From NCBI GenBank assembly GCA_002269645.1, contig NIVC01001206.1:44563-108562 (forward strand): a stretch of DNA of 64,000 nt, in the 5' to 3' direction. Positions 1-64,000 of the stretch are shown here, piece after piece (the first letter of the stretch is position 1; every line of letters starts with the position of its first letter). The notes beneath the pieces are model-generated. The model was given only the letters and a program-made list of their open reading frames with translations, searched no databases and had not been told where the DNA came from. The translations under genes and the position numbers were made by a program. This stretch comes from Macrostomum lignano. Lineage: Eukaryota.

Positions 1-633
1 TCTCTCCCTGTCTGTCTCTCCCTGTCTGTCTCTCCCTGTCTGCATTTCCCTGTCTGCATTTCCCTGTCTGTCTCTCCCTGTCTGTCTCTCCCTGTCTGCA
101 TCTCCCTGTCTGTCTCTCCCTGTCTGCATCTCCCTGTCTGTCTCTCCCTGTCTGCATCTCCCAGTCTGCATCTCCCTGTCTGCATCTCACTGTCTGCATC
201 TCCCTGTCTGTCTCTCCCTGTCTGCATGTCCCTGTCTGCATCTCCCTGTCTGTCTCTCCCTGTCTGCATCTCCCTGTCTGTCTCTCCCTGTCTGCATCTC
301 CCTGTCTGCATCTCCCTGTCTGTCTCTCCCTGTCTGCATCTCCCTGTCTGTCTCTCCCTGTCTGTCTCTCCTTGTCTGTCTCTCCCTGTCTGTCTCTCCC
401 TGTCTGTCTCTCACTGTCTGTTTCTTCTTGTCTTTCTCTCTTAGTCTGTCTCTCCCTGTCTGTCTCTCCCTGTCTGTCTCTCCCTGTCTGTCTCTCCCTG
501 TCTGTCTCTCCCTGTCTGTCTCTCCCTGTCTGTCTCTCCCTGTCTGTCTCTCCCTGTCTGTCTCTCCCTGTCTGTCTCTCCCTGTCTGTCTCTCCCTGTC
601 TGTCTCTCCCTGTCTGTCTCTCCCTGTCTGTCT
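1..633. repeat. 14-bp minisatellite (TCTCTCCCTGTCTG with TGCA variants), intronic
   Basis: Direct tandem repetition of the unit from the window start to ~633. It lies downstream of the donor at 678-683 of the minus-strand gene. Confidence 0.95.
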
Positions 634-683
634 ATAGAAGAAAACGCAACTATGTACATTAGAAATGCACTTTAAGCACTTAC

Positions 684-3600
684 TGTTTTTCCTGCACAGC
701 CCATTGTTGCCTGGCACAGCTGTGTACACTGTGGCGATAATTTTGCCGCCGCTGTCTCTCTTGACTGGCTTCAGCACGTGCACTTTAGAAGAATCTAGGA
801 AGTCCATCGGGCCGGAGGTTGGTAGGGTACCGGAGCCGCAGCATTTGATGTAATTTTCTTGGTTCCTCTTGCAAAATTTGTTTACCTCGTCGGCGACTTT
901 GTTTTTTAGTTCATTAATTATCTTGGGGAGCTGGAGAGAGGGCAGATGTTGCTAAAAATTAGACTATAAAATTGGGTATTAAGATTTGTTCAATTGTAGG
1001 TTGTGGGTTTGTGGGTTAAATATACCGACTGCAGATATTAGAGTAGATAGTCGGGTAGATAATATGGTAGAGAGTAGGATGCGTATAGTAGGTTAGATGG
1101 TTTAGTAGATAGTAAGTAAGATTTATAATAGGGTCGATGATATGATAAATAGTTGAGTAGATAATAGGGTGGGTGATAGGGTAGATAGTAGGGTAGATAG
1201 TAGGGTAGCTAGTAGGTAGATACATGTAGTTCGGTAGATACTCGGGGTACATAATCGGCAGTACGCAGTCGGGCAGGCTGCTTACATCGCTGTCAGGGAT
1301 GGCTTTGTCCCCTTCAGGGGCGACTGGCACCTTAAGGCCGCCGCTAATCAACACTTCGGGTATTTCACATCGCTCGCCAAAGAAGCCGGTGTGGCACAGG
1401 CATTTGCACGGCTCCGTTGGCGGCCCGGCGTCCCGGCCGCCGTTCAGGCAGGGTGTGCCTTTTCTGCGACAAGCGCCGCAGGTTGGCGACACGGTGCCGC
1501 TGCCTCCTTCATTTTGAGGGAGACAAACAACTGATGAACACCTGATCTTATTTATTAACTATGCCATCGTCTATCCAACTATTATGTCAATATCTACCTC
1601 ATTATCTACCCCATTATCTACCTCATTATCTACCCCATTATCTACCCATTATCTACCCCATTATCTACCCATTATCTACCCCATTATCTACCCATTATCT
1701 ACCCCATTATCTACCCATTATCTACCCCATTGTCTACCCCATTATCTATCCCATCATCTACCTCATTATATAACTAACTATCTACCGAATTATCTATGCA
1801 ATTAATTATCCTATTATGTACGCCCTTTATTGTCTACCAAACTATCTAATTTATCGTCTACCTCATTATCTACTACATTATCTACCTGTTTATCTCAGTA
1901 TAGAAATAAAAATTTACCTGAGCAATCGAGCCCTGTAAAGCCTTTCGTGCAGTGGCAGGAGCACACATTGTCCACATCCTTTCTTTCACCGCAGTTCATG
2001 CACGGAGCGTCGCAAGCTTAAGAAAAAATCATTTACGTAAAGTTAAATTAATATGTTCTATATTTTTAAGCGGCAGTAGACAACAAAAAATGAAAAGTGG
2101 ATATTATGAAAACTTACTGACAACGGCTGATGGATTATCGCGGATTATTTCGGCCTTCTCAGATCCGCTGACGCACAACTTTTTGTAACAATAACCGCGC
2201 TCTTTAGGGCACAGCTGGCACGGAGTGGACTCTTGGTACAACATACCGGTAAATACTTTGGGCATCATGTCGTCCCTGTGAATGTGGATGTGACAAAACT
2301 ATTGAAGCCAGGTTGTGCACGCCGAATAGATACCTTATTGACGCCTATTCCAAACATCCTGGCCCAAAGCATTCGTCCGACATAGGGTAACCGCTGAGTT
2401 GCCCTGCCCACCGATGCCAACCCCACCCCATTCCTGTCTGTCTCTTATCATTTAGCCACCGATGCTACCCCACCCAATTCCTGTCTGTCTCTTATCATTT
2501 AGCCACCGATGCTAACCCCACCCAATTCCTGTCTGTCTCTTATCATTTAGCCACCGATGCTAACCCCACCCCATTCCTGTCTGTCTCTTATCATTTAGCC
2601 ACCGATGCTAACCCCACCCCATTCCTGTCTGACTCTTATCATTTAGCCACCGATGCTAACCCAACCCCATTCCTGTCTGTCTCTTATCATTTAGCCACCG
2701 ATGCTAACCCCACCCAATTCCTGTCTGTCTCTTATCATTTAGCCACCGATGCTAACCCAACCCCATTCCTGTCTGTCTCTTATCATTTAGCCACCGATGC
2801 TAACCCCACCCAATTCCTGTCTGTCTCTTATCATTTAGCCACCGATGCTAACCCCACCCCATTCCTGTCTGTCTCTTATCATTTAGCCACCGATGCTAAC
2901 CCAACCCCATTCCTGTCTGTCTCTTATCATTTAGCCACCGATGCTAACCCCACCCCATTCCTGTCTGACTCTTATCATTTAGCCACCGATGCTAACCCCA
3001 CCCCATTCCTGTCTGTCTCTTATCATTTAGCCACCGATGCTAACCCCACCCCATTCCTGTCTGTCTCTTATCATTTAGCCACCGATGCTAACCCCACCCC
3101 ATTCCTGTCTGTCTCTTATCATTTAGCCACCGATGCTAACCCCACCCCATTCCTGTCTGTCTCTTATCATTTAGCCACCGATGCTAACCCCACCCAATTC
3201 CTGTCTGTCTCTTATCATTTAGCCACCGATGCTAACCCCACCCAATTCCTGTCTGTCTCTTATCATTTAGCCACCGATGCTAACCCCACCCCATTCCTGT
3301 CTGTCTCTTATCATTTAGCCACCGATGCTAACCCCACCCAATTCCTGTCTGTCTCTTATCATTTAGCCACCGATGCTAACCCCACCCCATTCCTGTCTGA
3401 CTCTTATCATTTAGCCACCGATGCTAACCCCACCCCATTCCTGTCTGTCTCTTATCATTTAGCCACCGATGCTAACCCCACCCAATTCCTGTCTGTCTCT
3501 TATCATTTAGCCACCGATGCTAACCCCACCCCATTCCTGTCTGTCTCTTATCATTTAGCCACCGATGCTAACCCCACCCCATTCCTGTCTGACTCTTATC

Positions 3601-4730
3601 ATTTAGCCACCGATGCTAACCCCACCCCATTCCTGTCTGACTCTTATCATTTAGCCACCGATGCTAACCCCACCCCATTCTTGTCTGTCTCTTGGCTTAC
3701 TGACACCTTACATGTATTGACACCTTGCTAACACTTCAGTCCCTGTAACAACCGAAACAATTCAACAAATTAGAACTAAAAAAAACAATTTGCACCAGCT
3801 TCTTACTTTCCGCGAAAATCGCAATAAATTCTGTAAGGCTTATTGGCACCTTCGCAAGTAGACCTGGCGCAGGCAAATGTCATAGAAACGTTCTGCATCA
3901 TGTTCCGATAGAACATGCACGGCCGATAGAATTCGTTGAGTTTGCATTTCCCCGCAGCCAAAGCTACTTTGCCTTCCTTTGCTATGATCGAAATGGCCTC
4001 CGAATAAGTTATCTTTGTTTTTGAAGCCACAAATGTTGACAATCTGGTTTGCAAGGAGGAGTCGCAGCGCTGCGATTGCCAATGTGCGTCGACAGTTTCG
4101 TCCCAGGTCTGCCGAGGTAGATAGCGATAAGCGACTGCTATTATTAGATCCTATTGAGCTTTACCAAGCTAAAATATTGCACTTTCTAGAGAGCTGAATG
4201 AGAATCGGTGGCTGACTGATAAGAGACAGACAGGAATGGGGAGGGGGTAAGCATCGGTGGCTGACTGATAAGAGACACGCGGGAATGGGGTGGGGGTAGC
4301 ATCGGTAGCTGACTAATAAGAGACGGGCAGGAATGGGGTGGGAGTAGGCATCGGTGGCTGACTGATAAAGAGACAGACAGGACTGGCATCATCAGGTTGT
4401 GAATTTGGAGCAGCCAGGGCCCAAAGCAAGGCTTACCAGATATCCCATGTCGCCAGCTGGAGGATCAGCATTTGCGCGAAAATTGTTCATAGTATCGATG
4501 GCGTCCTCCCTCTCTTTGGCCGTATCCTTGTCGACGACACCGTAAAACGGCCGATCTCTGGGGTCGAACCTAGCGTCTCCTTTTTTTCCAGGAACCAAGT
4601 CGATGACGTCGGTGTACCAGAACACAGTCAGGGTTTCCTCAGCCGCAACGTTTGGCTTGCTAATAGCCAACGCAATTAAAAGCATCGATAGATGCTTTAG
4701 TACCAATCGCATGGTTATTTGCTTGTCCAT
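684..4730 (-). CDS. Secreted CAP/SCP (venom-allergen-like) domain protein with Cys-rich and EGF-like modules; spliced, 3' end outside the window
   Basis: Exons read manually: 4437-4730 (signal-peptide-like MRLVLKHLSMLLIALA, then MNNFRANADPPAGDMGYL, donor GTAAGC); 3807-4108 (TWDE...FYRNMMQNVSMTFACARSTC...IYCDF, donor GTAAGA); ~2140-2276 (GMLYQESTPCQLCP..C..KLC, donor unresolved); 1918-2016 (phase 1-1 EGF, CDAPCMNC..CSCHCTKGFTGLDC); 1286-1530 (EGF, CLNGG..CKCLCHTGFFGERCE); 684-930 (LPKIINELK...NYIKCC, donor GTAAGT). N..R..P.A.NM..L.W and CA...C...YC.Y are CAP hallmarks. Confidence 0.75.
1040..1250. repeat. Degenerate 12-bp GGGTAGATAGTA array (inverted relative of the 1565-1890 array)
   Basis: Repeated GGGTAGATAG motif; its reverse complement CTATCTACCC matches the downstream array unit. 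Confidence 0.7.
1565..1890. repeat. 12-13-bp minisatellite (CCCATTATCTAC), intronic
   Basis: Direct tandem repetition visible in the sequence. Confidence 0.9.
2408..3695. repeat. 48-bp minisatellite, ~27 copies (CCACCGATGCTAACCCCACCCCATTCCTGTCTGTCTCTTATCATTTAG)
   Basis: The period of 48 was checked by line offsets. No unique spacers. Confidence 0.95.
4197..4385. repeat. ~4 diverged copies of the 48-bp unit in inverted orientation
   Basis: GATAAGAGACAGACAGGAATGGGG..GCATCGGTGGCT is the reverse complement of the 2408-3695 unit. Confidence 0.85.
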
Positions 4731-4775
4731 CGGCGTCTTCAAAACAATGAAAAGGCTTATGTTTAGCGCTTTGAC

Positions 4776-5030
4776 TTAGTCAATTTTTTGATGTTGCGAT
4801 TCTCTGTCAATACGACAATAGGTCTTGTTTAGTTGATTACTAAACAAATTGCCGCTACTTGAGCCAGCGGACCGATGCTCGAACAGGGACAGGATCGGCT
4901 TTGGCCACAGACTTTGCAGAGCTGTTTGAAAAGAACTCGATTTTTTGTCTATGGGCGCACGGAGGAGCGATAGAGCTTTACGAAGCGATGTACTTTTAAC
5001 CGAAGCTGGAAGATGATTGTGCATGAGACC
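4776..5030 (-). CDS. Possible terminal exon of an unidentified gene
   Basis: Open frame of ~84 codons after TTACAAG|, ending TAA at 4776. No recognisable domain. Confidence 0.25.
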   Translation of the reverse strand, partial: GLMHNHLPASVKSTSLRKALSLLRAPIDKKSSSFQTALQSLWPKPILSLFEHRSAGSSSGNLFSNQLNKTYCRIDRESQHQKID

Positions 5031-5107
5031 TTGTAATTTAAGAATTTGAAACATAGCTTTGAAACCTTGTCCTTGTAAGTCTTTTCAAATCCTTTCAAGC
5101 TTCAAAA

Positions 5108-5405
5108 CAGGGGCGCCCACCATGAGACAGGGGCGCCCACCATGAGACAGGGGCGTCAACCAAGAGACAGGCGCACCAACCAAGAGACAGGGGCGTCAAC
5201 TAAGCGACGGGCGACGGGTGCCTAAACAGAGACAGGAGCGCCTAAACAGAGACAGGGGTGCCTAAACAGAGACAGGGGTGCCTAAACAGAGACAGGGGCG
5301 CCTAACATGAGACAGGGGCGCCTAACAAGAGACAGGGGCGCCTAACATGAGACAGGGGCGGGGCACCATGTGGTCAAGAGATAGGGGCGCCCAACAAGAG
5401 ACAGT
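5108..5405. repeat. ~20-bp minisatellite (GAGACAGGGGCGCCTAA-like)
   Basis: Tandem repetition with variants. Confidence 0.85.
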
Positions 5406-5432
5406 TAGATCTCGGTATTGAAAGTTTCTCTG

Positions 5433-5885
5433 TCATTCCTGCTTCGCACTTTCTTCGGTTTCCTCAGCAGCTGATCGATGTCGGCCGTCATGTCGCAGCA
5501 TCTCGACACCCAAGTGGCTGTTAGGACAGCGGCAGTATGTACGATCTGTTTGAAACATCCGTCTCAGACACAGATAGGCTCTGTACGATAACCTCAGAGG
5601 TACATGTTGATTTAGGTAACTCAGGCAGGCTCCCGCTGCACAGACGAAGAAGTGCGTCGGCGTGTTTGGCGTGGACGCTGATGACCTGCACGCTGGAGAG
5701 GCGGCTGGACTTAATTCAACCGAAGCTTCTCCGGTCTTTAAAGCAGACGAGAGAGCCAAGGGCCCCCTACTATCGAAGGCACAGCTGCAACCCTCGTTCA
5801 CCATCGTGGCGATGAGCCCCAGCCTCGGCAGAACATGTTGTCGCTCAATTTTCAGACCGGTCAGGCGACATGAGGTGGCTCTTGC
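5433..5885 (-). CDS. Probable coding exon, product unknown
   Basis: GC-richer island with ~150 open codons after TTTCTAG| (ARATSCRLTGLKIERQHVLPRLGLIATMVNEGCSC...). No family recognised. Confidence 0.3.
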   Translation of the reverse strand, partial: ARATSCRLTGLKIERQHVLPRLGLIATMVNEGCSCAFDSRGPLALSSALKTGEASVELSPAASPACRSSASTPNTPTHFFVCAAGACLSYLNQHVPLRLSYRAYLCLRRMFQTDRTYCRCPNSHLGVEMLRHDGRHRSAAEETEESAKQE

Positions 5886-6046
5886 CTAGAAAGATGCACA
5901 TGTAAATGTACAATATAGGCTGGCCGTGTTGTGTTTGAATTGGGAATTCATGCAATTACAACAAGCATTTAAAATATCCGAAGTGACCCCCACTGCCTCA
6001 AATATATAGCATCAATTCTTGACCTAAAGCGATGGCATGTTTGCAA

Positions 6047-6265
6047 GGAGGTATCCTAGTGGTGAGATCGTAGGACTCACAACTTGAAGGTCAGGGATTG
6101 GATTCCTGATCCACTGGAACAGTTTGTGTCCTTGAGCAAGACACTTAAATTGCTTTAGTTCACCCAGCTGCAAAACGGGATGCAAGCAGCTGGGGTAATT
6201 GAGGGTGTGTGTGGGGACCCCCAGTCCATGGACTGAGCAGCCTTATAGGTACGCAGCCTTCAGAT
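6047..6265 (+). mobile_element. tRNA-derived SINE with CORE-like domain (copy 1)
   Basis: A-box-like TAGTGGTGAG and degenerate B-box, then TGTGTCCTTGAGCAAGACACTTAA...CACCCAGCTG (MIR/CORE-like). The tail is shared with the copies at 14822 and 24244. Confidence 0.75.
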
Positions 6266-9200
6266 GCGCCGTGCAATAGGTGCGGCTGAGCTGTCGGTTG
6301 CACATCTGCTCATTAGAGCAGGTGCAATCAATTATTATTAATAATATTAATTGCATGTACTACGATTTGAGCTACATGTATTAAGTTAGGTGTTGTCTCC
6401 CCCGCAAAATAAGAGTCCAGCGGCTCTAAGTGTGGTGATGTTGGCAGCCAAGTGTCCACGCTCTCGTCACACCAGTTTTGGACGAGGTAGCTGTTGTGTG
6501 CTGGTGCTCCGACCATGCAGCGGAAAATCGAACCATAAATGATGTACATGTACATACACATCGACCACACTGACTGGAGAAGTCCAGAGTAAGACCTGGA
6601 TACTTGGATGTTGGTGGTCTAATCCTCAGCGGAAAATATGTGGCAGTATCACACCCCAACACAGCGAGAAACATTTGCACAAGCACTCAGAGCTGCAGCG
6701 GATGTAATTCTTACACAGAGGAGATACAAAATCTTCCTTGTGATCGCAGCTGAATGAATAAGAATTCAATACGAAGGCAGGTGATTTTGATCGCCATTTG
6801 CCCGACAGTGGGTGCGTCAGTTAGTCCACATTTACATATGCACATCTTTGATGTTGTCAAAAGACTCCAATCATGCAGCTACATGTATTTAAAAAATGCC
6901 TAAAAAATAAAAACATTAAAGGCACCGATTACAACGTAACACCCCTTCCAAAGGAAAATTTTCAAGCGTACAATGTACATGTAGCAGCCATACCGTTAAG
7001 GTGAGTCAATTCGTCCACTGATCAAAATGCACTTGCAGGATTTATATGAGCAATTTAATTACAAACTTTGGCTGCCCCACGCAAGTTTTGCTTTCCACTA
7101 AACTATATAGGATAATTACTGTATTTTCAGCATTTTAATTAAGCAGACGTTCTGTATAATTTTGACTGCTCTGTACGTGTCATATTTGAGCAGTCAGATA
7201 CATGTACATGATAAATATGTAATGTGCAGGGAGTTAAGAAGCTGCAAATCCGATCGTATCGAAAATTGGATGTTAGATTCAGCAAGTGGCTTCATCATCA
7301 CTTAAATTTTTTAACTTTAGAGCAGCTGCATGATCGGTAGCCGGATTCGAACGTGCAAATCAGATGCCGAATCTGTAAACGAATTTTGGAGCCATGCGAT
7401 AGTATGTTAAAAATTATAATAACGATTTTGAATTACATGTGCACGTGTGCATGTGTACTGCAGTACTGTACCAGATTAGAAAGAACTTTTTAGCATGCAT
7501 GTACACTGTACCGGACTGCGGGCTTTAGCTCCGCCTTTGACAATAATGCAGTCTTTAGAATTCCTGCAATCTGACAGGAAACTGTATCGGTGTATAATTA
7601 AGTGCATAGCCATCTAGCTGTAAGTGAATGTGCACTTGAGTGAAATAAGTGAATTTTTGAACGTGCTATGCCATTCGGTCCATCTGGTTACACGCGTATA
7701 ATACCTGTGATTTACGCATTTATGTTCTATCTACATGTACATGTACAAATGTGATCAATTGGATTCACGTGCTTAGAAAAGGGTAATGAGTTCAGAAACT
7801 TTACATCACGTACGAACAGCTCAGTCCGCTTAATTTAAGGCGGAAAAAATTTATTAATATACGGCGATACATTAGAGCAATACTCAATGTTGCAACGACA
7901 TATAAATGTCGATTCAAGTCACAGAGAGACAATATTCAATACTTTACCTTTGCTGATCAGTCATATTGATTTTGCCTTCTGATTTTAAGTTGAATGAGCA
8001 AAGCCGGAATTTAGAATTAGAAAACTTAAACAAATTCATTAATGCAGCCGTATTGCTACGGTAAATACAAACTAAAGTATTGACTAATACAGTAAAACTA
8101 AAGTTATTTACTTCTTGGTTTTACATAGGAAAACTACGTTTGGCATAATAGGGGGACTAAACCTAAACCCCGAAACTCCCGAAACTTTTTTTAATTAAGA
8201 CCCATCACAATTTTTTTGCAATTACAGGCTTAGAACTACAGGCTTAGACGGGACGGGTCCTAATAATTTGAATAATTACACTAATATATATATATATATA
8301 TATATCGTTAGATGTTCATAAGTTTCATTTAGCTTATTAATTTGACTATTTAGCAAGATTACTGAATATACTTGTCTCTGCTGCTAGTTCGTAAAATTTC
8401 TTTGTTTTCTTGCAGCGCCTTTCTAAAAAATAAATGAAAGCTAGGCTAGGCCTAATTGCCAGTTTGATTGATGTTGTACAAGCCTACTAGGTCAAATTAG
8501 CTTGAGTTTAACGAATCCCCGCTTCGATCGACGCTTCTTGACTTGAGTGTCCAAGACATGGAGTCTATAGTTGGAGCTTGGAGACTTGGAGTACTTAGTG
8601 TAGGGCCTAAGTGTTGTCCATCCTTGAATCTTGGAATGTTTTTTTGATAGGCATAGACCTATCTTACTATCTTTTACTTTTGGCTTTGGCTTTAAGTGAC
8701 AGATATTTCCACTAATTAGTAAATATTGCACTAGGCCTATAATATAAATATTTTAAATTAAAATGAGAATATAATGGTAGACTATATTATAGTTTTGCAT
8801 CTCACAAATCACAATGTAATATGAGCCTATTGAATTAATTATGTTTTTATTATTTGAGGAAAACCAAGAAAATGAAAGCAAACATAAACATTCTCATTTT
8901 TTCTTTAATAATACAAAATTACAATTTATTAGGCCTAATCTTCGTACTATATGTTTTGTTGACCAATCGGCATCTTTAGGCAAAATATATAGATGCAGAG
9001 AGATGGTAAATTTTTAAGTCTAGTAAGCCAAAATGATGCAAGTATGGGTTTTTTTATTGTTTTATAAAAATTATTAGTTTTTAATATTGTCTTTGTCTAG
9101 GCCTAGGCAGTATCCAGTCAATCTGGCAACAAGATGATCTAGTGACATTATCAGTGGTAATCATCATTATCAATAAGTTTTTGTATTAGGGCCTACATAA

Positions 9201-10104
9201 TCAACAGCTTTAAGTTTATCTTAAATTTAAAAACTTGAAAATTTAACTATAATAAATTAAATTAGGATTCATGCATATATCCTAGATTACAACAAGAGCA
9301 TTTACTATATGCATATATAAATCATTACCTAGATGCAGTCTTTTAATTATAAAATCTACAAAAAAAGTTGTTAGATTGTCTATTGCCACTTTAAGTAATG
9401 GCTAAAGTTCCGGTAGGCCTACTGGAACCCATAGTCAGGATGATGTATATTACGCTAGAGATTTCTGGCATATGATTGAAAATTTTACTTTTTTGGCATA
9501 CAATTGGCCTAAAAAATGAGGCAAAATATATTTGGCATACCTTTTGGCATGACGCCATGGCATAAATATGCCAAGCAGCGTATGCCAACTCCAACCTTCA
9601 CGCCAAAGTTAATATTAACAATTGTTGGCATAACGCCGTGACTTCAAAATCTAATTATAAAATCATAAAAACCACAAAACTTGTAAGATGAAAGTTCATT
9701 AACTATTCGTGATTTATAAAAATTTAAAATTCCACGCAAACTAATTGTGCAATTTTCTGAAGAAAACTTAAACAAAAAATTGATTTTTTTGGCATTATCT
9801 GTAAGCCAATTTACTTTAAATGAAAACCACACATTTGTTCAATTTTAATTGTTAAAAATTGTTAAAAAATGTGTAACACACAAAAAAGGTCATTTATTGT
9901 CGCAAAGCCTAAAAAACCTGGCATAAGTTCCTAGGACCTTGGTGTACATTTTAGTATGAAGTGGCATAGATTTTTTAGGGGACTTTTTTTTCCAGCGTAT
10001 ACCATGACATGATCCTGACTATGGACTGGAACCCATTTTCTAATGGCTATGGATCCAACAGTCTTTTGCAGGCAGTTATCTATTAATGAAGTCTTTAAAT
10101 ATTA

Positions 10105-11385
10105 TTATCTGATTGTCGGGAAAGTTCTTTTACATGTACATTCCAGAACATTCTATTTGTGCTTGTTCTTGGAACATTCTGGAAAATTCTCGATGTAATG
10201 TGCATATAAATAGTGAATAGTGTGCATACAAAAACTACAATAGATACATGTAAACATTCTTTGCTTGACTATCTGAAATGGCAAAAGATACTCTGCTCTC
10301 GAAAGACCTGCAGCGCATGCTGCTTCTCTACGACTTTCGCTCTGGCAAGAGTGCAAGTCAGTTGGCCACCCACATCAATCCTGCATTATGTGCGGGAACC
10401 CTCACTCATCAGACTGCCAACAATTGGTTCAGGCGATTCAAAGATGGGGATGAGGGCCTCAAATACAAGCCACGCAGTGGCCGGCTGGCAGAGCTCAACG
10501 ACAGTGCACTTGAGCAGCTGCTTGAGTGGGACACCCGGCAGACTACACGTGAGCTGGTGGCACAGCTGGGTGTGCATCACTCAACTGTTGCTGACCACCT
10601 TCACCGTCTGAACAAGAAGCCAAAGCTGGGATGTTGGGTGCCCCACCAGCTGACCGCCACTGACATGGACTGGTGCATTGAGGCCGCCCTCACCATGCTC
10701 TCCCGATCTCACTGTCCGGATTGGCTAGATGATGTGGTGACAGGTGACAAAAAATGGTGCCTCTATGTCAACATCCAACGCAAGCAACAGTGGGTTGATT
10801 CTGATGCAAAGCCAGAGCGAGAGGCCAAGGCTGAGCTGCACCCCAAGAAGGTCATGCTTTCAGTCTTCTGGGACAAAAGGAATAACAATGTGGGAGCTGC
10901 TGCCGAAGAACAAGAGCATCAATGCTGCCTTCTACCAGGAGCAGCTTGAGTGCCTGCAGCAGAAGCTGGCTGAGGTGTGCCCTGAACATCGCCAGGTCAT
11001 CTTGCTGCACGATAATGCACCTGCACATAAGACACAGTCGACCCATCAGAAGCTGCTCGAGCTGGACTGGGAGATTCTTCCCTATTCACTGTACAGCCCA
11101 GATCTTGCACCCACTGATTATCACCTGTTTGCTGCCCTCGACCATTCTATGGCTGGCAAGGAGTTCAATGATGAGGATGACCTGAAGACCTACCTGACAA
11201 ACTTCTTTGAGGGCCAGCGCCCAGAGTTCTACAGCCAGGGCATCTGCTCCTTGCACACACACTGGCAGAGGGTTATTGACCATGATGGTGACTACATTTA
11301 AGATTGATAAACCCATTGTCTAGAAAAGTGTTACATTTAATAAAATTTTGACAAATGTAAAAATTTTTTCCTAACAATCAGATAA
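10105..11385 (+). mobile_element. Mariner (Tc1/mariner, D,D34D) DNA transposon, 1281 bp
   Basis: Imperfect ~30-bp TIRs TTATCTGATTGTCGGGAAAG.. / ..TTTTTTCCTAACAATCAGATAA, TA on the left flank, typical mariner length. Confidence 0.9.
10278..11301 (+). pseudogene. Mariner transposase with one frameshift near 10870-10880
   Basis: N-terminal HTH region, WVPHQL, VVTGDKKW, LHDNAPAH and YSPDLAPTDYHLF, with 34 residues between the last two Asp. The frame changes at W-D-x-x-G-I (TGGGACAAAAGGAATA). Confidence 0.9.
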
Positions 11386-14300
11386 GTATCTTGTTTTAAA
11401 TCTCATTATTTCATTTTGATCTTATCTTGAACAAAATCAGGTGCATTGCCAAAATGGCATATGACTAAGACTATTACACATTAAGACTACTATAGCTATT
11501 TGCTATTACTGGCTACTAGTATTGAGGGAGAGCTACTAATCTTTTAGCATTGCTATTTCTCTCATAGGCTCTTCTCTTGCAGGCTTGTCCTGCTGGCTTT
11601 CCTAACCACTCATCTCTTTAGCATCATCCAACAACATATTGAGCCAAATTACTTTCCTACCAGTAGTTCCTCAAGTATGGTATTCTTAGTGTATGGTAGT
11701 CTTAGTCCTACATTACCAGATTTCATGTCAGGGGAGGACAGATGACCTTAAACTATCTCCAATGTTAGCAACAGAAGCAAAATACAAAGGCAATAAAAAA
11801 TTTCCTTTCTAGGGAAGGATATATCCCCAGTATCCCTCCTTAGCTATACCTTTAAACAAAATCCCAATGTCAACTACCTATTAAAAAGTTATTATATTTT
11901 ACCCATAGACTGCACTACTAGAATACCATTGCAAATCTATAGCCATTAGAAAATGGGTTCCAGTGCCAGAACTCTAGCCATTGCCGCCACTTTAACTATC
12001 ATTAGATTGTCTGTTGCCAGATTGACTTAAAACCCTCTAGGCCCTACTATCACAATGAGTGACATTGACAATGTCACTACAGTGACTATAATAGACCTAG
12101 AATTGTTTTATTTTTATATTTAATTTATAATTAGCTAGGCCCTAGTCTTGGCTTTTTTTATATATTAGTTGATATCTAAGTAGGGATGCCAACCCTGGGG
12201 AGTGTTCCTTGGGGCCCCCAGGGAGCTTGTTAAGTAATATTCCCCAAAGAGCTTATTGGGGAATAGTCCTCAAAAAATTAGATTGGGGACCCCAGAAAGA
12301 AAAAAATACATTTTTGACCTAATTTTTGCCATTTAAATAAAAAAATTATTCACAAAAAGCTGATTGAAACTCTGTCTATGCTTTTGTATCACATAACTGC
12401 TTATTTCAATGTATTATTTCAAATGCAATACACATTTGAATGTTTTTTCACTATAAGTCTTTAAATCAAGCAAACTGCATGTAGAAACCCATCAGGAAAA
12501 AGAAACCTTACTATCTATTATGTTGGTCTGCATTGAAAGCTTAACACATTTGACGCAGGCATAGTGCTGGTCCTACATACGCAACCCCCCTGATTTACAC
12601 TGGCCATGCAACTTACTTTTTGACCAAAAATGCGACTTACCTGTAAAAGAAACCCTGATGCCAAAGTCCAAAGCTTAAATTAAAGTATATAAAATTCCAC
12701 TTAAGATCTAAGTTATCCACAATTTTTTTACTTATTTTTTCTTTTCCCTGGGGTCTCAAGGAACAACAATAAATTCCCTGGGTATACATGCCCAACCTCA
12801 AAATTTTACCCATCTAGTGCAACTTAGTTTTGTCCAGATTTGCAACTTACCTATGTGCTACTACACTGAATGAACAGGGGGGGGTAGCATACCTTGTGTT
12901 CTTGTGCTTATTGAAAAATGGAGGTACCTCATTTCTCTTCCCTTTCTCCTGCCCTCACTCTTTCCTGATTGATTTATCATTCACTTAATCTATATATGCA
13001 CAACCTTGGGAATCACCTGGCCATTTCTATTGGCAACATATATGTAAGTTGCTATTGGCTAAGAGCAGTCACATGGCTACTATTCTGTCCAATTTCTGTC
13101 CCAGTCTGTTTGTCTAGTCTGTCCTATTTATTGGCAGTGTCAACTGGGGAACAAGAAAAACCCACAGGTGGACCAAGCAAGAGAACAGAGTGATGTCAGG
13201 AAAAATATCACCAATAGGAAATTTTTTTGCACTAGAGTTTGGCCTCCAATCCATTCACCCAGTGGTAGTTTAGCCTACCACAAAATGCAAGTTTTAGAGG
13301 TATTTTTAAAGGGAAAATACAAATTTTTATGTTTGTCTTTTTTGCAAAAAAGTTTTAGCACATTGTGCAATCAAATTATTTTGGTAGGATTTGTTTTGGC
13401 ACAGGTGTGCCATGATCCTGACTGTCAATTAACCAGTAGGCCATTACTAACCTTCAACCTATTTATGTATCTTACAGTGGCATACAGTGGCATAGCCAGA
13501 GTTAATGGCTTACTTTTGTATATTGCTATATATATTGCTATATATATATTATTGTGATAGTACATTTAAGCCATTTCTTTTATACTATTATTTATTTGTG
13601 TATAATATAGGCTAAATTTTATGTATATCTTATCATAAGTACTATTCTTCCTATACAAATTTACAATTGCGCAGCTAGATCTGCAATTCTTGATCAACTT
13701 ATTCTTGATCCCATTTTTTAAATAAAATTCTTGTATGATCTTGCTTAAAAACTAAAATCTGATCTTGGTTGGACTCTATTTGCTATTATCACCTGAGTCT
13801 TGACCTATTTGTTATTTATTATCTTATATTAGTGGTTTCATCATCTACCAATCAGACAAGTTAGAAGCAACCATGAAACAATTTGGTAAATTGGTATAAT
13901 ATAACACTTATAGGTGGGTCAAATATTTGAAAAACAATGTTTTTCAATACTTTCAATATTTGAATGCACACATACTATGGGGCTTAGAGTGCTTAATATA
14001 TAACTCTAAACAAGTAAAAATTCAATTTGAAAGTGAGTCAAAATTTGAAAACAATGCTTTTTTATGTTTTCAATGTTTAAATCTTGAATTTGAATGCCTC
14101 CATAGGGACTTAATGTGCTAGTACATTCATGAGAAAAATATAACACACTTGGGGTATTATACCAATAGTGACTATAAAAGTTCAAAAGCTCTATGTAGTT
14201 TATTCAAAAATTTCTATTACTATCTTTGTTGCCTGCATCCCTAATGTGGGGTGCTGATGGCTAGTCCTATATACTAAAAATGAGTCTCGAAAAATGAAAT

Positions 14301-14444
14301 ATGAGCAATTGATTTTTAGCAAAAATAGCTAACTGATTTTCTTCAATTTTTTTTGCATTAAAAGCCAATTTCTTTATGAATTTTTTCCTTGTCATTTGTT
14401 GCATTATAAAAGTTCATATCGAATAAAAAATATAAAAATTTTGC

Positions 14445-17400
14445 ATGAGCATTTTCGGCAGTCAGCTTCTGTGCCTTGCGCGATTGCATAGACACTTAAG
14501 CTTTAAGGCCTATCTGAAATTGACAGCATCACGGTCAGCTTGCATGGCTGCTACTGTTGCTACTGCTGATACTACTGACTTTTCAGTAGTCACTACAGTA
14601 GACAATGCTGCTAATGCTTCTGAAGAGTCTAATATTAAGCCACAGTTCTACTTTGAAAATGGTCTTCGTAAAGTGAGTGCACTTTGGTTTTATGGGTTGT
14701 ACTTGTATTAATAATTTATTGATGTACATGTTTATAAGAATAATCCTAAGGGATCTGGAAATCAAACTAATTTAGTGTAATAATAAATATATAAATTACT
14801 ATTTATATGGCCAGATGTAGGCCACAGCTGTTGAATTTGAAGGTTGTGTATGGCTGTTCAGTCCAAGAACTGGGGGGTCGCCACACAAACCCCCAGTTAC
14901 CCCAGCTAATGCTGGCACCCATTTTACAGATGGGTGAACTGAAGCAATACAGAGTTAAGTGTCTTGCTCAATGACACAAATCGTTCCAAGTGGAATTGAG
15001 AATCGAACCCCCGACCTTTCAGTCGTGAGTCCGACGCTCTAACCACTAGGCTACAACCTCCACTAGATTATACTTTTTCAAGAATCGCCCCATAAACCTA
15101 TTCAAGAATCGCCCCATAAACCCATTCAAGAATCGCCCCATAAACCTATCTAAGAATCGCCCCATAAATCCATTCAAGAATCGCCCCATAAACCAATTCA
15201 AGAATCGCCCCATAAACCAATTCAAGAATCGCCCCATAAACCTATTCAAGAATCGCCCCATAAACCCATTCAAAAATCGCCCCATAAACCTATTCATCGC
15301 CCCATAAATCAGCTGTCTAAACTTCTGTTCCCAACCGCAAATCGCCAGGTATACCCGTACTACTTTGTCTATTCAACCTACACCAAACGGCGTTGGTTGG
15401 GCAAGAAGCTGAAAGAAGTTCTTCTGGACGAGTACAGAGGCACTACGGAGGAGGCTCTGGTAATGACTTCGTCTCAGTTAGAAACCGATTGCTATGTTTT
15501 TTGTGTCGTTTTAAAAGAGCTGACTTTATTTTAATCCCTTGTTTCAGTTAGATCAGAGATTTTCAACTTAAACGAATCACGATTAATGGCGAGCCCGCTG
15601 CTGAGGGCCACGTTCTGGATCACAATGAGCACATTCAGAGAACTGTGCACAGGCACGAGCTGCCAGTGCTAGGTTAGTTACTAGGGGTATCATTGTATGT
15701 TCGTGTCTTTTGTGTCTTTTGTTCGCCCTTCTGTGTTTTTTGTTCGCCCTTCTTTGTATCTTTTGTTCGCCCTTCTTTGTGTCTTTTGTTCGCCTTTCTT
15801 TGTGTCTTTTGTTCGCCCTTCTTTGTGTCTTTTGTTCGCCCTTCTTTCTGTCTTTTGTTCGCCCTTCTTTGTGTCTTTTGTTCGCCCTTCTTTGTGTCTT
15901 TTGTTCGCCCTTCTTTGTGTCTTTTGTTCGCCCTTCTTTGTGTCTTTTGTTAGCCCTTCTGTGTGTCTTTTGTTCGCCCTTTGTATCTTTTGTTCGCCCT
16001 TCTTTGTCTTTTGTTCGCCCTTCTTTGTGTCTTTTGTTAGCCCTTCTGTGTGTCTTTTGTTCGCCCTTTGTATCTTTTGTTCGCCCTTCTTTGTCTTTTG
16101 TTCGCCCTTCTGTGTATCTTTTGTTCGCCCTTCTTTGTGTCTTTTGTTCGCCCTTCTGTGTGTCTTTTGTTCGCCCTTCTTTGTGTCTTTTGTTTGCCTT
16201 TCTTTGTGTCTTTTGTTCGCCCTTCTTTGTGTCTTTTGTTCGCTCTTCTGTGTATCTTTTGTTCGCCCTTCTTTGTGTCTTTTGTTCGCCCTTCTGTGTG
16301 TCTTTTGTTCGCCCTTCTTTGTGTCTTTCGTTTGCCTTTCTTTGTGTCTTTTGTTCGCCCTTCTTTGTGTCTTTTGTTCGCTCTTCTTTGTGTCTTTTGT
16401 TCGCCCTTCTTTGTGTCTTTTGTTCGCCCTTCTTTGTGTCTTTTGTTCGCCCTTCTTTGTGTCTTTTGTTCGCCCTTCTTTGTGTCTTTTGTTAGCCCTT
16501 CTGTGTGTCTTTTGTTCGCCCTTTGTATCTTTTGTTCGCCCTTCTTTGTGTCTTTTGTTCGCCCTTCTGTGTCTTTTGTTCGCCCTTCTTTGTGTCTTTT
16601 GTTAGCCCTTCTGTGTGTCTTTTGTTCGCCCTTTGTATCTTTTGTTTGCCTTTCTTTGTGTCTTTTGTTCGCCCTTCTGTGTGTCTTTTGTTCGCCCTTC
16701 TTTCTGTCTTTAGGCTGTCCTTCTTTGCGTCCTGTTTGCCCATTTTGTCTTTAGCAAGTAGTGTATTTAGCCAGTCTCATCCCCATTCCCCCTATTCCTG
16801 CAGACGCGCCAGTGGACATAGTACACGAAGACAGCGAAGTCCTAGTCGTGAACAAGCCGCCAGGCCTGCCGATACATCCGTGCGGCAGATTCAATCGCAA
16901 CTCTCTGTCCTATTTGTTAGAGTGCGAGCACAAGCGCACCGGTCTGCATATTGTGCACAGATTGGATCGCATGACTTCTGGCGTTTTAATTATTGGCAAA
17001 TCGTCTCAGAGAGCGTCGACTCTGTCTGGTCTGGTTCGCGATCGGGCTGTGCAGAAATGGTACCTGGCCAGGGTTGAAGGAAGGTAAGCTAAACTTTTTG
17101 GCATCACTTTTGGCATCTTAGCAACTTTACCATTGAGTCATGGCATCTCAGCATCTCCCCCATTGAGCCTATGGCATCTCAGCAACTCCCCCTTGAGCCT
17201 ATGGCATCTCAGCAACTCCCCCTTGAGCCTATGGCATCTTAGCAACTCCCCCATTGAGCCTATGGCATCTTGAGCCTATGGCATCTCAGCAACTCCCCCA
17301 TTGAGCCTATGGCATCTCAGCAACTCCCCCTTGAGCCTATGGCATCTTGAGCCTATGGCATCTAGCGTCTCCCCCATTGAGCCTATGGCATCTCAGCAAC

Positions 17401-19408
17401 TCCCCATTGAGCCTATGGTATCTCAGCATCTCCCCCATTGAGCCTATGGAATCTCAGCATCTCCCCCATTGAGCCTATGGTATCTCAGCATCTCCCCCAT
17501 TGAGCCTATGGCATCTTGAGCCTATGGAATCTCAGCATCTCCCCCATTGAGCCTATGGCATCTTGAGCCTATGGCATCTCAGCAACTCCCCCTTGAGCCT
17601 ATGGCATCTTGAGCCTATGGCATCTAGCGTCTCCCCCATTGAGCCTATGGCATCTCAGCAACTCCCCCTTGAGCCTATGGCATCTTGAGCCTATGGAATC
17701 TCAGCATCTCCCCCATTGAGCCTATGGCATCTTGAGCCTATGGCATCTCAGCAACTCCCCCTTGAGCCTATGGCATCTCAGCAACTCCCACCTTGAGCCT
17801 ATGGTATCTCAGCAACCCCCCCTTGAGCCTATGGCATCTTGAGCCTTTGGCATCTTACCGTCTCCCCCTTGAGCCTATGGCATCTCAGCAACTCCCCCTT
17901 GAGCCTATGGCATCTCAGCAACTCCCCCCTTGAGCCTATGGCATCTTGAGCCTATGGCATCTCAGCAACTCCCCTTGAGCCTATGGCATCTTGAGCCTAT
18001 GGAATCTCAGCATCTCCCCCATTGAGCCTATGGCATCTTGAGCCTATGGCATCTCAGCAACTCCCCCTTGAGCCTATGGCATCTCAGCAACTCCCACCTT
18101 GAGCCTATGGCATCTCAGCAACCCCCCCCTGAGCCTATGGCATCTTGAGCCTTTGGCATCTTACCGTCTCCCCCTTGAGCCTATGGCATCTCAGCAACTC
18201 CCCCTTGAGCCTATGGCATCTCAGCAACTCCCCCCTTGAGCCTATGGCATCTTGAGCCTATGGCATCTCAGCAACTCCCCCTTAAGCCTATGGCATCTTG
18301 AGCCTATGGCATCTTAGCGTCTCCCCCTTGAGCCTATGGCATCTTGAGCCTATGGCATCCTGAGCCTATGGCATCTCAGCAACTCCCCCTTGAGCCTATG
18401 GCATCTTGAGCCTATGGCACCTCAGCATCTCCCCCATTGAGCCTATGGCATCTCAGCATCTCCCCCATTGAGCCTATGGCACCTCAGCATCTCCCCCCTG
18501 AGCCTATGGCATATCAGCACCTCCTCCCTGAGCCTATGGCATCTCAGCACCTCCTCCCTGAGCTTTTGGCATCTCAGCATCTCCCCCCTGAGCCTATGGC
18601 ATTTCAGCATCTCCCCCCTGAGCCTATGGCATCTCAGCATCTCCTCCACTGAGCATCTCAGAGAGCTCTTATTTTTCTCACCTTCTTAACGCCTAAATGT
18701 CAATAAAATTATAAATATCATAAAATAAAATAAATACTGTCAGTAGCTTATTAGCACATTTCGCTTCGTATAGAATGTGTCATATTTTATAAAATAAACC
18801 CGATAACAGTTCTGAGTTCGAATCTGCATCTAAAAATATCTATTTTTCTTTTTAGATTTCCTGAAGCAGCAGAACTCGGGACAGAAGACGATTTAATTTC
18901 TAGAGAAGATGACGCAATCGTCTGCTCCGGTTCGCTTGGCCATCTGAGTCGAAAACTCGGTCTACAAGCCGTGCTTACGGAGGCCGAAGGCGGCAAACCC
19001 AGCAAGTCTTTGTTTCGTCGGCTGTCTTACAATGGCCGCACCAGTTTAGTTGAATGCCAGCCGCTGACTGGGCGGACCCACCAGCTGCGGGTGCACCTGC
19101 AGTACCTGGGCTTTCCTATCGCCAACGATCCGCTTTATAATAGCGAGGTCTGGGGACCCGAGAAAGGCCGGGGCGGAAGGTGAGGGGCTGCGACAGCGCT
19201 GATTGACAGATAGAGCGATTGTAGATGTATATTGATTAATTACTGGGTTTATGGATAGATGAGATAGATAGATACATACATAAATAGATCTGTTCTATCT
19301 ACTGGGCTGATTGATTGATGGATGGATAGATAGACTGACAGATAGATAGACTGACAGATGGACAGATAGATAGATAATACAGATAGACTGACAGATAGAT
19401 AGACAGAC

Positions 19409-19471
<63 letters not shown>

Positions 19472-19532
19472 CAGATGGATAGACAGATAGATAGATATAC
19501 AGATAGACTGACAGATAGACAGATAGATAGAC

Positions 19533-19567
<35 letters not shown>

Positions 19568-19777
19568 CAGATGGATAGATAGACAGATGGATAGATAGAC
19601 AGATAGATAGATAGACAGATAGACTGACAGATAGACAGATAGACTGACATATAGACAGATGGGCAGATAGAAATATAGATAGATAGATAGATAGACTGAG
19701 AGACTGACAGATAAACAGATAAATAGACTGACAGATAGACAGATAAATAGACTGACAGATAGACAGACAGACAAATT

Positions 19778-19841
<64 letters not shown>

Positions 19842-19845
19842 GGTT

Positions 19846-19911
<66 letters not shown>

Positions 19912-20337
19912 TGCCTAGATTCCTCCCCTCCCCCACGCTTCAGATTCGGCAAGCCCAAGGAGCAGCTGCTAGCAGATTTAATGCGACTACACGACAGCGA
20001 TAATTTCCTATTAAGCCTGCGGACTAAAGACTTTCTTGATGACGACAAAGACTCAGCAGACGTGGCCGCTAAACGACCGAGACTGTCCGACGCTGTCTGC
20101 TACAGACTTGTCGACCGACCCAACCCGGACCAGCGCTACAATTGCCAGCATTGGCGCAGCGATCCGCACTGCGAAGATTGCATTCAGATTCAGCAGAACC
20201 GACTGTACAGGGATCCTCGGCATAACGAATTGGTGCTGTTTCTGCACGCTGCCAGATATCGCGGCCCGGACTTTGACTATTGTGCCCCGCTGCCCGACTG
20301 GGCTGATGATTACTTCGACTGTTCTAGCTTTGTTTAA
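14445..20337 (+). CDS. RPUSD2: RluA-family RNA pseudouridine synthase (RPUSD2/Rib2/Pus9-like), 6 exons
   Basis: Exons 14445-14672, 15349-15459, 15552-15672, 16804-17083, 18856-19179, 19944-20337, all GT-AG and phase-compatible. Motifs [38 protein letters not shown] (catalytic Asp), [29 protein letters not shown]. Confidence 0.92.
14822..15059 (-). mobile_element. tRNA-derived SINE with CORE-like domain (copy 2, intron 1 of the RPUSD2-like gene)
   Basis: The reverse complement has TAGTGGTTAGAGCG (A box), GGTTCGATTC (B box) and the same body and tail as copy 3. Confidence 0.85.
15066..15306. repeat. 24-bp minisatellite (AAGAATCGCCCCATAAACCTATTC), ~10 copies
   Basis: Direct tandem repetition. 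Confidence 0.9.
15700..16735. repeat. ~23-bp minisatellite (TTTTGTTCGCCCTTCTTTGTGTC), intron 3
   Basis: Direct tandem repetition; it explains the overlapping repetitive ORFs. Confidence 0.95.
17135..18660. repeat. 30-bp/16-bp composite minisatellite (GAGCCTATGGCATCTCAGCAACTCCCCCTT), intron 4
   Basis: Tandem units with interspersed 16-bp GAGCCTATGGCATCTT sub-units. Confidence 0.95.
19250..19912. repeat. (GATA)n/(GACA)n microsatellite, intron 5
   Basis: Direct. Confidence 0.95.
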
Positions 20338-20611
20338 TTCAAAGCTCGTTGCCAGCTATATACTACTGTTGATAGGCTGTTTGTTGCATTTGTTTTGCAA
20401 TCTTTGATAATAGATTGCAATCTTTGATCTTTGATAATTTGATAAACTATGAGTAATCGACGTTGATACTTTCCTGAAAAAGTAAACAACGATACTGATA
20501 ATGCACTGGTATAGGCATTTAAAAATATACGCCTTTTTTGTTAACTTCAAGTATTCATTTTTAGGTTACTGTGCGTACAATTAACTATAAAATTTCTGAC
20601 GCTCACCTCTT

Positions 20612-21345
20612 TTATAATCACCTGACCAATACCTGAAAATCACCTGACAATCACCTGACCAATACCTGACAATCACCTGACCAATACCTGACAATCACCT
20701 GACCAATACCTGACAATCACCTGACCAATACCTGACAATCACCTGACAATCACGTGACCAATACCTGAAAATCACCTGACCAATACCTGACAATCACCTG
20801 ACAATCACGTGACCAATACCTGACAATCACCTGACCAATACCTGACAATCACCTGACCAATACCTGACAATCACCTGACCAATACCTGACAATCACCTGA
20901 CCAATACCTGACAATCACCTGACAATCACGTGACCAATACCTGACAATCACCTGACCATTACCTGACAATCACCTGACCATTACCTGACAATCACCTGAC
21001 CATTACCTTACAATCACCTGACAATCACCTGACAATCACCTGACCAATACCTGACAATCACCTGACCAATACCTGACAATCAACTGACAATCACGTGACC
21101 AATACCTGACAATCACCTGACCAATACCTGACAATCACCTGACAATCACGTGACCAATACCTGACAATCACCTGACCATTACCTGACAATCACCTGACCA
21201 TTACCTGACAATCACCTGACCATTACCTGACAATCACCTGACCATTACCTGACAATCACCTGACCATTATCTGACAATCACCTGACCAATACCTGACAAT
21301 CACCTGACCATTACCTTACAATCACCTGACCAATACCTGAGAGTC
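20612..21345. repeat. 22-bp (2x11) minisatellite CACCTGACCAATACCTGACAAT
   Basis: Direct tandem repetition. Confidence 0.95.
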
Positions 21346-21515
21346 ACCTGACTCACCTGATCTGACAGTCAACTCTAACAGAAAACCATAGTCTCCTAGT
21401 TTTATTGGCTAGTATTATTAAAATCACAAACACTACTCATTAGTAACACGCACATATACTTATTTTCCTGCCACTCCAAGCAGCAGCAGCATCAGCAGCA
21501 TAATACACACTTCAA

Positions 21516-22700
21516 ATGAAACCAAAACGTCTCAGACGCAACAGCGACTTGGGCGTTGGTGCCTCCTACGATCCGCCCTCGCCTCCGCCGCCTCTGCCGC
21601 CCCCGTTTCCGCCCCCTACTCCGCCGTTGAGTCACCCGCCGCCAACTACTGCGCTGCCTCCACAGCCGCAGCAACAGCAGCAGCAGCAGCAGCAGCAACA
21701 GTTGCGTAGATCAAAACGCCTGTGCACCAGACCCAGAAGCCCCCGTCTGGATGTCCGCCTCTACTGCTCCCTGTGCGCCGAGAGTTTAGAAACCGGAGTT
21801 GACCTGGCCAGCCCGGACACCTGCACTGGGCATACTTTTCACCTGGCCTGCATGACAGCCTGGCTGGAGACTCGGTCCAGTCCTGTCTGTCCCATCGAGG
21901 CCTGCAGTCGCCCGTTCGCCAACGTGTGCGTCCGTCGCCGTCCGGGCGGCCGGGTGCTCCAACGCCTGCACGCCGATCAGAGCTTTGCCTGTCCGATCTG
22001 TCGGGAGCCGCTGGCTGGCCAGTGCGCCAGTCCCGACTGCTGCCGGCACGCCTTCTGCCTGCCCTGTCTTCGTCGATGGTCGCGCGCTAGCGACGCTTGC
22101 CCGCTGGATCGGCGTCGATTCTCGTCGATTTGCCTTCGACCAAGGGTCGGCTCTGAACGACTGCTCAGGCGTGTTCGGGTGGCGCCGCCAAGGAGGCAGT
22201 CGCCGGAGCCCGCGCCCCAGCCGCCCCAGCCGCCCCCTCCGCCGCCCCCGCCGCCGCCGCCCCCGCCACCGCCTCCACCGCTTCAACAGGCTCCGATTGC
22301 GGCGCCGCCTCCGCCGCCACCTCCGCCACCACCGCTGCCGCCTCCACAGCTGTCGGGGCTGCATACTCATCCTCATCATCATGCTCAACAGCATCATCAG
22401 CATCAGCTGCTGTTGCAGCATCATCAGCATCAGCAGCATCATCATCAGAATCCTCACGCCGCGGCTGCAGCAGTGGCAGCAGCAGCAGCAGCAGCCGCCG
22501 CTAACAACAGCAACAGCAATGGAAATCCAGTCGGAGTCGGCGCTGCTCTTACGACAACATCTGGCGGCGGCGCTGGCGAACCAGTAGTTGTTGATGTGAG
22601 AAATCTGCTGGACTATCTGAGACTGATGAGCATCAGCCGGCTAGCTGATGGAGACTATTATGGCTACTGTTTCTACTCTAGCCTGCTCAGAGCTATCTGA
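21516..22700 (+). CDS. Intronless double RING-finger protein (PHRF1/SCAF11-type RING) with poly-P/Q/H/A tracts; probable E3 ligase
   Basis: 394-aa ATG ORF containing CSLC..C.GHTFH..C..W..CP..C and CPIC..CRHAFC..C..WS..CPLDR..F. Each RING is followed by an F..(V/I)..R...G...L.R segment as in PHRF1. Confidence 0.85.
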   Translation: MKPKRLRRNSDLGVGASYDPPSPPPPLPPPFPPPTPPLSHPPPTTALPPQPQQQQQQQQQQQLRRSKRLCTRPRSPRLDVRLYCSLCAESLETGVDLASPDTCTGHTFHLACMTAWLETRSSPVCPIEACSRPFANVCVRRRPGGRVLQRLHADQSFACPICREPLAGQCASPDCCRHAFCLPCLRRWSRASDACPLDRRRFSSICLRPRVGSERLLRRVRVAPPRRQSPEPAPQPPQPPPPPPPPPPPPPPPPPLQQAPIAAPPPPPPPPPPLPPPQLSGLHTHPHHHAQQHHQHQLLLQHHQHQQHHHQNPHAAAAAVAAAAAAAAANNSNSNGNPVGVGAALTTTSGGGAGEPVVVDVRNLLDYLRLMSISRLADGDYYGYCFYSSLLRAI

Positions 22701-23329
22701 GTAGAGATCCGTTTATACTGTGCCCCAACATATGCCTAACAGTTGTGCCATCCCAGGTGCTAGTAATGACGCTCTCAAAAGTTTCTGTTAGTTTTAGTTT
22801 CAGCCATAGACTATGAAGCTCTACAAGAGAACTCTTGGATGAGAAAAATTTAAAGTAGCGTCATGGCCAATCTTAGGCAACAGGAAAGTCTCATTCCTTG
22901 GAAATTGTTCAATTTCTAACTGATTGAATTGCTACTGATAAGTAGTGTTGTTACAATTTTCCAAGTTTTTTGTTTGCTAACTAAATGATCAGCTTTGTAC
23001 ATACAGATAGTAAAGTTACTGTTGGGCTTTGTTTTCTGTAATTTTTGCATTGTTTCTGCTTTTTTTGAAAATGCCACATTTGCAGTCTCATGTGCCAGCG
23101 GCCCAGGCTCGATTCCAAGTGCAGTCACCTTAATTTGGCGCTAAATTGAAACCTCGGCTGCAGCACCGCTCGTGCAACTGCAACCCAAGGCACAGTAAAA
23201 TGCACATGCCTAACGATAAATAAAGTCAGGGCGGCTGTACACTCCTGTGTGAGGGTGTGCCTGTGCGTATGACTGCGTACGTATCCGCGCGTTTGTGTGC
23301 CTGCTCAGGGGAGCTCTTTTCTCTAATAA

Positions 23330-23490
23330 TCTCTCCTTTCCTCTCTCCTCTCCTCTCTCTTCTCTCCTCTCTTCTCTTCTCCATTCTCTCCTCTCTCTCT
23401 TCTCTTCCCTCTCTTCTTTATTCCCTCGCCTCTACTTTCTACTATCTCTCCTCTGTCTTCTCCATTCCCTCTCTCCTCTCCCCTCCTTTG
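23330..23490. repeat. CT-rich low-complexity tract
   Basis: Direct. Confidence 0.8.
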
Positions 23491-24243
23491 GTCCGCAGTC
23501 ATGCGCTTGATTTTCTATCTGGCCCTTCAATCAATAAGGCCTACGAACCCTTGCTCTAAACTAATAAAAATATATACCTCGGCTATTTTTCGGGCTTTTA
23601 TTTTTGTCTTGTGCTTGTATTGCTTAGTTAACTTGTTTGGTTAAAAGTTTTAATAAAAATGCTGTTTTTGTAGTTCATTGTTATTAATTATTATTATTTA
23701 TACAACAACCTTTGTCTCTTTTAAGATTTCCTTCACATACTACTGCTAACTTTAGTAGTAATAGTAGTAGTAGAAGGTACGAAATCTCGCTTTTGTTTTT
23801 AAAAGAATAGTTTATTTGCAGTCCATATATTTGCAGTATATATGGAGCAGTCTTCCCAATAACATCGGATATTGTTAAGGTGTCCTTTACTGTTCTCTAA
23901 TTAGTTGGTCGCGAAGGGATCCAGGGGGGGCATTGTACTGACTTTCTAGTGGTATTGTACACAGTCTGTGCCTCGATTGCGGGTTTTTAATAATTGTAAA
24001 TTCTCTATTGTAATTTTCATCTTTCTTTTGCTGCTAAAGTACGACTTTTTACTGGCTTTATATTGTACTATTATTTTTTCTCCCCGAGTACCTGTTGTTT
24101 GTACACCGCTTTCTGCCTTTGGTCTGGTGGCATTCCAGTCTATATGCCAGTGCGTTGTGTCTGTTTTCTTTTGAACACAAAAATTTTAATTGAAATTTAA
24201 ATTACTATTTATAGTATACACTGCAAGCCAGTGATTGTAACAA

Positions 24244-24482
24244 GAGGTTGTTGTGGACTAGTGGTTAGAGCGTCCGACTCACGATTTGATGGTCGGGGGT
24301 TCGATTCCCGATCCCACTCGGAACAATCTGTGTCCTTGAGCTTTCACTTTAACTCTGCATTGCTTCAGTGTTTACCCAGCTGTAAAATGGGTGCCAGCAT
24401 TAGCTGGGGTAATTGAGGCTGTGTGTGGCGACCCCTCCAGCCTTTGAACAGCCGTACGCAGCCTTCAAATTCAACAGCTGTC
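24244..24482 (+). mobile_element. tRNA-derived SINE with CORE-like domain (copy 3)
   Basis: TAGTGGTTAGAGCG A box, GGTTCGATTCCC B box, TGTGTCCTTGAGC core, tail GCAGCCTTCAAATTCAACAGCTGT shared with copy 2. Confidence 0.85.
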
Positions 24483-25204
24483 AAATTCAAAATCTAGCAC
24501 TGCACCGATTCAAAACCATCATAGTGAAACTCAGTTAAAATTTAAATTGCTTGTTTCCTAATAAATCATAATAATTTTTACTATTTATTAATATTTATAT
24601 TTAATCGCGTTCTTAGATCTGCTCTGAATCTTTTCAAACTATATTTATTGGTACACAAACACTTTTTTGCACATTAGCAATTCCTTGATCAGATCGATTA
24701 TTGTTATTTAGTGGTAGAAATTAGATGTTGCTTATTCTTCTCATACTACTACTGTTTTTGATTTTCAGTAGTATGAGTTTTAAATCTACGGAAATCGAAG
24801 TTTTGATTATTGTCATTTATGTAATGCGTTTTTTTTAATGCAAAACTATATAAAAGCTATTATTGAGAAAGATTTTTGTCAAAGATAAATAACAAAGTCT
24901 GCCCGCTGTAAATGACAGCTTTGGTCTTTTATATATTATGACAGTTTTGTTCCTAAACTTACTACTTCATTTCCTATTTGCTATTGTAATATGTTTTAAA
25001 TAATAATGAAATGATTATTATTGACTATGGACTTGAGTTTCTGTTGATGCCGTGTTTTGTTGGTTATGTCAAACGCCAGAAAATATATGTGGTTTTAAAA
25101 TATGGGCCTCTTTGGCCACAATGAAAGATTGCTGAAGGCAGACTTTCAATTTTGCTTTTGTGTCGTATATTGTCATTTTTATATTTTTAGCCCAGGCGTT
25201 TTTT

Positions 25205-25830
25205 AGACTAGAGTGCCACTTTTGTAGACTTATAGTGCCACTTTTGTAGACTAGAGTGCCACTTTTGTTTACTTATAGGGCCACTTTTGTAGACTAAAGT
25301 GCCACTTTTGTAGACCAGAGTGCCACTTTTGTAGACCAGAGTGCCACTTTTGTAGACTTAGAGTGCCACTTTTGTAGACTTAGAGTGCCACTTTTGTAGA
25401 CTTAAAGTGCCACTTTTGTTTACTTATGTTGCCACTTTTGTAGACTAGAGTGCCACTTTTGTAGACTTAAAGTGCCACTTTTGTAGACTTAAAGTGCCAC
25501 TTTTGTAGACTTAGAGTGCCACTTTTGTAGACTTAGAGTGCCACTTTTGTAGACTTAAAGTGCCACTTTTGTTTACTTATAGTGCCACTTTTGTAGACTA
25601 GAGTGCCACTTTTGTAGACTAGAGTGCCACTTTTGTAGACTTAAAGTGCCACTTTTGTAGACTTAAAGTGCCACTTTTGTAGACTAGAGTGCCACTTTTG
25701 TAGACTAGAGTGCCACTTTTGTAGACTTAAAGTGCCACTTTTGTAGACTTATAGTGCCACTTTTGTAGACTAGAGTGCCACTTTTGTAGATTTATAGTGC
25801 CATTTTTGTTGACTAGAGTGGCACTTTTGT
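25205..25830. repeat. 21-22-bp minisatellite (AGTGCCACTTTTGTAGACT[T]A)
   Basis: Direct tandem repetition just upstream of the PHKB start. Confidence 0.95.
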
Positions 25831-25873
25831 TCCCTGCTTGTTAACCGAATAAAATTATCGCACAATATGGCGC

Positions 25874-28800
25874 ATGCCACCTCACCAAGCAGCAGAACAG
25901 AGAAAAATGTCAAAAAGGAACAGCGCCACATCGTCGGACATATTCGGCATTTTATCCAACGAGCTGCCCCAGTATGATCAGACAGTGTTGCAGCAGTTTT
26001 ATCAGCGCTGCTCAGGCCAGATCCTGCCTTATCAGCACCCGATCACTGGCCTGTTCCCTCTGTACCCTGAGTCCGATCCCCCTTGCTATGCCGGACACGT
26101 TCGTGACAATATCTACATAGCAACTAGCATCTGGGCTCTGGCTCAGGTGTACCGCAAAACCGATCAGGACAGCGGTCGCTGCTGGGAGTTGCGTCAGCGC
26201 GCCTTGAAATGCATGCGATCGATATTGAATTTCTGGATGACGCAAACTGATCGGCTGGAAGCTTTTAAAGAACAGCAAAGTCCAAGGCGGTGCTTGCTGA
26301 CTGTGTTCGACTATCGGACTGGCGGGGAGCTGATTGACTCCGCTTTTAAGGGCTACCAGCATCACCAGCTGGACTCTGTCGGTCTGTTTGTGCTGATGAG
26401 CATTCAGATGATCAGCTCTGGTTTGGAGATTGTTCATACTAAGACTGAGGTGAGCGTCAAGTCTTGAGCATCAAACTGTCCGATTCTTGGGTGTCAAAGT
26501 GTCCGATTCTTGACTGTCAAAGTGTCCGATTCTTGACTGTCAAAGTGTCCGATTCTTGAGTATCAAAGTGTCCGATTCTTGAGTGTCAAAGTGTCCGATT
26601 CTTGAGTGTCAAAGTGTCCGATTCTTGAGTGTCAAAGTGTCCGATTCTTGACTGTCAAAGTGTCCGATTCTTGACTGTAAAAGTGTCCGATTCTTGACTG
26701 TAAAAGTGTCCGATTCTTTAGTGTCAAAGTGTCCGATTCTTGAGTATCAAAGTGTCCGATTCTTGACTGTCAAAGTGTCCGATTCTTGAGTATCAAAGTG
26801 TCCGATTCTTGAGTATCAAAGTGTCCGATTCCTGAGTATCAAAGTGTCCGATTCTTGAGTATCAAAGTGTCCGATTCTTGAGTATCAAAGTGTCCGATTC
26901 TTGAGTATCAAAGTGTCCGATTCTTGACTGTCAAAGTGTCCGATTCTTGAGTATCAAAGTGTCCGATTCTTGAGTATCAAAGTGTCCGATTCCTGAGTAT
27001 CAAAGTGTCCGATTCTTGAGTATCAAAGTGTCCGATTCTTGAGTATCAAAGTGTCCGATTCTTTTTTGTCAAAGTGTCCGATTCTTAAGTATCAAAGTGT
27101 CCGATTCTTGACTGTCAAAGTGTCCGATTCTTGACTGTCAAAGTGTCCGATTCTTGACTGTAAAAGTGTCCGATTCTTTAGTGTCAAAGTGTCCGATTCT
27201 TGAGTATCAAAGTGTCCGATTCTTGAGTATCAAAGTGTCCGATTCTTTTTTGTCAAAGTGTCCGATTCTTAAGTATCAAAGTGTCCGATTCTTGACTGTC
27301 AAAGTGTCCGATTCTTGACTGTCAAAGTGTCCGATTCTTGACTGTCAAAGTGTCCGATTCTTAAGTATCAAAGTGTCCGATTCTTGACTGTAAAAGTGTC
27401 CGATTCTTGAGTATCAAAGTGTCCGATTCTTGAGTATCAAAGTGTCCGATTCTTGAGTATCAAAGTGTCCGATTCCTGAGTATCAAAGTGTCCGATTCCT
27501 GATTATCAAAGTGTCCGATTCTTGAAGGTCAAAGTGTCCGATTCTTGAGCGTTAAAGCCGCGCTTGCTCAATAAACCTAGCTTCCCTAATTCCAAACAAA
27601 TCCCCATTGGCAGGTAAACGTATTCCAGAACCTGATATTCTACCTAGAGCGGGCCTACCGCATCCCGGACTTCGGCATGTGGGAGCGCGGCACCAAGCAG
27701 AACACTGGCAGCGTGGAGCTGCACGCCAGCTCCGTTGGCTTCGCCAAGGCCGCCCTGGAAGCGGCTAACAGTTTCAACGTGTTCGGCCAGTCTGGCGATC
27801 ACACCACCGTGATCCACGTTGACATCGATGCCCATTCTAGGAATCGGATTATTCTCACTAATCTGCTGCCTAGGGAGAGCGCCACCAAAGGCTGCGATAG
27901 TTCGCTAATACCCACCCTGTGCTGGCCGGGTCACGCTACGCACGAGTCTGTGAGGAAATCCGCTCTGCAGAACGTGTTCGACCGGTTCCGTGGCGACTAC
28001 GGCTTTAAACGGTTCTCCAGAGACGGCTACGGCTGCGCTATGGAGACCAGCGGCACTGGGCCGCACCGGCGGGTTCAGTACTCCCACGGCGAGCTGAAGA
28101 CATTCGAGCATGTGGAATGTCAATGGCCGATATTCTATGCTTTCCTGGTCATTGAGCACTGTCTGCAGGGCGATACGAAGACTGCCACGGTGTACAAACG
28201 GAAGCTGGACTCGCTGCTGGTGGAACTGGATTCCGATGGCGCCGTGTGAGTTGTTTTGAGTCCCCATCTCGTAGCTTAATCCCCATCCCATATCTTAATC
28301 CCCATCCCGTAGCTTAATCCTCATTCCGTAGCTTAATCCCAATCCTTGATGCAGATTGATGCAACCACAAATGCAGCCCCAAATCCCCATTCGAAATCTT
28401 AATCCCTATTTGAAGTCGATCGAACTCCCTGCTCCATCCAGCCCGCCCCCCTGGGATCCGAGTTCGCGTCAGCAGCAGCAGCAGCCACGCCGTTGGATGC
28501 CGAAGTTCTACTTTGTGCCTCGCGACTACCTGCAGGACGAGTACAGCAACCCGGGCAGTCAGACGCGCCGGCCCAACTTTCAACTTGGCGATCCCATCTT
28601 CCTGTGGGGCGAAGCCGTCATGCTCATCGCCGACCTGATGGAGTCCGGCTACCTCATGGCGCACGATTTGGATCTACTTCGCCGCCATAAGCCGTTTCAC
28701 GAGCGGCCGTTGGATCTGTCAAGGCGCGTGCCGTTTATTAACAAGCTGCAGGATCTGGTGGTGCAGGTGGTGCTCATTTCCGAGTCTGTGCGGCTGCAGC

Positions 28801-31800
28801 AGATGCTGGCTACCTTTGGTGTGCAGAGCCAGACTCCTACTCAGGTGAGATGTTTATTCTGTCTGTGTCTGTCTGTCTGCCTGCCTGCCTGTCTGTCTGT
28901 CTGTCTGCCTGTCTGCCTGTCTGTCTGTCTGTCTGTCTGTGCCTGTCTGCCTGCCTGTCTGTCTGTCTGCCTGCCTGTCTCTGTCTGTCTGTCTGTCTGT
29001 CTGTCTGCCTGTCTGTCTGTCTGTCTGTCTGTCTGCCTGTCTCTGTCTGTCTGTCTGTCTGTCTGCCTGTCTGTCTGTCTGTGATTTAATCTTTCAGTCT
29101 GTTATACCTACAGTGTCTGCCTTGAACCCGCAGGTGGAGCCCATCACCCTGTGGCCGTCAAAGAATCTGATTCGCGTTCAGGAATGCCTGGGCAGATGCG
29201 ACCGCCTTAGCCTGTCCGGCCGGCCGCTCCGTCCGATTGGGCAGCTGGGCACGGCCAAGTTCTACAGGGTCCCGGGCCGCACCGTGCTGTGCTACCCGCT
29301 GCTGTTCGAGATGCGCGACTTCTACCTGCTGCACGATATGGACATGGTCATCGATGAGGTGTGCGCTTTGACTCAGAACTATTAATAGTGTTCTCAGACT
29401 TTACTCTAGAATACAAGGAGTGCTCAGAATCAAATCTAGAATACAAGGAGTGCTCAGACTCAAATCTAGAATACAAGGAGTGCTCAGACTCAAATCTAGA
29501 ATACAAGGAGTGCTCAGACTCAAATCTAGAATACAAGGAGTGCTCAGAATCAAATCTAGAATACAAGGAGTGCTCAGAATCAAATCTAGAATACAAGGAG
29601 TGCTCAGACTCAAATCTAGAATACAAGGAGTGCTCAGACTCAAATCTAGAATACAAGGAGTGCTCAGAATCAAATCTAGAATACAAGGAGTGCTCAGACT
29701 CAAATCTAGAATACAAGGAGTGCTCAGACTCAAATCTAGAATACAAGGAGTGCTCAGAATCAAATCTAGAATACAAGGAGTGCTCAGACTCAAATCTAGA
29801 ATACAATGAGTGCTCAGACTCAAATCTAGAATATAAGGAGTGCTCAGAATCAAATCTAGAATACAATGAGTGCTCAGACTCAAATCTAGAATACAAGGAG
29901 TGCTCAGACTCAAATCTAGAATACAAGGAGTGCTCAGAATCAAATCTAGAATACAAGGAGTGCTCAGAATCAAATCTAGAATACAATGAGTGCTCAGACT
30001 CAAATCTAGAATATAAGGAGTGCTCAGACTCAAATCTAGAATATAAGGAGTGCTCAGACTCAAATCTAGAATACAAGGAGTGCTCAGACTCAAATCTAGA
30101 ATACAAGGAGTGCTCAGAATCAAATCTAGAATACAATGAGTGCTCAGAATCAAATCTAGAATATAAGGAGTGCTCATACTCAAATCTGGAGTACTCGTAG
30201 GAAGTGCTCAGATTCAAACACTAGTGAAATGCCCAGAATTCTAAGCACAACTGACCGGTAATTCCCACAGGTGCGGACCAATCTGTTGTTCCTCTCCACT
30301 TGGTGGCGCCTGAAAGGCCGTCCAACTTTCTGCTTTCTGCTTCGAGAAGACATGATCCGGGCAGCGGGAGCCAAGCAGCTCATCGCCTTTCTCACCAGCA
30401 TGCGTAGCGGCTGGGTCAACGACGTTCGAGTCCTGCTCGGCCGAGCGCAGAATCTTCTCGCTAGCGCCTGCGTGGACCACCTGGACTACCTGCAGGATCA
30501 TAATCACGCATTTCGCGACCTGCCAGCGTTGAGGAGCTCAGCGTTGAGAAATCGTTCCGCTCCCTGATGAACATTCAAGGTCACGCCGCGGTGGCCATTG
30601 AGCAGGAAGAATGGATTGATACAAGACGGGTTGAGTCCAGCAATTCTGAGCAGCTTTGCCAGCTTATCGACACAGCGTCCCTTAATATGGGGCCAAAGAC
30701 TCAACTGCTGCACATGCTGGTTGACAGGCACGGCGCTGATTATGTTCTGCCTGGTGCGTTGTTTAAATTTGACCATGATGCAATACAATCTTTACAATCC
30801 TTGATAACAATTTCCAAAATTAGATTCCTCATCACTGACATGCCCCTGAAATCCTCTAATTTATTCTCGAAAACCCTGAAACTTAATTTCCCAAATCTTT
30901 GATCTTAAATTCCCTCCAGATCCTCAAACTTAATTTCCCTCCAGATCTTCAAATTTAATTCCCTCCAGATCCTCGAACTTAATTCCCCTCAGATCCTCAA
31001 ACTTAATTTCCCTCCAGATCTTCAAATTTAATTCCCTCCAGATCCTCGAACTTAATTCCCCTCAGATCCTCGAACTTAATTCCCCTCCAGATCCTCAAAC
31101 TTAATTCCCCTCCAGATCCTCAAAATTAATTCCCTCCAGATCCTCAAACTTAATTCCCTCCAGATCCTCAAACTTAATTCCCCTCCAGATCCTCGAACTT
31201 AATTCCCTCAGATCCTCAAACTTAATTCCCCTCCAGATCCTCGAACTTAATTCCCTCAGATCCTCAAACTTAATTCCCTCAGATCCTCAAACTTAATTCC
31301 CCTCCAGATCCTCAAACTTAATTCCCTCAGATCCTCAAACTTAATTCCCCTCAGATCCTCAGACTTACTTCCCCTCCAGATCCTCGAACTTAATTCCCTC
31401 AGATCCTCAAACTTAATTCCCCTCCAGATCCTCGAACTTAATTCCCTCAGATCCTCAAACTTAATTCCCTCAGATCCTCAAACTTAATTCCCTCAGATCC
31501 TCAAACTTAATTTCCCTCCAGATCCTCAAACTTAATTCCCTCAGATCCTCAAACTTAATTCCCCTCAGATCCTCAGACTTAATTCCCCTCCAGATCCTCG
31601 AACTTAATTCCCTCAGATCCTCAAACTTAATTCCCCTCCAGATCCTCGAACTAAATTCCCTCAGATCCTCAAACTTAATTCCCCTCCAGATCCTCAGACT
31701 TAATTCCCTCAGATCCTCAAACTTAATTCCCCTCCAGATCCTCAAACTTAATTTCCCTCCAGATCTTCAAACCTAATTCCCCTAATTCCCCTCCATTTCT

Positions 31801-34062
31801 TCAAACGTAATTCCCTTCAGATCATCAAACCTAATTTCCCTCCATATCCTCGAACTTAATTCCTCTCCAGATCCTCAAACTTAATTCCCCTCCAGATCCT
31901 CAAACTTAATTCCCCTCAGGTCCTCAAACTTAAATCCTTACAGATCCTCAAACTGATTCCCCAAATCCTCAAAGTTAATTTCCCAGTATGCTCCAGCTAT
32001 TTTTTTAAATCCCTAATCAGTCCTCTCAAAATTTTCAAACCCTCAAGGCTAGACTCATAGAATCCCCACCATCACACCTCAATGCCAGGCGCCAATGAGA
32101 CGGTGGCTCAGCGCCTTGAGGAAATGAGCCGGACTGCCGGAGTTCAACAACGCTGGGCCATCGTTCGCTATGCCTCGGCCATCCTACGCAAAGAGGTGGA
32201 CAGCCTCGCGCCCTCCCTGTCCAATGTTATCGTGGCTGGCAAGCGGATCATCATCGGGTCGGACATTGTGATTGACAGGCCGCTGACACCCAAGGAGCTC
32301 TGCCAGATTCTCTACGCTCATTATCCACCGGGACCGTCTGGCAAGGCTGTGCTGCTTCAGGAGCTGATTCTGTTTCTAGGCTCGCTGATCTGCCGAGACA
32401 GCGTGCTGTTCCGTGGCATTCACTACATCAGACTGGACCCTCTGATTGACGCTCTGGATATTGAGTTGGCCAACGTCAACGATCCGCTGTTCGGCGGCTG
32501 CAAGATACTGCAGAATCTGTCGCCGTATAAGGTTTTTTTACCTTATTCTATTTGCCTGCTTCTCACTGATTTTACTGTCTGCAATCTAATGTCTCCCTCT
32601 CCTCTCCCTCTCCCTCTCCTCTCCCTTTCCTCTCTCTCCTCCCTCTCCCTCTCTTCTCTTTCTCTCCTCTCTCTCTTCCTCTTTCTCCTTTCTCTCTCTC
32701 TTTTCTCCCTCTCTCTTCTTCCATCTCCATCTCTCTCCTCTCCCTCTTCCTCTCTCCATTCCTTCTCTCCCCTCTCCCTCTCCTCTCCCTTTCCCCTCTC
32801 TCCTTCCTCTCCCCTCTCTTCTCTTCTCTCCTCTCTCTCTCCCTCTCTTCTCTCCATCTCCATCTCTCTCCCCTCTCCCTCTCCCTCTCCTCTCCCTTTC
32901 CCCTCTCTCCTTCCTCTCCCCTCTCTTCTCTTCTCTCCTCTCTCTCTCCCTCTCTTCTCTCCATCTCCATCTCTCTCTCCTCTCCCTCTCCCTCTCCTCT
33001 CCCTTTCCTCTATCTCCTCTCTCTCTTCTCTTTCTCCCTTCTCTCTCTTTTTTCTCCCTCTCCCTCTCTCCCCTCTCTCTTCTCTCCCTCTCCCTCTCTC
33101 CCCTCTCTCCTGTCTCTCCCTCTCTTCTCTCCCGTTCTCTCCTCTCCCCCTGGCTTCTCCCTCTCTCCATTTCCTTTACTGTCCCTCCGTCTCTCCTTTC
33201 CCTCGCTCCCCCCTCCCCTATCTCACCTCCCCCTTCTCCCTATCTCCCTATTCCTACGCCGACAGGCCATATTTATTGGTGACTGATTATGCTAATGAGC
33301 GCTAATCTCCAAGATAGAATGTACATCCCTTACATGTAGAGTCAGGGCCGCTGAAAAACCCTTTGTGAGCGTGTGCCTGCCTACGTATCTTGTGTGCGTG
33401 CTCAGTGGGCAGTCTCTACACTAATTAGTTCTGATAAAACCACACAATCTTCATCCAACCGCAACCGTCTCCCACCCGCCCAGGTGAAATCCCTAATAGT
33501 GTCCATCCTGGACCATCGGCAGTCGCGCCATCCCTACTGGCAGCGGCGTATCGACGGCTGCCTCTGCCGAGTGCCGTCCGGTTTCTACGAAGGCGTCTAC
33601 GGCGTTCTAGAGGCCTGCTCAGGCGGCATCCGGATCGGGCACACCCTCATTGAGCAGCACCCCTGCCTGAACGACATGTCCCGCAACGATGCCAACTTCG
33701 TGTTCGCAGTCCAATCGACTCTGGCCAGGGAGACCGCCAATCCCGCCCTGCGCCAGATGATGGTCGAGGCCCTAGTCATTATCGAGCTAATCCTGCAGAG
33801 AAATCCCGAGCTAAAAGTTAAAGAGGAACTCGACGTGCTCAGCATTGTTGATGAGGCTTGGCGCGATTTCAAAATCGAACACCGTCTGGATGGTCCGGAG
33901 TTCGAAAAATCGATGAACAAATTCTACGAAACCGAATCGGTTGTGTCCCGCGGTACTTCCAGTTTTATTGCCAAATCTGCTTTGAACTTTCTGCTGAAAG
34001 GAGAAATTGCACTGGACCAACGGGGCAAAGAGTTTGGCGGCAGCGCGTGCAAGCTGTCTTAG
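25874..34062 (+). CDS. PHKB: Phosphorylase b kinase regulatory subunit beta, 7 exons, ~1090 aa; apparent 1-nt frameshift at ~30530
   Basis: Exons 25874-26449, 27614-~28243, ~28485-28844, 29134-29358, 30271-30753, 32089-32531, 33484-34062. Motifs YQHPITGLFP, ERAYRIPDFGMWERG, ELHASSVGFAKAALEA, DAHSRNR..LLPRES, PKFYFVP..NPGSQ, WQRRIDG, and C-terminal CaaX CKLS. Confidence 0.93.
26470..27548. repeat. 23-bp minisatellite (TATCAAAGTGTCCGATTCTTGAG), PHKB intron 1
   Basis: The period of 23 was checked; the array fills almost the entire intron. Confidence 0.95.
28850..29082. repeat. (GTCT/GCCT)n microsatellite, PHKB intron 3
   Basis: Direct. Confidence 0.95.
29398..30195. repeat. 30-bp minisatellite (CTAGAATACAAGGAGTGCTCAGACTCAAAT), PHKB intron 4
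   Basis: Highly homogeneous tandem units. Confidence 0.95.
30900..31985. repeat. 23-25-bp minisatellite (TTAATTCCC[C]TC[C]AGATCCTCAAAC), PHKB intron 5
   Basis: Direct tandem repetition. Confidence 0.95.
32590..33255. repeat. CT-rich low-complexity tract, PHKB intron 6
   Basis: Direct. Confidence 0.9.
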
Positions 34063-34315
34063 AAACTCAGGCCGAACTCTGCGTGCTTTCTTTGGTGCCG
34101 GTAAAATTTGAGTTTCAGACCAACTGAATGATTTTTTGTTATTTTGTGTAGCTCAGTAAGCCTTAGTTTGTATAGTTAGTTTAGAGACTAGCTAATCACA
34201 TTGGCTCTCATTTGCAACCCGTTTCGTGCTATTCTTAAGCAATCATATTAGTCTCTTATTTAATAGGTTGTTGTTTCATTGTTTCGTTGTTTCATAGCAA
34301 TCCTGTTACAGTAGG

Positions 34316-34468
34316 CAACAGACAGACAGACAGACAGACAGACAGGCAGGCAGGCAGACAGACAGACAGACAGACAGACAGACAGGCAGGCAGGCAGACA
34401 GATACTAAGACAGACAGACAGACAGACAGACAGACAGGCAGACAGATACTAAGACAGACAGACAGACT

Positions 34469-34520
<52 letters not shown>

Positions 34521-34579
34521 GGCAGACAGATACTAAGACAGACAGACAGACAGACAGACAGGCAGGCAGACAGATACTA

Positions 34580-34612
<33 letters not shown>

Positions 34613-34683
34613 GGCAGGCAGGCAGACAGATACTAAGACAGACAGACAGATACTAAGACAGACAGACAGACAGACAGACAGAC
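34316..34683. repeat. (GACA)n/(GGCA)n microsatellite
   Basis: Direct. Confidence 0.95.
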
Positions 34684-35857
34684 CCCGCGATAGTCTAATC
34701 TAAAAAAATGTTCCGCAATTCTTGCTGTCAATCAAAACAATTGGCTCGTATTTGCCGTGCCCCATAGTTATTAACATGGTTTTTACACGTAATTGAAGTT
34801 GGGTATCGATTTGTAATGTTAATTAACCTTTTCGCGCCGGAGCTAGAAATACAAAAGCTCCGTTCCTGCCGACATGATCAGCAGGGCTGACCATAGACTA
34901 TAGCTAGCTAGAATCTTAATGCGCCGCTGTGCAAAGCCTTTCTAGCCGAGAAGGGAGCATCTTATACTTGGCTTGGACAAATCTTGGGTCGAAAAAAGCA
35001 GTTTCAAAGTGCATTTCACTTAATGCTCTCTATATAGATTATGCAGTGTGTACACTCGATATGTAGCTATAGACTCTACAGTTCACTTTAAAATCTGCAA
35101 ACAGGCATTTTTGAAAGAGAAAGCACTGCACCTACTTAATACGAGTAGTGTGAAATTTTGCATACATCGGATTCTGAGACTGTTGATGTCATCACAGAGA
35201 ATGCTGAAACCGATTCGCTGCATTCCATTGCAGATAAGTAGGACTTGCTGCTGACCATACTCGGCAGGAACGGCTGCTGTGAAGCACATAACTTTTCTTT
35301 TACCATTGACTCCAAAAAATTACCGGCAGTAAAGGCTGTTTGGCCCATGGTCAGGCTGACCATCCTGACCATAAAAATTTGTGCCCTGATGAAACAAAAG
35401 TAAATGCCAGCTGTGATATCAACAGTTTTCAAAAAAACAACATTCTTTTATGATACTATCGTGTGCTAGCTATACTACTCGTGCAGGTTTTTTGCAATTC
35501 TAAAAATGCCAATTTTTAGCGCGATTTTTTTTCTATTAATTATCAAGCATGGATACTAAAGAGGCCTCTGCTGAATCGTTGATATTTTAGCTAATTAATT
35601 ATCTCCTATTCAAGTCGCTTTATAGCCGTAGTGTCATTATGTACTTACATATATATTGTAAACTTCATAATTGCGTTTGCAAATGAATTTTTTTTCTATT
35701 GATTTTTTCTATTGACAACTTTTGTTGGGTTTGATTAATGGATGCATTTTGAATATTTTGTAGTTCAATTCAGCATTTCCTATTGTTAATAAGTTCCACT
35801 TGTCCGGTCTGAAGATTTACGCTTTACCTACTGATTAACAATCTGACAAGCTTAGGT

Positions 35858-37705
35858 TTTCCATAGCCACTGACAAGTTACCCATACCCACTGACAAGTT
35901 ACCCATAGCCACTGACAAGTTACCCATACCCACTGACAAGTTACCCATAGCCACTGACAAGTTACCCATAGCCACTGACAAGTTACCCACAGCCACTAAC
36001 AAGTTACCCACAACCACTGACAAGTTACCAATAGCCACTGACAAGTTAGCCATGCCTACTGACAAGTTACCCACAGCCACTGACAAGTTACCCATACCCA
36101 CTGACAAGTTACCCATAGCCACTGACAAGTTACCCATACCCACTGACAAGTTACCCATAGCCACTGACAAGTTACCCATAGCCACTGACAAGTTACCCAC
36201 AACCACTGACAAGTTACCCACAACCACTGACAAGTTACCCATAGCCACTGACAAGTTAGCCATGCCTACTGACAAGTTACCCACAGCCACTGACAAGTTA
36301 CCCATACCCACTGACAAGTTACCCATAGCCACTGACAAGTTACCCATACCCACTGACAAGTTACCCATAGCCACTGACAAGTTACCCATAGCCACTGACA
36401 AGTAACCCAAAGCCACTGACAAGTTACCCACAGCCACTGACAAGTTATCCATAGCCACTGACAAGTTACCCATAGCCACTGACAAGTTAGCCATACCCAC
36501 TGACAAGTTACCCATAGCCACTGACAAGTTAGCCATACCCACTGACAAGTAACCCATAGCCACTGACAAGTTACCCATAGCCACTGACAAGTTACCCATA
36601 GCCACTGACAAGTTACCCACAGCCACTGACAAGTTACCCATAGCCACTGACAAGTTACCCACAACCACTGACAAGTTACCCACAACCACTGACAAGTTAC
36701 CCATAGCCACTGACAAGTTAGCCATGCCTACTGACAAGTTACCCACAGCCACTGACAAGTTACCCATAGCCACTGACAAGTTACCAATGGCCACTGACAA
36801 GTTACCCATAGCCACTGACAAGTTACCCATAGCCACTGACAAGTTAGCCATACCCACTGACAAGTTACCCACAGCCACTGACAAGTTACCCACAACCACT
36901 GACAAGTTACCCACAACCACTGACAAGTTACCCATAGCCACTGACAAGTTACCCACAGCCACTGACAAGTTACCCATAGCCACTGACAAGTTACCCACAG
37001 CCACTGACAAGTTACCCATAGCCACTGACAAGTTATCCATACCCACTGACAAGTTAGCCATACCCACTGACAAGTTACCCATACCCACTGACAAGTTACC
37101 CACAGCCACTGACAAGTTACCCACAGCCACTGACAAGTTACCCACAGCCACTGACAAGTTACCCATAGCCACTGACAAGTTACCCACAGCCACTGACAAG
37201 TTACCCATAGCCACTGACAAGTTACCCACAGCCACTGACAAGTTACCCATAACCACTGACAAGTTACCCATAGCCACTGACAAGTTACCAATGGCCACTG
37301 ACAAGTTACCCATAGCCACTGACAAGTTACCCATAGCCACTGACAAGTTAGCCATACCCACTGACAAGTTACCCATAGCCACTGACAAGTTACCCATACC
37401 CACTGACAAGTTAGCCATACCCACTGACAAGTTACCCATAGCCACTGACAAGTTACCCACAGCCACTGACAAGTTACCCACAACCACTGACAAGTTATCC
37501 ATAACGACTGACAAGTTACCCATAGCCACTGACAAGTTATCCATAACGACTGACAAGTTACCCACAACCACTGACAAGTTATCCATAACGACTGAAAAGT
37601 TATCCATAGCAACTGACAAGTTACCCACAGCCACTGACAAGTTACCCACAGCTACTGACAAGTTACCCACAGCCACTGACAAGTTAGCCATAGCTACTGA
37701 CAAGT
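35858..37705. repeat. 21-bp minisatellite (CCACTGACAAGTTACCCATAG), ~88 copies, immediately upstream of NDOR1
   Basis: Direct tandem repetition. The unit length is divisible by 3, producing long repetitive ORFs. Confidence 0.95.
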
Positions 37706-37803
37706 ACCTTCTGACAGGAGGCAAATCCTGCTGACAAGATGCCCACTAAGAGGCACCCTACCCTAATCCGCAATTCCAGCAACCCGACACTCCTCATTCG
37801 ACC

Positions 37804-40800
37804 ATGGTTCCGCCCTGTAACAACGGCGAAGAGTCTGGAACCGGCGGTGGCGGTACTTCCAGTCAGCTTCATCATCCTGAACCTGCGCGTCAGCCTCCCC
37901 AACTGACCATAGCCTACGGCAGCGAGACCGGTGTGGCCCAAGACGCCGCCCTGACCCTGTACAATTTTGCCCGATCTCACGGTTTAAACTGTCGCTTCGG
38001 CTCGTTAGACGAAGTCGGCATTGTTGCCTTGGAAACGGCGGCTGATTGTTTGCCTAGCAACGATCTTCGCCAGCAGCTGCTTATCGCGGCTTGTTCAACC
38101 ACGGGACAGGGCGATCCGCCAGCCAATATGCGCAAGTTCTGGCGCCTGGCTATGAGCAGGCGGCTGACTCAAGGCTGTCTCCATGGCAACGGGAGCAGCC
38201 AGAGCGGTGAGTGTCTTGTCGATGCTTTATACCGGTGTCTTACCTGTGATTATCCCGGGTTTCTTACTTGTGATTATCCCAGTGTCTTACCTGTGATTAT
38301 CCTGGTGTCTTACTTGTGCTTATCCCAGTGTCTTACCTGTGATTATCCCGGGTTTCTTACTTGTGATTATCCCAGTGTCTTACCTGTGATTATCCTGGTG
38401 TCTTACTTGTGCTTATCCCAGTGTCTTACCTGTGCTCAACCGGAGTGTCTTACCTGTGCTTTATCCCGGGTGTCTTACCTGCGCTTATCCCGGTGTCTTA
38501 CTTGTGATCATCCCAGTGTCTTACCTGTGCTCAACCGGAGTGTCTTACCTGTGCTTTATCCCGGGTGTCTTACCTGCGCTTATCCCGGTGTCTTACCTGT
38601 GATTATCCCAGTGTCTTACCTGTGCTCAACCGGAGTGTCTTACCTGTGCTTTATCCCGGGTGTCTTACCTGCGCTTATCCCGGTGTCTTACCTGTGATTA
38701 TCCCAGTGTCTTACCTGTGCTCAACCGGAGTGTCTTACCTGTGCTTTATCCCGGGTGTCTTACCTGCGCTTATCCCGGTGTCTTACCTGGGATTAGCCCG
38801 GGTGTCTTACCTGTGATTATTCCAACTGTCTTACCTGTGATTACCCGGGTGTCTTACCTGTGCTTATCCCGGTGGCTTACCTGTGATTAGCTCGGGTGTC
38901 TTACCTGTGCTTATCCCGGGTGTCGTACCTGTGATAACCCCGGGTGTCTTACCTGCGCTTAAATTGTGCTTGTTTCGGTTGTCTCACCTGTGCTTTTCGA
39001 TTCTCCTACCTGGTAATCCCGGTGTCTTATCGAATGTATCCCAAAGGCATTCGGTATTCCAAGCTCTGTGAGTTACATTACAGCTATTTTCGCAATCTAA
39101 CAAAGCGTTAACCTTAACTTTATCCTCATTCTCAAAATTCCACAACAGCCAATAATCCCCATGGCAACGGTGACTCAGCCACGGCTCGACTCCGTTTCTG
39201 TCTAATCGGTTTCGGTGACTCCAGTTACCTGCAGTACAATTTCGTAGCCAAGAAACTGCATCGCCGTTTATGCCTGCTGGGCGCCAATTCAGCCTGCCCC
39301 CTGGCTCTGGCCAACGATCAGGACGAACTGGGACCCGACCAGGCCTTCCTGCCCTTCGCTGAGACAGTGTCCGCTCTGCTGACCGACACTTTTAGCGTCC
39401 GTTGCGCCTGCGTTGGCAGCTGTCTTGACGCTCCTCTGCCGCCGCTCTATCGCGTTGAGGCTATTGCAGCTGAGAAATCTACAGATTCTACTCATACTAC
39501 TGCCGCTAATCAAGTAGTAGTAGTAGTAGGTGCAGATGGTCCGAGATTGCCGCCGCCAGAAACTGGTTATCAATTGGCTCGCATTGTTGCTAATAAGCGG
39601 GTTACCGCGGAGGATCATTTTCAGGTGAGGATTTCAACTTTCCCATTCCCATTTATCTCACCTTAGTTGCCATTTATCTCACCTTAGTTGCCATTTATCT
39701 CATCCTAAGATTACATCTATCTCACCCTTGCATTCCATTTATCTCACCTTAGTTGCCATTTATCTCATCCTAAGATTACATCTATCTCACCCTTGTATTC
39801 CATCTATCTCACCTTAGTTGACTTTTATCTCACCCTTAGATTCCATCCATCTTACCCTTGTATTCAATTTTCACCTTAGTTGCCATTTATCTCACCCTTA
39901 GATTTCATCTATCCCACCCTTGTATTCGATTTATCTCACCCTTAGATTCCATTTATCTCATTCTTAGATTCCATTTATCTCATTCTTAGATTCCATCTAT
40001 CTCATTCTTAGATTCCATCTATCTCATTCTTAGATTCCATCTATCTCATTCTTAGATTCCATCTATCGCATTCTTAGATTCCATCTATCTCATTCTTAGA
40101 TTCCATCTATCTCATTCTTAGATTCCATCTATCTCATTCTTAGATTCCATCTATCTTATTCTTAGACTCCATCTATCTCATTCTTAGATTCCATCTATCT
40201 CATTCTTAGATTCCATCTATCTCATTCTTAGATTCCATCTATCTCATTCTTAGATTCCATCTATCTCATTCTTAGATTCCATCTATCTCATTCTTAGATT
40301 CCATCTATCTCATTCTTAGATTCCATCTATCTCATTCTTAGACTCCATCTATCTCATTCTTAGATTCCATCTATCTCATTCTTAGATTCCATCTATCTCA
40401 TTCTTAGATTCCATCTATCTCATTCTTAGATTCCATTTATCATTCTGCCGCCCTCAGCTTTCCCTTATCCCATCATCTTTAACTGTCACCCTCCCACCAG
40501 TCTACCTCACCCTTCGCCCTCCATCTCAACCCTCTCGCCGCAGGACACCAGACTCATCACGCTGAGTCCGGCGCCGACAAGCGCTGAATCGCCGTCGCCC
40601 ACCCTCTGGTCCCCGTTCCAACCCGGGGACGTTCTCCAAGTCTTGCCCAGCAACAGCCAATCCGCTGTCTCCAGCCTGCTCAGCACCTTGTCGCACCTGG
40701 ACCCGGAGACTCGCCTGCGGGTGTCGCAGTCCGATCCGAACTTCCCGCCGCCGCCCGACCTGCCGCCGGCTGGCCCGACACTGCGCTGGCTGCTAACTAA

Positions 40801-41779
40801 CTATTTCGACATCAGCTGCGTGCCTCGCCGTAGCTTCTTCGAAACTCTTCGCCGAATCGCTATGTGCATCGGCGATGAGGTCGCGACTACAACTGAGGAA
40901 GACTCGAGCCGGCTCGACATGGAAATTGAACGCCTAGGCGAGTTTGTACGAGATGTAGACGAGCTGGCCGCCTATTGCAACCGGCCTCGCCGTACTGTAG
41001 CCGAAACTCTGCGCGACTTCCCCGTGTCGGCTTCTCGCATTCGATTGAGTCGATTATTCGACCTGTTGAGACCGATTCAACCGCGAAGCTTCTCAATTGC
41101 CAGTCTGGGCCAGTCGGGCTGCTCAAGTCTCGACCTGCTTGTTGCTGTGGTTCGCTACAAATCCAAGCTCATGTCCGAACCGAGGCTGGGCCTGTGCTCA
41201 AACTATCTGGCCAGCGCTGGGCCTGGCAGTGTCGTCACTGTCCGGTTGCAGCGCGGCACTCTACGGGTGCCGCCAGTCGATGTGCCGCTGGTTCTGGTCG
41301 GTCCCGGCACGGGGATCGCGCCGTTTCGAGGTCTGGTCCAGCAGCGACACGGGGTCGTCAACGGGCAGGGCGATGAGGCACCGGCTGCTGGCTCGGCCCA
41401 GACTCTCGTGTTCTTCGGCTGCCGGCATCCGGAGAAAGATTTCTACTTCCAGTCCGACTGGCTGGAGTGGTCTCGTCTGTGGCCGGACAAGTTCCAATTG
41501 GCTACGGCGTTTTCTCGGCCAACTTCGGACAGCGGCCAGCAGACAAAATGCTACGTGCAAGATCGAATTCGCGAGCTGGGTGCCGACGTTGCTAAGCTAC
41601 TGTTGCTAGGCGGCGGCGCGGTTATTGTTGCCGGCAGCTCCGGCGCCATGCCGCGCGAGGTTCTATCAGCTGTGCAGGCTGCTCTGACTGTGCACGGCGG
41701 TTTTGATGAAGCTGAGGCAGCTGGGATGCTTGCAGAGTGGCAAAGGACTGGCCGGTACCAGATGGAGACTTGGTCTTGA
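37804..41779 (+). CDS. NDOR1: NADPH-dependent diflavin oxidoreductase 1 (NDOR1/Tah18), 3 exons
   Basis: Exons 37804-38206, 39149 (or 39179)-39624, 40544-41779. Flavodoxin motifs YGSETGVAQD, STTGQGDPPANM, GFGDSSY.QYNFVAKKLHRRL; FAD/NADPH motifs PRSFSIAS, GLCSNYL, VGPGTGIAPFR, FFGCRH, YVQD; C-terminal ETWS. Confidence 0.93.
38232..38960. repeat. ~23-bp minisatellite (GTGTCTTACCTGTGATTATCCC), NDOR1 intron 1
   Basis: Direct tandem repetition with higher-order blocks. Confidence 0.9.
39645..40440. repeat. 22-bp minisatellite (TTAGATTCCATCTATCTCATTC), NDOR1 intron 2
   Basis: Direct. Confidence 0.9.
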
Positions 41780-41867
41780 GATGCTCTAATTCTTTGATTG
41801 ATTTGCGTAAATCATAAGCGCCACCGCTGACTTCTCTAGTTATAGACCACTTTTAATATGGCTTTTA

Positions 41868-42435
41868 CTTGGCTCTTTGATGTGCCGCCTCCCGTCACCC
41901 AGCCCTATTAATTCAAAATTCATCGGCTCTTTGATGTGCCGCCTCCCCGTCACCCAGTCCTATTAAATCAGCTCGGTTCTTTGATGTGCCGCTCCCTTAC
42001 CCAGCCCTATTAATTCAGAATTCACCCAGCCCTCTTTGATATGCCGCCTCCCCGTCACCCAGCCCTATTAATTCAAAATTCATCGGCTCTTTGATGTGCC
42101 GCCTCCCCGTCACCTAGCCCTATTAATTGAGAATTCATCGGCTCTTTGATGTGCCGCCTCTCCGTCACTCAGTCCTATTAATTCAGAACTCATCGGCTCT
42201 TTGATGTGCCGCTTTCCCGTCACCCAGCCCTATTAATTCAGAATTCATCGGCTCTTTGATGTGCCGCTTTCCCGTCACCCAGCCCTATTAATTCAGAATT
42301 CATCGGCTCTTTGATGTGCCGCTTTCCCGTCACCCAGCCCTATTAATTCAGAATTCATCGGCTCTTTGATGTGCCGCTTTCCCGTCACCCAGCCCTATTA
42401 ATTCAGAATTCATCGGCTCTTTGATGTGCCGCCCG
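41868..42435. repeat. ~55-bp minisatellite (GGCTCTTTGATGTGCCGCTTTCCCGTCACCCAGCCCTATTAATTCAGAATTCATC)
   Basis: The period of 55 was checked in the homogeneous part. Confidence 0.9.
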
Positions 42436-43567
42436 CCTCTCTGTATGTCTAATAGATTTTAGAAAACGGTGCTTCGAAAGTTTCTTTCATCAAGCTGTCT
42501 AGAATGCTGCTCAAGAAAACTAGCATTGATTGTATTTTTCTTATCTGCCTCAATTGATTACTCAGCATTCAGTTCCGACTTATCTAATGACTTATTGGCT
42601 CTGGTCTCTCTGATTTGACCTCAGTTATATCCAGGTACTGAGTTCCGTACATGTAACCCCTCGCTGATTATAGTAGTGTAAAATAATTTTATCTATATCT
42701 GCTCATCTGCATTAAGTTTAGCTAGTAGCCATGATCAGACACTCAGGCACTATTGTCGATTCTTGTAAAAAATTAGTTTGCTTAGAATTTGGATTTTTGA
42801 TTAACTGATTGCATTAGTAAACTAATTTGCGCCGCTAGAAAACTCTGCAATGTTCTGCATGTGTTTTAATTAAACCGTTATTCAACTAAATAAATACATG
42901 TATACTGTGTAAGTGTATAATTGGTGTTACAAACTTTTTGACACTTACTATATAATATACGAGCAATATGTGATGTCGTTGGCTCAAGCTCTCTCTCCCT
43001 CTTCCACCTCGCGCCGGCCTGGCCCACGCTCTGCCCTGCGGCGGCTCGTGATTGGCTGGCCGGCGGGGTGGGGGTTTCGCGGCCGCCCGTCTCTCTGTCC
43101 CTGCCCCCTCATTTCTATCTCTTGCTCCCGTGACGATCGTGTGAAACTCAGTGACTCATCATTCCACAGCTGCACCCCCCCGAGTGTACATTTACCCCAT
43201 GTACAAACTTCATCACGTGACTGCTTTCTCACATTTTATTATCTATCCAGCCCCTTCTTATCTTTGATTTAGCAAAGTTTTAGTCCTCTTTCTCTTTGAG
43301 AGCGCTGCGCAGGCCCACATCTGTTTATTAAAAAATGACTTAAAAATTGTTGTCAACAAACGTAGGTGTTAATTAATAGCGTTTTTATTTACATGTAATT
43401 AAAAAAATCATGGCAAAAGCCAGCGAGGAGGGAAACTGATACGCACGCATGCACACGAGCTCATACTGGGTGTACATTGCCATTTGACACACCGTAGGCC
43501 TCAGAGGGACTTGGCCATTGAAAGTACATTCTTATCTATAAAAATGGTCTCAGACAAATCTTCGGCA

Positions 43568-45205
43568 TTACATAGGATTAAAGCCTCCATCTCCTTCATC
43601 AACATAGTCCAGCTGCACAGCAGTGGTTGTCAAGTGGAAGACATCAATTTCGGATGCATCTCCGCTGCAGACCAACAACTCGAAGCCAGCAGCTGACTGT
43701 TCGAGTCCAGCATTGTCGCAGGCTGATGTTAGCTGTAGAATCTCCATGCCAGCTGGTGCTCGGTGGTTTAGCTCAGCTGCACTGATCAGCAGTTCGAATC
43801 CCGTGCTGCTAACACCTGATTCTTGTTCGTCCTGGTTATTGAGCAGCCTAGAATATGGCAAACAGAAGATACCAGAGGATGGTGTGGCAATGTACACCTG
43901 ATCACCTGCGGGGCTGACTGCGGCAGCTGTGAAAGACGATGGCCAAGATGGTGTTGCTGCTTCTGCTGCGGCTGTGTGCAGTTCTGGTGTCAGCTCGCGA
44001 ATTGGTACCAGTTTGTTGCTACCGGCGAATATCCGGATCGGTCCTAATCGATCGGTAAGCAAAAGCGCTGGAAGTGACTGAAATGTTGATGTAAAAGAAG
44101 AGGGCGGTAATCATCAAAGGAATCGGGGCGGCTATTATCAAAGTGATCTTTGTTCCAATCATACATGAATCGGAAGATGGCAATCGTAAAAAGATATTGT
44201 GGCGGCAATCATCAAAGGAATCGGGAATGCAATCATTAAAGGAATCGCGGGCAGAAATCATCAAAGGAATCGGGGGCGGAAATCATCAAAGGAATCGGGG
44301 GCGGAAATCATCAAAGGAATCGGGGGCGGAAATCATCAAGGGTATCAGGGCGGAAATTATTAAAGCGATTTTTGTGCCAATTGTAACTAAATCGAGGGTG
44401 GCAATCATCAAAGGAATCTTGGCGGCAATCATCAAAGGGATTTTGGCGACAATCATCAAAGGGATCTTGGCGGCAATCATCAAAGGGATCGGGAAGCGAA
44501 TTCATCAAAGGAATTGGGGTAATTGGGGGCGGCAATTATCAAAGGAATCGGGCGGCAATCATCAAAGGAATAGGGGAGCGGCAATCATCAACGGAATAGG
44601 GGAGCGGCAATCATCAACGGAATCAGGATGGTAATCATTAAAGGAATCCTTGACGGCAAGCATCAAATGAATCATGAAGCGGCAATTATCAAAGGAATCG
44701 GGGAGCGGCAATTATCAAAGGAATCGTGAAGCGACAATTATCAAAGGAATCGGGGAGCGGCAATTATCAAAGGAATCGGGGAGCGGCAATTATTAAAGGA
44801 ATCGTGAAGCGGCAATTATCAAAGGAATCGTGAAGCGGCAATTATCAAAGGAATCGGGGAGCGGCAATCATCTAAGGAATCGCGGAGCGGAAATCATCGA
44901 ATTAATTATAGAAAATCCGATGATATTTTCTACGAAAGCAAAGCGGTACTGCTGACTCAGTGCTTACCTGACCAGTCGCACCGCTCACCCAGCACATAGA
45001 GTGCAACCCACGGCCGAAAGGACCCAGCGTTTGCAGAGGTGCAAACTTTTCCAACCCATATACAAAGACGCAGCCAAGACGCGACTCCAGCACCAGCAGA
45101 CGATCGCCATTCAAGTCCAGGCAGACATCCGTGGCGTCTCGAAACCCGTCAAACCCGGCAGACACCTGTCAGGTCGCACTGCAGCACGGACTTCCCGTTG
45201 CTAAG
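43568..45205 (-). pseudogene. 3' part of the TRIM-NHL-like gene (beta-propeller/NHL-like repeats), downstream of the LTR insertion
   Basis: Exon remnant 44968-45205 (SNGKSVLQCDLTG.. then FDGFRDATDVCLDLNGDRLLVLESRLGCVFVY, frameshift at ~45155, donor GTAAGC) and last exon 43568-44077 (AAAVSPAGDQVYIAT.., stop TAA). Confidence 0.7.
44105..44895. repeat. ~25-bp minisatellite (ATCATCAAAGGAATCGGGGGCGGAA), intronic
   Basis: Direct tandem repetition with variants. Confidence 0.9.
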
Positions 45206-45912
45206 TGTTGTGTCTCGGCCTAATGGCCGCTGGACGGGTCAAGGTTCGGGCCCTCCCCGCCTGAGACACCCCGGTCCCAGCCCTCACCCCGGCTATTCCT
45301 ACCCTGTCTCGCTCGGTTCGGCGAGAGTTCGCCTGACCGAACACCCTGGGATCGGCGAGAGTTCACCGTTCCCAGGTCCCTGCAGATCCCGGCCCCACGC
45401 GGCAACCCAGAAGAACGAAAGCTCGAGCTCACCTCCTCTTGATATATCGAGTTACTAACGAAGCGTTTATTGGCCCGAAGCAGTATTGGCACGCGAAGGC
45501 AGAGGTACGCCGTTGAACGCAAAAACAGTAAGAACGAAGCGGACACCAATAGAGAGCAACGTGGAGCGCAGCCCGCTCAGGGCTAGCATTTAAATAATAC
45601 ACAAAAAAAGGGGAAAGGGGTGGGGCAGACTGGAGAGGGCGAGCCAAACCCTGGGGCCCAGCCGGCTTATCAACCAGCCAGCCAATACGAGCAGCCCCAG
45701 GGTGAGGCGGGCAACGAGGGAGGGGGGTAGGGTCGGCACCCAGATTGGACAGAGATTGGGCCGGGGGCTGGGTGCAAAGGGCTAGGCCAGGGTTGAGACT
45801 TACGCCTCTCACAAACCCTGGCCCGGGCGCGAGACGGGGGACGGGGCGGGGTGGCATGAAAACTGAAAACAAAAGTACGAGTACATACACACTGGAAGGG
45901 CGCAGCCCAACA
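45206..45912 (-). repeat. 3' LTR (707 bp)
   Basis: TG...CA termini; ~99% identical to 53155-53856; AATAAA at 45466-45471 (minus) and a TATTTAAA box near 45590. Confidence 0.95.
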
Positions 45913-45924
45913 TCCTCCCCCTCC
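45913..45924 (-). other. Polypurine tract GGAGGGGGAGGA
   Basis: Purine run directly abutting the 3' LTR on the element strand. Confidence 0.9.
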
Positions 45925-46152
45925 AAGAAAAAGAAGAGGAGAAAGGGGATGTCAAGCAAAAAGCAACGCATGAACAAGCAAGTCTGAAAAAAAGTTTATT
46001 CAAGAAACGACGGCCGAAAAATAACAGAAAAACTTTGACGCGACGCGTGGATATCGCCGGCATTACAAAAAACAAAAACGAAAAAATGAAAACGGGACAC
46101 AAACTATTGCGTACGCAAAAATTGAAAACGGGCTTAAGAACGCAATTCTACT

Positions 46153-47829
46153 CTACAATCGGCCAAAAAATCTACTACAGTTGGTCGCAAACAGTCGAGT
46201 CCAGTACCTGCGATCACATTCACTGTCCGCTAGGGCTTCCGGCACGAACTTGATTGCTGTCGGGTCCTTGGGGTCTCCACCAAACGGTGCGGCCGATGTC
46301 ACTAGCAGGCGCTGCCGCGGGAGACGCTTAGCCCGTTGGACCGCTCGCGGGGATCCTCGGCACCGAGCGGACACCTCGAAGAAGACCCCGTGGCACTTGC
46401 TCACCAGCGCGGCCTCGACGGCCTCCGGCAAGTCCAGGTCCTCGGCCAGCATGACGCTCATCGCTTGAAACTCCGGCTGCCGGAGGAATCCTAGGGCGAC
46501 CGCCCAGGCAGGTTCGCCGCCTTCAACTCGGAACAAAACCGGCAGGCCGAACTCCTTGGCAAGCAAGAACTGCTCCATCGCCGCCGTTAACTGGTCCTGG
46601 CGCTGCGACCTCTCAGCGTCCCAATTGAGCTCGACTTCGCCGACCGCCACGACACGCGGCCAGCTACCCGCTAGAAATCGTCGTACATCGTCTCGCAGCG
46701 ATGGCCACCACGGTGCAGCACTGGCCTTCAGGCCCAGGGCGAACACGATCCGTCGGTCTTGCAGCAGTGGTCGGACAACGGGACATTCTAGACGCAGGCA
46801 GTACGGCGAGTTTACAGCCGCTAGACATCGACGCACGCCACGAAGGTCCTCGGGCTGAATCGACCGGCCCAGCCTCGTTAGGTATGCCTTTGCATCGACG
46901 AGACGCTTAGCCGAGCTGACCTTGCGCTGATTCGGGTCGTCACGGGGGGAGACCTCCTGGACCGTGTCGGCCGGTCGTACTTGCTCGGGGTCGACACCCG
47001 TTAACTCTTCGGTCGCCAAGTCGCGCTGGGCCGTCAGCGGAGTCTGCGAAAGGTGCGGCCCGTCACTCCCCTCCTCCGGGCGCCGCGCGAGGCCAGGATC
47101 CACTAAGAGAGACAGACCCCGGAGCCTCCCCAACAAGGGACCCCCCAACTCACACAGCTCAAAACCCCGCACAGCCAACAACACGCACTCAAACGCCGCC
47201 TGCAGCACCGAAGGCGGGACCCTCCGACACCTCCCGGAACCACCACCAGAACCTCTCTTCCGCCCATACTGATTGCACAGAAACGACACAGACACTGCTA
47301 AGAATCTAGACAACTGCTCAGGCACACTCACACCAGCCCCATCAAGAAACCTCGCCACCTCCTGAACCACCAGGCAAGCTCCTTCACTATCCCCAGCCCT
47401 CAACCGCGCCAGCAGCGCACCCCTCAGCCGCCTACACTCAGCTAGCGCAGCCGGAGCCAATAACTCGGCTGGGATCTCCGCGTGAACTGGAGCTTCCCCT
47501 GCGGCGCTTCCCTTAAGACTAGCCAAAGCTAACCTGACCTGCTCGGGCAACTCAACGTCAGGGGGAGGATTGAAAAAGTAGGCGTACTTTAACACCCCTT
47601 GACACGCTGCCTCTCCAACCCGATCGTATACTTCCCGAAACACTGGGTCAGATAAAACGCACATCGCCATCACGTCTCGCTGAGACTCCGGAGACTCTAC
47701 CTCGGCAGGACAGACGCGGGGCCGCTTTGAGTACAGACGACTACACGCTGCCTCAATCTCCGCAGAGTTAGCAGTCCGACCCACGCCTAACACGCCATAC
47801 AAATCAGTCGGTGTCGTTGGCGACGACAT
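46153..47829 (-). CDS. Retrotransposon accessory ORF3: J-domain-like (no HPD) + helical region + TatD-like domain with degenerate metal site (~558 aa)
   Basis: Uninterrupted ORF from ATG 47829. DLYGVLGV.RTA..EI..A..L...VLSDP..R..YDR.G matches the DnaJ pattern. LVDAKAYL / GLKA / VVAVGEVELN / LPVLFR / RLLVTSAAP / NCSRFF align to TatD LIDSHCHL / G.HP / VAIGEIGLD / LP...H / RLL.ETDAP / NA..LF. Confidence 0.8.
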   Translation of the reverse strand: MSSPTTPTDLYGVLGVGRTANSAEIEAACSRLYSKRPRVCPAEVESPESQRDVMAMCVLSDPVFREVYDRVGEAACQGVLKYAYFFNPPPDVELPEQVRLALASLKGSAAGEAPVHAEIPAELLAPAALAECRRLRGALLARLRAGDSEGACLVVQEVARFLDGAGVSVPEQLSRFLAVSVSFLCNQYGRKRGSGGGSGRCRRVPPSVLQAAFECVLLAVRGFELCELGGPLLGRLRGLSLLVDPGLARRPEEGSDGPHLSQTPLTAQRDLATEELTGVDPEQVRPADTVQEVSPRDDPNQRKVSSAKRLVDAKAYLTRLGRSIQPEDLRGVRRCLAAVNSPYCLRLECPVVRPLLQDRRIVFALGLKASAAPWWPSLRDDVRRFLAGSWPRVVAVGEVELNWDAERSQRQDQLTAAMEQFLLAKEFGLPVLFRVEGGEPAWAVALGFLRQPEFQAMSVMLAEDLDLPEAVEAALVSKCHGVFFEVSARCRGSPRAVQRAKRLPRQRLLVTSAAPFGGDPKDPTAIKFVPEALADSECDRRYWTRLFATNCSRFFGRL

Positions 47830-48167
47830 GGTCCTCCTGCAATGATGACATTTAAACCCAATCACTACCTATGCCTTGCGGACTAGCAACTGTGACCCTG
47901 GCCTGACCCATCCCATGACATGTTTACTTTACAATACGATTGAGAACGCTTCTTGCCTAGCATATTTTGTAATTTTAATACATTTAATGTTTTTTATGTG
48001 CTTTCATGCGTTCCATTTTATGAATTTTTTTGTGCTTTGGGGTTGTATCATTTTTTTTCATTTTAGGTTATTTTAGGCTTTCTACCATAGACAACAGCGT
48101 GGAGGCATTAATACAAGTGCATATTAAAAATCAATTTTGGACGACCGCCTTGTGAGCCCACTGCGAA

Positions 48168-51100
48168 TTAACGATACAGTACCGGATTCCCGTAATACGC
48201 TGGGGGCACACCCCGACGCTCGCGCAGTCTTCGCGGAGACACGGCCGGCGCTGCTGGAGCCACCGGTGCGCATGGCGCAACTGGCGTTCCCGGCCCTACT
48301 ATCCCATGCCGAGGCCCAACGGCAACTGGTGGCACCACATACGAGTAAAACTCCTCCTCCTCCTCAAGTTCCGGCTCTGTAGTCGCCAGCCCCGCGGGCT
48401 CCTGTCTGCACCCTGCCGGCTCAGGCGGATGCGCCGACCGGCGCTGCACTGCCGTACGCCTATTCATCAACCTGAACTGCTCAGGCCGCTCGGGTACTTT
48501 TCGCAAATTATTATAATGCACTATTTTGCTCTTTCCCCTATTGGCGTGCTTTACCCGGTAATTCAAATCGGATATCTTCTCTAACACCTTCGCCGGCCCC
48601 TTCCAATTGCAATGGAACTTGGCTGCCTCCCCTGCCTGCAGCGCAGGCGAGTATTCTAGGACGGCATCCCCAACTTCTATGGCCGGGCCTCGCACCCTTG
48701 AGTCGTACAGCACTTTCTGTTTCCTCTGGTACTGCTGCAGGTTGGTCCGCACCTGCGAATGAGCCTCAGCCAGACTATTACCTAATGACTGAACATACGC
48801 CGGAGCACTGGCAGGAATGGACTCAGGCAAGGTTCCATGTCCACTGGAAGCCGCATCTCCCTGGCGTACAGCATGTAGTACGGGGTGTACCCCGTGCCTC
48901 TGTGAACGCTGCTACGGTACGCCATGAGAGACGGGTGGATCAGATCCTCCCAGTCTCCTTCGCCCACCGACTCACTCATCCTGCACTTGATCATTGACTT
49001 CAACGTCTTATTGAAACTCTCAGCCTGACCATCAGCCATCGGGTGATAGGAGGACGTTCTGCATTTCTTAACGGCAAGCAACCGACACAACTGCTTCATC
49101 AAAGCCGACTCAAAATTGGTGCCCTTATCGGTGACTAGAAATTCAGGACAACCAAAGTGCGCAATCCAGTGATCAAAAATCGCTCGCGCCACCGTCGGGG
49201 CTCGCTGATTCGACAAGGGCACCGCCACCGGCCACTTAGTAAAAGAATCCTGGATTGTCAGCACGAATCGATTGCCACCTCTGGACTTGGGCAACGGCCC
49301 GACAATGTCACTCATGATCCTCTGGAAAGCTCCTTCCGAGCAGATTGGCTGCAAAGGCGCCCGGTTGCTGCGCCCAGGCTTCGCCTTCGCACAGTGGACA
49401 CAGCTCCGGCAATACTCTTCCACGGAACGACTCAGCCCCGGCCACCAGTATCTCGCCTTCACTTTCTCTTGTGTCTTCCTAACCCCAAGGTGCCCTCCTG
49501 CAACCCCATCATGAAGCTCACTGAGCACTTTCGGCAGCAAAGCCGGCGGCAGCAAGATCTTTTTCTGGCACCCACTCCCGGGACTCTGAAAATACAACAG
49601 ATCAGACTCTACTCTTATCAGCTGCCGTTGTGCCCACAGCACACGCTCCTCCCACGACATCACTCTAGGCGCACTGGGGTTCGAACCCGGGTCCAGGGCA
49701 TAGGAGCGGACAGCTGCAAGCTTCTTCTCGGCCACTTGCGCCTGCTGGACTTCCTTCGAAGACAGCCCACTGCCAAACACCGCGTTCACTACTGGCACAT
49801 TCTCGCTAAACTGGCAGCTAGGGCAGCTCTCATGGCCAGCGTGTTTTCGGTACTTGCGAGACAGCGAATCAGCGTTGCCGTGCTCCTTGCCTGGCCTGTG
49901 AATGATCTCAAAGTCGAAGTTCTGGAGCGACTCAAGCCACCTTGCGCACTGACCCTCTACGTCCTTCAGACTGGCTAGCCACTGCAAAGCTTTGTGGTCT
50001 GAACGAACAGTGAACTTTCTACCTAACAAATAGTACCTATACTTTTTGACGAAGTGCACGACGGCAAGCAACTCTAACCTGGTGGTGCAATAATTTTTCT
50101 CCGCCGCATGAATCATCCTAGACCCGTAAGCGATCACCTTCTCACGGCCATCTGCTTGACGCTGTGACAGGACGGCTCCCAGCCCGACGCGCGAACTGGC
50201 GTCCGTGTCGAGGATGAACTCCCCGGCACCAGGCGAAAAATCCGGGAATGCCATCACATTCGGTGAACACAAAGCGTCTTTCAGCCTGCAAAACGAACTC
50301 TCCTCTTCACTACCCCACTCAAACTTCACTCCGTCTGCGGTTAACCTATACAGCGGCGCTGCAATCTCCGAAAACTGCGGGATAAATGACTGATAGTAGG
50401 CGCACGTACCCAGGAATGCCTGCACCTTCTTGGCGCTACATGGCCTCGGCCAATTCTGGATCTCCTCGCACTTGCTCGGGTCCGTTGCGATCCCCTCCTG
50501 AGAGACGATGTGGCCCAGAAACTTCACCCGCTCTGCGAGGAACACACACTTGGCGGGCTTCAGCTTGACATTGGCATCCCTCAGGCACTGGAAAACATGC
50601 TTCAATCGCTCGAGATGCTGACCCACCGACTTGGCGAACACGACTATATCGTCAAAGTACACCAGGCACTCCTTCCAGTTAACCTCAGACAGGGCCATAG
50701 ACATTAGCCTGGCGAACGTGCGGGAGCATTGCGCAAGCCAAAACTCATGCACTTCCAGGCGAACTGACCCCTGTTGGGTACCACGAACGCCGTTTTCAAC
50801 TGGTCCTTCGGCTCAATCGGGCACTGATGATAGCCGGAGGCCAGATCCATCGTCGAGAAAACACAGTTCCCTCCTAGCGCATCAAGCGTCTCGTCCATCC
50901 GCGGCGGTGGGTAAGGATCTGGCACTGTGACCTCGTTAAGGCGCCGATAGTCTAGACACAACCTCAAGCTACCGTCGGCCTTTTTAACCGGCACGATCGG
51001 GCTCGCCCACGGAGAGTAGCAGGGATAGATGCGATCCTGCTGCAACAACTCATCAACCTGCTTATCAATTTCCTCCTTCCAGCGCGGTGGAATCCTACGC

Positions 51101-52104
51101 GCGGGCTGACTTACTGGCTTGGCGTTGCCGGTGTCAATCTCATGCGCCATCAAGTGTGACTGTCCCAACTCCGAGCTATCCCTGGCAAAGACATCACGAT
51201 TCCGAGCCATCAGGCGCTCAAACTCGTGCTTCTCATCGCCCGTCAGGCCACATCCTCCCCACTCCTTGACATCGCTGAGGGGGTTCCAGTCGTCTCGGAC
51301 ACTCTCCACCGAGTTCACCTGCCACCCAGCTGGCTGCTGGGCCGCCACTGGGGAGAACCAACCAATTCGGCTTCCCTTCCTTAATGACAGACTGCATCCT
51401 GACGTGTTCAACACCCTGACAGCCAAGCGACCGTCCCCGTCAGGCATCTGTACCGATCTGGCCACCATCTGCTCGTTACTCACTCTCCTCTCAGACTCCA
51501 CAATGCCTAGGAACTGAACCCCAGAGGGAACCCTTCTCTGCAACCTGACGTGCACCACCTTCTCTTGACCTGCATTGAACTGCTCAGGCTGACTCAGCAC
51601 CAGACGGCAAAGACGCGGCTTATCTGCTGATAAGCGAAACGGATACACACAGGATGCAGTCTGCAAGCAATTCCTAGCAAAGTCAATCGCCATCCCGTGT
51701 CTCACGAAAAAGTCAGTGCCCAGAATACATGCCACAGCCAGTTCCTCGACCACAGCGAACTCGTGCAAAAACTCGGTGTCCCCAACAGAAAACTTCATCG
51801 TCACCATTCCATGTACAGCAATCGGTTCCCCATTGGCAGCGAAAACGGAAAAATTCGGCAAATTCGGCAATAAGTCAATGTCGGCTTTTTTAGACTTCAG
51901 GAAACGGTTGCTTAACAACGACACGGTGGCCCCGCTGTCAAGCAGACATGCAATCGGGGGCCCAAACCTAAACTGTGCATCCACATAGCCCAGTCCCTGC
52001 CGACTCAGCACACTCTGGGACAAGGCCGCGGCCCCCGATGCACCCGGATTCACTGACGCTGGGGCCCGGACGGGTGCCCCGGCCGAGCCCCCAATCCGTT
52101 TCCC
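48168..52104 (-). CDS. pol: Gypsy pol polyprotein (protease, RT, RNase H, integrase); two 1-nt frameshifts (~50720, ~48830)
   Basis: LLDSGAT (PR); PWASPIVPVKK, RLCLDYRRLN, YFDDIVVF (RT); DTDAS, TRLELLAV, SDHKAL (RH); H..GH..C..C, SDIVGP, TDKGTNF, AESFNK (IN); W.GP and SH3-like tail; no chromodomain. Confidence 0.95.
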
Positions 52105-53030
52105 GAACCCGACTGGTCCCACCGACGATAGCAGCGGTTGCGCATGTGCCCTGACTGGCCACACTCCCGGCAGACCACTGCATTACGGCACCGAGCCGTA
52201 GTATGCCCTGTCTGCAGGCACCGACCACACTGCCTCTGCTGCTGACTCTGCTCAGGGGCTCGATGCTGCAAGCTCACTTTTGGCTGCTCAGACCTTGCTG
52301 TCGCCATCGGCGCAGTGGGCGCTGCAGCACTTGCTTTTAGCTGAGCCACTTCCGCTTTCAGAGCTGCTATCTCGGCGGCTGCCCTGGACTCCTGGCTGTT
52401 GCCAGCCGCTGCGGCCTGACCCCCCACCATGTGCACAGCTCGCTTGCCCTCGGGCTCCATCAGAGCCAACGATGCCCTCACTTGACGCACCCGCCTAATA
52501 GCGTCCTGGAGCGTCTCTGGCGCTTGCAGCAGCACGCTCTCCAGCACCCGGGCTGGCACCCGAATCCCCTTCAAAAACCTGTCTTTCACCAACTCTTCTC
52601 GCTGGGCCGCTGGCAGCATTGGGTACGATTTTCTCATAAGCTCCTTGAGCACGTCTGCATATTCTTCAATGGGCTCGCCATCTTTCTGATTCCTACTCTG
52701 GAACTCGGTCTTGTAATCTTGAGCAGTCCTATTCTCATCAAACCTAGCCTCTAGCTGCTCAACAAACTCATCATACGGCAAATCATCGGCCAACTCAAGA
52801 TTCGCAACAGCCTTAAAAGCAGTATTAAAGTCAAGCAGACTGAGCAGCGCCTGCTTGCGCTGATCCCCTAGAATATGAGCCGCCTCACAATACCCTGTGA
52901 ATTGTTGCATCCAAAGGGCAAAGTCCTGTGTGGGCACGTACTTATTTGGCCTCGGCACCCGCTGTGCCACATTAAGTTCGTTTTGCAGACGCGCCGTCAG
53001 GGCGTCAATCAGATCGTCTAAATTGGCCAT
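52050..53030 (-). CDS. gag: Gypsy gag with two CCHC zinc knuckles
   Basis: ATG at 53030; capsid-like Q..GE.IEEY..L..L motif; CGRCLQTGHTTARC and CRECGQSGHMRNRC. Confidence 0.92.
   Translation of the reverse strand: MANLDDLIDALTARLQNELNVAQRVPRPNKYVPTQDFALWMQQFTGYCEAAHILGDQRKQALLSLLDFNTAFKAVANLELADDLPYDEFVEQLEARFDENRTAQDYKTEFQSRNQKDGEPIEEYADVLKELMRKSYPMLPAAQREELVKDRFLKGIRVPARVLESVLLQAPETLQDAIRRVRQVRASLALMEPEGKRAVHMVGGQAAAAGNSQESRAAAEIAALKAEVAQLKASAAAPTAPMATARSEQPKVSLQHRAPEQSQQQRQCGRCLQTGHTTARCRNAVVCRECGQSGHMRNRCYRRWDQSGSGNGLGARPGHPSGPQRQ
52098..52104 (-). promoter_or_regulatory. -1 ribosomal frameshift slippery heptamer G GGA AAC (gag-pol)
   Basis: X XXY YYZ in the gag frame; a -1 shift enters the pol frame. 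A GC stem (GGGGCTC...GGGCCCC) begins ~6 nt downstream. Confidence 0.8.
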
Positions 53031-53134
53031 GGCTACAAAAACACAGAGACAACCGAAGCAAACAACACACAAATAAACTAGGCAACACACACAACCCTAA
53101 ACACACGGCAGGACAGCAGGGGAGAGGACCGCTG

Positions 53135-53152
53135 ATCCTGGTCACGGCACCA
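53135..53152 (-). other. Primer-binding site complementary to the tRNA-His 3' end
   Basis: TGGTGCCGTGACCAGGAT 2 nt inside the 5' LTR. It matches the invertebrate tRNA-His(GUG) end ATCCTGGTCACGGCA+CCA, recalled from the known tRNA sequence. Confidence 0.85.
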
Positions 53153-53154
53153 CT

Positions 53155-53856
53155 TGTTGTGTCTCGGCCTAATGGCCGCTGGACGGGTCAAGGTTCGGGC
53201 CCTCCCCGCCTGAGACACCCCGGTCCCAGCCCTCACCCCGGCTATTCCTACCCTGTCTCGCTCGGTTCGGCGAGAGTTCGCCTGACCGAACACCCTGGGA
53301 TCGGCGAGAGTTCACCGTTCCCAGGTCCCTGCAGATCCCGGCCCCACGCGGCAACCCAGAAGAACGAAAGCTCGAGCTCACCTCCTCTTGATATATCGAG
53401 TTACTAACGAAGCGTTTATTGGCCCGAAGCAGTATTGGCACGCGAAGGCAGAGGTACGCCGTGAACGCAAAAACAGTAAGAACGAAGCGGACACCAATAG
53501 AGAGCAACGTGGAGCGCAGCCCGCTCAGGGCTAGCATTTAAATAATACACAAAAAAAGGGGAGGGGTGGGGCAGACTGGAGACGGCGAGCCAAACCCTGG
53601 GGCCCAGCCGGCTTATCAACCAGCCAGCCAATACGAGCAGCCCCAGGGTGAGGCGGGCAACGAGGGAGGGGGGGGGTCGGCACCCAGATTGGACAGAGAT
53701 TGGGCCGGGGGCTGGGTGCAAAGGGCTAGGCCAGGGTTGAGACTTACGCCTCTCACAAACCCTGGCCCGGGCGCGAGACGGGGGACGGGGCGGGGTGGCA
53801 TGAAAACTGAAAACAAAAGTACGAGTACATACACACTGGAAGGGCGCAGCCCAACA
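53155..53856 (-). repeat. 5' LTR (702 bp)
   Basis: TG...CA; differs from the other LTR at 3 small indel sites and 1 substitution that I could find. Confidence 0.95.
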
Positions 53857-55552
53857 TAAGCAACAGCTGCTGCTTGACCGGCCAGTAGGCCAGACGTTCG
53901 ACAAGGTGAGGCGAAGCGGCCGTCAGCTCAACAGTTGCTAGGTGGCAACCAGAGACTGACTCGAGCACGAGCAGTTGGCGAGAGTTGGGCGACTTGCAGT
54001 AGAGCACAGTGCTGGGCAACGGTCGCCATGGAGACCGGTTGGATGCCGGGAGACTGCCAGCTTCCAGCGACTCAAAATCCACAGCTGTTTGGCTCTGAAA
54101 TTGCCAAGTTTTTGCTAAAAACTTCTCAAACATGAAAATCTCAGTCTTAGCTGTGCGCACATATGCTAGAATAACACTAGATGGGCCACTAAGGCACATA
54201 ACGCTCGTATACTTAGTAAAACAGCTTTCTACTTTCAGTTCAGTAGCGATGAAGAATGCATAAGCTATTTTATAAGAAAACAAAGGTTTAGAAGCCCTTG
54301 AAGCTTGCAAGCGCAGGCAACTTGCTAATTGGTTCAGCAATAATGTAGATTGGCGAGTTCACTGAAATGTACATGGCAGCTTTAGGCTGGAACAACTGAG
54401 GAAGGTAATAAAATTGGGGGGGGGGGACAGGGGTTGAGTTCTGTGTGGAGTTTGAGGGTTTAAGCTTAGGGGAATAAGAGCCTTTATAACCCTTGGCTTT
54501 AAAATATACTAAAATGCTTCCGTTTAACTTACTACTGAACTGAAAGTAGCTTGCATGCAAATGTGCTGAGTGGCCCATCTAGTTATTCTAGTATCTGTGG
54601 ATCAAGCTACATTCTACAATTATATGTAACTAAAAGTCCAACCCCAAATGCAAGGGAGTGTACATGCCTGACGATTAGAACATATCCGTGTTCCTGCTCA
54701 GAGGTCAGTGGGATGCACACGACTGCTATGATTCAATGCGCATTGAACTTAATTAGCCACAAAACTACTTCAAGTAGTTTTAAAACTCACGGCATTCTCT
54801 TCCTCATCCTGAGTCGGCCATCTCAGCCCAGTTTTCGGTCCTCGCCACATCGGCCTGCGCCCATGCCGAGTCTGATCCCCGAGGGTCACCACAGTCAGAT
54901 CCGTTGCCCTGACCGATTCGAATTTGCGTCGCCTCTCAGTCTTATGATATCGCCGAAGGGTCCCGGACGGATGTCCACCGCGAAAGCCTCTGTACAGGTA
55001 TTCAGCTTCGTCCAACAGATTGGCAAATTCAACTTCCAGGAGGTGCTTGTTCAGCTGAGGTGGCGGCGGTGCCAGCTGTTGAGTCAGCGACGATTCAGCA
55101 ACGGTGACAGCAGCCATGGCGGCCTCCTCAGTAGTTGCTAGGCGATCCCGAGCCGCAGCGGCTGCTCTCAGGTCACCGGAGTCCAGAGCGGCTCTGAGCT
55201 GATCAGCTGACTGTTGCATAGCAGTTGCCATGGTCTCCGACAGAGCCGGCCTGCTTGCGGCTCTCAGGCGGGTCCTGCGCTGCTCAGCCACCTGTTGCAG
55301 TCTGTCAATCAGCGAGTCCCAGGCTGCCAGGGCGGCCTCCTGTCGCTCGGCGACTTGCAAGATGGCGGAGGCTGACTGCAGCTGACGCTGGCAGGCCGTC
55401 TGCAATGTAAAATATTATACAATTGATATTGCAGGAGGGCTGCGGGGTGTACAGCCAATTGGTGCAGACAATATTATATGCAGCTCGACTTGTTGAATTA
55501 CTTTACCGGGATTGCACGGGTTTACAGAAATGATCTGAAAGTCGCACAAAAG

Positions 55553-58222
55553 TGGCGCCAGCTACAGAGGGGGGCGCCAGCTACAGGGGGTGCCAGCTAC
55601 AGAGGGGGCGCCAGCTACAGAGGGTGCCAGCTACAGAGGGGGCGCCAGCTACCTAGGGGGCGCCAGCTACAAAAGGGGCGCCAGCTACAGAGGGGGCGCC
55701 AGCTACAGAGGGGGCGCCAGCTACAAAAGGGGCGCCAGCTACAGAGGGGGCGCCAGCTACAGAGGGGGCGCCAGCTACAGAGGGGGCGCCAGCTACAAAA
55801 GGGGCGCCAGCTACAGAGGGAGCGCCAGCTACCTAGGGGGCACCAGCTACAGAGGGGCGCCAGCTACAGAGGGGGCGCCAGCTACAGAGGGGGCGCCAGC
55901 TACAAAAGGGGCGCCAGCTACAGAGGGGGTGCCAGCTACAGAGGGGGCGCCAGCTACAAAAGGGGCGCCAGCTACAAAGGGGGCGCCAGCTACAGAGGGG
56001 GCGCCAGCTACAAAAGGGGCGCCAGCTACAGAAGGGGCGCCAGCTACCTAGGGGGCACCAGCTACAGAGGGGCGCCAGGTACAGAGGGGGCGCCAGCTAC
56101 CTAGGGGGCGCCAGCTACAAAAGGGGCGCCAGCTACAGAGGGGGCGCCAGCTACAGAGGGGGCGCCAGCTACAAAAGGGGCGCCAGCTACAAAAGGGGCG
56201 CCAGCTACAGAGGGGGCGCCAGCTACAGAGGGGGCGCCAGCTACAAAAGGGGCGCCAGCTACAAAAGGGGCGCCAGCTACAGAGGGGGCGCCAGCTACAG
56301 AGGGGGCGCCATGCTACAGAGGGGGCGCCAGCTACAAAAGTGGCGCCAGCTACAGAGGGGGCGCCAGCTACAGAGGGTGCCAGCTACAGAGGGGGCGCCA
56401 GCTACAAAAGGGGCGCCAGCTACAGAGGGGGCGCCAGCTACAAAAGGGGCGCCAGCTACAGAGGGGGCGCCAGCTACAAAAGGGGCGCCATGCTACAGAG
56501 GGGGCGCCAGCTACAAAAGTGGCGCCAGCTACAGAGGGAGCGCCAGCTACAGGGGGTGCCAGCTACAGGGGGGGGGGCGCCAGCTACAGAGGGTGCCAGC
56601 TACAGAGGGGGCGCCAGCTACAGAGGGTGCCAGCTACAAAGGGGGCGCCAGCTACAGAGGGGGCGCCAGCTACAAAAGGGGCGCCAGCTACAAAGGGGGC
56701 GCCAGCTACAGAGGGGGCGCCAGCTACAAAAGGGGCGCCAGCTACAGAAGGGGCGCCAGCTACCTAGGGGGCACCAGCTACAGAGGGGCGCCAGGTACAG
56801 AGGGGGCGCCAGCTACCTAGGGGGCGCCAGCTACAAAAAGGGCGCCAGCTACAGTGGGGGCGCCAGCTACAGAGGGGGCGCCAGCTACAAAAGGGGCGCC
56901 AGCTACAAAAGGGGCGCCAGCTACAGAGGGGGCGCCAGCTACAGAGGGGGCGCCAGCTACAAAAGGGGCGCCAGCTACAAAAGGGGCGCCAGCTACAGAG
57001 GGGGCGCCAGCTACAGAGGGGGCGCCATGCTACAGAGGGGGCGCCAGCTACAAAAGTGGCGCCAGCTACAGAGGGGGCGCCAGCTACAAAAGGGGCGCCA
57101 GCTACAGAGGGGGCGCCAGCTACAAAAGGGGCGCCAGCTACAGAGGGGGCGCCAGCTACAGAGGGGGCGCCATGCTACAGAGGGGGCGCCAGCTACAAAA
57201 GTGGCGCCAGCTACAGAGGGAGCGCCAGCTACAGGGGGTGCCAGCTACAGGGGGGGCGCCAGCTACAGAGGGTGCCAGCTACAGAGGGGGCGCCAGCTAC
57301 AAAAGGGGCGCCAGCTACAAAGGGGGCGCCAGCTACAGAGGGGGCGCCAGCTACAAAAGGGGCGCCAGCTACAAAGCGGGCGCCAGCTACAGAGGGGGCG
57401 CCAGCTACAGAGGGGCGCCAGGTACAGAGGGGGCGCCAGCTACCTAGGGGGCGCCAGCTACAAAAGGGGCGCCAGCTACAGAGGGGGCGCCAGCTACAGA
57501 GGGGGCGCCAGCTACAAAAGGGGCGCCAGCTACAGAGGGGGCGCCAGCTACAGAGGGGGCGCCAGCTACAGAGGGGGCGCCAGCTACAAAAGGGGCGCCA
57601 GCTACAGAGGGAGCGCCAGCTACCTAGGGGGCACCAGCTACAGAGGGGCGCCAGCTACAGAGGGGGCGCCAGCTACAGAGGGGGCGCCAGCTACAAAAGG
57701 GGCGCCAGCTACAGAGGGGGCGCCAGCTACAGAGGGGGCGCCAGCTACAAAAGGGGCGCCAGCTACAGAGGGGGCGCCAGCTACCTAGGGGGCACCAGCT
57801 ACAGAGGGGCGCCAGGTACAGAGGGGGCGCCAGCTACAGAGGGGGCGCCAGCTACAAAAGGGGCACCAGCTACAAAAGGGGCGCCAGCTACAGAGGGGCG
57901 CCAGTTACAAAAGGGGCGCCAGCTACAAAAGGGGCGCCAGCTACAAAAGGGGCGCCAGCTACAGAGGGTGCCAGCTACAAAAGGGGCGCCAGCTACAGAG
58001 GGTGCCAGCTACAAAAGGGGCGCCAGCTACAGAGGGTGCCAGCTACAAAAGGGGCGCCAGCTACAGAGGGTGCCAGCTACCTAGGAGGGCGCCAGCTACG
58101 GAGGGGGCGCCAGCTACAGAGGGTGCCAGCTACCTAGGAGGGCGCCAGCTACGGAGGGGGTGCCAGCTACAAAGAGGCGCCAGCTACAAAAGGGGCGCCA
58201 GCTACAAAAGGGGCGCCAGCTG
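55553..58222. repeat. 18-19-bp GC-rich minisatellite (GGCGCCAGCTACAGAGGG), ~2.7 kb, intronic
   Basis: Direct tandem repetition; it is the source of many repetitive ORFs. Confidence 0.95.
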
Positions 58223-58751
58223 CAGAGGGAATGTTAAGTCGACAGTAAATTCTCGCTCTCCGCAATCCGGTTCTACTACTACTAAGAGTAGCTGACTCCC
58301 CTGAAAGTGAATCCGATGCTCGCTAAAGTGCAAGTCGCACAAGTCGAGACCGCAGTGACCGCAACGGCTGAACGCACGCTTCTGGCAGGTGTCGCCCTCG
58401 AGTCCAACTGCCTTACAGTTGAGTTGAATTGGCTGTTCAGTCTCTTCTCGAGCCTGCACCTGCTGCTGTCGGCGATGCAGCTGACGGACAGCCTCGATGA
58501 GGTCGCGCATGTGGCTGTTCTCGACTGGCCGACTCAGCCGGTCCCGGCACTGCGGGCAGCGGGCCGACTGATGCATGGGGCTCGAGTTCAGGACGCCCTG
58601 GTAGCATGCCCGACACAGGGTGTGATGGTTGGAGCACACGTAGCAGGGGTCCACAAATAAGTCCAAGCAGAGCGGGCACTTCAGGTCCTGGTGATCGTCT
58701 AGGGCTGGCTGGTCTGAGCTGCTGGACTGAGAGTCTGCTTGGGGTGGCGTG

Positions 58752-59570
<819 letters not shown>

Positions 59571-60039
59571 GTGTCTAAGATATTGTAAATCTACAAAGAT
59601 AAAACTGCGATGCACAGAACTTACCCGGCTGTCCTGTCTCTAAATTGCTGTCCATCAATTATTGATTGTACACTGAGTTCTATCTGTAGTGTATACCGGT
59701 ATGTAAGTGGCTTTTGAATTTAATATTTTACATACTCAAAAACCGTTTTTTTCGAGTTAATTTTTTTCAAGTTCTTTCCTCTGCGTTTTATAATTTGAGT
59801 AGCTGGTTGGGTCTTTTGTCCTTCGCTGCACAGCAATTTTTGTACTGACGCTCTGCATTTCAACTCTCATATCTGTTTGTGCACCCAATTGTGTTCTTGA
59901 GTACATTCACTTAGTTTGTACAATAAACTTGCGCATATATTGCACAGGAGTGTACTCACTTTCAGTTGAGAGAATTTTTAGTACCTGACTAGCGCATTAA
60001 GCCCCAATGGGGGCATTCGAATTCAAAATCCAAACATTG

Positions 60040-60209
60040 AGAGAGAGGATAGAGTGGAGAGAGAGGGGGGAGTAGAGAGAGGGGGAGAGTAGAGGCAGAA
60101 GGGGGAATAGAGAGAGATGGGAGAGTAGAGAGAGGTGGGAGAGTAGAGAGAGAGAGGGGAAGGGGGAGTAGAGAGAGATGGAGAGGTGGGAGTAGAGAGA
60201 GGGTTAGAG

Positions 60210-60277
<68 letters not shown>

Positions 60278-60681
60278 AGAGTAGAGAGGGGGAGTAGAGA
60301 GATGGGGAGGGAGTAGAGAGATGGGGAGGGGGAGTAGAGAGATGGGGAGGGGGAGTAGAGAGATGGGGAGGGGAGTAGAGAGATGGGGAGGGGAGTAGAG
60401 AGATGGGGAGGGGGAGTAGAGAGATGGGGAGGGGAGTAGAGAGATGGGGAGGGAGTAGAGAGATGGGGAGGGGGAGTAGAGAGATGGGGAGGGGGAGTAG
60501 AGAGATGGGGAGGGGGAGTAGAGAGATGGGGAGGGGGAGTAGAGAGATGGGGAGGGGGAGTAGAGAGATGGGGAGGGGGAGTAGAGAGATGGGGAGGGGG
60601 AGTAGAGAGATGGGGAGGGGGAGTAGAGAGATGGGGAGGGGAGTAGAGAGATGGGGAGGGGGAGTAGAGAGAGGGTTAGAG

Positions 60682-60717
<36 letters not shown>

Positions 60718-60880
60718 TAGAGAGAGAGGGGGAGAGTAGAGAGAGAGGGGAGAGTAGAGAGAGAGGGGAGAGTAGAGAGAGTCAGGGGGAGAATAGAGAG
60801 AGGTGGGAGAGTAGAGAGAGGGGGGAAAGGGGAGTAGAGAGAGGGTTAGAGTGGAGAGAGAGAGAGAGGGGGAGAGTAGA
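60040..60880. repeat. GA-rich tract with (GA)n and ~20-bp GAGTAGAGAGATGGGGAGGG units
   Basis: Direct. Confidence 0.9.
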
Positions 60881-61411
60881 CCTGAGAGGCCATTGGTCAT
60901 TGCCAAATAGTTCTAAATATTGAATTACACGCCAACTGGCAAACAGATGTAGGCTATTAATTAAAAAAGTTTTCTATAAAAATCGGTCGATACTACTTAG
61001 TTAAGGCGACTTACCATCCAACATGTTTTTCGAAGCTTCAAGTTGTTTTCTTTCTAAAAATTTCATTGGCTTTGCTTATTTATGAAGGAAAGTAAGATTA
61101 TATATTCATTTATCAGGAATATAACCCATATTGATCTAAATTACTTTTTTCAATGATTCTCTGCCAACTAACGGACCAACGAAATTACATGTGTACTTGT
61201 AATAGTTATACCGACAGTTTATCTAAAATGGATTCTCTCTAGGACATCTGCAGCTATTGATTTTTATTTATTATTAACGATGTCGAAAGACTTGGTGAGG
61301 CTTTAGGGAGGGCTGTTGTACCTCGATTCGGAAGCAGTAGGCTTTCACGATTGCTGGAGTCATGGACTTCTAAAATGGAGCAAATGGAATGGAAGACCTT
61401 GGCAACGAATT

Positions 61412-62745
61412 CTGTGTCCGAGTTGACCCAAATTAGATAGTCAGAGATGACCCACATTGGGTGTCAGAGTTGACCCAAATTAGATAGTAAGAGATGACCC
61501 GCATTGGGTGTCAGAGTTGACCCAAATTAGATAGTAAGAGATGACCCACATTGGGTGTCCGAGTTGACCCAAATTAGATAGTCAGAGATGACCCACATTG
61601 GGTGTCAGAGTTGACCCAAAATTAGATAGTCAGAGATGACCCACATTGGGTGTCAGAGTTGACCCAAATTAGATAGTCAGAGATGACCCACATTGGGTGT
61701 CCGAGTTGACCCAAATTAGATAGTCAGAGATGACCCACATTGGGTGTCAGAGTTGACCCAAATTAGATAGTCAGAGATGACCCACATTGGGTGTCAGAGT
61801 TGACCCAAATTATATGCCAGAGTTGACCCACATTGGGTGTCCGAGTTGACCCAAATTAGATAGTCAGAGATGACCCACATTGGGTGTCCGAGTTGACCCA
61901 AATTATATGCCAGAGTTGACCCACATTGGGGGTCAGAGTTGATCCACATTATGCGTCAGAGTTGACCCACATTGGGTGTCAGAGTTGACCCAAATTAGAT
62001 AGTAAGAGATGACCCACATTGGGTGTCAGAGTTGACCCAAATTAGATAGTCAGAGATGACCCACATTGGGTGTCCGAGTTGACTCAAATTCGAGTAAGAT
62101 ATGACCCACATTGGGTGTCAGAGTTGACCCAAATTAGATAGTCAGAGATGACCCACATTGGGTGTCCGAGTTGACTCAAATTCGAGTAAGATATGACCCA
62201 CATTGGGTGTCCGAGTTGACCCAAATTAGATAGTCAGAGATGACCCACATTGGGTGTCCGAGTTGACCCAAATTAGATAGTCAGAGATGACCCACATTGG
62301 GTGTCAGAGTTGACCCAAAATTAGATAGTCAGAGATGACCCACATTGGGTGTCAGAGTTGACCCAAATTAGATAGTCAGAGATGACCCACATTGGGTGTC
62401 CGAGTTGACCCAAATTAGATAGTCAGAGATGACCCACATTGGGTGTCAGAGTTGACCCAAATTAGATAGTCAGAGATGACCCACATTGGGTGTCAGAGTT
62501 GACCCAAATTATATGCCAGAGTTGACCCACATTGGGTGTCCGAGTTGACCCAAATTAGATAGTCAGAGATGACCCACATTGGGTGTCCGAGTTGACCCAA
62601 ATTATATGCCAGAGTTGACCCACATTGGGGGTCAGAGTTGATCCACATTATGCGTCAGAGTTGACCCACATTGGGGGTCAGAGTTGACCCACATTATGCG
62701 TCAGAGTTGACCCACATTGGGTCAGAGTTGACTCACGTTGGGGGT
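61412..62745. repeat. 47-bp dimeric (24+23) minisatellite CAGAGTTGACCCAAATTAGATAGT-CAGAGATGACCCACATTGGGTGT
   Basis: Direct tandem repetition of two related sub-units. Confidence 0.95.
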
Positions 62746-63602
62746 CAGAGCTAGATTCCAATCCAGTCCACTCTAGCGCTCGTATTGGTAGTCCTTGGCG
62801 CAAAGCACACAAGTAGTGGTTCCCCCGCATCGATCTGGGGCCGGGCCTGCAGCCTCCCCGTGCGTGTTTTTCCTAATCGAATTTTGTCCTCCCTAGAGCA
62901 AAGTGATCTAGTGGGTGATGAAGAGGGAGACGGTTGGGAGTTGGAAGAGACAAGAGTGGCATCTACAAAGCGAGAATATCGTCTCTATACATACGTGGCT
63001 ACTGCATATGTGGACTCAGATTCCACCAAACTCTTCATCTTAGCCTCTCCGCAGCCGAGAAGGGGACAGGGAATAATTAAAGCCCGGCTGGAGTTCTCAG
63101 TAGGCACGCAAGAAAAACTTCTGACCGAAGCGCGGCTAACAATTCCAGCAAAAGGATGTGTTGTGGGGCGCCGGCTTTGGTGTGCTTGAGAAAGTTGAGT
63201 TAAGTTGCTAGGAGAGGTGGTGGGTCGGGCCTCATGTTAGATCGATTGCGTGCAGACAGAGCCCGGCACCGAGATCGTGCAGTGGGGGGATAATTCTCCC
63301 CCAGCTGTGTCAGTGAGGGATGGAGTGAAATTATAAATTAGGGTTAGTTTGTTATATTGGTTACGCATGTATGCTCAACATCGGATTCGCGATTCCGTCT
63401 CAAGTGTTACTCACAAGGCAGCTGGACGAATGCACGCAGTAACCATGCAGTGCTGCCTGGAATTGTAAATCATTGGGCCTTGATTTTAGCTGTGAATGCG
63501 GGGTGCGACCTGCGCAGGCTCCAGCCTCTGAGCGCCGGGTATGGTTCGAATTCCTTTTCTCTTTAGTGTGATTTGACTGAGCTCTTTTGTGCTTGATAAT
63601 TC

Positions 63603-63606
63603 TCTG

Positions 63607-63689
<83 letters not shown>

Positions 63690-63765
63690 AGTCTATTGTA
63701 TTTCTGATGTTTCTCTGGTGCCTGATGTCTTTCTGGTGTCTCTGGTGTCTCTGGTGTCTCTGGTG

Positions 63766-63863
<98 letters not shown>

Positions 63864-63949
63864 GTCTCTGGTGTCTCTGGTGTCTCTGGTGTCTCTGGTG
63901 TCTCTGGTGTCTCTGGTGTCTCTTGTGTCTCTGGTGTCTCTGGTGTCTC

Positions 63950-64000
<51 letters not shown>
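63603..64000. repeat. (CT)n and (TCTCTGGTG)n microsatellites
   Basis: Direct. Confidence 0.95.

Follow-up and report, generated by a model that had tools for sequence, protein, structure and literature searches.

The question raised by this locus is what a Gypsy-type retrotransposon does with an additional gene that occupies the position of an envelope gene. The window analysed here is a stretch of 64,000 nucleotides (64 kb) of Macrostomum lignano contig NIVC01001206.1, and it contains a complete Ty3/Gypsy element on its minus strand, from 53856 to 45206 (Table 1). Downstream of gag lies pol, which encodes protease, reverse transcriptase, RNase H and integrase in that order, as in Ty3/Gypsy elements. 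The two LTRs begin with TG and end with CA, and their near identity (702 of 708 alignment columns, with one substitution and five gap columns), together with the 4 bp CTTA target duplication flanking them, indicates that the insertion is young. The pol gene of the window copy is split over three frames by changes near 50700-50800 and 48800-48900; some sibling copies have it uninterrupted, in a single frame that reaches up to ~1340 codons. A preliminary description of the locus had reported an uninterrupted reading frame of ~558 codons between the pol stop codon and the polypurine tract, and this is confirmed: ORF3 is a single open frame from ATG to stop, starting 339 nt past the end of pol (48168), ending 229 nt before the polypurine tract, and lying inside both LTRs. 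In a DNA-like read run the depth over ORF3 is 142-160, against 18-19 at a flanking host locus, a rough excess of ~8-fold.

Table 1. Features of the element and its accessory gene in the window.
Feature	Position	Strand	Remark
Target-site duplication, 5' copy	53857..53860	minus	CTTA
5' LTR	53155..53856	minus	TG...CA
TATA-like box; AATAAA	53544; 53420	minus	both within the 5' LTR
Predicted splice donor in LTR	53376..53382	minus	last exon base 53382; inferred
Primer-binding site	53135..53152	minus	complementary to host tRNA-His(GUG) gene
gag	52050..53030	minus	Retrotrans_gag E 7.8e-5 and zinc knuckle, below cut-offs
pol	48168..52182	minus	protease-RT-RNase H-integrase-SH3
Predicted splice acceptor	47836..47845	minus	YAG ending at 47837, 7 nt before ORF3 ATG; inferred
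ORF3, 558-aa accessory protein (P0001)	46153..47829	minus	
Degenerate J-domain	47623..47805	minus	residues 9-69, no HPD
Five-helix domain	47086..47457	minus	residues 125-248
TatD-like domain	46156..46917	minus	residues 305-558
Polypurine tract	45913..45924	minus	
3' LTR	45206..45912	minus	
Target-site duplication, 3' copy	45202..45205	minus	CTTA

Of 120 candidates in a genome search with the window protein, 78 were scored; the search yielded 60 matches, including 22 loci of the family to which the window copy belongs (family A). In 10 of these ORF3 is uninterrupted over its full length, and in the other 12 it is broken; pol lies upstream in 21 and a 3' LTR downstream in 19, so that ORF3 travels with the element, as had been proposed. 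When compared with two copies 96% identical to it, the whole family-A ORF3 has dN/dS values of 0.31 (bootstrap interval 0.18-0.53) and 0.27 (0.15-0.43), and this purifying selection contradicts the decay that the preliminary description had named as the alternative. For the TatD-like part alone the values are 0.37 and 0.32, and both intervals extend across 1; for the J part alone this holds in one of the two pairs. Because of this copy context and a dN/dS of about 0.3, we have little doubt that the family-A ORF3 is a real, selected accessory protein carried by the element. It is not an envelope protein of the retroviral type: no 19-residue window of the hydropathy scan exceeds 1.49 and the maximum at the N-terminus is 0.46, so neither the signal peptide nor the transmembrane anchor of such a protein is evident, in agreement with the earlier view of a non-env cargo. 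A simple scan of the family-A protein found no clear basic nuclear localization pattern.

The preliminary description divided ORF3 into a J-domain and a TatD nuclease domain, and both homologies hold, with qualifications as to score. On the whole family-A protein the Pfam DnaJ profile matches residues 9-69 (E 2.5e-3, 18.3 bits) and the TatD profile residues 359-535 (E 5.5e-5, 23.1 bits); neither score reaches the curated cut-off. The J-domain cut out alone scores 23.7 bits, still below cut-off, and a search of the PDB matches DnaJ proteins at E 6e-5; the TatD-like domain cut out alone scores 25.9 bits (cut-off 27). The relatives in sister families pass the cut-offs, with 48-65 bits for DnaJ and 33.9 and 31.9 bits for TatD in families B and C, and this secures both assignments for family A. 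A profile of the TatD-like domain matches 12 PDB sequences, all of the TatD family (best YjjV and YcfH, E 6e-9 to 9e-9), and 132 database sequences, of which all 120 listed are ordinary TatD proteins; Atlas assigns TatD at 0.93. Among longer proteins only P0003 matched this domain, which is weak evidence. A word-seeded search with P0001 gave no match, and a full HMMER search gave 12: three near-identical UniRef gene models named M. lignano, a 166-aa Logan fragment (P0004) with 51% identity to P0001, six TatD-like proteins and two J-domain proteins. Neither this search nor those with the TatD-domain profile established an element-borne relative of ORF3 outside M. lignano.

The two-module layout itself does not stand, in that a third folded domain at residues ~125-248 was overlooked. 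These residues align across eight families (A to H) at 12-28% identity, and an AlphaFold model built from nine sequences predicts a fold of five helices (pLDDT 88, pTM 0.81); the single-sequence model of the whole ORF3 has a pLDDT of 39 and was not used for fold searches. The five-helix domain has no Pfam family, no Atlas match and no PDB sequence match under E 0.01, and Foldseek searches of the PDB and BFVD returned nothing at E <= 0.001. Thus, of the profile and structure searches suggested earlier, DnaJ and TatD are recovered by their profiles and the modelled helical domain is without a specific sequence or structure match, which shows neither a new fold nor a new family. The best VIA match, to the CarH cap (Z 8.7, rmsd 2.8, 81 residues aligned), falls in the range of common helical bundles.

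The broader context comes from searches with the window protein, a family B protein, the integrase and a family F protein, from which 30 further stretches were picked by hand. Within M. lignano, one Gypsy clade has ORF3 as its lineage-wide accessory gene. Seven other families (B to H) carry a J-domain, an acidic linker and the same helical domain after pol, and the gene lies directly 3' of pol in B and its subfamily B', C, D, E, F, G and H; two of the loci (L029 and L030) lack their own pol. B/B' and C share the full arrangement of J-domain, linker, helical domain and TatD-like domain, at ~33-39% identity to A, D to H have no TatD, and in H a chromodomain is present in the linker (Chromo 47.7 bits), the only case among the eight families. 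Copies are numerous, with 21 full-length genome matches for F, about 14 for D and about 19 for H, the last in frames of 331-333 codons, although the assembly may be redundant. The linkers of B and of F and G are only 18-21% identical apart from a motif, G-x-x-x-I-S-D-D, which is kept in B, C, F and G, loose in D and E, and absent from A and H. Its hydrophobic-ISDD core is, we presume, akin to a SUMO-interacting motif; a complex prediction for host SUMO with the family B linker scored 0.19.

In an integrase tree of 20 rows (L039 was too short and was left out) families A, B and C group with a set of elements designated I at 98/96, inside the J-bearing group, and the J-only families are grouped weakly (82/64). 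The J-domain and helix gene thus occurs throughout the group, and TatD in a single branch of it. The I elements (L049-L051) are the closest pol relatives of family A, with 71-82% integrase identity, and show no ORF3 homologue; ORF3 is also absent from two more distant outgroup elements. Young B-type copies (L034, with LTRs 99.9% identical) have lost the J-domain, the helix domain and half of TatD. From the I elements and these truncated copies it follows that ORF3 is dispensable in cis.

These comparisons bear on whether ORF3 might be a neutral passenger, that is, captured host sequence in decay, or else an envelope-like transmission protein. The breaks in 12 of 22 family-A loci, a stop or frameshift in every B and C copy examined, and the envelope-like position would all accord with this. 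However, dN/dS well under 1 across families largely refutes it, the gene is retained across elements whose integrases are 50-70% identical, no transmembrane segment is present, and 24 of the 38 indels in the 18 family-A copies compared fall in runs of a single base, as sequencing errors often do. We regard the passenger or envelope-like explanation as highly improbable.

The preliminary description read the HPD tripeptide of the J-domain as RPR. HPD is indeed missing from the family-A J-domain in every register, but the register is ambiguous and the site reads RPR, PRV or CPA according to the alignment. Its sequence places the window protein among pseudo (type IV-like) J-proteins, and as the loss of HPD is established to have this effect, it should not stimulate the ATPase of Hsp70. 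The J-domain is followed by a ~30-residue extension conserved in the clade. The motif LxCxE was absent from the 10 frames scanned. Both modules had further been described as looking inactivated, but an inactivation of both by design is not supported by the comparison of families: each of B to H has one or more copies with an intact HPD, which is altered in family A as well as in certain decayed copies (B', D2). Since the family-A J-domain also lies on a long branch (1.54, as compared with 0.10-0.14 for B and C), it is the exception, and on the sequences compared the loss of HPD is peculiar to family A and not part of a common design.

At the TatD-like site, the five motif changes given in the preliminary description are all in the sequence, and the strand-6 histidine was missing from its list. 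In family A the HxH pair is replaced by K314 and Y316, the GxHP histidine by K368, the strand-5 histidine by R434, and the ETD position reads T511/A513; the strand-6 histidine corresponds, in a tentative alignment, to Glu463. Five of the six ligand positions have therefore changed together with the GxHP histidine, whereas each TatD motif is kept in 110-117 of the 120 canonical matches listed, and because of this concerted change the family-A domain is very probably inactive as a nuclease. The earlier verdict of a catalytically dead TatD is accordingly probable, with the reservation that the bridging glutamate (Glu398) is kept and is invariant in all nine aligned rows. Families A, B and C have all lost most of the ligands. 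The observation that basic residues (K, K and R) have taken the place of ligands is accurate for family A, but Lys314 corresponds to a histidine in B and C, where the first histidine of HxH is kept and the sequence DAH points to the HxH group, and three acidic residues are also found at the family-A site (Glu398, Glu400 and tentatively Glu463). The second glutamate of the resulting GExEL (Glu400 in A) and the tentative third on strand 6 are present in A, B, C and P0004, and GExEL occurs in none of the 120 canonical matches listed.

The acidic residues raise the alternative that the domain is a remodelled but active hydrolase, for example in AP-site or 3'-end processing. The invariant bridging glutamate, the additional glutamates and the histidine kept in B and C could be read in this way, and in TATDN1 the bridging glutamate is the only ligand whose alanine substitution cut both activities, single histidine or aspartate substitutions leaving the enzyme largely active (PMC10085689). 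The simultaneous change of so many positions in family A weighs against it, as does a 30-fold fall in the activities of TATDN3, which is of the HxH class, on loss of its aspartate (same source), and we consider a remodelled hydrolase improbable. In the comparison of B with C the TatD-like domain has a dN/dS of 0.14 (the J and helical domains each 0.10; dS is near saturation), so that selection on this domain continued beyond the changes at its site. A further property common to the three families is charge: the TatD-like domain has a net charge of +9, +6 and +6 in A, B and C, whereas for the 120 canonical matches listed the median is -9 and the highest value +1; this charge fits a nucleic-acid binder and is in keeping with the metal-free binder suggested earlier. 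GC-rich codons may contribute to this charge.

The preliminary description also offered a decoy, in which a doubly dead protein antagonises host TatD nucleases or Hsp70. It is true that family A is conserved although HPD and most ligands are gone, and HPD-less J-proteins that inhibit their partners exist, such as Pam16 (as described in PMC13254874). Yet no direct support for a decoy emerged: the TatD-bearing sisters B and C, like D to H, have an intact HPD, pieces of the host TATDN1-like and TATDN3-like genes align poorly with the TatD-like domain (best 28.9 bits), and the literature matches listed give no link of TatD to the restriction of retrotransposons. The decoy thus appears less probable still than an active hydrolase. 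The spacing of the TatD-like domain may resemble that of animal TATDN2; no TATDN2-like host gene or third host TatD paralogue was found in an exon-wise search, which can miss one.

How ORF3 is expressed can be approached from the sequences around its start. A YAG trinucleotide lies 1-31 nt before the J core in all ten families or subfamilies examined, adjoining the ATG in F, G and H; in E a single nucleotide separates the two, and the background frequency of YAG is 0.01-0.05 per base. Among the LTRs of A to E, those of A, B, B', C and D contain a GTRAG donor at position ~475-540, and that of E has a comparable site. No ATG lies close to the start in B, B' and C; there the predicted acceptor exon begins with TG and the LTR donors end in A, so that splicing would itself create the start codon; the donors of B and B' both end in A although their LTRs differ. 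D2 also lacks its own ATG. A UniRef gene model (P0005), itself a prediction, joins the LTR donor to the ORF3 acceptor. Four of 24 read runs were examined, none of which is on record as RNA; three from three different studies (X1, X3 and X9) skip a host intron that a DNA-like run (X17) does not, and are guessed on this basis to be RNA. Contigs of all three cover ORF3 and cross the acceptor unbroken, and DNA can be present in these runs. The LTR-ORF3 junction is not among the joints listed (15 of 33), and contigs drop minor forms; we infer the splice and think it likely that ORF3 is made from a spliced subgenomic mRNA in the manner of env. Contig ends near 53384-53387 were considered as evidence of splicing and rejected, as they fit a sequence variant between copies. 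Spliced leaders that end in AUG are known, and trans-splicing of such a leader was also set aside, as it would not preserve the reading frame in B and C. No canonical heat-shock element was found in 14 LTR or leader stretches scanned, which contain several partial ones.

A plausible scenario can then be drawn for the clade. A donor in the LTR would be spliced to the acceptor at the start of ORF3 to give the subgenomic mRNA, and its product would follow a common design of an HPD-containing J-domain, an acidic linker, the five-helix domain and an exchangeable reader, an arrangement directly visible in the sequences, with roles that are conjectural. The reader would be a chromodomain in H and, in A, B and C, a basic pseudo-nuclease derived from TatD; with the linker, which often contains the ISDD motif that may interact with SUMO, it could guide the protein to the element, onto chromatin or nucleic acid. 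There the J-domain would summon host Hsp70 and a repressive complex would be loosened, a form of counter-silencing modelled on the class C J-proteins of viruses. Family A is a derived form that lost HPD and the ISDD motif and kept the helical and TatD-like domains under selection, and is probably a nucleic-acid-binding scaffold that no longer stimulates the Hsp70 ATPase.

We give a probability of about 40% to the reading of ORF3 as an adaptor that directs Hsp70 for nuclear targeting or counter-silencing. It is favoured because there is precedent, class C J-proteins bringing Hsp70 to targets through their other domains (PMC10410713) and viruses encoding J-proteins of which an HPD-less mimic still recruits Hsc70 to nuclear sites (PMC13254874), and because the chromodomain, the basic pseudo-nuclease and the ISDD linker are suitable partner modules. 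Against counter-silencing are the dispensability of ORF3 in cis, the restriction of the chromodomain to one family in eight, and the absence of ISDD from A and H. The most serious competitor is a replication chaperone that brings Hsp70 to the Gag/Pol particle of the element itself or to its reverse transcription complex, the TatD-like domain binding and shielding element RNA or cDNA. Some reverse-transcribing elements depend on Hsp40 and Hsp70, and the shared architecture, the selection data and the basic TatD-like domain would suit such a role; but the chromodomain and the conserved linker motif point to chromatin and close relatives replicate without ORF3 in cis, which leaves the chaperone unlikely. 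The Hsp70-directing adaptor can be extended, somewhat more tentatively than the role itself, to a clade of animal Gypsy elements with its own Hsp70-recruiting counter-silencing proteins, made from a spliced mRNA in the env position and built on a new helical core with swappable readers, in which family A dropped the chaperone arm and retained only the TatD pseudo-nuclease reader.

The more general finding is therefore the HPD-intact family that stands behind the window gene. To our knowledge, element-encoded counter-defence is well established in viruses, has been described in a few plant DNA transposons and is thinly documented for animal LTR retrotransposons. The eight related families form a natural series in which HPD is present or lost, the reader is TatD-like, a chromodomain or lacking, and ORF3 itself may be lost; with the RNAi and transgenesis available in this flatworm, the question of Hsp70 hijack or anti-silencing thereby becomes testable by ordinary assays. 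Two further additions come with the series, namely a conserved TatD pseudo-enzyme and a five-helix domain for which no specific match is known.

A catalogue of M. lignano LTR retrotransposons assigns 129 of 137 families to Ty3/Mdg4 and, in the parts available, annotates core domains only (PMC12801592); the elements described here are probably among them. Its main text contains none of the terms 'TatD', 'DnaJ', 'ORF' and 'splic', and its supplements do not contain 'TatD'. 'DnaJ' occurs 13 times in the expression table of that study, where the one row inspected is a canonical DnaJ gene cluster. TatD and DnaJ are likewise absent from PMC6338049, PMC6431247 and bioRxiv 10.1101/2024.12.18.629116, and searches of the open literature found no TatD or J-domain cargo in retrotransposons. 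A non-env ORF3 with a nuclease-type domain is already known, and it is the J-domain and TatD cargo in retrotransposons for which these searches found no description.

Among known systems, the TatD/TATDN hydrolases (PF01026; YcfH, YjjV, TATDN1-3) share homology with the C-terminus of ORF3 over the whole domain, and differ from it in that most ligands are changed in ORF3, GExG has become GExE, and the domain is net basic. VANC of the VANDAL elements is an anti-silencing protein encoded by plant DNA transposons, and the likeness to it is one of proposed role. The kind of gene is known because the LTR elements Juno and Vesta of bdelloid rotifers carry a non-env ORF3 (a DEDDy exonuclease or a GDSL esterase) in the same position between pol and the 3' LTR (this and the following points from PMC5408684). 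The rotifer ORF3s encode family-specific enzymatic domains, including a 3'-5' exonuclease-type cargo that recalls TatD, and are typically made from spliced messages, like the mRNA predicted here; their folds are different, their catalytic residues are reported to be intact whereas the M. lignano TatD ligands are mostly lost, and neither 'TatD' nor 'DnaJ' occurs in PMC5408684. The J-proteins of viruses (polyomavirus T antigens, phage Rki and HSV-1 ICP22) provide the second parallel, of a mobile genome with its own class C J-protein (PMC13254874). Here, however, the carrier is an LTR retrotransposon, LxCxE is absent and the partner domains are others; the string 'transpos' does not occur in PMC13254874 or in a survey of ~280,000 J-proteins (PMC10410713). 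ICP22 shows that even a mimic lacking HPD is able to bring Hsc70 to nuclear sites (PMC13254874).

The family A Ty3/Gypsy element seems to have inserted into an exon of a host gene, pieces of which flank it. The host intron is skipped in RNA-like sequencing runs. A weak NHL match lies beyond the 3' LTR of the element and a weak RING match lies upstream of it, and from these sequence matches the interrupted gene may be of the RING/B-box/NHL type. One read contig follows the host exon up to 53857 and then departs from the element sequence, which suggests that an allele without the insertion, or a paralogue, is present.

A MITE-like repeat of very high copy number, whose ends are inverted, also lies in the intron; its read depth exceeds 10,000 in two runs. 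Elsewhere in the window is a frame of the diflavin reductase type, in which FAD- and NAD-binding domains each score above the Pfam cut-off. A host SUMO gene without introns is found in seven copies with identical scores, several of them arranged as inverted pairs.

Coordinates of host and element features
Feature	Sequence	Position	Strand
Host-gene piece	Window	44902-45205	-
Host-gene piece	Window	53857-54094	-
Host-gene piece	Window	54791-55414	-
Host-gene piece	Window	58205-58900	-
Host intron	Window	54095-54790	
Intronic repeat	Window	54162-54795	
Reductase frame	Window	40430-41779	+
Host SUMO gene	L060	1471-1728	+
Family E fusion frame	L043	1861-4701	-
247-codon frame	L049	1703-2446	-
Family H ORF3	L055	1003-1986	-

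The TatD-like domain of family A has a relative in a 166 aa Logan fragment (P0004), with 51% identity and the same losses of TatD ligands. The fragment is absent from the matches of the Macrostomum lignano genome and so possibly derives from another species.

In young B-type copies (L034, with an LTR pair 99.86% identical, and matches on C150, C2475 and C109), a deletion has taken away the J and helical domains along with half of the TatD-like domain, and the match boundaries are the same at several of these loci. Because the internal sequences of B and its subfamily B' (L031 and L032 compared with L034) are near-identical and their LTRs very different, sequence comparison suggests an exchange of LTRs; the predicted LTR splice donor ends in A in both.

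A deletion in a family E copy joins the RT/RNase H frame in frame to the ORF3 J-domain. In families D and F (L041, L044, L052) the stretch that separates ORF3 from the polypurine tract holds long GC-rich tandem repeats. The closest pol relatives of the window element carry at the ORF3 position a 247-codon frame with no Pfam or ORF3 match. In family H, ORF3 includes a chromodomain outside the integrase (Pfam 47.7 bits), placed between the J-domain and the helical domain, in which the third aromatic cage position, judged by eye, is apparently altered.
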